This document shows positions 1-50,217 of a stretch of 50,217 nt of DNA, piece by piece. The notes beneath the pieces are model-generated. The model did not search any database, was not told where the DNA came from, and saw only the letters and a program-made list of their open reading frames with translations. The position numbers and the translations under genes are program-made. Position 1 is the first letter of the stretch; each line of letters starts with the position of its first letter. The stretch is from an uncultured archaeon (GTDB taxonomy: Archaea; Asgardarchaeota; Heimdallarchaeia; Heimdallarchaeales; Kariarchaeaceae): the NCBI GenBank assembly GCA_964645535.1, contig CAZYCQ010000019.1, positions 1 to 50,217 on the forward strand. The letters are read 5' to 3'.

Positions 1-1
1 G

Positions 2-184
2 AAGGAGAAACTGGTGGTCATTGTGGAGAAATACGAGAAGGTGGTGCAGCATCTCCGTGAGGCTGGTTATGATGAGGCGGATTTGGAGGAGCGTTTGGTT
101 GCATCCTTCCGTGATGCGGTCACCAACATGGAAATTGAAGAAGAAACTCCTGAAACTCCTCGGCATGCCCGTCGACGTCGTTGA
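2..184 (+). CDS. 3' end of a hypothetical protein (partial, runs off the window start)
   Basis: Frame 2 is open from the edge: KEKLVVIVEKYEKVVQHLREAGYDEADLEERLVASFRDAVTNMEIEEETPETPRHARRRR, stop TGA at 182-184. Confidence 0.6.
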   Translation, partial: KEKLVVIVEKYEKVVQHLREAGYDEADLEERLVASFRDAVTNMEIEEETPETPRHARRRR

Positions 185-259
185 ACTGTTTTTTGCTGAT
201 AAAATAATCTTGCAAAATTAGGAATTTCTGTCCATTCTTGCACAAAATGTTTTGAATGC

Positions 260-2335
260 ATGCTTGTTTTCCATCATATGGCAGAGTTCAATGTCTTCAG
301 GTCGATAGGGTTCACCCTTCTGGTTTTGGTGACCCTTTACTTCACCTTTCAGGCATTATATCAACTATATCGGCAACTCAAGCGAGGAAAACCCGCTCCT
401 GAACGCTGGGGTGATTTCGGCGAACGCATTCGATCCGTGCTGGTCTATGTGTTCGGTCAGAGGCGATTGCTTCGTCATCCGGCAGGTTTGGGTCACTTTG
501 TGATATTTTATGCCTTCATCTCCATCAATATTGTTGCGGCGGAGGTGTTTATCCGAGCCTATTTTCCAGAATTTTCTCTCAGTTTCCTCGGTGTTGGCTA
601 TGATTTCATTCTCTGGCTTGAGGACTGGCTGATCTTCTTTCTCATGATTGCACTTGCCTTGGGTCTGGCAAGGAGATACACGAACTCGGTTCGGATGGAA
701 GGGAGCAAGGGTCTTCGAAGGGACGCCATCATCATCATCTATGCAGTTGCCATCCATGCGACCTTTTCCGTCCTGCTTGAGGCTGCTGAGCTTGCAAGAG
801 GCGTCCATCCATGGATCACGGATCGTGGTCATTCGTTGGAGAGCTCTGCCATGGGACCCACTATCGCCTTGACAATTGGCCGATGGTTTGTCTCCCAAGG
901 CTTCAACCTGAATGTTTTGGAAAATCTTCTTTGGTGGGGTCATTCCCTTTCGGTCTTTCTCTTTTTGATTTACATTTTCGGGACACAGATTCGTGTACCT
1001 CGATTTTATCCTTCGAAGCATTTCCATATTGTTTCCGCTCCATTCAATGTATTTTTCCGGAATCTGAAACCGTCCGGTCGGTTGGTTCCTTTGGATTTCG
1101 AGGATGAAAGTATTGAGGAATACGGAATCAGCAAGGTTGAGGATTTCACTTGGAAGCAGATGTTGGATCTGTACAGCTGTACTGGCTGTGGTCGTTGCCA
1201 AGAGGTCTGTCCGGCATATATCAACGGCCAGCCTCTTTCTCCAAAATCGTTGATTCTTGATCTGAGGGAAAACCTTCTTGAAGTTGCCACCTTTGCACAT
1301 GACAATCCCGATGCGGAGATTCACTACAAGCATTTGGCAGGTGAGGTTATTCCTAAGGAAACGCTTTGGGCCTGTACTACCTGCAATGCCTGCCAAGTGG
1401 CCTGTCCTCTGTTCATCGAGCATATTGACAAGATCATCGATATGCGGCGGGAGCAGACCATGATGCAGAGTGAATTCCCTTCAGGTATCGACAAGATGTT
1501 CACCAATGTCGAACGGAACTCCAATCCTTGGGGTATTTCCAAGTCTGATCGTGATCTCTGGGCTGAAGGGCTCGGAGTCAAGACGATGAAGGAGAATCCT
1601 GATGCGGATCTGCTGTTCTGGGTTGGATGTGCAGGGTCATTTGACGAACGTGCAAAGAAGGTTTCCACAGCTCTTGTCAAGATTCTTCAGGCAGCGGGGA
1701 TTGATTTTGCCATTCTCGGGAAGGAAGAGAAATGTACCGGTGACCCCGTAAGGCGATTGGGAAATGAATTTCTTGCCCAAGAGCTTATCACGGAAAACGT
1801 GCAGCTTCTCAACTCATACGAAGTGAAGGAGATCATCACCTTCTGTCCCCACTGCTTCAATACCCTTGCCAATGAATTCCCTGATTTCGGAGGGATATAC
1901 CGGGTTTATCATGCCACAGACTACATCGCCAAACTACTGAGAACCGGAAAGCTTCCATTGAAGAAAGGTGATCCTGTCAAGTTGACCTATCATGATTCCT
2001 GTTATCTTGGTCGTCATAATGGAATATATTCCTCACCTCGGGAGATCCTCGATCACCTTGAAGGGGTTGAATTCGTTGAAATGGCCATGAACAAGGAAGT
2101 TGCCATGTGCTGCGGCGCAGGAGGCGGACGGATGTGGTTTGAGCAGGATGCCGGTGGTGAACAAATCAACAGAACCCGTGTTGCCATGGCTGCTGAGACT
2201 GGTGCTGATTACATTGGCGTTTCCTGTCCATTCTGTACTGCCATGCTTGAAGATGGCATCAAGAATACCGGGGCTGATCTGAAAGTGGTTGACTTGCTTG
2301 AATTGGTAGTCTCAAGACTTGACTCCTCTGAATGA
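260..2335 (+). CDS. Membrane-bound Fe-S oxidoreductase, FadF/HdrD-like (NarI-like TM region + 2x[4Fe-4S] + two CCG domains)
   Basis: Several N-terminal TM helices; CTGCGRCQEVCP and CTTCNACQVACP ferredoxin motifs; CCG-domain motifs WVGC..., EKCTG, CPHC, YHDSC, MCCGAGGG, CPFC. The start could be 278. Confidence 0.85.
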   Translation: MLVFHHMAEFNVFRSIGFTLLVLVTLYFTFQALYQLYRQLKRGKPAPERWGDFGERIRSVLVYVFGQRRLLRHPAGLGHFVIFYAFISINIVAAEVFIRAYFPEFSLSFLGVGYDFILWLEDWLIFFLMIALALGLARRYTNSVRMEGSKGLRRDAIIIIYAVAIHATFSVLLEAAELARGVHPWITDRGHSLESSAMGPTIALTIGRWFVSQGFNLNVLENLLWWGHSLSVFLFLIYIFGTQIRVPRFYPSKHFHIVSAPFNVFFRNLKPSGRLVPLDFEDESIEEYGISKVEDFTWKQMLDLYSCTGCGRCQEVCPAYINGQPLSPKSLILDLRENLLEVATFAHDNPDAEIHYKHLAGEVIPKETLWACTTCNACQVACPLFIEHIDKIIDMRREQTMMQSEFPSGIDKMFTNVERNSNPWGISKSDRDLWAEGLGVKTMKENPDADLLFWVGCAGSFDERAKKVSTALVKILQAAGIDFAILGKEEKCTGDPVRRLGNEFLAQELITENVQLLNSYEVKEIITFCPHCFNTLANEFPDFGGIYRVYHATDYIAKLLRTGKLPLKKGDPVKLTYHDSCYLGRHNGIYSSPREILDHLEGVEFVEMAMNKEVAMCCGAGGGRMWFEQDAGGEQINRTRVAMAAETGADYIGVSCPFCTAMLEDGIKNTGADLKVVDLLELVVSRLDSSE

Positions 2336-2401
2336 ACTGAACACAAATTCCTTGAATTTCGGTCAATAAAGCTTTTCAAGCTTGGCGTCCATATTATTGC
2401 G

Positions 2402-2698
2402 ATGAATTGCTGGGAATACATGAAATGCGGAAAGGAGAAAACCTGTCGGGCAGCGACATATAAGGCTGCTGATGGATTTCTTGGTGGAAAGAACGGAGGC
2501 AGGGCCTGTGCCTACATTGCCGGTTCATATTGCAACCCGGTACGCCATGGTGCACCAAAGGCTGAAATCTGTCGATCCTGTGATTTTTATAAGTTTCTGA
2601 AGGAGGAATACGGAAAAAGCATGAATATCCTTGCCTTTTCCCATTTCATTCAGGAAAAGGAATCAATCTCGCTTCCCCTTTACGAAATGGCTTCATAG
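2402..2698 (+). CDS. Small Cys-rich two-CW-domain-like protein
   Basis: MNCWEYMKCG...C...DGFLGGKNGGRAC.YIAGSYC...C..CDFY matches the two-CW domain pattern. Confidence 0.7.
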   Translation: MNCWEYMKCGKEKTCRAATYKAADGFLGGKNGGRACAYIAGSYCNPVRHGAPKAEICRSCDFYKFLKEEYGKSMNILAFSHFIQEKESISLPLYEMAS

Positions 2699-3709
2699 CT
2701 TGGTCACTTCGAGGATTCCATTTCCGAGATTTTTGACTTCCAAGCTTTCTGGCAGGATCTGATCAATCACATGCAGGTTAGCTTGGACATGATCCGTGTT
2801 CACGATTCTTGCGGAACTCCCTGATGGGGAAAATGTTAGCGGAACAAGGATTTGATCGCTGACATAAATGTCAAGGGCATCCTTGCTTGCATCGTTTGCC
2901 ATCAGGTCAGCTAGCTCCGCCCCTACCTTCTCTGCCGGTTTCCCCTTGGCTCCAAGGTTACTGTAGCCTTTCCTGAATTTTCCATTGTAGATCCCGATCA
3001 AGGCAGTACCGGGATCAGTATCCACATATTCTGAAATTTCCTCGATCTTTCCCTTCCAATGCTTTTTGAATCCTTGGATCTGTCTTTCTACAACCTTTGC
3101 CCGTTCAAGGGCTTTGCTTGCCAATGAAATGACCGTTGTCTTTTGGTCATCCGTGTCTTCCTCGAATCTGGGGACGCTGGTGATTTTATCTTTCCAGATC
3201 CTGAAGTGTCCCTTTGCTCCTCCTCGAGGATAGAAGCCCACCTTTTGCAGATCCATTTCAAACTTGACACCCATTTTTCCGAAATGGTATGCGGTGACTA
3301 TCTTGACTTCGTCCCAAGTTGGTGAGAAATTGGTGTGAGTTCCTCCTCCGGAAAATGTGCATTCAACCTCATTCCCACTAGCTGAGACATAGTTTTGAAC
3401 GATCTGCATGATTAGGGTGATGGATCCTGCTGTAGGAATACTGATTTGGTGATTTCTCCTTTTGTATGCCCTTGGCACCAAGGTGATTTGTTCACTTCCC
3501 ACTTCACCTCCCTGAAGTTCACCATTTACAACTGCGGTGATGAGCTTCAATCCAATGAGATGTTGTTGTCTTAAACCTGGATTTGCCCGTTTTTTTCTGA
3601 TATTGTATACCGTTATTTCCTTTCCAAGTGCGGCAGCAATCGGTACTGCCACGCGCAGAATTGAACCTCCTCCTTCGAATTGACTTCCATCTATGGATAT
3701 CTTTTCCAT
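2693..3709 (-). CDS. rtcA: RNA 3'-terminal phosphate cyclase
   Basis: IDGSQFEGGGSILR, NIRKKRANPGLRQQHL, GFYPRGG, GKPAEKVG, DQI and a His in TDHVQAN. Start moved to ATG 3709 because the longer ORF overlaps rps9. Confidence 0.9.
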   Translation of the reverse strand: MEKISIDGSQFEGGGSILRVAVPIAAALGKEITVYNIRKKRANPGLRQQHLIGLKLITAVVNGELQGGEVGSEQITLVPRAYKRRNHQISIPTAGSITLIMQIVQNYVSASGNEVECTFSGGGTHTNFSPTWDEVKIVTAYHFGKMGVKFEMDLQKVGFYPRGGAKGHFRIWKDKITSVPRFEEDTDDQKTTVISLASKALERAKVVERQIQGFKKHWKGKIEEISEYVDTDPGTALIGIYNGKFRKGYSNLGAKGKPAEKVGAELADLMANDASKDALDIYVSDQILVPLTFSPSGSSARIVNTDHVQANLHVIDQILPESLEVKNLGNGILEVTKL

Positions 3710-3747
3710 ACGTTTCGGTTTGTATATTTCACAAAAGGATGTTGATT

Positions 3748-4179
3748 CTAACGATATGATTTCTGGAACCGGGCGCGTGCTCCCCGTCCACCGGCCTTCT
3801 TTGGTTCGGTTCTGCGGATATCTCCGGAAAGCCACGTCCTGTCATAGTCATTGAACATGGCAGTAACTTGGGAGCTTCCATAGTATTCATTGAGAGCCCG
3901 TGCCAAGGCAATTTTAACTGCTTGGGCCTGTCCCATCCAACCTCCACCGAAGACCTTTGCCTTGATGTTGAGATTGTTCTTGTACAGATCCCCAAGTAGG
4001 ATGATGGGCTCCATCATGACTTTCTTGGCAAATTCGTTTGGCCATGTCTCAATGAGCTGCCCGTTCACCCTGAATTGCGGGTTACTGTCGGATTCCATGA
4101 TTCTTACTCTTGCAACAGCTGTTCTTCGCTTGCCAGATGCAAGAATGATTTTGTTCTTTTTGTCTCCTTTCTTCGCCAT
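3748..4179 (-). CDS. rps9: 30S ribosomal protein uS9
   Basis: SGKRRTAVARV, GGGWMGQAQA, C-terminal RRTEPKKAGGRGARARFQKSYR. Confidence 0.97.
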   Translation of the reverse strand: MAKKGDKKNKIILASGKRRTAVARVRIMESDSNPQFRVNGQLIETWPNEFAKKVMMEPIILLGDLYKNNLNIKAKVFGGGWMGQAQAVKIALARALNEYYGSSQVTAMFNDYDRTWLSGDIRRTEPKKAGGRGARARFQKSYR

Positions 4180-4183
4180 TCAA

Positions 4184-4624
4184 TCACCTGTCATGCGTCC
4201 AACCGATTTCACGTCCGATTTCCTCAAGGGTCATGAATTTTCGAGCAGTCTCCCTGAGTTTGGCCTGTTCAATGGTTGTGAATTCCTTGCCTTCAAGCTC
4301 TTCCGGCACGCCGATATAGGCTGACAATCTTCGGAAGGCCTCTCGTCCGCTGGTGGTCTTGTAGGGGAGCATTCCCCTTACAGTTCTCCTGACGATCCTG
4401 TCCGGGAATCTTGGGAAGAAGGGCCCTCTTCTGGGGTTGGTCAGTGTCCTTCTTCTTCTGAGGGTCAGGTATTTGTTCAGGATGAATCTCCTGTTACCGG
4501 TGACTACTGCCTTTTCGGCATTGACCACGACAACTTCCTTGCCTCCCATGATCATGGGTACGATTGCAGAGCTGAGTCTGCCAAGGATGAGTCCTGTTGC
4601 ATCAATGTAAACCTTTTCTGCCAT
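4184..4624 (-). CDS. rpl13: 50S ribosomal protein uL13
   Basis: IDATGLILGRLSS, VVNAEKAVVTG, NPRRGPFFPRFPDRIVRRTVRGMLPYK. Confidence 0.97.
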   Translation of the reverse strand: MAEKVYIDATGLILGRLSSAIVPMIMGGKEVVVVNAEKAVVTGNRRFILNKYLTLRRRRTLTNPRRGPFFPRFPDRIVRRTVRGMLPYKTTSGREAFRRLSAYIGVPEELEGKEFTTIEQAKLRETARKFMTLEEIGREIGWTHDR

Positions 4625-4638
4625 TTCCTTCTCACCTA

Positions 4639-4998
4639 TTATGCGATTATCCTGACCCTAGACCCTTTGGGGTTCTCCTCAACAAGGTCCATGATTTTGA
4701 TTGCCTTGCCGTTGGCAGCTGCAATCTTTTCTTGTGCTGATTTGCTGAATGCAACCGCAGCCACTGTAATGGGTCTGTCCAATTCACCGGATCCAAGAAC
4801 CTTGCCTGGAACCACAACGGCCTCGCCGTCCTTCGTGTATCTTGCGATTTTGCTTAGGTTGACCACAATTTTCCTGCGGCGTGGCCTTTGCAATTTCTTT
4901 GAAACTGTTCGCCAGATGGGAGCCTCATGTTTGTTCGCAGCGACTTTCAACGCCTTGATCAGGCTCGCAACAACTGGATTCTCTGGTAATCGATCCAT
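4639..4998 (-). CDS. rpl18e: 50S ribosomal protein eL18
   Basis: VNLSKIARY, VVVPGKVLGSG, FSKSAQEKI, NPKGS; standard position before uL13. Confidence 0.96.
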   Translation of the reverse strand: MDRLPENPVVASLIKALKVAANKHEAPIWRTVSKKLQRPRRRKIVVNLSKIARYTKDGEAVVVPGKVLGSGELDRPITVAAVAFSKSAQEKIAAANGKAIKIMDLVEENPKGSRVRIIA

Positions 4999-5055
4999 TC
5001 GTTACTCACATCCTGGAAGCGACTGCTTCCTTCCATTCTCCCTAAGGTGTGACCA

Positions 5056-5063
5056 TTTATAAA
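5056..5063 (-). promoter_or_regulatory. Putative TATA box (TTTATAAA) for the rpl18e-rpl13-rps9(-rtcA) operon
   Basis: Palindromic TTTATAAA about 60 nt upstream of the rpl18e ATG in the divergent rpl18e/rpoD gap. A second TTTAAA at 5125-5130 could serve rpoD. Confidence 0.45.
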
Positions 5064-5170
5064 CCCGATTTTAGTTTGCAAAACTGACCCTCTTTTTCGG
5101 CTCCCTGTTCTGAATCGACATTCCTTTAAATGGACTCTCTGAAATTTATTCAAGGACTAGGTGACTCGGT

Positions 5171-5995
5171 TTGATTGAAATAGAACGAATTGAAGTTGAT
5201 AATAGGGATGCCCTTAAATTCATCATCAAAGACACATTTCCGGCTTTTGTCAATGCCATCCGAAGGATCATTCTCCTCGACGTCCCCACCATTGCGATCG
5301 AGGATGTAATCATGATTGAGAACACAACTGCCATTTTCGATGAATACATTGCCCACCGGCTGGGAATGATCCCCCTGAACAGCGAAATTGATGACCTTTA
5401 CATGATTGACGAATGTCCCTCCTGTGAAGGAAAAGGTTGCAACATGTGCACTGTTTCCTTGACATTGACCCAGGAAACGGACAGGAACAATGAAAAAATG
5501 GTTTACAGCAGAGATCTTGATCCATTGGATCACCGAATCTATCCCATTCAGGATGAAATCCCAATCATGAAAATGGGGAAGGATCAACGGTTGATCCTGG
5601 AAGCCATAGCCCGATTCGGAACTGGAAGGGAACATGCCAAATGGCAACCTGTTGGAACCCTTGTATTCCGTTTCATGCCAAAAGTCAAGATCAAGTCAAA
5701 TGCAAAATTCAATCAAAAGATCCTTGAAAGTTGCCCCAAACAGAATTTCAGAGTTAAGAACAACAAGGTGGAGGTCAATAATGTCCTTGACGGCATCTGT
5801 GAGGAATGCCTGCACAATGGTTTTGAGGAAGGTTCCGTTGAGGTGGAGTATGACCGGTCAACCATCATATTTGAATTGGAAAGTACGGGTGCACTCATCC
5901 CAGAAAACATTGTATTGAAAGCTTCTGAAATCCTTGATCGGAAAATAGACGCATTTATTGAGGAATTTCAAAAAGTAGTATATGAAGAAACCTAA
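5171..5995 (+). CDS. rpoD: DNA-directed RNA polymerase subunit D (Rpo3)
   Basis: FVNAIRRIILLDVPTIAIEDV..ENT..FDEYIAHRLGMIPL, GTGREHAKWQP, ESTGAL; TTG start preceded by GGTGA. Confidence 0.95.
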   Translation: MIEIERIEVDNRDALKFIIKDTFPAFVNAIRRIILLDVPTIAIEDVIMIENTTAIFDEYIAHRLGMIPLNSEIDDLYMIDECPSCEGKGCNMCTVSLTLTQETDRNNEKMVYSRDLDPLDHRIYPIQDEIPIMKMGKDQRLILEAIARFGTGREHAKWQPVGTLVFRFMPKVKIKSNAKFNQKILESCPKQNFRVKNNKVEVNNVLDGICEECLHNGFEEGSVEVEYDRSTIIFELESTGALIPENIVLKASEILDRKIDAFIEEFQKVVYEET

Positions 5996-6261
5996 AATTC
6001 AATCATTCCTTCCTCTACGGTATCCGACATGAATTTGAAGAAGGGCACTCCTATCAATAATGCTGCAGAGATGATCGACCCCATCAAAATCAATATTCCT
6101 GTTTGATCCACTCTTGTGAACCCGTTTTGGTTGAAATTGTAGAATAGGAACATTAGCCCTTGGGCAAACAGTGTTGCCGAAAGGTAAGCTCCAGGTATCG
6201 CCAAAATGGTGAAAAGTAAGCCGTTTTTGAAAGCGCTTCCGAAAGGTGCCATAACCATCAC
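5992..6261 (-). CDS. Small hypothetical membrane protein (2 TM)
   Basis: Two hydrophobic segments; fills the gap between rpoD and rpl38e. Confidence 0.6.
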   Translation of the reverse strand: MMVMAPFGSAFKNGLLFTILAIPGAYLSATLFAQGLMFLFYNFNQNGFTRVDQTGILILMGSIISAALLIGVPFFKFMSDTVEEGMIEF

Positions 6262-6374
6262 TCTTTGATTTTTATAATTTTGTTACTTCCTTTGGATATT
6301 TAATTCTTTTCCAATTAATTCAGGTTCCTGTGCCTTAAGTGAGGTTTTTTATTCAATCTTGAGAAGAGGGGAAC

Positions 6375-6593
6375 ATGCCCAAGGAAATTTCTCCAGATGA
6401 AGTCAATGAAGACCTTATAAAAAGAACATCACGGATCACTGCTGTGCGAAGTGGGAATAAGATCAAGTATAAGCTCCGGACTCCTCGGAACCTCTATACG
6501 GTGGTCTTCTCGGAGGAGGCACAGGCCGAAGATCTCATCAAGCTTGCCAACCAATACAATGTGGAAATCGAAAGCATCAGCGTCAGAAAATAA
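6375..6593 (+). CDS. rpl38e: 50S ribosomal protein eL38
   Basis: MPKEI...KIKYKLRTPRNLYTVV resembles eL38 MP.KI...KFKVRCSRYLYTLV; 72 aa. Confidence 0.8.
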   Translation: MPKEISPDEVNEDLIKRTSRITAVRSGNKIKYKLRTPRNLYTVVFSEEAQAEDLIKLANQYNVEIESISVRK

Positions 6594-6670
6594 GATGCTT
6601 TTCTTCTCAAATCGATTGATTGATCTGCTAATAGTATAAATACTAAAATACGTAAACATTCATTAGGGAT

Positions 6671-6997
6671 TTGAAAATGCTCTCTCGAGGAAACTTTACG
6701 CAGATTTTGGATTCACTTATGAGTCATAAAGGGGTATATGCAGTAGTGATAGCCAGTGCAGAAGGCTTTCCACTCACCTTCAGGTCAAGGGATGGAAATT
6801 TCTCTGCCGATGACGCTGAACGAACCGCCGCACTTTTTTCAGCATTGGTTGGTCGGGCTCAAAATGCCGTAAGACAAATTGATCGTGGTGAAGTCAATTT
6901 TTTCACTATCGATATTACTACAGGTGAGATTCTTGTGGCATTGGAAGATGAATATGTCGTGATCGCAATCCGAGACAAAAAGGCGAATCCGGTCTGA
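6671..6997 (+). CDS. Roadblock/LC7 domain protein (MglB-like)
   Basis: GVYAVVIASAEGFPL...AERTAALFSAL...GEVNFFTI...GEILV; about 108 aa; directly upstream of a small GTPase. Confidence 0.85.
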   Translation: MKMLSRGNFTQILDSLMSHKGVYAVVIASAEGFPLTFRSRDGNFSADDAERTAALFSALVGRAQNAVRQIDRGEVNFFTIDITTGEILVALEDEYVVIAIRDKKANPV

Positions 6998-7127
6998 TAG
7001 AATAAGCCACAAAATTCTCAAGTTTTTTTGTTCTGCGAAAATGTGGATGAAGTAAATCATAAGTATTAACTATGATTAAATCAATTAGTCATAGGAAGAT
7101 ACTCTTTCTTCACGGAGTGCAAAAATT

Positions 7128-7697
7128 ATGCGTAAGGATGCCAAGGGAAGAATTCATTTCAAGATCGTTTTTACAGGATCAAGCCTCGCAGGAAAAACCA
7201 CCTTGCTCAAATACCTCCATGACCAAGTGGAAGGCTTGATCAAAGGAGGACTCACCTCGATTGCGGATCCTTCCGGAAGGACTGTATATTTTGATTTTTC
7301 ACCATTTTCTGCCACCAATAACGTCCTTTTTGACGTATACACGGTTGCTGGGCAAAGAAGGCATAGGGATCAAAGGAAAATGATCCTGAGGGGTGTTGAT
7401 GGAATCGTCTTTGTTGCCGATTCAAACCCCGAAATGCTTGAACATAATGTCGAGGCAGCACAGGAATTAAGGGAATTCATGGGTGACAAACTTGGAACAG
7501 AAATTCCGTTGGTCATCGTACTCAATAAACGAGATCTTCCCAACGCCATGCCCCGTGAAGAATTGCTCAAGGCATTGGGGTTTGATCCCCAAACCTTGGC
7601 GATCAATACTATCGCTACCAAAGGGGTAGGTGTCAAACAGGCTTTCCAAGCCGTTTCCAGAGAAATCATCATGCGCACCATGTACAATCAGATCTAG
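7128..7697 (+). CDS. MglA-like small GTPase
   Basis: G1 GSSLAGKTT, switch I GRTVYFDF, G3 variant TVAGQ, LRGVDGIVFVADS, G4 NKRD, G5-like ATKG. Confidence 0.88.
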   Translation: MRKDAKGRIHFKIVFTGSSLAGKTTLLKYLHDQVEGLIKGGLTSIADPSGRTVYFDFSPFSATNNVLFDVYTVAGQRRHRDQRKMILRGVDGIVFVADSNPEMLEHNVEAAQELREFMGDKLGTEIPLVIVLNKRDLPNAMPREELLKALGFDPQTLAINTIATKGVGVKQAFQAVSREIIMRTMYNQI

Positions 7698-7755
7698 TTA
7701 CAAGGAATGAATTGGTATCCAAAGAAAGAAAAATGGCTGTTGATTCAATGATTCA

Positions 7756-9003
7756 ATGGCGGACTCGGAATTTATCACAGAAGTCAGGCAGTTAAGGGAT
7801 ACGATCGAAAAAGAGGCAGGAAACGAGCTTTCAAAAGAAAGGAGAAAATTGGGAGATAAATTCCTTAAGAACATTGAAAAGCACCTTAACGATATGATGG
7901 AAATTGCAGAAGAATTCCGGGTCCCAAATGTGGAGTCCAATGATACCAGTGCTGTTGAAAAATACAGCCACAAAATCTATGAAGGTGTTGTGGAGACATT
8001 AAAGCAACTTGACCCCCCCGAAAAAATAACATTGCAATCTGTCAACCGATATCTCGATACCATTCAAAAGGAACTGGAAAATCTCACGAAAAATGTCTTC
8101 AGCAAATATATCAAGCTCCTTGATCGAAAATATGGAAAACGGGTCAAGTCACTTGATAAGGCTTATCTGCGAATCTTCAAGGATTTGGAAGAAACCCGGA
8201 AATTCCTTGTCAACAAATATAATCCAAAAGCTTCCATTGAAGAGGGACTATGGATACTTGATGACATCCTCGATTTGGAAAAGAGATACCTTCAAGTTAT
8301 TGAAGAATTGAAAATGGAGGAGCAGACCATCAACAAGCTTCAGAATCAGATTGATTCCATCATGAAAGAGATTGCAGAACTTGAAAACTCCCCTCTCTTC
8401 CACAAGAAAAAAACAGTGGACGAAGCTTTCAGCCAAATGCAAAAAGAACTTGACAACTATTTGACCGAGATCCGCAAAGCCCTCCGAAAATTCATCAACA
8501 AATCCTCAAAAAGCAAAGATAAAATAGATGTATCCCTCGCCAAAGAAATTGTAACCGATGCCGCAAGTGCATTTGCCAAGCAATCATCCGTGACTGGATT
8601 GAAAACCATTTTCTCGGACATCATGAACCTGCTCGAAAGCAACGAAATCGAGATGAAACGCGATAAGAAAAACACAGCAATCGATAATCTCAAAGAATTG
8701 CTTGACGGTAAACTGGAAGAGATTTGGGAGAAGAGCAGAAAACTCATGGAGGATAAGACGGGCATTGCCAAAGAAATTGAAGAAAAAGATATTGAAGGCA
8801 AGATCGCCAAACTCACCAATACCCTTGAGGGGGCAAAAAGAGATATGCAACGAATCGTTGAACGCAAGCTTCGTGAAGCTGAAAAAATTCAGGACGAAAT
8901 CAAGAAACTAACTGAAAAACTTGAAATGAACACAGGTCACCATTTGAAGACATCACTTCCCCCCCTTCCTGAATTTGTGGAAAAAACCAAGTCATCCAAC
9001 TGA
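7756..9003 (+). CDS. Long coiled-coil hypothetical protein
   Basis: 415 aa, K/E/L-rich heptad-like sequence, no enzymatic motif seen. Confidence 0.75.
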   Translation: MADSEFITEVRQLRDTIEKEAGNELSKERRKLGDKFLKNIEKHLNDMMEIAEEFRVPNVESNDTSAVEKYSHKIYEGVVETLKQLDPPEKITLQSVNRYLDTIQKELENLTKNVFSKYIKLLDRKYGKRVKSLDKAYLRIFKDLEETRKFLVNKYNPKASIEEGLWILDDILDLEKRYLQVIEELKMEEQTINKLQNQIDSIMKEIAELENSPLFHKKKTVDEAFSQMQKELDNYLTEIRKALRKFINKSSKSKDKIDVSLAKEIVTDAASAFAKQSSVTGLKTIFSDIMNLLESNEIEMKRDKKNTAIDNLKELLDGKLEEIWEKSRKLMEDKTGIAKEIEEKDIEGKIAKLTNTLEGAKRDMQRIVERKLREAEKIQDEIKKLTEKLEMNTGHHLKTSLPPLPEFVEKTKSSN

Positions 9004-9126
9004 ATCAAGCTGTGTCTTCCTCAATATCTTTTCCTTTTCCGTCTTATTCCTCTAATGAATGGGGAATCGTTTTTATAGGGTAGGTTTTCGGTATTATATA
9101 ACCATAAAATAATGGTTGGGATACCA

Positions 9127-11952
9127 ATGAAACGCGTCTTCCTTTTTGGAGAAATTGAACCTGATAAGGCACTGCTTGGCGGCAAAGGTGCGTCACTTGC
9201 AACCATGACCCGTTTGGGTCTGCCGGTTCCACCGGGATTCACCATTACCGCACCAACCTGCATGGAATATCTCCGCAACAACAACACCTTTCCAGAAGGA
9301 CTTTGGAATGAAGTTCTGGAAGCCATGAAACAAGTCGAGAAAAAGATGGATCGTAAATTCGGTGACTTGGAGTTTCCATTACTTGTTTCTGTCAGATCTG
9401 GTGCCAAAATAAGCATGCCTGGAATGATGGATACTGTCCTTAACGTAGGTCTTACCCAAGAAATGTTGGAACCATTCGGCAAACGAATTGGCAATCCAAA
9501 ATTTGTCAAGGACAGCTTTCGTAGACTTATTTTCATGTTTGCTGATGTGGTTTGCGGCTTGGATACGGAACCCTTTTCGGAAATACTGGATCGCGAGAAA
9601 AAAGAAACAGGTGCCGAATATGACTATCAACTCACAGAAAAAAGTCTGGATAGGGTCATTGAACGGTATCTCGAACTGTTCAAAGAGAAATTCGGTGAAC
9701 CCTTTCCGTCTGATCCGTACCGTCAGCTAGAACTGGCCATCCACGCTGTTTTCAAATCATGGAATAACAAACGTGCCATCAACTACCGAAAATTCGAGGG
9801 TATTCCTGATGATATAGGTACCGCAGTTAATGTTCAAAGCATGGCATTTGGAAATCTAGATGAACGGAGCGGAACTGGCGTTCTATTCACACGAAATCCC
9901 GCTTCCGGAGTGGATGAGATCTATGGTGAATTTCTGCTTCAGGCTCAAGGAGAGGATGTGGTGGCAGGAATCAGGACTCCTTTTCCCATCAGTAAACTCA
10001 AGGAACTCATGCCCGAAATTTATGAGCAGTTGCAAACCTATGCAAAAACCCTTGAACGGCACTATCGGGATATGCAGGACATTGAATTCACCATCGAAAG
10101 CGGGAAGCTCTTTATCCTCCAAACTCGTGCAGGAAAGAGAACAGGCACTGCTTCTGCCAAAATTGCTGTGGATCTTGTCAATGAAGGTCTGATTGCAAGG
10201 GAAGAAGCTGTAATGAGGGTTTCGCCAAGGGATGTTGAATCCAGTATGTTCCCAAGCGTTGTCTGGGAAAACCCCAAAAAACATCTATATTATGATATTC
10301 CCGATTTTGATGAGCAGATTCACAAGAAACCCCTCACCGAGGTCATCAAGGATGCTCCGACCAAAAAGGCAACCGTCATCGGTTCTGGATTGCCTGCTGG
10401 TCCCGGTGCCGCGGCTGGTCATATCGTCTTTGATTCGGACTTGGCTGAGGAAATTGTGAAAGGAGAAACCCAACCTTCGTTTGAGGTCAAGGTCTGGAGA
10501 GAAACTGGTGGCAAGAAGGTTCCTAGCCTAATTCTCGTCAAAAAAGAAACATCTCCTGAGGACTTCCATGGAATGGTAGCTTCAGCAGGCATCATCACAA
10601 TGACCGGGGGATTGACTTCCCATGCCGCCTTGGTCGGAAGGCAGATCGGCAAACGTGTAATTGTCGGAGCCAGCAATTCAGGCATCGACCTGCTCGGCAA
10701 GAAACTACGAACAAAGTCTGGACTAGTACTCAATGAAGGTGACATCGTTTCGATGGAAGTCTTTGACAAAGCCGAAATCTTCAGGGAAAAGCTGCCGATC
10801 TATACCCCCACCGAACTCCCCCAAGAAATTCTGACAGTCCTTGAATGGGCTGATGAATTTGCAAAAATCAAGGTGCGGGCAAACGCTGACAAGGAAAAGG
10901 ATGCACTGACTGCCAAAGAATTCAATGCTCAGGGTATCGGTCTGGCAAGAACAGAACACCAATTCTTCGATGCATTGGATCTTGTCCAAGAGATGATCCT
11001 TTCAGAAACAAAGGAAGAACGGCTTGAAGCTCTCAATAAGATGATCGGACTTCAGAGGGAAGACTTCACCAAATTGTTCCGCGTACTTCATGGACTGCCT
11101 GTCACCATCAGGTTGCTTGACCCTCCCCTCCATGAATTCCTGCCAAAAGAATTGGAGATCAGGGAACGGATTTGGCAACAGATCCTCAACCCTGAACAAT
11201 CGGCCAGAAACATCAAAATCCTCCGAAAGGTTCTCTACTACCAAGAGGCAAATCCAATGCTTGGTCTGCGAGGATGTAGACTGGGATTGCTCTTCCCCGA
11301 AATAACCGAAATGCAGACACGAGCTATTATCGAAGCTGCATTGCAGGTCAAAAAGGAGGGAATCGAAGTCCATCCCGAAATCATGATCCCATTGGTCGGC
11401 TTCAAGGAAGAATTCCTCCTCTCACGAGAGATTGTCGACCGTACGGCTGAAAAAGTATTCCAGGAATGGAATGACCGTATCGAATACAAGGTGGGAACAA
11501 TGATCGAAATCCCAAGGGCTGCCTTGACCGCTGATGAAATTGCGGAAGGGAAATTAGGAGCTGACTTCTTCTCATTCGGAACCAACGACCTTCATCAGAT
11601 GACTCTCGGTTTTTCAAGAGATGATGTCGGAAAATTCCTCCCCTTCTACCTAGAAGAAGGCATCATCAAGAAGGATCCGTTCCAGACCATTGATGTCCAT
11701 GGAGTCGGCAAGCTTATGGACATGTGTGTCTCCCTCGGACGAGGCAGTTCCCAAAAAGCTGGAAAGTATCTGAAAGTTGGAATCTGTGGAGAACAGGGAG
11801 GCGACCCCGATTCCATCGATTTCTGCTATAGGATTGGCCTAGATTATGTATCCTGTTCCCCATACCGGGTTCCCGTAGCTCGTTTGGCTGCTGCTCAAGC
11901 AACACTGAGAAATCCTGAACCTGATGCAAAATTCGGTAAGAAAACTGATTGA
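9127..11952 (+). CDS. ppdK: Pyruvate, phosphate dikinase
   Basis: LLGGKGASL, LPVPPGFTI, SVRSGAKISMPGMMDTVLN, QGEDVVAG, phospho-His motif GGLTSHAA, GLARTEH, SFGTNDL, GICGEQGGDP. Confidence 0.97.
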   Translation: MKRVFLFGEIEPDKALLGGKGASLATMTRLGLPVPPGFTITAPTCMEYLRNNNTFPEGLWNEVLEAMKQVEKKMDRKFGDLEFPLLVSVRSGAKISMPGMMDTVLNVGLTQEMLEPFGKRIGNPKFVKDSFRRLIFMFADVVCGLDTEPFSEILDREKKETGAEYDYQLTEKSLDRVIERYLELFKEKFGEPFPSDPYRQLELAIHAVFKSWNNKRAINYRKFEGIPDDIGTAVNVQSMAFGNLDERSGTGVLFTRNPASGVDEIYGEFLLQAQGEDVVAGIRTPFPISKLKELMPEIYEQLQTYAKTLERHYRDMQDIEFTIESGKLFILQTRAGKRTGTASAKIAVDLVNEGLIAREEAVMRVSPRDVESSMFPSVVWENPKKHLYYDIPDFDEQIHKKPLTEVIKDAPTKKATVIGSGLPAGPGAAAGHIVFDSDLAEEIVKGETQPSFEVKVWRETGGKKVPSLILVKKETSPEDFHGMVASAGIITMTGGLTSHAALVGRQIGKRVIVGASNSGIDLLGKKLRTKSGLVLNEGDIVSMEVFDKAEIFREKLPIYTPTELPQEILTVLEWADEFAKIKVRANADKEKDALTAKEFNAQGIGLARTEHQFFDALDLVQEMILSETKEERLEALNKMIGLQREDFTKLFRVLHGLPVTIRLLDPPLHEFLPKELEIRERIWQQILNPEQSARNIKILRKVLYYQEANPMLGLRGCRLGLLFPEITEMQTRAIIEAALQVKKEGIEVHPEIMIPLVGFKEEFLLSREIVDRTAEKVFQEWNDRIEYKVGTMIEIPRAALTADEIAEGKLGADFFSFGTNDLHQMTLGFSRDDVGKFLPFYLEEGIIKKDPFQTIDVHGVGKLMDMCVSLGRGSSQKAGKYLKVGICGEQGGDPDSIDFCYRIGLDYVSCSPYRVPVARLAAAQATLRNPEPDAKFGKKTD

Positions 11953-12062
11953 GAATATTCCGTCAAAATTCCTATATGATTTGAATTCAATTCCTGCTCA
12001 TTTTCTGTGGCTTCCCTCTATTAATTGGAATAGATTTATCTAATGGACATTTTAATCAACAT

Positions 12063-13646
12063 ATGGTCATTCTGACCAATGTCAAGCTCTTCAATCCTGA
12101 AACCCTCCAGTTCGAACAATGGAAGGAAATCTCCATTGAGGATGGCTTGATCAAGTCAATGCGGCAGGAAATGACGGAAAATGACACGAATGCCATTGAT
12201 TGCAAGGGTTTGTTCGTTCTTCCAGGTCTCATTGATGCCCACATCCATTTCTTCCAAAGTGGAGGGCTATACACCCGACCGGATGTCATTGACCTTCGAA
12301 ATCTCAAAACCTATCAGGATGAACAACGTTGGATACGTGACAACCTCGACGATACCTTCAAAAGGTACTTGGCTTCCGGTGTGACTGCCGTGGTGGATTG
12401 CGGTGGCCCCTTCTGGAACTTTGAGGTACGTGACACATCCATGCAGACCAATGCCCCTCTGACCGCCGTCACAGGGCCACTCATCTCAACAGTCAGCAGA
12501 GACCAGCTGGATCTGGGAGACCCCCCCATCATTCAAACAGAAACCCCTGAAGAGGCTATCGATCTTGTTACACGGATTGCATCGCATATTCCCGTATTCA
12601 TCAAGATCTGGTTCATCTATAGACCCGAAAAATTTGATGAGGATGCCGATATTGTCAAGACAACCATCCAAGAGGCACATCGTCTCGGGATCAGGGTCGC
12701 TGTCCATGCAACCGAACTGCAAACCGCAAAGGTCGCTGTCAGGCAGGGGGCAGACATCCTTGTCCATAGTGTATTTGATACACTGGTTGACGATGAATTC
12801 ATCGAAATGATGGTCAAAAACAAGGTCATCTACATCCCTACCCTCATTGTCCGCACCGGCTACCGGGATGTCCTCTCCAAGACTCCCATGATCTCCCTGT
12901 TCGAGGAAAGATGGGGAAATCCAGATGTCATCTCCTCTTGGTTTGACATGTTTGACCAAGATGCAGTCGAAAGAGCACCGATCTCCTCCATAGGTCAACA
13001 AAACCTTGAAAGACTTGCCCAAGCAGGCGCCATTATTGCAACCGGCACCGATGCAGGAAATATAGGAACTTTGCATGGTCCATCCATCCACCGGGAAATG
13101 GAAGAGATGGTGAGAGCAGGAATGACCCCTGCCCAAGTCCTGCAAGCAACAACCCTCAATGCCGCTAAGGTATTTGGAGACCCCTCCCTCGGGAAAATCA
13201 TCCCCGGATCTCCTGCAAATCTCCTTATTCTCTCAAGAAATCCGTTGAACGACATATCCGCTACCACTTCCATCAAATACGTCATCTCAAAGGGAACACT
13301 TTACAGACCTGAACAGTTGATCCATCCAAATGTTCCAGAATGGGTAATAGACCAGTTCTACATCGCAATAAATTCTCCGGGACTGGTAGATCTCAAGGAT
13401 GTTCTCCACCCTGAGATTACCCTATACAAAATGAATTCCGACAAAATTCTTGCCCAAGGGTCTTCTGAAGTTTCGGACGTCCTGCATGATATTTTCGGCA
13501 AGAACGGAAGAGTCACCCTCCATTCACGGATTCCCCTGAAAAACATGATCATGGACAAGGTATATCCCATCACCAACCCCATGACCCCCATGAGCATCTA
13601 TTATGAGATAAGGCTACTCAGAATCAGCGCCATTTGGATACAATAA
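12063..13646 (+). CDS. Metal-dependent amidohydrolase with a C-terminal SnoaL/NTF2-like domain
   Basis: PGLIDAHIH, VAVHAT, LVHS, ATGTDAG, GKIIPGSPANLLIL; the last ~105 aa resemble a degenerate SnoaL fold. Confidence 0.85.
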   Translation: MVILTNVKLFNPETLQFEQWKEISIEDGLIKSMRQEMTENDTNAIDCKGLFVLPGLIDAHIHFFQSGGLYTRPDVIDLRNLKTYQDEQRWIRDNLDDTFKRYLASGVTAVVDCGGPFWNFEVRDTSMQTNAPLTAVTGPLISTVSRDQLDLGDPPIIQTETPEEAIDLVTRIASHIPVFIKIWFIYRPEKFDEDADIVKTTIQEAHRLGIRVAVHATELQTAKVAVRQGADILVHSVFDTLVDDEFIEMMVKNKVIYIPTLIVRTGYRDVLSKTPMISLFEERWGNPDVISSWFDMFDQDAVERAPISSIGQQNLERLAQAGAIIATGTDAGNIGTLHGPSIHREMEEMVRAGMTPAQVLQATTLNAAKVFGDPSLGKIIPGSPANLLILSRNPLNDISATTSIKYVISKGTLYRPEQLIHPNVPEWVIDQFYIAINSPGLVDLKDVLHPEITLYKMNSDKILAQGSSEVSDVLHDIFGKNGRVTLHSRIPLKNMIMDKVYPITNPMTPMSIYYEIRLLRISAIWIQ

Positions 13647-13649
13647 ATC

Positions 13650-14345
13650 CTATTCCTCCCTTTCCAACTCTTCCTCTTCCAGTTTCTCCGAAACCGGTCC
13701 GAAAAGATCTGCTTCAAGCATGTCCGAGCTTTCCTCAATCCCATTCTCCTCACTGCTGGATGTCATCCCTTCTGAATGGATCGTTGAGGTCATCAGGTTC
13801 CTGACCATGTCATATTCTGGTTCGCTCGATTCAAACAATGCAAATCCTTCCAAACGATCCGGCGTAAGAAATGAGTTGAAGGAATTGACCACCTTCTCAC
13901 TGGGAAGCTCCAACGCAAATCCTATGGTTTCACTCAGGACATTCCGACAGGCTGTGAACAGGGGAACCAATCCCTCATCCTTAGATCCCAGCACCATGAT
14001 GTTGACCTTCCCGTCCAATGCAAGATCATACACCTCCAGCAGGAAACTCAACTCAAAAAAAGTCTTGGGAAATACCTTCACCGAAAATCCTGCCCGTTGA
14101 ATCACGTCAAGCTCCGCTGCCTTCATCTGACGAGGGGAAATTATCAATGCCACCTTGACCTGACCCATCTCCGAAAATTTCTGACGTAGACTGTCCAAGA
14201 CATTCAGGTTGACCTGACCCTTCTCTTCCAGAACCCCCAAATCTAGTACAATCCCGATACGGGGTTTGCGGGTCAACATCCCCAAAAGATCAGTCAGGTA
14301 TTCTGTCACTGGGTCGGCCTCATATCCCTTTCCTCTCCTGAGCAC
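13650..14345 (-). CDS. NYN/LabA-like PIN-fold protein (degenerate) with an acidic tail
   Basis: RIGIVLD...G.VKVA...IQRAGF...MVLGSKDEGLVPLF...ETIGFA follows the archaeal NYN-domain pattern; E-rich C-terminus; GTG start. Confidence 0.55.
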   Translation of the reverse strand: MLRRGKGYEADPVTEYLTDLLGMLTRKPRIGIVLDLGVLEEKGQVNLNVLDSLRQKFSEMGQVKVALIISPRQMKAAELDVIQRAGFSVKVFPKTFFELSFLLEVYDLALDGKVNIMVLGSKDEGLVPLFTACRNVLSETIGFALELPSEKVVNSFNSFLTPDRLEGFALFESSEPEYDMVRNLMTSTIHSEGMTSSSEENGIEESSDMLEADLFGPVSEKLEEEELEREE

Positions 14346-14496
14346 TTAATCTTTTTGAACAAAAAGCAGAAAATCAGAACATCCTGCGAGTGCCTAGAAA
14401 CAGAAATACAGGCATCATCCTTTTTGTAGTGAGAATTTAGATTCAGTCGACCGCAAATCGAAAATTTAATCTACTGAAAATGTCCTTCCATTTCCT

Positions 14497-14979
14497 GTGA
14501 ATGAACCCGCTCCACTCCGCAACCCCCCACAAACAGGTCCCATCGGAAGAACCGGAAGGGCTGTCATGGGCATCCTTTTCCTTGCAATAACTCTCAGGGT
14601 GTTCCTTGTGAGCACCAGGGACTTCCTGGCCGATGCCCTCGCCTCTGCTGTCGCTTTCCTCGGGATTTTCATCGTCTACTACGCCCTGCATAGGCTGATT
14701 GAATCCGGACGGGTCACTCTGAACGGCTTTTCCGCCGCAGTTCTGGCAAACGGAATTGTGGGATCGACAATGGGACTTGGCTATTTCCTTCAAAATCTTC
14801 CTCTCTTCATCGGATCAACCCTTTACATCGGCATCACCCTTCTCATTTCCAGCTACAGAAAATATCCCGGATGCGAAGTCATGTCACTCCCCGCCCTCCT
14901 GACAAGAAAGCATACCTCCCTGCCATGCCTCGTCTTTTCCCAAATCGACAAATGGGAAAATGCGCATAGCAACGACTAA
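14497..14979 (+). CDS. Hypothetical membrane protein (about 4 TM, C-terminal GCEV...PC motif; DUF6410-like)
   Basis: Hydrophobic helices, then YPGCEVMSLPALL...LPCLVFSQID. Confidence 0.65.
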   Translation: MNEPAPLRNPPQTGPIGRTGRAVMGILFLAITLRVFLVSTRDFLADALASAVAFLGIFIVYYALHRLIESGRVTLNGFSAAVLANGIVGSTMGLGYFLQNLPLFIGSTLYIGITLLISSYRKYPGCEVMSLPALLTRKHTSLPCLVFSQIDKWENAHSND

Positions 14980-15068
14980 ACGAAAATTACTATCATCCAT
15001 TTCATGAAACAAAAATACTCAAACAAACTGTTCCGTTTTCTCAGTTAGATGGATTTGTGTTATTCATT

Positions 15069-15581
15069 TCAAATGTCATTAAGATCAAAAAACAATGTTA
15101 CATATTTTTTTGTTTGATCACATTTTTCAAAACCAAACTTCTCATAATATTTAATTAATTTATGATTCGGTTCCCCATTTTTATGTCGTACTTGAACAAC
15201 AACAATTCGACATCCTATTTTCTCTTTCTCCTCATTTGCCAATTTTATTATGTGACCAATTAGCATTTTTGCAACTTTCTTTTGTTTTGCCTCTTCTGAA
15301 TCATTGACTGCAATTTTACCAAGTAAGACCGCAGGAATTTTGAATTTCTTGGCGAAAATATCAATTTTGAATGCATTCATGCTTGCAGTTGCAAATCCTA
15401 AAACATCTGTGCCATCAACATATTCATATACCACTGAAAAATTTTTTTTCATATTGTTCCAAGCTTCATTTCTATACCATTGATTAAAATCATCATCACG
15501 GCTAAAAATTCCTTTTTTAGGAAATCCCTGCATTTTCCTGATCAAAATTATCCCCTTCAGTCTGAAATTATCTCCTGCCAA
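15069..15581 (-). CDS. GNAT acetyltransferase, type II toxin-like
   Basis: FSRDDDFNQWYRNEA, VLGFAT, PAVLLGKIAVN, GCRIVVV, YYEKFGF resemble AtaT/TacT-type GNAT toxins; AT-rich; exact start uncertain. Confidence 0.75.
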   Translation of the reverse strand: MAGDNFRLKGIILIRKMQGFPKKGIFSRDDDFNQWYRNEAWNNMKKNFSVVYEYVDGTDVLGFATASMNAFKIDIFAKKFKIPAVLLGKIAVNDSEEAKQKKVAKMLIGHIIKLANEEKEKIGCRIVVVQVRHKNGEPNHKLIKYYEKFGFEKCDQTKKYVTLFFDLNDI

Positions 15582-15940
15582 AATTTTATTCTCCGTTTCT
15601 TCATCTCCGGATCTGGATTTTCTAGCTTTCTGAGAAATTCTTCTGCCTTTTTGCCTTTCACTTCAAGATTGTCATCATCTTCTGACCATGCAAATATCTC
15701 CATGTGATCCTCATTTGAAGTATCAGAATGCAAAAAAGCTAATGCAGCTGGCATATTGGACTTTGACCGAACCTCACTTGAAGCAACTCTTTTTTCTAAA
15801 ATTGATTGAATGATGGACGGATAATCTTTGAAATTTTCATTATCTTTACTCTTGCTCCTTCTGGTGAGGGGAAATTGAAATGAATCAGCGTATAGATTTC
15901 CTGTACCTGATGTAGTGTAGACAGTATCCAAATTAATCAT
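15557..15940 (-). CDS. Hypothetical protein, putative antitoxin
   Basis: ATG 15940 preceded by GGAG; overlaps both neighbours; C-terminal VKGKKAEEFLRKLENP resembles the toxin-binding tail of DUF1778-type antitoxins. Confidence 0.5.
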   Translation of the reverse strand: MINLDTVYTTSGTGNLYADSFQFPLTRRSKSKDNENFKDYPSIIQSILEKRVASSEVRSKSNMPAALAFLHSDTSNEDHMEIFAWSEDDDNLEVKGKKAEEFLRKLENPDPEMKKRRIKFWQEIISD

Positions 15941-16400
15941 TTGAAACTCCTCCCAATCTACTTTGAATGATTTGTCTTGCAAGAACTGATGATTTCATAA
16001 CTTTGTTCAGCGTTGACATAAAACGACCAAGACCAAATTCATCCGCGTAGACATGTGAAACGATGCTATATCTATTATCTCCTTTCTCTCCTGTAAAATG
16101 GAGAAACAATTTCGGTTCTCGAGGAGTGACCCACATAAAAATTTCAGCCAATAGCTCTTGCTGTTTAGACTTTGACATTGATAGGTATACCTTCTCATGT
16201 TCACTGGATAATTGCACATTGCTGACAATATCTATCCTATGAGGAAAAGACTGGATGATCAATATTAGTAAATTCGTAATTGGATCCCTAAATGACAAGG
16301 CAAATTGAATTTCATCTGTAATGTCTTTTTCTTCTTGCCATACATACCCCTCCAAATCCAAAAATGCCTTGACCTGATTCTTTGCATCCTTTATATTCAT
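15933..16400 (-). CDS. Hypothetical protein, DUF2299/YbjN-like chaperone fold (tentative)
   Basis: About 155 aa; alpha/beta pattern VKAFLDLEGY...IYADEFGLGRFMSTLNKV-like; first gene of a three-gene overlapping operon. Confidence 0.5.
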   Translation of the reverse strand: MNIKDAKNQVKAFLDLEGYVWQEEKDITDEIQFALSFRDPITNLLILIIQSFPHRIDIVSNVQLSSEHEKVYLSMSKSKQQELLAEIFMWVTPREPKLFLHFTGEKGDNRYSIVSHVYADEFGLGRFMSTLNKVMKSSVLARQIIQSRLGGVSND

Positions 16401-16857
16401 TCCCTTCAAAAACTCTTAACACCAGAAAATATTTTAATTGTACTATTTCAACGTAATTAAAAAGTACTATATGAAAAATTGGGTAATTTCAACAATGGAC
16501 AAAAAAGATACCGACAACCAAGCATTCCTTACAATTTTGAACCTTTGAGTCTGATATCCATCTGCTGGTTCAAACCAAAACCCATGAAAAAAATTCGAGG
16601 AAATTATGCCTTTTAAATGGAAAATAGTTGTGTTTCACCTATGCCAAGTTCAAAAACCACAATAATTAAGATACAAGGACAGGTCGTCCGAAACTCGATT
16701 GGAACCCTTAAGGAAAGTGGACTCGTGAAAGGATCGAGCTGATCTGCTCCTGATCAAAGGCATCTTCTGACAGGATTTGTCCCCCTCATTCGGAAGGCAG
16801 GAGCGGTCTCAACGGGATGCGCCAAACTCGACGCCCTTCGCGTGGTGTTCAAGAACA

Positions 16858-17517
16858 ATGCATACTGACAAAGCAGTTGCCAAAACAAAGGAAATTTCTC
16901 AAACCTTAAGCAATTCTGTTGAACCCTCGGACATGCCGTTCTCTCTAAATGGAACGACAAGACGGAAATGCCTGCTTTATATGGTCTCTTCCTTCGAAAC
17001 ACAAGATATCGACATTACTGGTAAAATTCAGTTGAATAAACTGACAAGGAATAGTTTATTGAAATCTGGATTGTATACTGAAGAATCTCTTAAGGGACTC
17101 AAATCAATCTCTGTTGAACAGATCATACATCGAAGGATGAGTGTCCTGTACCAATCAACAAACGGCTTAACCTTAGATCAGTTCGTCAATGATGCAAAAT
17201 TTCAGATATTCTTCGGCACAAAGGATCGGGAAAGGATGAGTAAATTCTTTGAAATAATTGGTCGTACCAAACCTGATCAGATTGCCAAAATTGGGGATCT
17301 CTCTACCCTTATCAATATGAAACCAAACGAGGTCATGGCCTTCAAGCCCGCATCCTTTTCCACAAAGGAAGCTGAACTGCTGCAAGGATTCTTTGCACAA
17401 TTCTTTGAAAGGGAAATCGGTCCGATGCTCTACCTTAAAGGATCCCATACATTACCTCTTTACCGCTTTAATTTCCCAAAATACTGGATTCACATCAGAA
17501 ACCGATCCCATACTTGA
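16858..17517 (+). CDS. Hypothetical protein (possibly the N-terminal part of a frameshifted gene)
   Basis: Open frame 16777-17517; ATG candidates at 16858 and 16981; no recognisable motif. Confidence 0.45.
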   Translation: MHTDKAVAKTKEISQTLSNSVEPSDMPFSLNGTTRRKCLLYMVSSFETQDIDITGKIQLNKLTRNSLLKSGLYTEESLKGLKSISVEQIIHRRMSVLYQSTNGLTLDQFVNDAKFQIFFGTKDRERMSKFFEIIGRTKPDQIAKIGDLSTLINMKPNEVMAFKPASFSTKEAELLQGFFAQFFEREIGPMLYLKGSHTLPLYRFNFPKYWIHIRNRSHT

Positions 17518-18980
17518 TTCATTCCAATTCACCTTTACCCAGCAGAATGAACAACCTACTGAAGAGATATTCCGAAAAATTCGGTAGCACCCTTTCAACT
17601 CCAATTGAAAAAATAATTCAGACCGCCTATGGTACCGCATTGGCACAAATAATCCATAACTGCATGAAAATCGATCCTCTTTCTTATGGAAGCGATGTGA
17701 TGGTTGTTATCTTGAAAAAGCCATTCCGAACTGGTTCAACCGAGAAAATTATCAATGGCATTTTCCTTGATATTCAACGTCCATATAGTGAAACAGGTAT
17801 TTATAAGGCCAACATGTTTGATTTTTCAACAAAATGGGTCTCGAACGACATAGGGAATTCAAATGCACAAACAAACTGGCTGAAAGCGCTTGAAAATTTG
17901 GACGAAATGTTTCAGGATAATATAGGGAAACTGGCAAAAACGTACAATGAAATGGTCTATTTCTCTGACAAGAAAGCCAGAATTGGTGCATTCATAAATC
18001 CGATCTGGGATATGCTGGACGAGCCATCCAAAACTGAGGTAATGAGAATTGCGAAGGAACATGCCGATGAAGTCTCAAATCAGTTGAAAAACGGATGCCT
18101 TCCAAATCCGGACAGTTGGCCATGCAACATCGCATATACTGGTTATCATCTCTCTGTCGGAAATTGGGACAAGAAAATAAGATCTGGAAACGAGCTCCCA
18201 TCCAATTTCAGATTTGAGGTCAAGGAAGAAAATGTCATGCTTTGGTACCTTGATTATATCATGCATAATCCAAACAGGCAAGTGGATCTCAATATAGTGA
18301 ACAGTCCAGAAAATGTCCAATTGGTCAAAATCTTGACGTTGAACCCCAACAGGGATAGAACCTTCAAGCTGAGCGAAGTGATTGTCTATCACAGGCAGGA
18401 CAAATATACGCAAGCAATTAAACAACTGATCTACGAAAACCAGGAAGGCATTGCACGATTCTTGGGCATCTTGGAACAAAAGGCAAGAACTGTGAATGCG
18501 GATGCAGTCAAAATATTTGAAAGGGCATTCAGCAATTTAAAGTATTATTCAAAACCTACTTTTTTCCCTTTTAGTGACGCAGAAGGACTGTTGCCAAAAC
18601 ACATGGCATCCCATGTAATCCCACCAAATGCTGTCAAAACACCTTCTGGAAATTATGTCTTCTTTGAAGGAATAAGTGAAAACCATGCATACATCCCTTC
18701 AATCATCGACCAAGAGGAATATGACAGAATTCTTCAAATCTTGCAGATTGAGGATGCCGCCGAAATATACAAGAACCTCAAAAGACAGCTTACAAACACC
18801 TATAATGATATTGATTCTTTCGTACAAAAAATGACACAACATACAAAGCAGAACTTTATTGACTTCATCGATGATCAGGTGGATAAGTTCATTGAAGAGT
18901 TCAACAATGTCAAAGGAGGCATTTCAACCATGCTCAAAAACATGAGAAGGTTGATCACAAATATTATGGAAAAGTTGTAA
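17514..18980 (+). CDS. Hypothetical protein (possibly the C-terminal part of a frameshifted gene)
   Basis: 488-codon ORF; its frame is open from 17472; weak own start (TTG 17514 or ATG 17547) with no clear RBS. Confidence 0.65.
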   Translation: MIHSNSPLPSRMNNLLKRYSEKFGSTLSTPIEKIIQTAYGTALAQIIHNCMKIDPLSYGSDVMVVILKKPFRTGSTEKIINGIFLDIQRPYSETGIYKANMFDFSTKWVSNDIGNSNAQTNWLKALENLDEMFQDNIGKLAKTYNEMVYFSDKKARIGAFINPIWDMLDEPSKTEVMRIAKEHADEVSNQLKNGCLPNPDSWPCNIAYTGYHLSVGNWDKKIRSGNELPSNFRFEVKEENVMLWYLDYIMHNPNRQVDLNIVNSPENVQLVKILTLNPNRDRTFKLSEVIVYHRQDKYTQAIKQLIYENQEGIARFLGILEQKARTVNADAVKIFERAFSNLKYYSKPTFFPFSDAEGLLPKHMASHVIPPNAVKTPSGNYVFFEGISENHAYIPSIIDQEEYDRILQILQIEDAAEIYKNLKRQLTNTYNDIDSFVQKMTQHTKQNFIDFIDDQVDKFIEEFNNVKGGISTMLKNMRRLITNIMEKL

Positions 18981-19084
18981 ATATCATATTCTGACAAAAG
19001 AGGTAATAAATTTTCAAATCACCAAGTTAATTGACAGTAAAATCTACAGATTCAAAGTTTTCAATGGACCTCTCAAAGAAAAAA

Positions 19085-19158
19085 TGATCCGGGAGGGATT
19101 CGAACCCACGATCACGTGCACCCCAAGCACGCATGTTACCAAGCTACACTACCGGATC
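19085..19158 (-). tRNA. tRNA-Pro (anticodon GGG), intronless, CCA not encoded
   Basis: Minus strand: acceptor GATCCGG/CCGGATC+A, D arm GTGT-AGCTTGGTA-ACAT, anticodon arm CGTGC-TTGGGGT-GCACG, T arm GTGGG-TTCGAAT-CCCTC. Confidence 0.95.
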
Positions 19159-19603
19159 TTTAGGATTCACCACATATGGTTCAATCCTGATTTTCTTTGG
19201 AAGCTTTTTCTTTTAATGTTTTTTCATGGTTACGTGTTTGATTTTGTTTTTGTGAAATGTTGAAAATTTAGGTTATTTTGTTTTGTCGTTTGTTTATGGA
19301 AATTTTGGTTGATTTGAGTTAATGTTTTGCAAATGAACTTAATTAATCCGAAAGGCATTGAAGTATTATTTTTTAATTATTTAGTTGATAAATTGATCGA
19401 GTTTTTTTTTGGTCATCTTCAATTTCCTCAGTTAAATTTGTATCAGGCAAGGGGTTGCTTGTACCAACCAATCTTAGTCCTAGGCTCAAGGTTTGATTTC
19501 TTGCATTTCCTTTTTCCCTGGTTCATTTTTTTATTGTTGGAAGCTTAAAAAAAAGGATTAGTTTGATTATAAATCGATCTCATTGGTTTGCAGATTTAGC
19601 AAA

Positions 19604-19828
19604 TTATTGAAGTTTTTGGTTATTTTCCTTTTGATATGGGATCATAAGGGGTAATGCAGCTGACAGAAGAATGGCCATATATATGATGATTTGATACTGA
19701 AATTCCATATCTGGGATCTTCAAAAGCATAATCAAACTGATTGACACTATTATTAGGGCAATAGTATCGGCCAATATTCTTTTGTTTGACCATAATTTAT
19801 TTTTGTCTGGTTTGTTATGTGTCCGCAT
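19604..19828 (-). CDS. Small 2-TM hypothetical membrane protein
   Basis: MRTHNKPDKNKLWSNKRILADTIALIIVSISLIMLL...IIIYMAILLSAALPLMIPY; starts 8 nt after the upstream ORF stop. Confidence 0.55.
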   Translation of the reverse strand: MRTHNKPDKNKLWSNKRILADTIALIIVSISLIMLLKIPDMEFQYQIIIYMAILLSAALPLMIPYQKENNQKLQ

Positions 19829-19835
19829 GTTCTCA

Positions 19836-20170
19836 TCACTCAAGTGGAACCAATTGATCATTGATATTAATCTCCATAAATTTTGGGAAAAAGAATGCTC
19901 CGAGTGCAACCTCTGATATAGCAACACCAACAAGTCCAACAAGATTTAATGAAGCAATGAACATATATGGTTTAGGCAAGACAAGAATTACATTGTATTT
20001 TCCGTAATCGATGTAAGGATAAAAATGAAAATTGGGAGCAGATCCTGCATGTAATCCAATTGCCATAAGATGATCACTTCGAGTTAATACCCCTGCAAGT
20101 AATTGCGCCAAAAATGCAGCTAATTCCGCACGGACTGCTTTTACAAGTCCCAATAACCCTTTAAATGCAT
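19836..20170 (-). pseudogene. Probable C-terminal gene fragment (hydrophobic), the 3' part of the 339-aa ORF
   Basis: AT-rich, protein-like segment (...GLLGLVKAVRAELAAFLAQLLAGV...LNLVGLVGVAISEVALGAFFFP). The upstream part of the same ORF is antisense to a more credible + strand gene. Confidence 0.35.
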
Positions 20171-20171
20171 C

Positions 20172-20678
20172 ATGGGTGAGATCAACGACCGTGAAAGCCT
20201 TGGATTGCATATCCTTCAGAACAAGGATCTGACCATTCTCTTTAACCAATTGGAAAACACGGGATTGGTGCTTTTGACTCAGCATGAGCCATTGAAAGAA
20301 ACGTTGGACAAGATTTCCGCAGGGCATATGTCTGCCGAATACCTCTTGCTTTCGAAGGGTATTGATCCAAGTGATCCGATAGCTTTCTATCGCAAATTCA
20401 TGAAAGCTGAGATTCCTTTGGATTTCTGTCTGCATTCGCTTGAGTTGCATGGTCTTCCTGTCTACGTATTCAAACCGTTGAAAGTCTCGGATCCCGGTTT
20501 CCTTTTCAGGCTCTTGCATCCTCAAATCAGTCGTGTTCTTTCTGAAATTGATGCTACGGTCACATATCCCGAGTTGCTTGCGGCTCTTGTCGACAATCTT
20601 GGCATCTCTGAAGGCACGGCAATTCTCCGCATTCATTCCCTTTTCCGGAAGGGTATTGTGAAAGAAGCAGTTGATTGA
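20172..20678 (+). CDS. Hypothetical protein with a C-terminal winged-helix-like segment
   Basis: TYPELLAALVDNLGISEGTAILRIHSLFRKGIVK looks like a wHTH; codon usage resembles the neighbouring + strand gene. Confidence 0.6.
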   Translation: MGEINDRESLGLHILQNKDLTILFNQLENTGLVLLTQHEPLKETLDKISAGHMSAEYLLLSKGIDPSDPIAFYRKFMKAEIPLDFCLHSLELHGLPVYVFKPLKVSDPGFLFRLLHPQISRVLSEIDATVTYPELLAALVDNLGISEGTAILRIHSLFRKGIVKEAVD

Positions 20679-20942
20679 TTTCCGTAGTTGATCCTGTAAT
20701 TTTGCGGTGGTGGCAGGGGCTGAAAATGTTCCGCTTTGGATGAAAAAAGTCAATGGATTGATGGGCACATCCGAAGCACTTATTAGCTTTTGTGGAGTAT
20801 ATTGAATTGCAGCTACTCGATATTTTTTTGGGTAGCTGCCTCCCTCCCCCCACATGTATTTGTCATTTTTTTGTCAGATTATTAGGTCTGAAGTCCTTTT
20901 CATAGTGAATGTATAAATAGCGAAATTGCGGAAATCTAGGTA

Positions 20943-21404
20943 TTGACCTATTATAAGCAGCTCAAATGTGATCCGAAGGTTTCTGGAATTTCATTGCAAC
21001 GGCTGATCTCCCCAAAGGAGCTGAGAGTGATTGAGGAACTTGCCATTGAGCTGAGATTGTCTGGAGTCAATCTTTTGCTTGACAAACCTGCATTGGTGGA
21101 GTTGGCGGGAATTGATCGCATTTCCATCATTGATGATGTTATTTCGCTGATGATCTGGCGACCTGAAGACATCTACGGTCATATCATTGGCATGAAGCTT
21201 GTGGTTCCCAATGAGGATTTGGTTCCGGATCTTTTTTCGCAGCTCCGCTATTTAGAACGGCAGGTTGTCTTTCTTTCGGAGCCGGTTCGAAAGAACCTGC
21301 TGTTGAGTAGGCGTGAACTTCCTGAAACCGGTGAATACATTCTGGAAACGCACAAGATGCATTACATTCTCAAATTCCGGATCGGGAGATTGCAGGATCG
21401 TTGA
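20943..21404 (+). CDS. Hypothetical protein
   Basis: 153-codon ORF with protein-like composition, abutting the uppS stop. Confidence 0.6.
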   Translation: MTYYKQLKCDPKVSGISLQRLISPKELRVIEELAIELRLSGVNLLLDKPALVELAGIDRISIIDDVISLMIWRPEDIYGHIIGMKLVVPNEDLVPDLFSQLRYLERQVVFLSEPVRKNLLLSRRELPETGEYILETHKMHYILKFRIGRLQDR

Positions 21405-22181
21405 TCATTTTCCGAATCTTCTGTGCCTGAGCTGATAGGATCTGATTGCCCTGAGAAAATCGATTTCCCGGAACAGTGGCCAATAGACGTCTGTGAAGTA
21501 CAGTTCGGAGTAGACCCCTTGCCAAAGGAGAAATCCTGAAAGCCTTACTTCTCCTGAGGTTCTGATGATCAGGTCTGGATCCGGCAATCCTGTGGTATAG
21601 AGATGGGAGGCAATCAATTCCTCATCGATGTCATTGATGTCGAGTTTTCCTTCCTTGACATGTTTTGCGATCTTCCGGACCGCGTGGACGATTTCCTTCC
21701 TGCCGCCGTAAGCAACACAGATGTTGAGAATATAGTTATGGTAGTCCTGTGTTGCCTCTTCAGTTTTCCTGAACTCCTCTTGGAGGGTTTCTGGCAACAT
21801 TCCTATCTCTCCGGAAAAGCGAACCTGAATCCCTCTTTCATGGACTCGTCTGTCTTCTCGTATCTTGATGGCATTTTCCTTGGCAAGTCGGAAGATTACT
21901 TCCTTCTCTTCATCGGATCTTTGAAAATTTTCTGTTGAAAAAATCCAGACGGAGATGGCTTTGATGTCGAGATCCCACGCCCATTCAAGCACCTCCTCCA
22001 ATTTGTTTGCCCCCATTTTGTACCCCCTTTCCTTTGAGATCCCCAATCTGTTGGCGCCCCTTCGGTTTCCATCTAGGATAAGGCCTACATGCTGGGGCAT
22101 TCTTCCTGCCTTTACCTTGCGTTTCAGATTCCGTTTGTAGAGGGAGTACACAAGGTTATAGGGGGAAAATCTCTCCTTCAC
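21405..22181 (-). CDS. uppS: cis-prenyltransferase (polyprenyl diphosphate synthase)
   Basis: PQHVGLILDGNRR, FSTENFQRS, AYGGRKEI, PDPDLIIRTSGEVRLSGFLLWQ, RRFGK. Confidence 0.95.
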   Translation of the reverse strand: MKERFSPYNLVYSLYKRNLKRKVKAGRMPQHVGLILDGNRRGANRLGISKERGYKMGANKLEEVLEWAWDLDIKAISVWIFSTENFQRSDEEKEVIFRLAKENAIKIREDRRVHERGIQVRFSGEIGMLPETLQEEFRKTEEATQDYHNYILNICVAYGGRKEIVHAVRKIAKHVKEGKLDINDIDEELIASHLYTTGLPDPDLIIRTSGEVRLSGFLLWQGVYSELYFTDVYWPLFREIDFLRAIRSYQLRHRRFGK

Positions 22182-22256
22182 TACTGCTATTGAATTTTAC
22201 TCCTATAAAACAGTCATCAAACATTCCGAAAAGTTTGAAAAAACGTTGAACGTTGT

Positions 22257-23018
22257 TCAGCTGAACATGTCCTCTGAGTTCCAGATCCGTTGAAACTCCG
22301 CAAAGGCAAGGTCAATGTTCTGATGCGTTTCCGAAGAGATCACCGGAAACTCATTGAGCTGTTCATTTTCAATTACCAATTGTGCGATCCGTTTGGAGAG
22401 TTCCGCATTGAGGAGGTTTTTTTCCATTCTCAGATCCTCCATAAGAAATTCGGGATTGTCTACCCATTCCTGCATGCGGTTCAGCCTTGCCTCTTGGAGG
22501 AGGTCGCCTTTGGAGATTGCAAATGCCATTCCTGTTTTGAGCCGGTAGCTGATGGACACTCCAAAGAGGAGGATGGAGATGAAGCTTGAAGCCGTATTGC
22601 AGAGGATGGGGTCTATCAGGAATGCTCCTGCGACGATATTTTCATGGGCAAGGGCTGAAATAATAAGTGGTCCGCTTCCCCTGAAGGCAAACGCTTCCAT
22701 CTGCCCTGGGAGATCCACCAGCACATAGTCGGCTCCAAAATTCTTCAGTTCCTCGATGACGTCATCGATGTTCAGCGCAACTTGATCCATGGCTGCAATG
22801 ATTGCCCCATTTGGACCCAATTCAAATCTGTCCACTATTTCCTCATATGATACATAATCCCTGATGTCTATGGTTGGCGCATAGGGGAGACGAACAACGG
22901 CTGGATCCAGATTGAGGGTGATGACGTCAAGCTCGACTCTGTTCATCCAGTCATAAAGGGTGGCGGTGGCATGTGATTTTCCGGATCCCGCAGGACCGAG
23001 GAAATATCCGATGTTCAT
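22257..23018 (-). CDS. GPN-loop GTPase
   Basis: GPAGSGKS, NLDPA, LGPNGA, DLPGQME, SKGD. Confidence 0.92.
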   Translation of the reverse strand: MNIGYFLGPAGSGKSHATATLYDWMNRVELDVITLNLDPAVVRLPYAPTIDIRDYVSYEEIVDRFELGPNGAIIAAMDQVALNIDDVIEELKNFGADYVLVDLPGQMEAFAFRGSGPLIISALAHENIVAGAFLIDPILCNTASSFISILLFGVSISYRLKTGMAFAISKGDLLQEARLNRMQEWVDNPEFLMEDLRMEKNLLNAELSKRIAQLVIENEQLNEFPVISSETHQNIDLAFAEFQRIWNSEDMFS

Positions 23019-23168
23019 ACCTCTTCTGCAATAAGGGGTTTAATAAGCTTCAAGGTGAGGTCTTAAATGAAACAATCGCCAAAGGGTTTCCAATATATTT
23101 TTATTAAAGGATGACTAAATACCATTAGAAGCAGTTTCTGTTGGAAATGAATTACTGGGGATCTGACC

Positions 23169-23555
23169 ATGTTCGACTTCTCATTCGATGACAAAGCAAA
23201 AGATTTGGACGAAATCCTTCGAGAGATAGATGTAAACGTCAAGGAAATTGAGGCCGCAGCAATTGTGTCCATAGAAGGGCTTCCAATTGCCGCTCGTATG
23301 CCTCCTGAATACGAAGATGCAATCGTTGCCGCCATGACGGCAGCCATGCTGTCCTTGGGTGAAAAGATCAGCAACAATCTTAACCGAGGCGTGTTGCAGA
23401 AGATTTTTGTTGAGGGGAAGGATGGTCACGTCATTTCAGTTGCTGCTGGATCAAATGCCGTGTTGACAGTATCGACCAATAAAGACGCAAAGCTTGGTCT
23501 GATCTTTCATGAAATGGAAATTGCAGCTAAAAAGATCGCGGAAATCCTTGGATGA
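23169..23555 (+). CDS. Roadblock/LC7 domain protein
   Basis: IEAAAIVSIEGLPIA...VAAMTAAMLSLGEK...IFVEGKDG...AKLGLIF. Confidence 0.92.
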   Translation: MFDFSFDDKAKDLDEILREIDVNVKEIEAAAIVSIEGLPIAARMPPEYEDAIVAAMTAAMLSLGEKISNNLNRGVLQKIFVEGKDGHVISVAAGSNAVLTVSTNKDAKLGLIFHEMEIAAKKIAEILG

Positions 23556-23556
23556 C

Positions 23557-23578
23557 CTGAATTTTTTTTTTGATTCAG
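23557..23578 (+). terminator. Putative terminator (T-run inside the CTGAAT/ATTCAG inverted repeat)
   Basis: A 10-T run immediately after the roadblock stop codon. Confidence 0.5.
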
Positions 23579-23893
23579 TTGGATAATTTCCAAAGCCACC
23601 GTATTGATTCAATTCCATTAATCTCTATTTTCAGCTTTTCTATTTCCATTATCCTGTTAATTCCGGTCTGAAGTCGGAAAATGACCGTGTCCGTTCATTC
23701 CTTCTTTTATAAGGAATGTTTCCGCTTTATTTGAATTAAATTGGAAAATTTCCAAAAATATTGTTGTTTGGTGGTACCGCGTTTGATTTCGAATGGTTTT
23801 TTAAGGATGGGAATCCTCTTGTCAATATTGATTGGACAAAAGGTAGTTACTGAACAGAAGGATTTTGTCTGCCTTTCGGAAAGACAGGAACCC

Positions 23894-25435
23894 ATGGGGC
23901 AGAGTTGGGAAAAGCACACTCGGTTCAAAATTAGAACTCAGCATGCACCTCCCCGCCGCCCGAAACCCTTTCCGTTCTACCCAAAAGTCGGAAAAGTTGG
24001 CTTATTCAAGACCTTGGTGAAGGAAACCCTTTCATACAACTTCAAGTTACTGAAGAGGGAGTATCGATCTGCATTGCTGAGCAGACCATGTATCTACGGT
24101 GTTTTCAGTGGACCTGTTGGAGGCTTTGCTCCTCGTAGGGAATTATGCACTGGCTGCCTCAGATGTGTTCAGGAATTTCCGGAATTCTGCACTGTCGAGA
24201 AAAATCCAGAATTCAATAAATTTGCAGATTCCTATTGGCAAGCAAAGGATTTGACAAAGGAATCCACAAGCCCATACTTGTTGGTGATCAATGAAGCTGA
24301 AAATGGCAAGATTCCTGTAAAGGGGATGGGTTACAAAGGTTCGTTTGCGGATGAGGGTTGGGATACCATCTGGACTGACATGTCCGAGATTGTTCGACCC
24401 ACTCGTGACGGAATCTATGGGCGAGAATATATTTCCACTGAAACAATGATTGGAGCTCGTTCCATAGTTCCTGACTTTGGAGCACTCATCCATCAACCTG
24501 TTGCACCTCACCTCAAATTGACGCTTCCCATTGTCTTTGATCATCTGCCTTCTCAGATCTCTAGCAAATTGGTGACGGAGTCAATTGCCAAGGCGTCTTC
24601 TGATGTTGGTACCTGTTTTATTGCCTCAAATGCACAGGTCAAGCATCTCAAAGAGGAATTCAAAAGCCGCCAAATAATCCATGCAGAGAAATTTGCAGAT
24701 TTGGAAAACATTGATGCAGATGCTATCGAGGTGGATCTCGGTTCGTTCCTTTCCCTGAATCCTTTTGAGGATGAAATAGCCTCGATCTACAGTGGGGAGT
24801 ATTGGAAAGATGCAATGGAAATTGTCGCCAAAGTCAGATCCCTGACGCAAGGCAAGGTATTGATTGTCAAGCTTCCTCTTACGGAAACCTCTGGAATGAG
24901 GATTTCTGAGTTGCTTCAGCAGGTGGAAATTGAAGGTGTACATTTGTATGCTGACTACCATGGCAGGACATTTGCCCAACAGTTTGAGTTTCCGGAATTC
25001 ATCAAGGATTCCCTGCGAAGGGTTCATGAAACCCTCATTAAGGACGGAATAAGAGACAGGATCACCATCATTGCAAGTGGTGGGATCATTTTGGCTGAAC
25101 ATGTCCCCAAAGCAATGATCTGTGGGGCAGATGTTGTCGCAATTAACACGACTGTTCTTGTTGCCTTGCAGATGAAGTTTAAGGGGGAGTGCCGAACACC
25201 GGACAGTGCAATCCACATTGATGGGTTCAATACCCAATGGGGACGTCAACGTCTTGTCAATCTACTTGCAGCTTGGCATTATCAACTTCTGGAAGTACTT
25301 AGCGCCATGGGTATGAGGGATGTGCGCAGGTTGAGAGGCGATGTCGGTCGAGCCATATTCAAGGAGGAAATCGAAAAGGAAGCCTTCGGAGAAATTCGTG
25401 GCTTTGCAGAAAATGGAGGAGGTGTATCATATTGA
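23894..25435 (+). CDS. Glutamate synthase-related protein (degenerate FMN-binding barrel with an N-terminal Fe-S motif)
   Basis: CIYGV and CTGCLRCVQE; GKIPVKGMGY...WTDMSEIVRPTRDGI.GRE; IIASGGI...GAD; MGMRDVRRLRG. Start set at ATG 23894. Confidence 0.8.
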   Translation: MGQSWEKHTRFKIRTQHAPPRRPKPFPFYPKVGKVGLFKTLVKETLSYNFKLLKREYRSALLSRPCIYGVFSGPVGGFAPRRELCTGCLRCVQEFPEFCTVEKNPEFNKFADSYWQAKDLTKESTSPYLLVINEAENGKIPVKGMGYKGSFADEGWDTIWTDMSEIVRPTRDGIYGREYISTETMIGARSIVPDFGALIHQPVAPHLKLTLPIVFDHLPSQISSKLVTESIAKASSDVGTCFIASNAQVKHLKEEFKSRQIIHAEKFADLENIDADAIEVDLGSFLSLNPFEDEIASIYSGEYWKDAMEIVAKVRSLTQGKVLIVKLPLTETSGMRISELLQQVEIEGVHLYADYHGRTFAQQFEFPEFIKDSLRRVHETLIKDGIRDRITIIASGGIILAEHVPKAMICGADVVAINTTVLVALQMKFKGECRTPDSAIHIDGFNTQWGRQRLVNLLAAWHYQLLEVLSAMGMRDVRRLRGDVGRAIFKEEIEKEAFGEIRGFAENGGGVSY

Positions 25436-26739
25436 TTACATCTGGATTGCAATTGCGTGTCCAAAAGCACAGTTCCCATATCAACAAGGGGATTTCCAAA
25501 CTGGCAGAACTGAAGGTATCACCCCCTGCTGCAATGGGGAATTACCGATGGACTACTGATCTCATCATTTCAACCTATTATCAGGCATTGACTGGAGATA
25601 TCCCCACAGGAATCAATTACAGAACCGGTGCAAGTAACGGTGGATTTGACTTGCTCCACTTTGACTTTGAAGAAAAAACCTTTGATCAGTCAACCATAGA
25701 TGAAAACGAATTTGACCTATCACTGGATTTGAATAAACGGGGAACGGGACGGTCAATCCGGATTTCACAGCCCACATATGGTGGCGGCATGTCGTTTGGT
25801 TCCATAAGTCTAAATTTCATGTTGGCAAGGGCCATTGCCGCCAAAAGATTGAATACATTTACCTGTACTGGTGAAGGTGGCTATCCTGAAGAATTATTGC
25901 CTTACAAGGATCATGTCATTACACAGGTAGCCACAGGTCTTTTCGGTGTCAGGGAAGAAACCATCCAGCATGCTCCGATTGTTGAATTCAAATATGCACA
26001 GGGTGCAAAACCTGGGCTAGGTGGTCATCTTCTTGCCGACAAGGTCACCGCCCAAGTGGCAAAAATGCGAGATTCAATGGCTTTTTCATCATTGTTTTCT
26101 CCTTCTCCGTTTCATTCTGTCTATTCGGTGGAGGATCACAAGAAGCATGTGGATTGGATCAAAATAACCAATCCTTCCGCCTTGGTTTCTGTCAAGGTTT
26201 CAACACCAAAGGATGTGGAAATGGTGGCCATTGGGAGCTATTTTGCAGGTGCCAACATCATTCATATCGATGGGGCTTATGGAGGTACTGGTGCAGCTCC
26301 AGAAATCGCAAAGAAAAACATTGCAATGCCAATAGAATATGCCATTCCCAAGGTTCACAAATACCTTGAACAAGAAGGTGTTCGGGATGAGGTGACCCTG
26401 ATTGCAAGTGGGGGGATTAGGACGGCGTATGATGTGGCAAAGGCGATCGCATTGGGTGCTGATGGAGTTGTGATCGGTACGGCTGAAAACATTGCAATTG
26501 GGTGTACCCATTGCGGAAATTGTGAAAGAGGAAGAGGTTGCCAAATCGGCATTGCAAGTGCAGATCCTGAACTCAGCCTTTATCGTCCCGTCGATTGGGC
26601 TGCTGAAAGGATTGTCAATCTATATACGGCTTGGAAAAAGCAATATCGAATGATCTTGGCAGGTTTGGGTCTACGAAGCATTTCTGAATTGAGAGGTAGG
26701 ACTGACTTGCTGTACTATGGAGGTAATGGACATGCATAA
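25432..26739 (+). CDS. Glutamate synthase FMN-binding domain protein (GltB domain 2)
   Basis: GGMSFGSIS, TGEGG, QVATGLFGV, AQGAKPGLGGHL, SVEDH, GGTGAA, IASGGIRT, cluster motif CTHCGNC...CQIGI. Confidence 0.9.
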   Translation: MITSGLQLRVQKHSSHINKGISKLAELKVSPPAAMGNYRWTTDLIISTYYQALTGDIPTGINYRTGASNGGFDLLHFDFEEKTFDQSTIDENEFDLSLDLNKRGTGRSIRISQPTYGGGMSFGSISLNFMLARAIAAKRLNTFTCTGEGGYPEELLPYKDHVITQVATGLFGVREETIQHAPIVEFKYAQGAKPGLGGHLLADKVTAQVAKMRDSMAFSSLFSPSPFHSVYSVEDHKKHVDWIKITNPSALVSVKVSTPKDVEMVAIGSYFAGANIIHIDGAYGGTGAAPEIAKKNIAMPIEYAIPKVHKYLEQEGVRDEVTLIASGGIRTAYDVAKAIALGADGVVIGTAENIAIGCTHCGNCERGRGCQIGIASADPELSLYRPVDWAAERIVNLYTAWKKQYRMILAGLGLRSISELRGRTDLLYYGGNGHA

Positions 26740-29239
26740 AATTATTGAAAGTCGAAAAGAATTAGTCAAGGGAATGTCAATTCCCAACTGTTCAACCGAA
26801 GGTGAAGGTGGGTGTGGTGTTGTTGGTTTTGCCAGCTCTTCACAGGTCGGTGGACGTCATCTCCTTGCGGCTCTGAGGCAAATGACCAATCGAGGCAATG
26901 GTAAGGGAGGTGGGATCGCGGCTGTCGGACTTGATCCTGACTTCTTCGGAATTGACCAAAATGTTCTGGATTCCCATTACCTAATCGCAGTTGCCTATTT
27001 GGATGAAAACATCCGCAATGAGCTTGAACAAGAATTCATCTTCAGCAAATTTGATGTTGCAAAATCAGGGAAACTTGAGGTACATGCAACCCCCTCGGAA
27101 TTAGGTCTTGAGGTCATTCCTCCTACTGTCCATTACTATTTCTGCATCCCGAGGAAAGATCGATTGGATGAATTTGCAAAGGCACACGGACTGGAAACAT
27201 TTTCTCCCGTAGAGATATCCGATGAATATGTCTATCAGAACTCATTCCTTCTCAACAAGAAGTACTATTCCTCTCTTGGGGAGAAAAAGGCCTTTGTCCT
27301 GTCACATGGAAAGAACTTGATTGTCTTGAAAATTGTAGGGTATGCTAACCAAGTGATTGAATATTATCAACTTGAAGACTTCAAGGCTCACATTTGGATC
27401 GGTCATCACCGGTATCCCACAAAGGGAACTGTCTGGCATCCTGGTGGTGCACATCCCTTCATTGGATTGAATGAGGCTCTGGTTCATAATGGTGACTTTG
27501 CAAATTATCATGCGGTCGCAGAGTACCTTGCTCAACGGAATATCTATCCACTTTTCCTTACAGATACGGAGGTGGCGGCACTCCAGTTCGACCTCTATTC
27601 ACGAGTGTATAAATATCCCATAGAGGCTGTAATTGAGGCATTGGCACCTACAACTGAGAGAGACTTCATCCTTTTGCCGGATGAAAAAAGGGATCTTTAT
27701 TACAAGATTCAATATAACCACCTTCACGGCTCTCCTGATGGACCGTGGTTTTTCATTGTTGCCCAGAATTCTCCATATCTTGATACAATGAATCTTATAG
27801 GTATTACCGATACTTCCATGCTGCGACCGCAAGTATTCGCCCTTCAAGAAGGGGAGGAAACAATCGGCTTGATTGCTTCAGAAAGGCAGGCTATAGATGC
27901 TATTCTTCGATCCCTTTCCCAAGAGAATCCTGCATTTGGTTCGAAAGCGGATATCTATTGGAATGCCAGAGGTGGAAGCCACACCGATGGAGGTGCCTTC
28001 ATCTTCTCGGTTGACAAGAAAACCAAGGAAATGATTTGCACGAACAAATTCGGTCAAGTTGTGCAAGTTCCATCCAAGAAAGATGATTATGAACTTGTAA
28101 ATGCTGTGAAACGGTTTATTCCCCAGAAAGACTATTCCCTTCTCGAACAAGCTTTGGATAACGCGGAATCTCTCCAAGGTCTCATTGACTCCTTACTTGA
28201 AATTGCAAATGAAAACAATCTGGTCGATGTCTATCGTTCCCTCTCTTTCCTTATGGACATCTGGCATGTTCTTCCCTATTCAAAGAATGGCCGGTTGAGA
28301 GGTAACCTAGAAGATGCACTGAATCATGTCCTGAGAATGGTTCCAATGATTGATTCGGAAGTTTCAAGTGTCTGGAAACGAATGGGCTATGAGACCCGTG
28401 AAAGAATACGTAAACCAAAGGATGGTGAACATATTTTGGTTTTGGATGCTTCTAGATTTCCCCCTGAAGGGGATGATGCTGCTGCAATGAGCATAGTTGA
28501 AGCATTTCAATTAGGATGGAACCATGTGGTCACCTTTGACTGGCGAGGTCAAAGATTCTGCGGAAGTGGACTGGGACCCAATTCAGACGGTTTCAGGATT
28601 GATGTATATGGCAATCCTGGCGATTATCTGGGATCCGGGCTTGATGGCGCAGAAATCTATGTCCACACATCAGCTCAGGATCAAGTTGGTCAGATCATGA
28701 GGAGAGGAAAGCTGGTCATTTTCGGTGATGTAGGTCAAACATTCATGTATGGTGCAAAAGGCGGTGAGGCATTCGTACTTGGCAATGCAGCTGGTCGTCC
28801 ATTGATCAATGCAGGAGGTCGTCCCAGAGTCGTCATCAATGGAACTTGTCTTGACTATCTTGCGGAATCCTTCATGGCTGGCGATCCATTGAATGGAGGA
28901 GGCTTCGTGATTGTCAACGGTGTAAAATTCGATAATTTTGGCAATCTCGTTAATTTGGAAACTCCCTATCCTGGAGGGAATCTCTTTTCATTGGCTTCTG
29001 GAGGGGCAATTTACATTAGGGATCCTTATCGATTGGTTGGTGAGGATCAATTGAATGGCGGTAAATTTTCCTCGCTTTCAGAAAAAGATGTTTCACTGAT
29101 TTACCATTATCTATGTGAGAACAGAAAACTCTTCCATTTCTTCCCTGTCAGCCAGCAGGAGTTGACAAAACTCTCTGAAGGGAATCCTGAAGTATCCTAT
29201 CGAAAAGTAGTCCCAGTCAAACTGAAAGAACTTTCTTAA
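26732..29239 (+). CDS. Glutamate synthase GATase-2 domain fused to a GXGXG (GltB domain 3) domain
   Basis: EGGCGVVG Ntn nucleophile, RGNGKGGG, GHHRYPT, GAHPF, HNGD; C-terminal GNPGDYLGSG/GDVGQTFMYG/GNAAGR repeats; GGAGGT RBS. Confidence 0.9.
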   Translation: MHKIIESRKELVKGMSIPNCSTEGEGGCGVVGFASSSQVGGRHLLAALRQMTNRGNGKGGGIAAVGLDPDFFGIDQNVLDSHYLIAVAYLDENIRNELEQEFIFSKFDVAKSGKLEVHATPSELGLEVIPPTVHYYFCIPRKDRLDEFAKAHGLETFSPVEISDEYVYQNSFLLNKKYYSSLGEKKAFVLSHGKNLIVLKIVGYANQVIEYYQLEDFKAHIWIGHHRYPTKGTVWHPGGAHPFIGLNEALVHNGDFANYHAVAEYLAQRNIYPLFLTDTEVAALQFDLYSRVYKYPIEAVIEALAPTTERDFILLPDEKRDLYYKIQYNHLHGSPDGPWFFIVAQNSPYLDTMNLIGITDTSMLRPQVFALQEGEETIGLIASERQAIDAILRSLSQENPAFGSKADIYWNARGGSHTDGGAFIFSVDKKTKEMICTNKFGQVVQVPSKKDDYELVNAVKRFIPQKDYSLLEQALDNAESLQGLIDSLLEIANENNLVDVYRSLSFLMDIWHVLPYSKNGRLRGNLEDALNHVLRMVPMIDSEVSSVWKRMGYETRERIRKPKDGEHILVLDASRFPPEGDDAAAMSIVEAFQLGWNHVVTFDWRGQRFCGSGLGPNSDGFRIDVYGNPGDYLGSGLDGAEIYVHTSAQDQVGQIMRRGKLVIFGDVGQTFMYGAKGGEAFVLGNAAGRPLINAGGRPRVVINGTCLDYLAESFMAGDPLNGGGFVIVNGVKFDNFGNLVNLETPYPGGNLFSLASGGAIYIRDPYRLVGEDQLNGGKFSSLSEKDVSLIYHYLCENRKLFHFFPVSQQELTKLSEGNPEVSYRKVVPVKLKELS

Positions 29240-30081
29240 TCTTCCAACATATTCGCTTCAGGTTCAAAACCTTCTGCAAAAACGGGTTTTATCTCCGAAA
29301 CTTTGATGTCTGGATATTTGTCTAAAATAGCTTGTCTCCATTCCTCCGCCACATTTTCAACCTCCTGTTTCCCCATTGTGGTCGAGTAGACATGCAAAGC
29401 GAGCCAATAGGTTTTATCTTTCTTTGGGTGGCTCTTGAAGTAACATTCTGGATATTTTTTGACAAGGGATCTTGTAATTTTTGAAATTTTTGATTCTCCG
29501 ATCCCATATGCATTGAATCCGAATTCATGTAGTTCTGCCTTTCCAAATTGTTTGACAAGCAATGGTATTATTTCCCAATCCAGAATTGATTTCATTTCTC
29601 TTGGAACTCCTGGAAGGGAGAACCAAAGCATGTTGTCCACTTGTGTCATTACTCCCGGTGCTACCCCTTCCCGATTTCGAAGGGGCTTACTTCCTTTTGG
29701 CAATTTTGCCATTTTTAACCGTGTGTCGGAAATTTCGGTGGTTCCCAACCGTTCAGCAATGAATTGAAGCGCTTGTTGGTTCAACTCAAGAGGGATCCCC
29801 AAATGTCTGGCAATAGCCTCAAGTTGAATGTCATCATGTGTCGGACCCAAACCGCCCATTATGAAAAGAATTGGAGGACGTCTCTTTCTTATCTCCTTCA
29901 AAGTCTGATCTATATCTTCAAAATAATCCCCTATGGTCGTTATTCGTTTGACCCTGTATCCCAATTTTGTCATTTTCAAGCCGATATATGAGGCATTCGT
30001 ATTGACTGTCCTACCAATGAGGAGCTCGTTTCCGAGACAAAGCATTTCCACGTCTGGGAGGCTCACGATGTTCTTGAGCAC
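29236..30081 (-). CDS. CinA-like protein (molybdopterin-binding-like domain; ADP-ribose/FAD pyrophosphatase family)
   Basis: GNELLIGRTVNTNA, GGLGPTHDD, GVAPG, LPGVPREM, GIGES. Confidence 0.88.
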   Translation of the reverse strand: MLKNIVSLPDVEMLCLGNELLIGRTVNTNASYIGLKMTKLGYRVKRITTIGDYFEDIDQTLKEIRKRRPPILFIMGGLGPTHDDIQLEAIARHLGIPLELNQQALQFIAERLGTTEISDTRLKMAKLPKGSKPLRNREGVAPGVMTQVDNMLWFSLPGVPREMKSILDWEIIPLLVKQFGKAELHEFGFNAYGIGESKISKITRSLVKKYPECYFKSHPKKDKTYWLALHVYSTTMGKQEVENVAEEWRQAILDKYPDIKVSEIKPVFAEGFEPEANMLED

Positions 30082-30089
30082 TCTATGAT

Positions 30090-30740
30090 TTAAGATTGTT
30101 TACCTTCCGAATGTTCAATTTTTCTCACTTCTTCAATTTCTTTCGTCCTATAGCGTGCAAGAATCCTGTTGATGAGGGACGTGGTTGACAATCCCTCAAC
30201 ATCTGATTTTAACCGTTGAATGGCAATGTTTTTCATACCTCTTCCTTCCAATTGCTTCTGCAGTTTTTCAATATCGTAATGTTGATCTGCTCCAATGGCA
30301 ATGACATCCGGTTTTATCCACTCAATGGTTTTGAGATGGTCTTCCTTGTTTCCAAGCACGGCAATATCAACAGGTTTCAGGTTTTCAACAATTATACGTC
30401 TGTCTTCCTCATGGTTGATGGGAGCTCTTTTCCATCTTTTTGCCGTTTCATCCCTTGCAATCACAACCACAAGCAAGTCTCCCAATGACTTTGCTTCATT
30501 CAATGTCTCTATATGTCCGCGATGAATGAGATCATAAACTCCTCCCGTAAAAATTACTTTGAATTGTTTTCTTCCATCTGGTGTCAAGTAAAGTCCATTT
30601 GCTCCTTGACCGACCCATCCCTTCTCCATCAACTTTTTGATAATTTCCTTTTCTGCTTCGGTTTCAATGATGCTTTCCTCGAAAGGGCGACCCCTGAGGG
30701 TTTCCAAATAAATTTTCTTTAGAAGGTCTGTGTAATTCAC
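30090..30740 (-). CDS. ribL: Archaeal FAD synthase (cytidylyltransferase family) with an N-terminal wHTH-like extension
   Basis: GGVYDLIHRGH (HIGH-like), LVVVIARD, KPDVIAIGADQ, STTSL. Confidence 0.75.
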   Translation of the reverse strand: MNYTDLLKKIYLETLRGRPFEESIIETEAEKEIIKKLMEKGWVGQGANGLYLTPDGRKQFKVIFTGGVYDLIHRGHIETLNEAKSLGDLLVVVIARDETAKRWKRAPINHEEDRRIIVENLKPVDIAVLGNKEDHLKTIEWIKPDVIAIGADQHYDIEKLQKQLEGRGMKNIAIQRLKSDVEGLSTTSLINRILARYRTKEIEEVRKIEHSEGKQS

Positions 30741-30931
30741 GTTAATTCCCTTTGATTATGTTTTACACTGTTTCTCTTTATTTGAACATATGCATCCATC
30801 TTCCAACCAATATACAAAGGTAACCAACTTTCTGTGAATCTTCAGGCAGAACAATCATTCAACATAAATGAACATAAATTCAAGTGGAGGTTTAAATTTG
30901 AAGAAATCCGAACTATTTTGAGAGTGGAAAC

Positions 30932-32254
30932 TTGCCTGTGATCAACTTCAAATCACCCAAAAGACTGCCTCCCTTGTTGTCAGAGGCCTGTCAAATCCAT
31001 TTGAGGTGTATCATGAAGGCAATCAATGATGTCCATCCGAGACGGCGGTTTTTCAATCTGGATGATGAACCCTTCCAATATCCCAAGCAAGTGATGATCG
31101 CGATAGGCAAAAATGCACTGGAAATGGCTCTGAGTTGCAATGAGAAATCAAAAACTGGTTTCCAGAAAGTATATGTGTTGCAAGTGGCTGGTTATTACGC
31201 AGAAGATAGTCTCAAGTTAATGCCTGCTGACTGGTTTTTTGTGGAAACTTCACATCCTCTTCCAGACAAACAAACATTCGAAGCTTCAAAGCATGTGCTC
31301 GATTATCTCCAGTCACTTGATGAAGATACTGCGGTTCATTTCTGTGTGAGTGGAGGCGCTTCATCGAGCTTTGCCCTTCCCGAAATCGGTCTCACAGAAA
31401 GACTCTACAATGATATCGTAAAACAAGCAATGAATTCCGGATTTGACATTTACCAGCTAAACTACATTAGGGCTCTTATAGATCAGACAAAAGGTGGAAA
31501 GACTGGTGCTTTGATCCCAAACAACATAATCCATACTTGGGTGGTATCCGACATTATTGATGATAATCCGGCATATGTAGGATCTGGACCTACTGTGACA
31601 GGCATGAGAAGAGACCCAGAAATGGAGGACTGGCTCCAGAAAATCCTTGCTGATTTGGGTGCTGATGTCCGCTTCGAATACCTCCTCGAATTGTTTGGTG
31701 TAGCACAAGATGACAGACGCAATCATACTCCTCATCTTGTGACGACACGGAAAGATTTCGCAAAAGCATTACAGGAGAGGCTGACCAAGTCCGGATTTTC
31801 CAATGAGATCGTCTCCATTGATCTTCAAGGATCCGTTCATACCTGTGCAATTGAGATAATGAAGAAAATTGCAAAAACAGCATCCACCGCCACAGAAGAA
31901 TTGCGTCATACACTTATTTGGATGGGAGAACCCACAATAGAACTAACAGAGGAGGCTTCAAAAGGAAAGGGCGGGCGAATATCCGCCTTATCGATCCTTA
32001 TGGCTGAACATTTGAAAAATCACCCCAACATTCTCTTTCTAGGATTGGCGACAGATGGAAAGGATGGACAATCTCCTGATGCAGGATATGTTGTTTCTGC
32101 TGAAACATGGGATCATTTGCGACCCCTTGGTGGGCCATATTCCATTCTGAAAAAAGGAAATTCAGGAATGGCTCTATCTTCACTTGGATATGGAATCAGC
32201 CTTTCACACACCCAAATCAATTTACTGGATCTTTTCCTTGTCATTTTTATCTAG
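30932..32254 (+). CDS. Glycerate 2-kinase family protein (DUF4147 + MOFRL)
   Basis: AIGKNA, SHPLPD, SGGASS, KGG, VSDI.DD...GSGPT, GEPT, GKGGR, TDGKDG. Confidence 0.85.
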   Translation: MPVINFKSPKRLPPLLSEACQIHLRCIMKAINDVHPRRRFFNLDDEPFQYPKQVMIAIGKNALEMALSCNEKSKTGFQKVYVLQVAGYYAEDSLKLMPADWFFVETSHPLPDKQTFEASKHVLDYLQSLDEDTAVHFCVSGGASSSFALPEIGLTERLYNDIVKQAMNSGFDIYQLNYIRALIDQTKGGKTGALIPNNIIHTWVVSDIIDDNPAYVGSGPTVTGMRRDPEMEDWLQKILADLGADVRFEYLLELFGVAQDDRRNHTPHLVTTRKDFAKALQERLTKSGFSNEIVSIDLQGSVHTCAIEIMKKIAKTASTATEELRHTLIWMGEPTIELTEEASKGKGGRISALSILMAEHLKNHPNILFLGLATDGKDGQSPDAGYVVSAETWDHLRPLGGPYSILKKGNSGMALSSLGYGISLSHTQINLLDLFLVIFI

Positions 32255-32326
32255 AAAATAGCTTAGATTTAAGAAAAACATTCTTATTAGATCGAAATGC
32301 CTACCTAATAGGGAAAGACAGTTAAA

Positions 32327-34048
32327 ATGAAAAAAACACTATTCCTCCTTTGTATCTGGGTCATTTCTTCCATCTATCTCCCTTCCCATTTGGCAATGAC
32401 GACCCAATCTCTAGCATCTTCCAATCCTCAAACGGATCTCCAAGTGAATTCAACCGATGTCATTCCCTTTGTCAATGCATCTTCCCCTACTGTTGAAAGA
32501 GGTAATTCCATCTCAATCTTGATTGGCATTATAAGCAAGGAAAATACCTCTGCATATGTGGCAGGTATTCCTTTCAGTCTTTCCCTTTATGATGTGGAAC
32601 GGAACCTGACTCGATCTTTACTAAATGACACTACCATTGATGATGTCTATAATTATACTCTTGAAACATATTTTACTCCAACTCCTTTGGCAAGTGGTAC
32701 CTACATTGCAAATGTCACATTCCAATTTGTGGATGCCCTGATAGTTGCCAATACAACTTTTCAGGTAATCCTTGATCCTGATGCAAGAGTCATTTTTCAA
32801 CCAAGCCATTCCATGGTGGATTTCATTACTGTAGGGGATAATCTTACAATTGACCTGAAAATAGAGAATGTTGGTGCATCAAATGCCTTCAATATTTCTG
32901 TTAGCTTGCAATCGATTGATGAACCTGTTGGGTTAATTGCTCCGCAATTTCCATTGAAGATACCTTTGGTTCCACCTGAGGGAATTATTGTGTTCAATTT
33001 CACCGTCTCTCCTCCTAGATTTGGCGTGGGGAAACTGTCTTTCCTGACATCCTTCAGCAATGCCCAAGGAATCACTAAAGTTGGAACCACAGCCATCCTT
33101 TTCCGGATCTTACCTCGGCTTACTGGTTCTTTCTCTCCAAATACTGAACTTTTCTCTGGCAATGTCACCTCGTTCAACATACGGATAAATAATTTAGAAA
33201 ATGCGAACCTCACAATTTCATTCACTCTGACATCCGACTTGATCTCCTTCTTTTCGGATATCGATGCAAATAAACAGACACTCTTGGCAAAGGCAACACT
33301 TTCAAAATCGATTACCGGAACTGTTCTTAAAGATGGAGAGGCGACCGTTACTTTTAGGGTGGTATTCTTTGATGAAGATGGCAGTGATGCAGTAGATGTT
33401 CTGATCATTACTCAGACCGTTACAATTTCAACATCTCCAATCCGGGTGATCATCAATCAAAATCCTTCAACAATCTTGTTTTTCATCAATATATTCATCC
33501 TTGCATTTCTTTCCCTTTCAGTTATCGTTCTATATTTCAAACCCGACTTGAGAAACCAAATCTTACGACGTTTTATGGCTCCCAGCATTCCTGATTATGC
33601 ACTTGAAACACAAACGGTCATTGTCGATGGATCTAATGTGGCATGGGAGAAGCCGACTCCCGAAGGGAAAGCAGATTTGGCAAATATTGACCGGGCAATC
33701 GATAGCTTACGGCAGGCTGGTTTCAAAAAAATCATTGTTATAGCTGATGCTGCACTGAGATACCAAGTTGCAGACAGGGAGGAATTTGACAAGGCTGCCA
33801 AAAAAGGAAAGATTCATGTCATGCCTGCGAAAGTGTCCGCAGATCATTTTATCCTGCGACTTGCAAAAGACCTCAATGCAATGATTCTTTCCAATGACCT
33901 TTTCAAGGAATTCCGAGATACCCAAGATGATATCGACGAAAAGCGGATACCATTTACCATTTTCAATGGCTTAGTCTACCTTCATCCATTGGGGAAAAAA
34001 ATCGAAAAAAGAAATGAAAATCAACCTCTCCAAAATCACAAAAATTAA
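32327..34048 (+). CDS. Single-pass membrane protein: signal peptide, extracellular beta-sandwich (CARDB/S-layer-like) region, TM helix, cytoplasmic Zc3h12a/Regnase-type NYN RNase domain
   Basis: Signal peptide MKKTLFLLCIWVISS; more than 10 N-x-S/T sequons; LKIENVGASNAFNISV CARDB-like motif; TM at about 33470-33540; then VIVDGSNVA...IADAALRY...SADHFIL...ILSNDLFKEF...RIPF. Confidence 0.85.
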   Translation: MKKTLFLLCIWVISSIYLPSHLAMTTQSLASSNPQTDLQVNSTDVIPFVNASSPTVERGNSISILIGIISKENTSAYVAGIPFSLSLYDVERNLTRSLLNDTTIDDVYNYTLETYFTPTPLASGTYIANVTFQFVDALIVANTTFQVILDPDARVIFQPSHSMVDFITVGDNLTIDLKIENVGASNAFNISVSLQSIDEPVGLIAPQFPLKIPLVPPEGIIVFNFTVSPPRFGVGKLSFLTSFSNAQGITKVGTTAILFRILPRLTGSFSPNTELFSGNVTSFNIRINNLENANLTISFTLTSDLISFFSDIDANKQTLLAKATLSKSITGTVLKDGEATVTFRVVFFDEDGSDAVDVLIITQTVTISTSPIRVIINQNPSTILFFINIFILAFLSLSVIVLYFKPDLRNQILRRFMAPSIPDYALETQTVIVDGSNVAWEKPTPEGKADLANIDRAIDSLRQAGFKKIIVIADAALRYQVADREEFDKAAKKGKIHVMPAKVSADHFILRLAKDLNAMILSNDLFKEFRDTQDDIDEKRIPFTIFNGLVYLHPLGKKIEKRNENQPLQNHKN

Positions 34049-34072
34049 ACAAGCATTGACCAGAGACAGTTG

Positions 34073-35662
34073 ATGAAGATCAACATTTTCTTATTGCTGT
34101 TGCTGATCGGTCTCTCTCTAGTTCCTTTCACCACAGCCGCCCCAAACCAAACTTCACCCAACGTTGTTTTGATGATTGGCGATGGCATGGGGCCAGAACA
34201 GATAAAGCTTGCCAGTCTAGTGGAATATGGAACACCCAATGGTTCAATCATGCAAACCGAATTTCCGATTGCATCTCAATATGTTACCAATAACATAGAC
34301 GGAAAAATAACTGATAGTGCAGCAGGTGGCAGTGCAATTGCAACCGGGCAGCTCACTGCAAATGGTGTCATTTCAATGGATGAAACAAAGAGTATTCGGG
34401 TTAAGACGATTTTGGAATACCTGAAAGATGACTTTGGTTATGCAACAGGTTTGATCACCACCACAGAATTTGCCCATGCGACACCTGCCGTTTTCGGAAG
34501 CCATACCACAAATAGGGACAATAAAGAAGCTATTCGTGACCAATTGCTTTCAAGCGGTATCGATCTCATTCTCGGCGGAGGAAAAGAGGTGTCTTATGTG
34601 GGTGGGGCAGATGCCGCAAAAAGTCTAGGCGAAAGCTATGGTTACACCACGATTACTTCGAGAAACGAATTATTGACAATACCCCTTTCTTCATCCAAAA
34701 TTTTTGGTGTATTTGGAACTACAAACATGCCATATGAATTGGAACGTGATCCCTCCATCGATCCCAGTATCGTGGAAATGACCGACAAAGGACTGGAATT
34801 TCTCTCTCAAAAGGGAAACCCCTTCTTTCTCATGATTGAGGGCGGACGGATTGACCATGCTGGACATATGGTCAACAGTAATGAAAACAAGACGCTTTAC
34901 AATGTTATGGAAACAATCATGTTTGAAAAAGCAGTGCGAAGAGTTCTGGATTTCGCAAAGCAGGATGGAAACACGATTGTTGTTGTGGCTGCCGATCACG
35001 AAACCGGTGGTTTGCAAGTTTATGACTATTCTGGTCTTGATGCCACTCTCCCTAGCGAAGACCTTTCCCGAGATGAAAACAATCAGATCAGGATGAGAAG
35101 AGTGGCTGAAATAAATGCTTCATTTTCCACAAATAGTCACACGGATACACCTGTCTACTTCTTCGGTTATGGGTCGGATTTTGGTGACGTTATCGTTGAT
35201 ACCATCGATGATGTGTTTTGGGCAATCAACGGTGCTTTAGGAAAGTTCCCAACGGTTCGAAATGATCGTTTTACCATAGAAGACACAACCATCAAATACA
35301 GCTTCGAGATAATGGATCTGGATAATTCTGCAGAATCCTACGAAATTGTCCAGATATTTGAAAATGGCACCAAACTAAGCTCTGGCAACATCTCAATTGC
35401 TGATCTCTCTCAAAACAACCAATTTGAGTATTCATTCCCCAGTCCCGAAACCAATGATTCTGTGGTCTTTTTTGTCAAGGTCCATGATTCTTCCATATCC
35501 ATTAGTTCCCTTTCAAAGACCTATCTATCTCTTCCTCCAACAAACCAGGCCACAACCGACCAAACAACAGACCTGAACTTTCCAATTTGGGTGATTTGCC
35601 TATCTTCAATCCCCTTAATTCGCCGAAAGACCGGAAAGAAATTCCTTAAGATGCTTCACTAA
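34073..35662 (+). CDS. Secreted/surface-anchored alkaline phosphatase
   Basis: Signal peptide; MIGDGMG, TDSAA (catalytic Ser), HATPA, EGGRIDHAGH, ADHETGG, SHT; Thr-rich linker then a hydrophobic segment and RRK. Confidence 0.92.
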   Translation: MKINIFLLLLLIGLSLVPFTTAAPNQTSPNVVLMIGDGMGPEQIKLASLVEYGTPNGSIMQTEFPIASQYVTNNIDGKITDSAAGGSAIATGQLTANGVISMDETKSIRVKTILEYLKDDFGYATGLITTTEFAHATPAVFGSHTTNRDNKEAIRDQLLSSGIDLILGGGKEVSYVGGADAAKSLGESYGYTTITSRNELLTIPLSSSKIFGVFGTTNMPYELERDPSIDPSIVEMTDKGLEFLSQKGNPFFLMIEGGRIDHAGHMVNSNENKTLYNVMETIMFEKAVRRVLDFAKQDGNTIVVVAADHETGGLQVYDYSGLDATLPSEDLSRDENNQIRMRRVAEINASFSTNSHTDTPVYFFGYGSDFGDVIVDTIDDVFWAINGALGKFPTVRNDRFTIEDTTIKYSFEIMDLDNSAESYEIVQIFENGTKLSSGNISIADLSQNNQFEYSFPSPETNDSVVFFVKVHDSSISISSLSKTYLSLPPTNQATTDQTTDLNFPIWVICLSSIPLIRRKTGKKFLKMLH

Positions 35663-36502
35663 TTCTTCAGGTTTATCTTCCTGAAGAAAATGACCCGCAT
35701 TGTCTATAGGAACAAATCTAGATCTGGCTAAACGTTTTGCAAATTCCCTCCCTTCCTCTTGCTTGAAAACAGGGTCTTTGTCTGAAAACATCACAAGGGA
35801 CGGAATGTCAATGGATTCCAACTTACTGAAAATCTGCAAAAAGATAGGATGATTTTCATGATTCTTGGTTGTCGGAATCATTTTCGGAAATGCTGCGATC
35901 CCCGCACGGGTTTCAGGAGAATTGTTTGCAGACAGATACACTTGCAGATCTGCATCATCAAGCTTATTCACCAATCCTTTTTCGAAGGCGGTTTTCTGGA
36001 AATACCCATTCAGCAGAAGTTTTTTTGATAAAGGTCCTGTAAACGCAAATTTGAATAACAGGGGAATGTCCACCACTGGTTTTGTCATGGTGTTCATGGC
36101 GACAAACCCTCGATATCTCTTCATGTCACGTACCAAGGCACCAAAGCCTATTGGTCCTCCCCAATCTTGAGCAATCAAAACCACGTTTTCTAAATCCAAA
36201 TCCTGAATAAAGCCTTCAACCATTCCAAGATGCATTTCAAATGTGTAAAAGTCAATGGAAGATGGCTTTGCCGAAGCTCCAAAACCAATCAAGTCTGGAG
36301 CAATGCATCGGTATTCCTTTGACAAAGAATCAATTAACTTGCGGTAAAGATAGGCTGATGTCGGATTTCCATGTAACATCAACAAATTGAGGTCACCCGA
36401 TCCTTGATCGAGATAGTGAACCTTGTGACCGTTTATTTCCATGTAATTTCGTGAAATCGAGAAATTGGGAGGATAGGGATCCATTTGTCTGACCAAAAAC
36501 AT
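35615..36502 (-). CDS. Haloalkane dehalogenase-like alpha/beta hydrolase
   Basis: LHGNPT, APDLIGFGAS, nucleophile QDWGG, DPVF, AGHFLQED. Confidence 0.88.
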   Translation of the reverse strand: MFLVRQMDPYPPNFSISRNYMEINGHKVHYLDQGSGDLNLLMLHGNPTSAYLYRKLIDSLSKEYRCIAPDLIGFGASAKPSSIDFYTFEMHLGMVEGFIQDLDLENVVLIAQDWGGPIGFGALVRDMKRYRGFVAMNTMTKPVVDIPLLFKFAFTGPLSKKLLLNGYFQKTAFEKGLVNKLDDADLQVYLSANNSPETRAGIAAFPKMIPTTKNHENHPIFLQIFSKLESIDIPSLVMFSDKDPVFKQEEGREFAKRLARSRFVPIDNAGHFLQEDKPEELVKHLKEFLSGLSAN

Positions 36503-36615
36503 ATCCTACGAACTTACTTAAGAAGTTGTATGATAGTAATCGTCACGTCGTTAACTAAATCTGATCCAGTAATGTTCGAATGAATTTATAACCAAATGAT
36601 GTGAGGATGCCTCAT

Positions 36616-37329
36616 ATGAACATTGAAGCCATTATTTTGGCAGGCGGCAAGGGAACACGACTAAGATCTGTCACGATGAACATGATTCCCAAAGGTCTGA
36701 CGCCTATTCAAGAAAAACCGATCTTGCTATGGGAACTGGAATGGCTCGCTAGAGAAGGTATCCGATCTGCCATCCTTGCAACCGGTCACCTATCTGAAGA
36801 AATCGAAAAGGCTTTGGGAAATCAGGTGGAAACCCCATATGGAACCGTGGATCTCCAATATTCTGTTGAAAAAGAAAAATTGGGAAGTGGTGGTGCCGTC
36901 AAACTTGCAAGCGAATTGGTAAGTGCAGAGAAAACCTTGATCCTTAATGGTGACGTGCTAACCAATGCACCACTCACTCCACTTTTTGATCTGCACAAGG
37001 AGAAACAAGTTCTTGCGACCATGTTGGGGGTGAATATGGTCAGTCCTTATGGAATCATCCATCACAAAGACAATCTTATTATCAAGTATGAAGAAAAGCC
37101 GAGACTTGATGTTCCAATTCATGGAGGCGTTGATTTATTCGAAACCGATGTACTTTCCCGATTTCCGACGAAAGGGCAGATGGAGGAAACCATTTTCGTT
37201 GAATTGGTACAAGAAAGGATGTTTGCCTTTTACTTGATCCCGAATGACCAATTCTGGATGTCAATTGACACCCAAAAGGATTTCGAACTTGCCAACAAAA
37301 CATGGACTGGTCTTGGAAACATTGTTTGA
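36616..37329 (+). CDS. Sugar-phosphate nucleotidyltransferase (NTP_transferase family)
   Basis: ILAGGKGTRL...PKGL, EKLGSGGA, LNGDV, YGII, EKP, WMSID. Confidence 0.9.
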   Translation: MNIEAIILAGGKGTRLRSVTMNMIPKGLTPIQEKPILLWELEWLAREGIRSAILATGHLSEEIEKALGNQVETPYGTVDLQYSVEKEKLGSGGAVKLASELVSAEKTLILNGDVLTNAPLTPLFDLHKEKQVLATMLGVNMVSPYGIIHHKDNLIIKYEEKPRLDVPIHGGVDLFETDVLSRFPTKGQMEETIFVELVQERMFAFYLIPNDQFWMSIDTQKDFELANKTWTGLGNIV

Positions 37330-37415
37330 AATGTTTGGCTCATGTGTGATTATCTATCGTTTAGCTTTTATGAGGATAAAATAAGGGGGAAAAGAGAAGA
37401 ATCCAAGGTGAAACT

Positions 37416-38498
37416 ATGACTAGGAAAATCAAGATTGCAATTGCTGGACTTGGGAATTGTGCGGCAGCAATCATACAAGGATTGGAATACTATAAGAATG
37501 CTGCTGATGACGAAAAAGTCCCCGGTTTGATGCATGTGCGATTTGGTCCCTATCATGTAAGTGATATTGAAATCGTAGCTGCATTTGAAGTGAATCGGCT
37601 GAAAATCGGAAAAGATGTCGCTGATGCCATTTGGGAACCTCCCAACTGCGTAAATAAGTTTGCAGACGTCCCCAAGACGGGTGTCATTGTTCAACCAGGT
37701 CCCATCTCTGATGGTGTTGCCCCACATATGAGGGAATCTTTCTACTGTTATGATGAAAATGAAGTCAAACCTGTCGATGTAGCCCAAGTCCTCAAGGAAA
37801 CTGGTGCAGAAATCCTAGTTAACTTTCTCCCAGTAGGTTCTGAAGATGCTACTAAGATTTATGCACAAGCTGCACTTGATGCTGGTGTGTCTTTCGCAAA
37901 TGGTATCCCTTCATTTATCGTTTCTGACGAAGAATGGGCCGAAAAATTCACCAAGGCAGGCATTCCTGTCGCCGGTGATGACATCAAGTCACAATTGGGT
38001 GCAACCATTCTTCACCGTGTTCTCATGCAACTGATGGACGACCGTGGTATTGCAGTTGACAGGACACACCAGTTGAATGTGGGAGGAAACACCGACTTCG
38101 AAAACATGAAGCACGAAGGCAGGCTCACTACCAAACGTATATCTAAGACGGAAGCAGTCACCTCTGTTCTACCTTATGATATCCCTGTACGAATCGGTCC
38201 CTCTGATTATGTACCCTTCCTCAAAGATAACAAGGTCTGCTATATCAACGCTGAAGGTCGTAACTTCGGTGATCAAAAGGTCATCTTGAACCTCAAACTT
38301 TCTGTGCAAGATTCTCCTAACTCTGCTGGAGTCATGATCGATGTAATCCGGGCATTGGCCATTGCCAGAGATCGTGGTATCGCAGGACCTCTCTATAGCA
38401 TGAGTGCCTATGCTTTCAAGCATCCACCCAAACAGATCCCTGATTTCATCGCCAAGGAGAATGTCGAGAAATTCATCAAAGGAGAATTGGAGGTGTAA
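37416..38498 (+). CDS. ino1: myo-Inositol-1-phosphate synthase
   Basis: GLGNCA, GDDIKSQLGAT, QLNVGGNTDF, KRISKT, DNK, DSPNSAG, FKHPP. Confidence 0.95.
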   Translation: MTRKIKIAIAGLGNCAAAIIQGLEYYKNAADDEKVPGLMHVRFGPYHVSDIEIVAAFEVNRLKIGKDVADAIWEPPNCVNKFADVPKTGVIVQPGPISDGVAPHMRESFYCYDENEVKPVDVAQVLKETGAEILVNFLPVGSEDATKIYAQAALDAGVSFANGIPSFIVSDEEWAEKFTKAGIPVAGDDIKSQLGATILHRVLMQLMDDRGIAVDRTHQLNVGGNTDFENMKHEGRLTTKRISKTEAVTSVLPYDIPVRIGPSDYVPFLKDNKVCYINAEGRNFGDQKVILNLKLSVQDSPNSAGVMIDVIRALAIARDRGIAGPLYSMSAYAFKHPPKQIPDFIAKENVEKFIKGELEV

Positions 38499-38501
38499 AT
38501 A

Positions 38502-39560
38502 ATGTCACAGATAAAAGTTGCAATTGCCGGTATCGGAAATCTTGCTAGCGGATTTCTCCAAGGAATCCAATATTATACCCAGAATTCAGAAGAAAAAATC
38601 GCTCATCCACGACTCGGTGGCTATGAAATCAAAGACATCGAAGTGGTTGCCGCTTTTGATATCGATGAAAGAAAAGTGGGGAAGGATCTTTCTGAGGCAA
38701 TCTTCGCAAATCCAAACAAGATGCCCAAAATCATTGATGTCCCTGAACTTGGCGTAATTGTCAAGAAAGCTCCTGTACTTGATGGTGTGGCTGAAACCGC
38801 AGTCGATGTCATCAAGGTTTCCTCTGAAAAAGAGGTGGACATTGCAGAGGAACTCAAGGCTTCTGGCGCAGAAATGCTGGTGATCGCCACTCCTAGCGGG
38901 GCGGTTGAAACCTGTGAAACTTTTGCAAAAGCAGGCCTCGAAGCTGGAATTGGTGTGATTAATGTCACACCCACCCCTATTGCCCGCAACTCAAAGTGGG
39001 CAAGAGAATTCAGGCTCGCCAAACTTCCTCTATTGGGTGATGATCTCCAATCACAGGCTGGAGGAACTGCTTTCCACAAAGGACTTTTGAAACTCCTTAA
39101 CGAAATCGGTGTAAGGATTAAGGATACCTATCAATTGGATGTGTCCGGTGGATTGGAAGGGCTGACAACACTTGACTACGATAGAAGGAATTACAAGCGA
39201 TCGGTAAAGGAGCATTCAATTCGTCAATCACTTGACTACGATTTTGAGGTTGCTGCCGGAACTACTGATTATCTTGAATTCCTTGGTTCAACCCGAATTG
39301 GTTATTATTGGGTTGAAGGAAAAGGTTTCCTCGGAGAAACCGTCAAATTGGACATTCAATTGGAAACCGTTGACGGGTCAAACGGTGCCGCCACCCTTTC
39401 CGATGCAGTCAGGGTTATGAAAATCGCCCTCAGCAAAGTTGCAACTGGTCCTCTGGTTTCACCTGCTCCTTACCTTTTCAAGGCACCTCCTGTAGTGATG
39501 CCCTTGGAAAAAACCGCTGAAGCGTTTGACGATTTCGTAACCGGCAAGGTTCTTCTATAA
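38502..39560 (+). CDS. Inositol-1-phosphate synthase paralogue with substituted active-site motifs
   Basis: Collinear with ino1 (GIGNLA, AFDID.RKVGKDL), but has GDDLQSQ, QLDVSGGLEG, GSTR and DGSNGAA. Confidence 0.85.
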   Translation: MSQIKVAIAGIGNLASGFLQGIQYYTQNSEEKIAHPRLGGYEIKDIEVVAAFDIDERKVGKDLSEAIFANPNKMPKIIDVPELGVIVKKAPVLDGVAETAVDVIKVSSEKEVDIAEELKASGAEMLVIATPSGAVETCETFAKAGLEAGIGVINVTPTPIARNSKWAREFRLAKLPLLGDDLQSQAGGTAFHKGLLKLLNEIGVRIKDTYQLDVSGGLEGLTTLDYDRRNYKRSVKEHSIRQSLDYDFEVAAGTTDYLEFLGSTRIGYYWVEGKGFLGETVKLDIQLETVDGSNGAATLSDAVRVMKIALSKVATGPLVSPAPYLFKAPPVVMPLEKTAEAFDDFVTGKVLL

Positions 39561-40799
39561 ATTATGCAGACGCGAAAGGGCGGCCTTTCTATGACCGTCC
39601 AACCCCTCTGACTTTGCTATCAACGATGAGATTTCAATTAATTCAGTGGGATTCCTAATTTCTTGGAATGTTACAATCTTGATGAAATCCTTGACAGAAA
39701 GACCACCTGTATACCTTGCAACTCCATCCGTCGGTAACACATGGTTTGGACCAGAACAATAGTCTCCAAAAACCTCGGCAGAGGCATTCCCAATGAACAA
39801 TGATCCAAAATTGGTTATCTTCTCAAGAATCATGTTCGGATCTTCGACCATCAATTCCAAATGCTCAGGAGCCTTCTGATTCACAATTGTTTCAACTCCT
39901 TGTAATTTTGGACAAACAATGATCATTCCTTGGGCTATCGATTCTTTCGCGATTTCATGTGTTGCCAATGATGAGAGTTGGTACTCAAGCTCATTCAGTA
40001 TTTTCTTTCCCAGTTTATTGCAACAAACGATAGCATTTGCCTCGGCATTTACATCATGTTCTGCTTGCGCTAATAGATCTGCCGCTACAAGTCTCGGATC
40101 TGCCGTGCAATCTGTCACAACCATGACTTCTGAGGGGCCCGCAAGAAAATCTATTCCCACTTTACCATAGACCTCTCGTTTGGCGGCAGTTACGTACTTA
40201 TTGCCAGGCCCTACAATTTTGTCCACCTGAGGTATGCTTTCTGTTCCATAAGCCAATGCTCCAATTGCCTGTACTCCTCCAATCCTCAAAATCTTTGTAG
40301 CTCCCGCAATATCCGCTGCAACGATTGTCTCTGGTTTAATTTTTGGGGAACAGACTATGATTTCTTTTACCCCTGCCACTCGGGCAGGAATCACCGTCAT
40401 CAAAGCTGTTGAAGGAAGCGGATAATTCCCTCCAGGAACATAGCAACCAACCCTTTGTAAAGGAATGATTTTATGACCTATGATCCCGAATTCCGTTTTC
40501 ATCTCCTTCGTTTGAAACATGGACATCTGTAATCGGGCAAAGGATTCAATATTTGTAGCCGCTTTCTTCAAAGCTTGCACTAACTCACCATCAACCTTCT
40601 CATATGCTTGTTTAATCTCTTCTTCTTTAACAATGAAATCACTTCCTGAAAACCCATCAAACTGTTGGGAATATTCTCTTACCGCTTCATCCCCTCTCTC
40701 CCTTACATCCTTGAGAATTTGGCGAACACCTCCCGGTACTTCAATATTGGATCGATTAAACCAGCTTTCAGGAATATCCTTGAAATTCACGATTTTCAT
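39555..40799 (-). CDS. hisD: Histidinol dehydrogenase
   Basis: GCYVPGG, GGVQAI, GPGNKYV, GPSEV, QAEHD, APEHLEL, GDYCSGPNHVLPT; ATGA overlap with the upstream gene. Confidence 0.96.
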   Translation of the reverse strand: MKIVNFKDIPESWFNRSNIEVPGGVRQILKDVRERGDEAVREYSQQFDGFSGSDFIVKEEEIKQAYEKVDGELVQALKKAATNIESFARLQMSMFQTKEMKTEFGIIGHKIIPLQRVGCYVPGGNYPLPSTALMTVIPARVAGVKEIIVCSPKIKPETIVAADIAGATKILRIGGVQAIGALAYGTESIPQVDKIVGPGNKYVTAAKREVYGKVGIDFLAGPSEVMVVTDCTADPRLVAADLLAQAEHDVNAEANAIVCCNKLGKKILNELEYQLSSLATHEIAKESIAQGMIIVCPKLQGVETIVNQKAPEHLELMVEDPNMILEKITNFGSLFIGNASAEVFGDYCSGPNHVLPTDGVARYTGGLSVKDFIKIVTFQEIRNPTELIEISSLIAKSEGLDGHRKAALSRLHNL

Positions 40800-42049
40800 G
40801 ACCTTCTCCTCCATAACTCATTTTCAATCTCACTCAACCTAATACCATGCTTGACAAGATACGTGACAAAAAAATACATCAAATCCGCAGCTTCCCAAAT
40901 CAGGTTTTTCCTATCTGTGTGTTCCAGCAATTCTGAAAGCTCTTCGCGTAACTTTTCCTCAATCAAACCCGGCTCTGTCAAAACCCTTTGGGTGTACGAT
41001 CCAATTTTCGTTGGACCTTCTTTTCGATCCTGAATTATTCGTTCCAATTCCTTGACTGAAAACTTTGTCTCATTGAAACAGGTTTTGGTGCCGGTGTGAC
41101 ACGCATTTCCATTTTGGTTGACCACAAAAAGCAGAGTATCCCGATCGCAATCATACCTTGCCTTCACCAATTTCTGGAGGTTTCCTGAACTTTCACCTTT
41201 TTTCCACAGACTGCCTCTAGATCTGCTGAAATAAACTGCATAATGGTCTCTTTGATCCCATTCATCTCCCAATGTCTCCTTTAATGATTCCTGACTTGAG
41301 TACGCGACCATCAGAACTTTCCCGGTTCCTTCTTCCTGAACCACTGTTGGAACCAATCCGTTATTCTTCTCGAAATCAATCAACGAAACAAATGCATCTG
41401 TCAATCTTATTGTCGAGGTATACAATGCCATTCCTATTTGTGAGTTGATGTTTTCGTTTTCCAATTGCTTGATCTCCTCAATTGAGGAAATCCCTCCTGC
41501 ATAGGTCAACTGATTTTCCGTTTTGCTTTTGATCAACTTTGCCATTTCAAGATTGATCCCTTCAAGCTTTCCTTCCCGCTGGACATCTGTAAATAGAAAT
41601 TCATTGCAATAATCCTGCAATTCAATTGCTCGATCCAATGGGTTCTGATGAACGGTTTGTTTCCACCCATGTGTGGCAATATTTTTTCCTTTCATGTCAA
41701 GGGCAACTATTACCCTTTCTTTATTAAATGAAGAAAGAAATTCTGGGTCTGCCTTTGTCCCCACGATGATCTTCTTTGCTCCTGCAAGCAGGATTTCATC
41801 ACCTTCTTCAATTGTCCTTATCCCTCCTCCGACCCTGCATTCCGCCAAGGTGCAAATCTGTGCAATCAGATCTCTATTTTCTCCCTTTCCTAAGGCCGCA
41901 TCAAGATCTATGACCGCAAGCTCTCCATAACGATTGAAACCCTTGGCAATCATGACTGGATCGTCTCTTTCAACCTTGATCATCTGTTCATTGCCATTCA
42001 CCAATTGAACAGCTTTACCGTTCATCAAGTCAATACTCGGAATTATCAT
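40796..42049 (-). CDS. hisA: Fused HisA-HisI-HisE (ProFAR isomerase + PR-AMP cyclohydrolase + PR-ATP pyrophosphatase)
   Basis: N-terminal IIPSIDL..GKAVQL, DLDAA, VGGGIR; middle GLVPTVVQ...SRSR..LWKKGESSGN...DCDRD...ACHTG..TCF; C-terminal SYT...KLREE...WEAADLMY. Confidence 0.9.
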   Translation of the reverse strand: MIIPSIDLMNGKAVQLVNGNEQMIKVERDDPVMIAKGFNRYGELAVIDLDAALGKGENRDLIAQICTLAECRVGGGIRTIEEGDEILLAGAKKIIVGTKADPEFLSSFNKERVIVALDMKGKNIATHGWKQTVHQNPLDRAIELQDYCNEFLFTDVQREGKLEGINLEMAKLIKSKTENQLTYAGGISSIEEIKQLENENINSQIGMALYTSTIRLTDAFVSLIDFEKNNGLVPTVVQEEGTGKVLMVAYSSQESLKETLGDEWDQRDHYAVYFSRSRGSLWKKGESSGNLQKLVKARYDCDRDTLLFVVNQNGNACHTGTKTCFNETKFSVKELERIIQDRKEGPTKIGSYTQRVLTEPGLIEEKLREELSELLEHTDRKNLIWEAADLMYFFVTYLVKHGIRLSEIENELWRRRS

Positions 42050-42813
42050 TTTAGTTCCTCCAAACGTATGGGAATCCCTTCCTCCTTCAATCTCCATTTC
42101 AGCGTACCTATTGAAATTTCATTGTAATGGAAGATTGAAGCAGCCAATGCTCCAGTAACCTCCGTTTCCTTGAACAGATCAATAAAATCATCCACTGTTC
42201 CGCCTCCTCCTGATGCAATAATCGGAATGCCCACTGTCTCCGATACTGCTCGATAAAGCTCAATATCAAATCCCGTTTTTGTCCCATCCCGATCGATGGA
42301 TGTAAGGAGAATTTCTCCCGCACCTAAAGATTCAACTTCTGCAAGCCATTCCAATGCATCCCATTTGGTTCGGGTTCTCCCTCCGTGGGTATAGACCTTC
42401 CATTTCCCCTTTTCTTTCTTGACATCAACTGCAACGACAATACATTGGCTTCCAAAAAGCTTTGCCCCTTCTTCAATTAGGTTCGGATTGGAAACAGTCG
42501 CTGAATTGATGGAAATTTTATCGGCACCTGCTGAAAGTATTTTGCTCATATCCTCGATGGATTTGATGCCTCCTCCAATGGTAAAAGGAATGAAAATTTT
42601 CTGGGCAATCCTGCCAATCAAGTCCAAAAGAAGTGGCTGATTGTCAGAAGTGGCTGTTATGTCCAAATAGACCAATTCATCTGCTCCTTTTCTCCAATAG
42701 GTACTGCCCAGATTGACCGGGTCACCTGCATCCCTTAAATCTGCAAAATTTATTCCCTTGACAACACGTCCATTTGTTACATCAAGACAGGGAATGATCC
42801 TTTTTGTTAACAT
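42046..42813 (-). CDS. hisF: Imidazole glycerol phosphate synthase cyclase subunit
   Basis: [57 protein letters not shown]. Confidence 0.97.
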
Positions 42814-43421
42814 TGCAGCCACCTCCGTAGAAATCGCAAGCCAAGTTCGCCTGACTTTTCAGGATGAAACTGCACCCCCCAGATATTGTCGTACTGTATT
42901 GCCGAACAGAACCTTGTGTCTTCATAATCGGTGTACCCTACTTTAATTCTTTCATCATTCGGGACAGGATAGTAGGAATTCACAAAATAGTAGTACCCTG
43001 CTTCAAGTAGACTTCCTGATGAAGGAACTGATACTTCGTTCCACCCAATCTGCGGTATCTTCCCCTTCCTGAATTTCACCACATTGCCTTTGAATATGCC
43101 CAATCCCTCCACTCCTGGACTTTCCTCGCTCCGTTCAAACAAGGCTTGATATCCTAGACATATTCCGAGAAATGGCTTTCCACCTATTATCTCCTTTCTC
43201 AAAGATGATAACAAACCCTGTTCCTCAAGTACCCTCATTGCTGAACCAAAATTCCCAACCCCCGGAAAAATTACCTTTGACGTGGCTTCAAGCTCTTCCT
43301 CACTTCTGACTAACAATGATTTATAACCAAGAAACTTCAGGGCATTTGAAACACTTCCAATATTGCCCCCTCCATAGTCCAAAATTCCCACAATTCTTGT
43401 TTCTTCGTTGATTTCTGTCAT
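42807..43421 (-). CDS. hisH: Imidazole glycerol phosphate synthase glutaminase subunit
   Basis: DYGGGN, PGVG, GICLG, QFHPEKS; start ATG 43421 overlaps the hisB stop. Confidence 0.96.
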   Translation of the reverse strand: MTEINEETRIVGILDYGGGNIGSVSNALKFLGYKSLLVRSEEELEATSKVIFPGVGNFGSAMRVLEEQGLLSSLRKEIIGGKPFLGICLGYQALFERSEESPGVEGLGIFKGNVVKFRKGKIPQIGWNEVSVPSSGSLLEAGYYYFVNSYYPVPNDERIKVGYTDYEDTRFCSAIQYDNIWGVQFHPEKSGELGLRFLRRWLQC

Positions 43422-44008
43422 GATATCACTCCTTTGGTACTTGGAATCTCCTCTCCAATTCGTTTGTCCTTTTGACATGCTTGCTTCATGGCCTTGGCAA
43501 ATGCCTTGAAAATCGCTTCTAGTTTATGGTGGTCATTCTTCCCCGATAAAAGGCGTATCGCAATATTTGCCCCTAACGAATTTGCCAAGGCCTCGAAAAA
43601 GTGTTCCGTCAGATCAGAATCAAAATCTCCACAGAAACGCCTCCGGAATTCCACATCAAATTGCAGATACGGTCTTCCACTCAAATCCACCGCAACTTGG
43701 GCAAGCGCATCGTCCATTGGATAGAGAAAGAACCCTGCTCTTTCAATTCCTCTCTTGTCACCCAATGCCTTCCTTAGCGTTTCGCCCAGAACCAAGGCAA
43801 TATCCTCAACAGTGTGGTGTTGATCGACCTCAAGATCCCCTTGGGCTTCAATATCGATATCTATGAGGCTGTGCTTACTGAAGGCTTCTATCATATGTTT
43901 AAGAAAACCAATGGGTACCTTGATGCTTGATTTTCCTGATCCATCTATCTTGACCCATGCCCTGACTTCCGTTTCATTGGTTTTTCGGTATGTAGTGGCT
44001 TCTCTCAT
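43418..44008 (-). CDS. hisB: Imidazoleglycerol-phosphate dehydratase
   Basis: RKTNET, GFLKHM, DQHHTVED, PMDDA, NDHHKLEAIFKA, PSTKG. Confidence 0.96.
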   Translation of the reverse strand: MREATTYRKTNETEVRAWVKIDGSGKSSIKVPIGFLKHMIEAFSKHSLIDIDIEAQGDLEVDQHHTVEDIALVLGETLRKALGDKRGIERAGFFLYPMDDALAQVAVDLSGRPYLQFDVEFRRRFCGDFDSDLTEHFFEALANSLGANIAIRLLSGKNDHHKLEAIFKAFAKAMKQACQKDKRIGEEIPSTKGVIS

Positions 44009-45678
44009 AAGATCTCCTCCATCTTGTTGAGATTGGGGATGGTTTTCACCTCTCCAAAAGTCGTAGTTTCAGAAACAAGAATTGGGGTTATTCCCGCCCT
44101 TTTTGCTGCCATCACATCATTGATTGTATCTCCGAAATAATACCCACGTTTGGCCTTCAGAACAGCAAGGGCTTTGCGTATCCCTTCCGGATCAGGTTTG
44201 TCTTCATATACATCATCCAAGGAAATGACAACATGGAACATGTCAAATCCAAATCTTTCACATGCCCATTCTACCTCCTCCTTTGGACGTCCTGTAACGA
44301 TTCCCATTCTATACCGTTGTGAAAGAGTAGAAAGAATCCGCTTGTCAATAAGGGGCTCTTCGTTGAATCTGAACCCGGGATCATACAGATAGGCTTTCTG
44401 AAAGAATTTCTTCACCTCCTCGAAGGAAACAGTTGCAGTTTCCGATATGAGCGCAGAAGTAACTTTCCAATCACTGTTGTACCCGGGTTTCTCCCTCCAT
44501 CTTTGGATATCCTTGTCTTGGATTTTTCTTCCGGTAAACCTTTCCACCACGTACTTAATCGTTCGGTCATAGGATTTGCGGACATCAACAAGGACTCCGT
44601 CCATGTCAAATATCAACACGGGTTCCTCAAGAATTTCCTGCAATGTTCTGACAAATCTTTTCATAATTTGAAGGGGGCCGATCGTAATCCTGCTGTATCC
44701 CTCTAATTGCTTCTGGTTAGATCTATCCCGTATGAGTATCCCTTTTTGCTCCAGTTTCTTGCAAATCCATTTGTTGATCGTTCCAAAACGTACCAACAGA
44801 AAATTTGCATAGGAAGGGAAAACCTCAATTGACATTTCTCTCAATTGATTCATTACCCATCTTCTGGACTGCTTTACTTCCTCAACGTATCTTTCAACAA
44901 ATGGGATGTCCTTCAATGCAGCTTTCACTGCGTGGACTGCCAATGAGTTTACATTATAGGGTGGTGCCATGATTTTCAGTTGGTAGGCTATCTCCTTATT
45001 CGTATATGCATATCCAATCCTCAGTCCTGCAAGTCCAAATGCTTTTGAAAAAGTTTTCAGCACTATCAGCCTACGATCAGATTTCACCAAATCTGCATAA
45101 CTGTTGATGCCAAATTCCCCATATGCCTCATCAATCACAATAACTGTTTCTGGACACTTTCTCTCTAGCTCTTCGATAAGATATTCTGGCTCCGGAATTG
45201 CACTGCCGGTTGGATTGTTTGGATCTGATAGAATAACGACTTTTGGCTTCTCTCTAACTGCGACTTGCACAATTTCCTCGACTGGAAATGAAAAATCTTC
45301 TTCCAATGGCACCTCAATGATTTCCGCCTCCTTGAGCTGTCCATAAAAATGATACATCGAAAAGGTTGGAACAACTGTCAATACTTTCTGTCCTTTCCCT
45401 AGCAGGACATCAAAGATGAGCCTCAATCCATCGTCAATCCCTGCGGTTAGAACAAGACCTTCGCGATCCAAATCAAGAGACTCGGCCAATTGATCATATA
45501 GGTCATCATACGAGGGGTAAGTCGACAAATCCTCAAATCCGACTTCCTGAAGGGATCTGTAAACTAAAGATGAAGGACCTCGGAGATTTTCATTGAAATC
45601 AAGTCTCACAAACCTTTGCCTTCTTTCTAAAGGTGGGTTGTAGCCGACAAACCTCTCTGTTTGCGAAATTCCAGTCAT
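44005..45678 (-). CDS. hisC: Histidinol-phosphate aminotransferase fused to a HAD-family phosphatase
   Basis: LDFNEN, PNNPTG, DEAY, KTFSKAFGLAGLRIG; C-terminal FDMDGVL, VTGRP, KPDP, GDTIND. Confidence 0.93.
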   Translation of the reverse strand: MTGISQTERFVGYNPPLERRQRFVRLDFNENLRGPSSLVYRSLQEVGFEDLSTYPSYDDLYDQLAESLDLDREGLVLTAGIDDGLRLIFDVLLGKGQKVLTVVPTFSMYHFYGQLKEAEIIEVPLEEDFSFPVEEIVQVAVREKPKVVILSDPNNPTGSAIPEPEYLIEELERKCPETVIVIDEAYGEFGINSYADLVKSDRRLIVLKTFSKAFGLAGLRIGYAYTNKEIAYQLKIMAPPYNVNSLAVHAVKAALKDIPFVERYVEEVKQSRRWVMNQLREMSIEVFPSYANFLLVRFGTINKWICKKLEQKGILIRDRSNQKQLEGYSRITIGPLQIMKRFVRTLQEILEEPVLIFDMDGVLVDVRKSYDRTIKYVVERFTGRKIQDKDIQRWREKPGYNSDWKVTSALISETATVSFEEVKKFFQKAYLYDPGFRFNEEPLIDKRILSTLSQRYRMGIVTGRPKEEVEWACERFGFDMFHVVISLDDVYEDKPDPEGIRKALAVLKAKRGYYFGDTINDVMAAKRAGITPILVSETTTFGEVKTIPNLNKMEEIL

Positions 45679-46649
45679 TTCCTGATGCCTCCAATACTGT
45701 CAAGCAGATTGCGATATTGAGGAGGTTCTTCCTCGAAAATGTAGGTCGTAGGAGTAACTACCACTCCTGATCCTCCTACCTCTCTCAGACTTTCAATCGC
45801 CTTCATCAGAATCTTTTTCGGCACAACAACGTGGATTGCAAACCATGGTTCCATGTCTTGATTGAAAATCGCCGAAACCGTAGGGCCTTGGAGACCGTTC
45901 AATCCGGATTTGGATATCAGCTCGGGAATTACCCTTTCCGGGGTTCCTCTCATATTGGCATAAACTGAAACAAAATCCATGCCCCGTAAGGTACCCTCAA
46001 AAAGCTCCAAGAGCTGCTTTGCCACCTTCATGGCTTCCTGATCGGTTCTAAGCATCCTTGCATTGGCTATTAAAACTGCCTCAGAATCCAAAATCCGACC
46101 TCCTTCCAACCTTTTCAGCCTGTTGTCCTCCAAGGTCTGACCAGTTGAGACAAGATCGACTATGAAATCTGCCTTGCCCAAGGCAGGTGAAACCTCCAAC
46201 GTGCCGGCAGAGGATACAAATTCGAAAGATATTTCCCTTTCTCTCAAAAAGTCTGACGTCAGTCTGGGAAACTTCGAGGCAACACGAAATGGGTTTCCAT
46301 TGCCTTTTCCTTTGAGTTCTTCAATGCTGGATATTTCCCAAGCTTCGGGAACTGCAACTTCCAAAGTACATTTCCCAAATCCAAGACCTTCATGGACAAT
46401 GATAAGTTCATTGCCTTCTCTCAATTCCATGACGAGATCCTTGCCGACAATGCCAAAGGTCAGAAATCCTGTCTCCACACCCTTTACAATATCTTCTTGA
46501 CGCTGATATACTACCTGAAGGTTGGGAAACTCATCCAAACTCGCCAAATATCTTCTTCTTACCCGTCGGAGTGTAAGACCGCATCGATCAATGAATTCTG
46601 CAGTCTCAATCTCCATTCTCCCTTTACTTGGTATGCCTAATCTGATCAT
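45675..46649 (-). CDS. hisG: ATP phosphoribosyltransferase (long form)
   Basis: GIPSKGRM, GIVGKD, GFGKCTL.VAVP, ADFIVDLVSTGQTL..NRL, C-terminal GPTVS regulatory domain; ATG 46649 with GGTGA RBS. Confidence 0.95.
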   Translation of the reverse strand: MIRLGIPSKGRMEIETAEFIDRCGLTLRRVRRRYLASLDEFPNLQVVYQRQEDIVKGVETGFLTFGIVGKDLVMELREGNELIIVHEGLGFGKCTLEVAVPEAWEISSIEELKGKGNGNPFRVASKFPRLTSDFLREREISFEFVSSAGTLEVSPALGKADFIVDLVSTGQTLEDNRLKRLEGGRILDSEAVLIANARMLRTDQEAMKVAKQLLELFEGTLRGMDFVSVYANMRGTPERVIPELISKSGLNGLQGPTVSAIFNQDMEPWFAIHVVVPKKILMKAIESLREVGGSGVVVTPTTYIFEEEPPQYRNLLDSIGGIRK

Positions 46650-46713
46650 AAAATCACCAAAAGAACTTTGTCTGCTCTTGATCAAAACGGAGGGACGGCG
46701 CATGAACCTTATG

Positions 46714-46746
46714 TCATCTGCATATGTGAACACAATCACCTAGCAT
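46714..46746 (-). CDS. Putative his leader peptide 2 (MLGDCVHICR)
   Basis: AAGGAGGT SD, 6 nt spacer, ATG CTA GGT GAT TGT GTT CAC ATA TGC AGA TGA. Confidence 0.55.
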   Translation of the reverse strand: MLGDCVHICR

Positions 46747-46760
46747 GCTTGCACCTCCTT

Positions 46761-46850
46761 AAAAAAAGCAAAAAACATGAGGTTACCTGAGAGCAGCATG
46801 GAACAAGACTATTTACGATGAACGTAATCACTGCTCATTGTGAAACCTCA
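46761..46850 (-). promoter_or_regulatory. Putative attenuator hairpin plus U-tract in the his operon leader
   Basis: Minus strand: UGAGGUU/AACCUCA, GAGCAG/CUGCUC and UUACG/CGUAA nested stems, followed by UUUUUUGCUUUUUUU. Confidence 0.55.
46809..46838 (-). CDS. Putative his leader peptide 1 (MSSDYVHRK)
   Basis: TGAGGT SD, 6 nt spacer, ATG AGC AGT GAT TAC GTT CAT CGT AAA TAG. Confidence 0.5.
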   Translation of the reverse strand: MSSDYVHRK

Positions 46851-47222
46851 ATTCAGAACCCATTTCATTTGAATAAAAAGATGCAGGTTCTGCCCTTTTG
46901 ACTTCACCCCAATTATTGGTAGTCTTGTCCTGTGCACCCCTGATTTAATGTATGCTCCTCACACCTGACCATATGATTCCATTTTCTGTTTTCCTGTCTT
47001 CAATGTCAACCTTTGAATGTCTTAAGGCAGATCTGGAGAAAAAATGATATATGGTGGTGAGAATTTTCAATTATTTTCAATTATTTCCACTTACTTTTCA
47101 CTTCTTCATACAGCAGAACAAATCCATCTCAAGATTCAAAAATTGAACTTTATCTCCAAAAATTACCCAACAAAGTTGGCCTCCAACTAGCAGTTTAATT
47201 GGACACATTGCCCTCCTGATCT

Positions 47223-48440
47223 GTGGAGAAAGAATTAAAGGAGAGGAAAAGCCCTCTCTGGGTTTACTATCTTATCCAAATGAGTTTTGCCTTTTCTCAA
47301 AATCTCGCCTTTCAGTACATTCCTCTCTTCAACAAAAAACTCGGGGCAAATGAAATTGAAATGGGGTTGATGACTGCTGTACAAAATGTTTTCTCAACAG
47401 CATTCAGCCCTTTTTGGGGAAGAATATCTGATGCACACGGAAGGAAACTTTTCCTCCTCCTAGGGTCGTTTATTGCAACTGCAAGCGCAGGAACCCTTAC
47501 ATTCGCAAAAAATCCTCTTCAAGTCATCGTTTCGATTGCCGTCAATTCATTCGGTCTTTCCATGTTAGTTCCAGCATGGCAAGGAGCTTTGGCCGATTAT
47601 ACAGAAGGAAGCAAACGAGGTGGATTCATGGGAAGAATAACCGGTGTCGCATATCTTTATGTGACCATTACTCTTGCCCTCTACTCTTTCGTTGCTCCTT
47701 TACTGGAAATAACTGAAATCCAACAGTACAGGGTTATTATGGCAACTTCGGCAGTAAATTTCCTTATCATGGTCGTACTGTCCTGGATACTGATTGATCT
47801 TAAAGATCCAAATGGACGGAATAGAGAATACAGCCTTCTAGCTTCTCTCCGTGATCGTATTTACAGAAGATTTCTTGCCGTCATTCTCTTCTGGTGGTTC
47901 TGGATGAGCCTTGCTTGGAGCTACTTCCCCACAGTAATTGCGGTCGTCATCGATGCAAGCGTTTCTGAGGTTGCGTGGATAGCCATCACTGGGACTGTTG
48001 TCCAAGCTATTGCTTCCTACAGGATGGGGTCGCTCATTGATAGAATCGGGGAAAGAAGATCCATAATTTACGGATTCATTACATTCACAATTGTGCCCCT
48101 CAATTTTGCCTTTGCAACCGAATGGTGGCACCTCATTCCTGCCCAAATTATTGCAGGTGTCGGCATTGGGTTTGGCTTCACTGCCCTGCAGACCTATATC
48201 CTCGAAATTGCTGGCTCCGAAAAAGCTGGAAACTATCAAGGAACCTACAATCTGTTATGGGGTGCTTTGACATTTGTCGGCTCCTATTTCGGAGGATGGT
48301 TCCTGCAATGGCTCAAAGGAACCGTGGGTTCACTCCCGCTTGCCCTCACCTACGCACTGCTCATCGTGACCGTATTGCGGTTCTTCTCTAATTTCATCAT
48401 GTACTTCTTTCTACCAGATCCCTATCCGAAGCAAGAATAA
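47223..48440 (+). CDS. MFS transporter
   Basis: About 12 TM helices; motif A GRISDAHGRK and its repeat GSLIDRIGER. Confidence 0.92.
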   Translation: MEKELKERKSPLWVYYLIQMSFAFSQNLAFQYIPLFNKKLGANEIEMGLMTAVQNVFSTAFSPFWGRISDAHGRKLFLLLGSFIATASAGTLTFAKNPLQVIVSIAVNSFGLSMLVPAWQGALADYTEGSKRGGFMGRITGVAYLYVTITLALYSFVAPLLEITEIQQYRVIMATSAVNFLIMVVLSWILIDLKDPNGRNREYSLLASLRDRIYRRFLAVILFWWFWMSLAWSYFPTVIAVVIDASVSEVAWIAITGTVVQAIASYRMGSLIDRIGERRSIIYGFITFTIVPLNFAFATEWWHLIPAQIIAGVGIGFGFTALQTYILEIAGSEKAGNYQGTYNLLWGALTFVGSYFGGWFLQWLKGTVGSLPLALTYALLIVTVLRFFSNFIMYFFLPDPYPKQE

Positions 48441-48629
48441 ACATGTTTTATCAAATATCATTTCAAAGAAAAAAATTTATGAACACAAAAATCATCTGCT
48501 TATTCCCTGTTGTTGATTTAGACAAGATAACTGATCCATCTTATTTTCCTGAAAATGTAAAGTTGCATCTGGAGGGTTCTCCTTTTTTCCACTATTGAAC
48601 ATTCAGGATTCTTTAAATTAGTTAAGAAA

Positions 48630-49319
48630 TCACAAAGTTAATGAATTGGATTTTTTGCTTTTTCTTCTGACCACGGATATCACAAGAAGTGCGGTAAGAC
48701 CGAAATATGGCATGAATGTTCTTTCATCATTTGTCGCAGTTACATAGAATGAAATATAGTGCAATGTCATATTCAAGTTGGTGGTTGAATAGAGGACAAG
48801 CTTTGCTGTATCGATTGCGTCAGTTGTTGAATTAACATACTCAAATGTTGTGGAGTTGAGTTCATATGCTGCAATTGGCATTTCGATGGTTTTTGACTGA
48901 TTGTCCATATATGAAATAGTTGATGATTCATTGAGTTGGACATCTTGATACGTTGTATTATCGATATACGTTGTATTATCGATATAATCGAGATAGTTGT
49001 AAGGAAGGGCAACCGCCTGAACCCAACTCACTTTTTTAGGAATAAACTCCGTCCAGTTTGAAGGTGGTTGCCAACCTTCATCGAAAACCCCGTATGCAAA
49101 AAATTTACCTTCTGCAGAGGTGGTGATATTAAAGGTTACCAAAAATCCATACCGAGGTCGGATTTGTTGATTATTACCTTTAAGAAGGAATTCATAAGGA
49201 GTATTCGGCTCCATTTCGAGCTGTACTTCCCTCTCTTGGGGAAGTGTCTCAATGGAATTTGCAGGAAAGATCCCAATCAACAGGGTCATCAGAAATAGAA
49301 AAGTAATGCCGATCTTCAT
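48630..49319 (-). CDS. Secreted glycoprotein with a C-terminal membrane anchor
   Basis: Signal peptide MKIGITFLFLMTLLIGIFPA; many N-x-S/T sequons; C-terminal MPYFGLTALLVISVVRRKSKK. Confidence 0.8.
   Translation of the reverse strand: MKIGITFLFLMTLLIGIFPANSIETLPQEREVQLEMEPNTPYEFLLKGNNQQIRPRYGFLVTFNITTSAEGKFFAYGVFDEGWQPPSNWTEFIPKKVSWVQAVALPYNYLDYIDNTTYIDNTTYQDVQLNESSTISYMDNQSKTIEMPIAAYELNSTTFEYVNSTTDAIDTAKLVLYSTTNLNMTLHYISFYVTATNDERTFMPYFGLTALLVISVVRRKSKKSNSLTL
48948..48983. repeat. Perfect 18-bp tandem duplication (encodes YIDNTT twice)
   Basis: ATACGTTGTATTATCGAT at 48948-48965 and 48966-48983. Confidence 0.9.
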
Positions 49320-49331
49320 TTTCCACTCACC

Positions 49332-50216
49332 TCAACATAATCCCATCATTCTCATTAGGGCATCACAATACGGTTTGCCCAAATCCTTTGCCTCCACAAA
49401 GAGTTTGTGCAGGTCAATGTAGCCCCAGCCATAGAGCTGATGCCATGATGATCGAGATGACGCACCTTTTAGCAGGTCAAGCACTGTATCCACTGGCAGA
49501 AACGGATACTTTTCCGGAACGGTTCCCATATTTGCGCCGATGGCATAGGCGTGATAGACAAGCAGGGCAGCAGCAGCTAGATATGGAGTGCTAAAGCTGG
49601 TTCCGTAGCTGTAATAAAAGACGAAGCTACCCCCTACCGAAGTTCCCGTCAATACCCCATGGCCAGGCATCACAAAATCGGTTCGTTTTGCCGTTTCACT
49701 GATTGATCCGTAACTTGAACAGAAGGGGAGCTTATGAGAATCATCACAGTTTTCATGCTCTCCTTGGTGGTTGATGTGATCCAAGCTAGCCTCTTCAGCC
49801 AAACCTGAGAAATAACCCTTACGCGACTTGTAATCGGAATCATAGTAGTATCCGAAAAGACCGCCGTCTCGCCATCCCCCCCTGTTTTCATGGTCGATCG
49901 AACCCACTCCGTACACATAGGGATGCGATTGGGGGAAACTGTCCCCTCTGTTTCTTCCATCATTGCCCATGGAGGAGACTATTGTGACTCCCTTATTATG
50001 AATTTGGGTAATTAGATTGTTTATACGTCTATCCATTAACGGGTCATACATAGACTGTGAGATCGAGATAACCTTGATTTGATAGGTGTCGATATTGTTC
50101 AAGATCCATTCCCAAGACCTGATATCTTGGGTTATCTCATACCCATAATCACTTTCCACATCATCATCGATGACAATGACCGGTGCTCCTCGAGCAATGG
50201 TTCCAAATGCCGTCAG
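49332..50216 (-). CDS. Subtilisin-like (S8) serine peptidase, 5'-partial
   Basis: Frame is open to the window edge (…GTIARGAPVIVID…); oxyanion SSMGNDG, catalytic GTSFSTP, YGWGYID. Confidence 0.85.
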   Translation of the reverse strand: MTAFGTIARGAPVIVIDDDVESDYGYEITQDIRSWEWILNNIDTYQIKVISISQSMYDPLMDRRINNLITQIHNKGVTIVSSMGNDGRNRGDSFPQSHPYVYGVGSIDHENRGGWRDGGLFGYYYDSDYKSRKGYFSGLAEEASLDHINHQGEHENCDDSHKLPFCSSYGSISETAKRTDFVMPGHGVLTGTSVGGSFVFYYSYGTSFSTPYLAAAALLVYHAYAIGANMGTVPEKYPFLPVDTVLDLLKGASSRSSWHQLYGWGYIDLHKLFVEAKDLGKPYCDALMRMMGLC

Positions 50217-50217
50217 G

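Follow-up and report, generated by a model that had tools for sequence, protein, structure and literature searches.

The forward-strand gene at positions 32327-34048 of the window (the whole 50,217-nucleotide stretch of archaeal DNA analysed here) is best explained as encoding a type-I single-pass membrane glycoprotein with a cytoplasmic Regnase-type endoribonuclease, the specificity of which would be set by its location. We put the probability of this reading at roughly 0.7. According to the ORF list and its translation, the gene is one continuous CDS of 573 aa plus stop, and its start is well defined since only 5 open codons lie 5' of it. An earlier note on this DNA, made from the letters alone, had interpreted the product as a receptor ribonuclease in an Asgard-like archaeon. 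The ORF and the motifs that it quoted were all found (VIVDGSNVA at residues 431-439, SADHFIL at 504-510, ILSNDLFKEF at 520-529 and RIPF at 540-543) and the guess about the host was right, the named relatives being Heimdallarchaeota MAGs including Ca. Heimdallarchaeum aukensis and endolithica. The DNA of the locus is present in two runs of one hot-spring metagenome study, with no RNA run among the runs listed for it. The following features are distinguished.

32327..34048, + strand: whole CDS, with signal peptide, three Ig-like domains, TM helix and NYN RNase domain (ORF list and translation; full-length orthologues)
32327..32398, + strand: predicted Sec-type signal peptide, aa 1-24 (hydropathy scan; putative cleavage site)
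32459..32770, + strand: ectodomain beta-sandwich 1, aa 45-148, 8 sequons (AF2, pLDDT about 90; sequon positions)
32789..33109, + strand: ectodomain beta-sandwich 2, aa 155-261, CARDB-like, 3 sequons (AF2; sub-threshold Pfam CARDB and TRAP_beta; profile matches to CARDB-repeat proteins)
33119..33427, + strand: ectodomain beta-sandwich 3, aa 265-367, membrane-proximal, 2 sequons (AF2)
33464..33538, + strand: predicted single TM helix, aa 380-404, hydrophobic core 383-401 (hydropathy, KD 2.84; AF2 helix)
33539..33607, + strand: basic juxtamembrane linker, aa 405-427, with a helix at 406-417 (AF2 secondary structure, sequence)
33608..33994, + strand: Zc3h12a-type NYN (PIN-like) ribonuclease domain, aa 428-556 (PF11977, PDB profile search, AF2, Foldseek, residue conservation, dN/dS)
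33626-33628 (D434), 33746-33748 (D474), 33842-33844 (D506) and 33893-33898 (N523/D524), + strand: putative catalytic positions, together with N437 and E528
33995..34045, + strand: short C-terminal tail, aa 557-573, poorly conserved (variable in the alignment; low model confidence, AF2 pLDDT <50 over residues 554-573)

A type-I topology, with the Ig-like ectodomain outside and the NYN domain in the cytoplasm, is predicted from hydropathy, the positive-inside rule, sequon bias and the AF2 model. The signal peptide proposed earlier was recognized in a hydropathy scan as an MKK n-region, a hydrophobic core at residues 5-23 (Kyte-Doolittle 1.81) and an HLA/MT c-region, and the N-termini of 20/20 orthologue ORFs extracted for codon analysis likewise consist of a basic stretch and then a hydrophobic run. 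The core of the TM helix (residues 383-401, KD 2.84, nt 33473-33529) falls within the segment previously assigned to a single helix followed by basic residues (33470-33540), with four K/R in the 15 residues after it and one before, in line with the positive-inside rule. Signal peptide, single TM helix and positive-inside flanks recur in 11/11 homologues examined, and the other ~26 full-length representatives have a signal-like N-terminus and a single TM helix. Sequons (N-x-S/T), of which more than 10 had been claimed, number 13 in residues 25-382, where 5000 shuffles give 5.4 +/- 2.0 (P about 0.0004), and the cytoplasmic part has 0; family-wide, there are 3.13 of them per 100 aa of ectodomain versus 0.37 per 100 aa of cytoplasmic part. 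At the level of prediction, the protein thus has the three-part layout of extracytoplasmic domain, single TM helix and cytoplasmic output domain.

The ectodomain, described earlier as about 350 beta-rich residues, was modelled by AF2 as three beta-sandwiches (45-148, 155-261 and 265-367), mostly with pLDDT around 90. The CARDB-like motif noticed in it corresponds to a Pfam match that is sub-threshold (residues 160-201, 17.2 bits versus a cutoff of 22.7), but is backed by a profile search, in which the ectodomain matches CARDB/HYDIN-Ig repeat surface proteins, and by a shape comparison that matched CARDB / COG1361 S-layer-family models. Foldseek returned the integrin alpha-V ectodomain, alpha-2-macroglobulin, complement C3 and ciliary central-apparatus chains, and we read these matches as falling on the Ig-like leg or MG arrays of those chains. 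The ectodomain is described here as a generic CARDB/S-layer-type Ig array, and no recognized ligand-sensor domain was found in it by Pfam, Foldseek or shape matches. Archaeal CARDB / COG1361 S-layer family proteins have the same succession of tandem CARDB-like beta-sandwiches, rich in sequons, and TM anchor. However, the matching surface proteins examined, P0121 and P0153, stop at a short membrane anchor and lack a cytoplasmic enzyme, whereas the protein in the window adds a 170-aa RNase domain. Among the best 150 matches of an exhaustive profile search, none had the same ectodomain with another cytoplasmic output, and those matching the ectodomain only were fragments or giant CARDB-repeat proteins. 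Pairwise identity is 0.20-0.23 in the ectodomain versus 0.55 in the NYN domain, and ectodomain dN/dS values of 0.06-0.56 (pairs with dS 0.13-1.1) indicate purifying selection.

The assignment of the C-terminal domain to the Zc3h12a-type PIN/NYN nucleases, first made on motifs, is now upheld well above chance by the agreement of Pfam, a profile search of PDB sequences and fold comparison. PF11977 (RNase_Zc3h12a) matches residues 428-551 with 61.9 bits (E 7.8e-17), above the curated threshold of 23 bits, and with 64.6 bits when the genome was searched, while the family profile finds ZC3H12C at 3.5e-16 and ZC3H12C/B/A and KHNYN over a span of E 1e-16 to 1e-13. The NYN-only AF2 model has a pLDDT of 94, and chains of ZC3H12A/B/C and KHNYN take up the top 23 Foldseek PDB matches (TM 0.69-0.77, best E 1.8e-9), ahead of PRORP; the fold comparison gives TM 0.73-0.77 to ZC3H12A/B/C and KHNYN. 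PF11977 is the sole Pfam match in the cytoplasmic part, where neither a kinase nor a KEN (Ribonuc_2-5A) domain was found; the Pfam search revealed no RNA-binding accessory domain in the protein, and NCBIfam gave no meaningful match. A predicted homodimer of residues 375-556 received a score of 0.05 (mark 0.42), which counts neither for nor against a dimer.

In a profile alignment to ZC3H12A-C, Regnase-1 D141, N144, D226, S242, D244 and D248 (numbering partly from PMC5499597) correspond to D434, N437, D506, S522, D524 and E528, a set that varies little or not at all in 38 family members. D434, N437, D474, D506, N523 and D524 are invariant in 38/38 family members and E528 is found in 36/38; of these, D434, N437, D506 and D524 also show no variation in a set of 118 prokaryotic NYN domains, where conservation of D474 and N523 is at least 90%. 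As had been remarked, Ala takes the place of one Asp in the DD pair: A505 aligns with Regnase-1 D225, the 38 members have A (13) or G (25) there, and the consensus of the 118 prokaryotic homologues also has Ala (motif xAD). D474, at the C-terminal end of strand 2 in the model, is invariant where ZC3H12 proteins carry Pro, and may stand in for the missing D225. The loss of D225 in 38/38 members and the lack of an accessory RNA-binding domain would be compatible with a non-catalytic NYN domain that only binds RNA or a protein partner, as the cytoplasmic docking module of a surface protein for structure or adhesion. We nevertheless regard this as very improbable, because pseudoenzymes normally lose metal-binding residues, whereas the other positions are invariant in the 38 members and essentially invariant in the 118 prokaryotic homologues, an extra invariant acid is present (D474) and dN/dS of the domain is about 0.03 (0.008-0.064). 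These patterns point instead to an active Mg2+/Mn2+-dependent endoribonuclease.

Full-length orthologues were found in 39/46 Heimdallarchaeales genomes, including two closed genomes, and are mostly single copy. The other orders of the class gave 0 full-length matches, and in a sample of the phylum the gene is present in 28/31 genomes of the order versus 0 of about 170 Asgard genomes elsewhere, so that a search of Asgard genomes for the same architecture, as the earlier note had advised, found it order-wide in Heimdallarchaeales. In a tree built without eukaryotic PF11977 sequences, the family's NYN domains group into a single clade (SH-aLRT 99). An assembly chimera was ruled out, the ORF being continuous in dozens of independent MAGs and in the two closed genomes. 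The gene lies among housekeeping and metabolic genes, with residual synteny with glutamate synthase, MIPS and alkaline phosphatase. Adjacency to alkaline phosphatase is found only in closer relatives (L006-L008 and L088, all labelled Heimdallarchaeota), the other neighbourhoods differ, and no conserved operon or partner gene was seen in the neighbourhoods compared. No integrase, defence neighbours or defence-island context were found at the loci compared, and PADLOC gave no meaningful match. The gene belongs to the vertically inherited core of Heimdallarchaeales and is not a mobile defence gene.

This genomic setting bears directly on the suggestion of an antiviral or abortive-infection device, in which a virus would contact the ectodomain (possibly a decoy receptor) and the membrane-proximal nuclease would destroy viral nucleic acid on its entry, or host RNA. 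Such a device would fit a nuclease placed at the membrane behind a fast-diverging surface domain and the fusion of NYN relatives to STAND-like NTPase and TPR modules, which are common in conflict systems. Moreover, eukaryotic Regnase-1, KHNYN and N4BP1 have antiviral roles. However, a mostly single-copy gene that is near-universal in the order, inherited vertically among housekeeping neighbours with residual synteny, devoid of integrase or defence genes nearby and of any PADLOC family match, and with an ectodomain dN/dS well below 1 and no gene-wide sign of an arms race, makes a defence function unlikely.

In the localized-RNase mechanism that we favour, a Sec signal peptide would export about 350 residues, which would fold into three CARDB-like Ig-fold domains and would probably be N-glycosylated, while the C-terminal 170 residues would stay in the cytoplasm after one TM helix. 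The metal-binding set of the NYN domain would consist of D434, N437, D506, N523/D524 and E528, plus D474 replacing Regnase-1 D225, and the juxtamembrane linker would hold this domain at a distance of only some 25 residues from the inner face of the membrane. Because of this proximity and of the lack of an accessory RNA-binding domain, the substrates would most likely be membrane-proximal RNAs, e.g. mRNAs under translation at the Sec translocon, and specificity would come from location. As far as can be judged from sequence, the protein is probably an active membrane-tethered cytoplasmic endoribonuclease. Within its NYN clade, predicted tethering to the membrane is a repeated trait, found also in bare-anchor proteins (P0086/P0172), in a Thermofilaceae form (P0056) and in a beta-propeller form (L046). 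Both parts are constrained, as seen from their dN/dS values (0.01-0.06 for NYN, 0.06-0.56 for the ectodomain), and since the ectodomain is conserved and under selective constraint, it would probably set where or when the RNase acts, by envelope anchoring or clustering, or by binding an external macromolecule. This mechanism explains the ectodomain loosely, since a plain tether needs no conserved 350-aa three-domain ectodomain.

Control by the ectodomain, which would make the protein a true receptor ribonuclease, is plausible. An external ligand, an envelope component, a neighbouring cell or a particle would bind the ectodomain and shift the oligomeric state across the single TM helix, thereby switching the NYN domain on or off, in what would be direct transmembrane signalling to RNA decay. 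Apart from the order-wide conservation of the ectodomain architecture under purifying selection, this scenario draws on the combination of the TM-NYN module with at least three unrelated extracytoplasmic modules: the three CARDB-like domains, a PQQ-type beta-propeller in a Promethearchaeota MAG (L046) and, in a type-I form from Thermofilaceae (P0056), an unassigned domain of roughly 220 aa. Such pairing of a variable sensor with a constant output typifies signalling proteins. PQQ-type propellers are also fused to protein-kinase domains (P0264, P0272), and the same NYN clade is found in soluble relatives as a C-terminal module behind TPR and STAND-like NTPase domains. In addition, the activity of the Regnase-1 PIN domain depends on dimerization. 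However, the ectodomain has no recognized ligand-binding sensor fold and is a generic Ig array, the propeller form (three close clusters) and the Thermofilaceae form (one cluster, three sequences) are rare, and proteins with a bare N-terminal anchor and NYN domain (P0086/P0172) show that tethering alone can be a function. We therefore hold the receptor scenario only tentatively. Of the original receptor proposal, the type-I topology, the sequon-rich Ig-like ectodomain, the cytoplasmic NYN domain and the order-wide fusion have stood, whereas the step to an RNA-cleavage output is weakened by the lack of a sensor fold and of a conserved partner. A generalization to an archaeal class of receptor ribonucleases, in which interchangeable outside modules would cluster the NYN domain, so that a signal from outside or from the envelope would lead directly to the cleavage of RNAs near the membrane, is similarly speculative.

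Eukaryotic ZC3H12A-D, KHNYN and N4BP1 have in common with the localized RNase proposed here the catalytic fold and HMM family, the DGSN, D, SND and D/E motifs and a C-terminal RIPF-type beta-hairpin. However, ZC3H12/KHNYN proteins are soluble, with CCCH zinc fingers or KH domains, whereas the NYN domain in the window stands behind a signal peptide, an ectodomain of three Ig-like units and a TM helix and has no RNA-binding domain beside it. It also differs from ZC3H12 in having A/G at the D225 position and D474 instead of Pro, and since both are common to bacterial and archaeal homologues, the protein belongs to the prokaryotic group and not to a eukaryote-like subgroup. With IRE1 it shares a logic (type-I single-pass, extracytoplasmic domain, cytoplasmic endoribonuclease near the membrane), but the two are not homologous, the kinase and KEN/HEPN of IRE1 being absent and the ectodomain fold being different. 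IRE1 is regulated by oligomerization, whereas the likeness of the present protein to it is one of layout alone, so the comparison holds as the analogy that it was initially claimed to be. RNase Y, with its N-terminal TM, KH and HD domains, and membrane-bound RNase E are RNases of bacterial RNA decay. Like PIN.COG4956 proteins, they have an endoribonuclease or PIN-like domain at the cytoplasmic membrane face, where location is thought to restrict substrates, but these bacterial proteins have other catalytic folds (HD, RNase E) or belong to another PIN subgroup, and have no large extracytoplasmic domain. The layout of RNase Y is closer to the bare-anchor proteins P0086/P0172 than to the protein in the window. 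PIN.COG4956 PIN-TRAM proteins have four TM helices (PMC5499597). Zc3h12a-type NYN RNases have been placed in the PRORP group of PIN-like nucleases, with bacterial PF11977 members listed as of unknown function and only 23 archaeal sequences recorded (Matelska et al. 2017, PMC5499597).

Full-text literature searches returned no paper on the signal peptide/Ig-array/TM/NYN architecture. To our knowledge, no membrane-bound endoribonuclease has been characterized in archaea, nor has any archaeal or bacterial pathway that runs directly from the cell surface to RNA cleavage, and we know of receptor-to-RNA-cleavage logic being characterized so far only for eukaryotic IRE1. Heimdallarchaeales is an order within the archaeal class closest to eukaryotes, and one of its core genes uses the catalytic domain of Regnase-1, KHNYN and N4BP1. 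The data give no sign that these eukaryotic enzymes descend from it, because it bears the hallmarks of the prokaryotic group and searches of the other orders of the class did not find it. The system is tractable, as the 170-aa cytoplasmic domain is modelled with high confidence and offers clear point mutants (D434, D474, D506 and D524). If active, this RNase would determine the site of part of the RNA decay in Heimdallarchaeales cells and, if gated by its ectodomain, it would represent a new signalling principle outside eukaryotes.

The ORF list and its translation give a single reading frame at 32327-34048 (+), which encodes 573 aa and has just five open codons upstream of its ATG, and the motifs quoted from it in the earlier note were all found where they had been placed. 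The protein is laid out as follows.

N-terminus: Sec-type signal peptide (MKK, hydrophobic core 5-23, HLA|MT)
aa 45-148, 155-261 and 265-367: three beta-sandwich domains in the AlphaFold2 model (ectodomain pLDDT ~90)
aa 383-401: core of the one TM helix, strongly hydrophobic (KD 2.84; 380-404 in the AlphaFold2 model)
Between TM helix and NYN domain: basic juxtamembrane helix
aa 428-556: Zc3h12a-type NYN domain
C-terminal end: short disordered tail

Three lines of evidence concur in predicting an outside location for the N-terminal part and an inside one for the NYN domain. An N-terminus resembling a cleavable signal peptide is found in the window protein and nearly all orthologues; in most of the 11 homologues whose helix was correctly placed by the scan there are 3-5 K/R in the 15 residues after the TM helix vs 0-1 before it; and 13 N-x-S/T sequons lie within aa 25-382, where shuffling of the same residues gives 5.4 +/- 2.0 (P ~0.0004), with none in the C-terminal 169 residues. 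Across 33 family members, sequon density per 100 aa is 3.13 outside and 0.37 inside. An extracellular C-terminal domain, which would have undone the original proposal, is thus the opposite of what is predicted.

The NYN domain matches PF11977 with 61.9 bits (cutoff 23). A profile built from 118 prokaryotic homologues matches ZC3H12C, ZC3H12B, ZC3H12A and KHNYN among PDB sequences at E 1e-16 to 1e-13, and also PRORP2 (E 5e-9). Modelled alone (pLDDT 94), the domain has as its best 23 Foldseek matches in the PDB exclusively ZC3H12A/B/C or KHNYN (TM 0.69-0.77), with PRORP next. Alignment to the ZC3H12A-C chains (residue numbering from PMC5499597 and established usage) gives these Regnase-1 equivalents.

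D434: D141
N437: N144
A505: D225
D506: D226
S522, N523, D524: S242, N243, D244
E528: D248

The replacement by Ala of one Asp of the DD pair, noticed earlier, is therefore genuine, A505 aligning with D225, and this position is A or G in 38/38 full-length family members. D434, N437, D474, D506, N523 and D524 are invariant in the same 38, and E528 is kept in 36; a non-catalytic NYN domain seems very improbable. At D474, which is conserved in at least 90% of the 118 prokaryotic domains, the ZC3H12 proteins instead have proline. PIN-like active sites are located at the C-terminal edge of the parallel sheet, and since D474 is placed there in the AlphaFold2 model, directly following strand 2 (residues 44-49 of the domain model, D474 being residue 50), it may substitute for the acid missing at 505.

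The beta-sandwich ectodomain described in the earlier note agrees with the three modelled beta-sandwiches. For its CARDB-like motif, Pfam gives only sub-threshold CARDB and TRAP_beta matches, both in domain 2, and the family profile also matches giant surface proteins made of CARDB or HYDIN-type Ig repeats. Foldseek matches of the three-domain array include the integrin alpha-V ectodomain, alpha-2-macroglobulin, complement C3 and ciliary central-apparatus chains; the output names whole chains only, and we read these matches as probably the Ig-like leg or MG domain arrays of those proteins. ESM-Atlas searches lead to CARDB and COG1361 'S-layer family' clusters. Because of these matches, the ectodomain is regarded as a generic Ig-like surface array, with no recognised small-molecule sensor fold.

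An exhaustive profile search returned ~2,800 proteins, most of the best 150 matching via the NYN domain alone, and ~35 cluster representatives (50% identity; 538-623 aa) have the whole architecture. Named records come from Heimdallarchaeota MAGs, among them Ca. Heimdallarchaeum aukensis and endolithica, whose genomes are closed. In our genome panel this is a core gene of the order, present at full length and mostly in single copy in 39/46 genomes (six of the seven others are <90% complete, the seventh 90%), and it was not found at full length in the class's other families (0/22 and 0/12 in the two large ones). In a sample of 201 genomes from the phylum, 28/31 of the order have it at full length and none of the ~170 outside it. 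In the tree, the NYN domains of the family group together as one long-stemmed clade (SH-aLRT 99) without a supported sister group. The architecture is a single old fusion that has been inherited vertically. An assembly chimera absent from relatives, a concern raised at the outset, is ruled out by the order-wide full-length orthologues, two of them in closed genomes.

Two order genomes each carry two full-length membrane-NYN paralogues (G001:C183:9773-11323 and G001:C55:4285-5853; loci L015 and L043 of MAG CSMAG_1930), nearly all others having one. The window's own genome has a second PF11977 gene (G000:C12:25385-25741 (-), equal to L002:1483-2016 (-)), a small 177-aa ORF (32.5 bits) distinct from the membrane family.

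In the window, the NYN gene is flanked on one side by a DUF4147/MOFRL gene and on the other by the gene of a secreted alkaline phosphatase, an order kept in closer relatives, down to ~38% identity of the window protein, and no further. The remaining members adjoin unrelated genes, with traces of a common region (glutamate synthase, two MIPS genes). No integrase or defence gene was found in these neighbourhoods and the window protein has no PADLOC match, making the antiviral or abortive defence role once suggested very unlikely. The phosphatase (34070-35662 (+), PF00245, E 6e-63) starts 21 nt downstream of the NYN gene, adjoins it only in closer relatives (L006-L008, L088), and likewise begins with a signal peptide. 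Towards its C-terminus it has an additional ~190-aa region rich in sequons and then a hydrophobic anchor that leads into RRKTGKK; the 3' end of its gene overlaps a convergent alpha/beta-hydrolase gene (35615-36502 (-)) by 48 nt. Directly upstream of the H. aukensis orthologue is a short Cas12f1-like_TNB (TnpB-type) fragment (L003:5227-5547), which may account for the loss of synteny in that species.

Nei-Gojobori estimates by region for 20 orthologues, drawn from two genera within the order, indicate purifying selection on both halves, with dN/dS of 0.008-0.064 in the NYN domain and 0.06-0.56 (typically 0.15-0.35) in the ectodomain, these ranges coming from non-independent pairs with dS 0.13-1.1 and being region-wide, so that site-level diversifying selection would be missed. 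Constraint on the NYN domain is ~ten times that on the ectodomain, in agreement with pairwise identities of 0.55 vs 0.20-0.23.

Several membrane forms occur among the nearest NYN relatives, which argues that tethering is a recurrent theme in this clade. P0086/P0172 (~205 aa) consist solely of an anchor at the N-terminus, a run of basic residues and the NYN domain; in P0056, which comes from a Thermofilaceae MAG, a signal peptide and a ~220-aa ectodomain without family assignment precede the TM helix and NYN domain; and a 670-aa protein of Promethearchaeota archaeon H2M.186 (L046:3029-5038 (+)) has a signal peptide, PQQ/BamB-type beta-propeller, TM helix, HKKK and NYN domain. The latter shares its type-I logic with the window protein, but their ectodomains are unrelated, and its form is rare (three close clusters: P0078, P0178, P0179). 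The type-I layout has thus been built with three or more outer modules that are unrelated to one another. Soluble relatives have TPR or STAND-like NTPase modules ahead of the NYN domain. P0056 and P0170 (both Thermofilaceae, Thermoproteota) are type-I proteins with a possible coiled coil between TM helix and NYN domain, and P0264 and P0272 combine a PQQ-type propeller with protein-kinase domains (PF00069/PF07714), suggesting that this module also serves receptor-kinase-like proteins.

The earlier note envisaged a receptor whose output is RNA cleavage. The predicted type-I architecture and catalytic set agree with it, and both the swapping of outer modules among TM-NYN proteins and the constraint on the ectodomain would suit ligand- or contact-gating of an active tethered RNase; however, such gating is made less likely by the generic character of the Ig fold, by relatives that have a bare anchor and by the absence of support for oligomerisation, and we consider it unlikely.

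The catalytic domain belongs to a known family and the ectodomain is a known kind of module; no description of a CARDB-like ectodomain, TM helix and NYN domain combined was found in literature searches, and the databases name these proteins 'hypothetical protein' or 'RNase NYN domain-containing protein'. In a classification of PIN-like domains, bacterial PF11977 members are of unknown function and just 23 archaeal sequences are recorded (PMC5499597). The D474 and A/G505 signatures are common to the window protein and its bacterial and other archaeal homologues, and the family was not found in other orders of its class; for these reasons, the data lend no support to direct ancestry of eukaryotic Regnase-type enzymes.

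The reading we favour, with a probability of about 0.7, is an active membrane-tethered cytoplasmic RNase with a conserved cellular function. RNA would be the substrate of this putatively active enzyme because, to our knowledge, every characterised PF11977 and PRORP enzyme acts on RNA, and closeness to the membrane would set which substrates it meets.

Follow-up and report, generated by a model that had tools for sequence, protein, structure and literature searches.

In enterobacteria, the leader of the his operon, hisL (RF00514), encodes a leader peptide with a run of seven His codons and can form alternative 1:2, 2:3 and 3:4 hairpins. The bacterial prfB gene, which codes for release factor 2 (RF2), is autoregulated by a programmed +1 frameshift at a site that contains the following elements: (i) an SD-like element at a strained, short spacing; (ii) a UAU spacer; (iii) an NUU codon in the P site; and (iv) a slow A-site codon which, in this case, is a stop codon read by RF2. 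In eukaryotes, antizyme synthesis depends on a +1 shift at a stop codon, stimulated by polyamines and by a pseudoknot or the nascent peptide, and provides negative feedback. Finally, in the "hungry codon" frameshifting of the laboratory, associated with the names of Gallant, Lindsley and Weiss, the P-site tRNA reportedly slips if no cognate aminoacyl-tRNA is available for the A-site codon.

The locus described here is the leader of a histidine biosynthesis (his) operon in an Asgard archaeal MAG, whose DNA was found only in metagenome runs of one hot-spring study, with no RNA run among them. It was analyzed within a stretch of 50,217 nucleotides, hereafter the window. Two short ORFs, uORF1 and uORF2, precede the first his gene, and their layout is closest to that of the prfB frameshift site. 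As in prfB, (i) the cassette consists of an SD-like element, a 3-nt Y-R-Y spacer, an NUU P-site codon and a slow A-site codon (slow decoding of the His codon being assumed here); (ii) the short zero-frame ORF ends just past the shift site; and (iii) the +1 frame codes for the very product that would lift the pause once it is supplied. One related genome, G007, has UAC-CUU and then the slow codon. Nevertheless, the slow codon of the his leader is a sense codon read by an aminoacyl-tRNA, its SD-like element stands in the register that is optimal for initiation (GGTGA plus 4 nt), and the leader, which is archaeal, has two cassettes in series.

With hisL, the leader shares a short ORF provided with an SD and a His codon directly before the first his gene, a terminator-like stem and U-tract downstream (in the subclade of the window) and, according to the proposal made here, the use of the translating ribosome as a sensor of charged tRNA-His. 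It differs from hisL in having one His codon per ORF, no conserved alternative hairpins and no Rfam match, and its read-out is apparently a change of frame. As regards antizyme, in both cases the efficiency of frameshifting would be the sensor in a metabolic feedback and the product would need the +1 shift, but in the his leader a shortage of the metabolite would switch biosynthesis on. Hungry-codon frameshifting has been described as an error or as a phenomenon of experiments, and the same P-site slip is proposed here for the his leader.

A review of recoding stated that there were no known examples of starvation-specific transframe proteins (2016; PMC5009743), and a later review lists a single -1 frameshift case for Archaea (2021; PMC8211752). 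For archaea, our literature search found neither leader peptides nor frameshifts controlling amino-acid biosynthesis, and no publication describing this amino-acid-sensing frameshift leader. If the reading put forward here is true, it would be (i) the first natural hungry-codon frameshifting used as a regulatory switch; and (ii) the first regulatory +1 frameshift in Archaea. Reading-frame maintenance itself would then be the sensor of charged tRNA, linking attenuation and the prfB frameshift, and the leader would constitute a compact, portable amino-acid switch.

The his Operon and Its Upstream ORFs

The his operon of the window has the gene order hisG, hisC-HAD, hisB, hisH, hisF, hisA-hisIE and hisD. 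Between hisG and a divergent MFS transporter gene, which starts at 47223, there are 573 bp of intergenic DNA. The HisC aminotransferase is fused to a HAD phosphatase (44005-45678, minus strand), a fusion that recurs in related loci and whose HAD part is likely the histidinol-phosphatase; HisA, in turn, is fused to HisI and HisE (40796-42097, minus strand).

Both short ORFs are as described in an earlier reading of the DNA made by a model from the letters only (hereafter, the sequence-only reading). On the minus strand, they encode MSSDYVHRK and MLGDCVHICR, respectively, and the features which that reading attributed to them were found again, i.e., a GAGGT located exactly 6 nt 5' of each ATG and the residues D4, V6 and H7 common to both peptides. 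Upstream of uORF1 there is a candidate promoter; a TATA-like element is present 40-53 nt before the uORF1 start in 8/11 loci, a position that would fit a transcript starting just before the SD of uORF1. Table 1 compiles the elements of the leader.

Table 1. Positions in the window of the his operon and of the elements of its leader.
Feature	Positions	Strand	Remarks
his operon	46649 down to 39555	minus	Complete, overlapping genes; hisG first
hisG	45675..46649	minus	Long-form ATP phosphoribosyltransferase, 324 aa from ATG 46649; Pfam HisG and HisG_C
Own SD of hisG, GGTGAT	46653..46658	minus	3 nt before ATG 46649
Candidate promoter, TATA-like box TTTTTAT	46873..46879	minus	41 nt 5' of uORF1 start
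SD of uORF1, TGAGGTT	46844..46850	minus	Doubles as 5' arm of outer stem; GAGGT at 46849-46845
uORF1, MSSDYVHRK and TAG	46809..46838	minus	ATG 46838; motif AGTGATTACGTTCAT at 46832-46818
P-site codon GTT of uORF1	46823-46821	minus
His codon CAT of uORF1	46820-46818	minus
+1 frame of uORF1	46736..46822	minus	From TTC 46822, open 27 codons
Inner stem of uORF1 hairpin, GAGCAG/CTGCTC	46836-46831/46796-46791	minus	Predicted fold
Anti-SD mimic AACCTCA	46778..46784	minus	3' stem arm sequestering SD of uORF1 (TGAGGTT 46850-46844) in predicted fold
T6 and T7 tracts	46761..46775	minus	T6 46775-46770, T7 46767-46761; oligo-T of the archaeal intrinsic-terminator type; Phe/Leu codons in +1 frame
SD of uORF2, GGAGGTG	46752..46758	minus	GGAGG core ends 7 nt before ATG; GAGGT at 46756-46752
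uORF2, MLGDCVHICR and TGA	46714..46746	minus	ATG 46746; motif GGTGATTGTGTTCAC at 46740-46726
SD-like GGTGA of uORF2	46740-46736	minus
P-site codon GTT of uORF2	46731-46729	minus
His codon CAC of uORF2	46728-46726	minus
hisG-frame extension	46650..46739	minus	+1 frame of uORF2; 30 open codons, GTG 46739 to hisG ATG
CCCTCC, anti-SD mimic, then T4	46684..46694	minus	CCCTCC at 46694-46689, able to pair with SD of uORF2; analogues in L029 and L030

In public gene calls, HisG has 354 aa and starts at GTG 46739 (45675-46739, minus strand), and the HisG proteins of relatives are given N-termini that are either extended or truncated. Since gene callers extend or truncate this N-terminus, the leader has been hidden, masked in annotation as a variable HisG N-terminal extension or a truncated gene.

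Conservation of the Cassette

The cassette occurs in 13 loci with 24 uORFs, either as a tandem pair or, if uORF1 is missing or cut off, as uORF2 by itself. These loci correspond to (i) the window; (ii) five genomes of its class, two of them from the same genus (G001 and G002) and three from other genera and a second family (G006, G007 and G014); and (iii) seven public-assembly contigs fetched via HisG homologues, which could be found because gene callers give HisG an x-x-F-T N-terminus or a truncated start. The closest public HisG loci carry the titles Promethearchaeati, Promethearchaeia or Promethearchaeota. HisG is present in only 12/83 genomes of the class and, wherever hisG heads the operon among them, the leader is also present. 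The HisG proteins of the relatives with the leader are just 50-71% identical.

Alignment of the 13 loci yields the nucleotide core RGTGR-N4-GTT-CAY. At the peptide level, uORF1 conforms approximately to MSSDxVH, and uORF2 to MLGDxVH or MKxGExVH. The start is in frame with the motif in all 24 uORFs, each of which contains a single His codon, with the exception of uORF1 in G002 (HH) and in G007; uORF1 itself is conserved in 11 loci and its His codon is always CAT. Both the uORFs and their His codons are conserved in related his leaders. The two uORFs are not chance. Within the genome of the window, the motif stands in a uORF context only at the his leader (two real among four matches) and, across the class, a sequence model of the cassette (R1) ranks the his leaders top, its remaining matches being false positives in a proteasome-like coding region and a handful of cassettes with different codons.

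A metagenome scan with the HisG alignment returned 80 loci, eight of which are close and have no motif within 900 nt; these eight are standalone hisG genes or hisIE-hisG operons. Two candidate leader-bearing loci, P0018 and P0075, were rejected as they have ordinary starts. A cassette match in the RNase P p30 gene, from the genome-wide scan, was a false positive with its own ATG.

Reading-Frame Architecture

The relationship among the frames, which the sequence-only reading missed, gives the clearest signal. All 13 loci have hisG in the +1 frame of uORF2, and in every one of them this frame is open over 8-56 codons, from the GTG contained in GGTGA into hisG. Similarly, the +1 frame of uORF1 is open for 23-45 codons in 11/11 loci, across stems and U-tracts, while frame 0 is open in none of the 11 and frame +2 in two. 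Per-locus shuffle probabilities of such openness multiply to 10^-7.4 for uORF2 and 10^-7.9 for uORF1, values that overstate independence since the loci are related and amount to about nine lineages. Spacer length and sequence vary among these lineages.

A stop codon closes the +1 frame of uORF1 1-11 nt past the first base of the uORF2 start, with overlaps of the type ATGA, TAATG, TAG-GTG or GTGA. In the window, this frame spans the 3' arm of the stem and both T-tracts and ends at a TGA (46738-46736) which overlaps GTG 46739 and sits within the GGTGA of uORF2. In the zero frame, a stop codon follows the His codon after 0-4 codons in 22 of the 24 uORFs.

Depending on the start of hisG, two types of loci can be distinguished: (i) type A (seven loci, including the window), where hisG has its own SD and start codon, still in the +1 frame of uORF2, and, in consequence, frameshifting is not strictly required for HisG; and (ii) type B (G006, G007, L033, L034, L035 and L039, i.e., 6/13 loci, with a spacer of 19-37 nt), where, leaving aside the in-motif GTG, the hisG frame has no ATG, GTG or TTG after the His codon and the conserved HisG N-terminus xIRxGIPSKG is nonetheless encoded there. 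L033 lacks a start codon in the +1 frame of uORF1.

Codon Choice and SD Spacing

All 13 loci use GGT for Gly in uORF2 (genome usage: 28%), the Val codon is GTT in 12/13 and is replaced once by CTT (genome usage of GTT: 36%), and the His codon is CAC in 12/13 (genome usage: 24%). The middle codon is always Y-R-Y, encoding Cys, Tyr or Arg. Constraint thus acts on the nucleotides of the uORFs as well as on the peptide. As a GUU to UUC slip would require, the third base of the P-site codon is U and the next base is the C that opens the His codon. After a slip of GUU or CUU (plus C) to UUC, tRNA-Val(GAC) would keep two of three pairs and tRNA-Leu(GAG) three of three, counting a G.U pair; both tRNAs are encoded in the genome.

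Genome-wide, GGTGA is preferentially found 4-5 nt, and GGAGG 7 nt, before start codons (the anti-SD was deduced from these spacing statistics, as neither the 16S rRNA nor the tRNA-His is assembled in the MAG). The in-motif GGTGA lies exactly 4 nt before the P-site GTT, which is the optimum of the genome for GGTGA and ATG, and hence contact with the anti-SD would bring GTT into the P site, leaving the His codon to occupy the A site. The distance from GGAGG to the uORF2 start is 7-10 nt in 13/13 loci, whereas that from GGAGG to the in-motif GTG is 14-20 nt, where genome-wide counts are at background. A spacing that is optimal for the uORF ATG and at background for the GTG argues for initiation at the ATG.

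Hairpins, U-Tracts and RNA Families

The nested hairpin that the sequence-only reading drew around uORF1 does appear in minimum-free-energy folds, with the T6 and T7 tracts behind it, and the pairing of the uORF2 SD with CCCTCC is part of the same fold. These tracts may act in transcription termination. An anti-SD mimic of the AACCTCA type is kept in L029, L030, L033, L035 and L039, though not in every locus, and a U-tract stands immediately 5' of the uORF2 SD in 7/11 loci. The combination of a stem between SD and anti-SD mimic with a U-tract was obtained in 6/11 folds, those of the closest relatives of the window and some others; stem and U-tract are seen in the window, L029 and L030 and are not general, and fold z-scores range from -0.5 to -0.9. 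Compared with shuffled sequences, the leader folds have no extra stability (z = -0.75 for 261 nt; z = -0.9 for the uORF1 segment).

Searches of Rfam gave no match at the gathering threshold over the window, His_leader (RF00514) included, and nothing relevant at E<=10 over 46400-47400. Regarding riboswitches and T-boxes, there was no match to a known RNA family and no conserved fold for ligand or tRNA binding. A scan for sigma-70 promoters and hairpin-terminator consensus sequences is uninformative for an archaeal host. The sequence-only reading had suggested a duplicated, translation-coupled module with a single His codon, working through attenuator hairpins. Its first part stands, for the uORFs are real, duplicated, conserved and specific to the his leader. 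The hairpin attenuator lacks support in the form proposed, with a stem and U-tract in only 6/11 folds, folding energies equal to those of shuffles and no Rfam match.

A Probable Histidine-Sensing +1 Frameshift Cascade

The leader is probably (with a probability of roughly 0.65, judged from sequence features) a tandem +1 frameshift cascade that senses His-tRNA. The ribosome would load at the strong SD of a uORF of 9-10 codons. After six codons, the internal GGTGA (AGTGA in uORF1) would re-engage the anti-SD, placing GUU (Val) in the P site and the lone His codon CAY in the A site. With plentiful His-tRNA, the His codon would be decoded and translation would terminate 2-3 codons further on; the leader could then refold so as to hide its SDs, and no ribosomes would cover its oligo-U tracts. 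With scarce charged tRNA-His, the A site would remain empty and peptidyl-tRNA-Val could slip from GUU to UUC. From uORF1, +1 translation would proceed over the 3' stem arm and then the U-tracts, and end at the GUGA overlap in uORF2; from uORF2, it would lead straight into hisG and, by translational coupling, to the downstream genes. Two sensors in series would sharpen the response.

The slip, its dependence on histidine and any effect on transcription termination are what we infer from this layout. The +1 frames that are open in 24/24 uORFs, together with the 6/13 hisG genes devoid of a start codon, point to +1 frameshifting over simple stalling. Against it, tRNA-Val would keep only two of its three pairs after the slip, and the SD-like spacing of the his cassettes is not the strained, short one that drives the prfB +1 shift, and such a relaxed, initiation-like spacing places the role of the SD-like element as a stimulator in doubt.

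Leaders of the Same Layout at Other Genes

A genome scan for this layout revealed, in G000 (contig C44:24534-27610; L121), an SD, a TTG start and a 7-codon uORF with GAT CGT GAA ATT, where Ile occupies the position of the sensor codon; its +1 frame is fused to a paralogue of isoleucyl-tRNA synthetase of 1023 codons. In relatives (L123-L151), 21 loci have a leader of the form M-D-R-E-I-x-stop before ileS, with a +1 frame that extends over 27-63 open codons and ends at the ileS start. As many as 13 of the 16 distinct ileS leaders have a +1 frame without a start codon and, therefore, a separate GTG-started ORF cannot explain them.

A leader with a Leu codon is found before leuS in six genomes of four genera (L176/L193, in G034 C124; L210; L211; L216; L219; L222). 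Its peptides begin MTGECVL.., MNGECVL.. or VRDSVL.., with GTT in the P site and CTT or CTA in the A site, and its +1 frame extends over 52-96 codons, ending 11 nt after the GTG of leuS in three of the six loci (G034, G012 and G032). Elsewhere in the order, leuS mostly has an ordinary start.

In the his, ileS and leuS systems alike, the sensor codon is cognate to the downstream gene. There is somewhat better than an even chance that the Asgard archaea of this class sense amino acids with a family of ribosome-based leaders, in each of which a +1 slip takes place at a single cognate His, Ile or Leu codon held in the A site. Shortage of the charged tRNA would then divert ribosomes into the +1 frame, which either runs up to the gene whose product remedies that shortage or is fused to it.

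Alternative Explanations

The view taken in the sequence-only reading, namely that stalling at a single His codon alters the folding of the leader (through sequestration of the SD or an oligo-U terminator) with no change of frame, is unlikely. It draws on the stem between SD and anti-SD mimic that the window, L029 and L030 share around uORF1, followed by U6-U7, as well as on the anti-SD mimics downstream of uORF2. Moreover, another genome of the same genus, G003, has a 22-codon leader (L021:8758-8826) about 95 nt before its hisIE-hisG operon, with seven His among eight codons (HHHHIHHH), and such a classical His-run leader makes ribosomal sensing of His codons plausible in this clade. But not all of the 13 loci keep the stems, whose stability does not exceed that of shuffles, and a ribosome paused at codon 7 would leave the SD arm uncovered; stalling also leaves unexplained why +1 frames are open in 24/24 uORFs, why hisG is always in the +1 frame and why six loci have no hisG start. 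Even less probable is that HisG starts at the in-motif GTG, with an extension of the type M-x-x-F-T..., and that the ATG uORFs are overlapping decoys or competitors; its corollary, that the +1 ORF of uORF1 stands by itself as a small ORF started at a GTG, is improbable to the same degree. A GTG does occupy that place in 23/24 his cassettes, gene callers annotate the extended HisG forms and the +1 pentapeptide V-x-x-F-T is fairly conserved. Against this, the SD is optimally placed for the ATG, with the GTG at a distance where counts are at background, the 8-56 codons of the extensions show no sequence conservation, and the +1 frame stays open with no start codon in uORF1 of L033 and in 13/16 ileS leaders. 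Initiation at the GTG would, furthermore, leave the conserved His codon, the early zero-frame stop and the SD-provided ATG without a role.

Frameshifting at the His codon accounts for features that two further proposals, both very improbable, do not. The 14-bp dyad GTGAW-N4-WTCAC could be thought of as a two-copy operator for a transcription factor, the ORFs being incidental, given that the uORF2 motif forms an inverted repeat of 4-5 bp in all loci and that the two copies are about 85-145 bp apart. This was rejected because the dyad is not enriched genome-wide (16 found vs 16.7 expected); besides, the uORF1 copies break it (TCAT; AGGGA in L033), and the SD, start, frames and stops go unexplained. 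An arrest peptide G-D/E-x-V-H that senses free histidine through a ligand-dependent stall, in the manner of TnaC or SpeFL, would agree with the core [SG]-[DEG]-x-[VL]-H kept in the 24 uORFs. Yet the nascent chain has just 6-7 residues at this point, the choice among synonymous codons is fixed (GGT, GTT, CAC), the middle codon holds to YRY while the residue it encodes changes (C, Y or R), and the open +1 frames would again have no explanation. Delayed reinitiation of the ATF4/GCN4 kind was discarded too: the GTG is only 7-10 nt past the uORF2 ATG and the His codons would have no role.

Other Cassette-Like Sequences

Several further sequences resemble the cassettes described above. In G000 (C8:49100-50369; L153), a 5-codon uORF, MECPT-stop, has a Thr codon and a +1 frame fused to threonine synthase (thrC); this uORF is absent from the seven relatives checked, all of them with ordinary ATG starts, and may be chance or lineage-specific. 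In G013 (C173; L173:1501-1539), a real protein whose frame stays open for 244+ codons starts with MTGEYVP... The nucleotide cassette is the same, but it has a Pro codon and the frame does not change, which indicates that a cassette-like sequence can also be an ordinary N-terminus.

In G022, a sequence ending ...AAIHHHH-stop is located before hisIE (L022, ending at 6929) and, in G082, LDRVH-stop (L001:1445) has a +1 frame open for 92 codons. Finally, cassettes with a Pro codon (CCA or CCT) are present in G003 (C2; L178:1518-2253) and G004 (C109; L180:1521-2406), fused in +1 to two proteins, of 238 and 289 aa, that are homologous to each other (E = 4e-23) and have no Pfam match.
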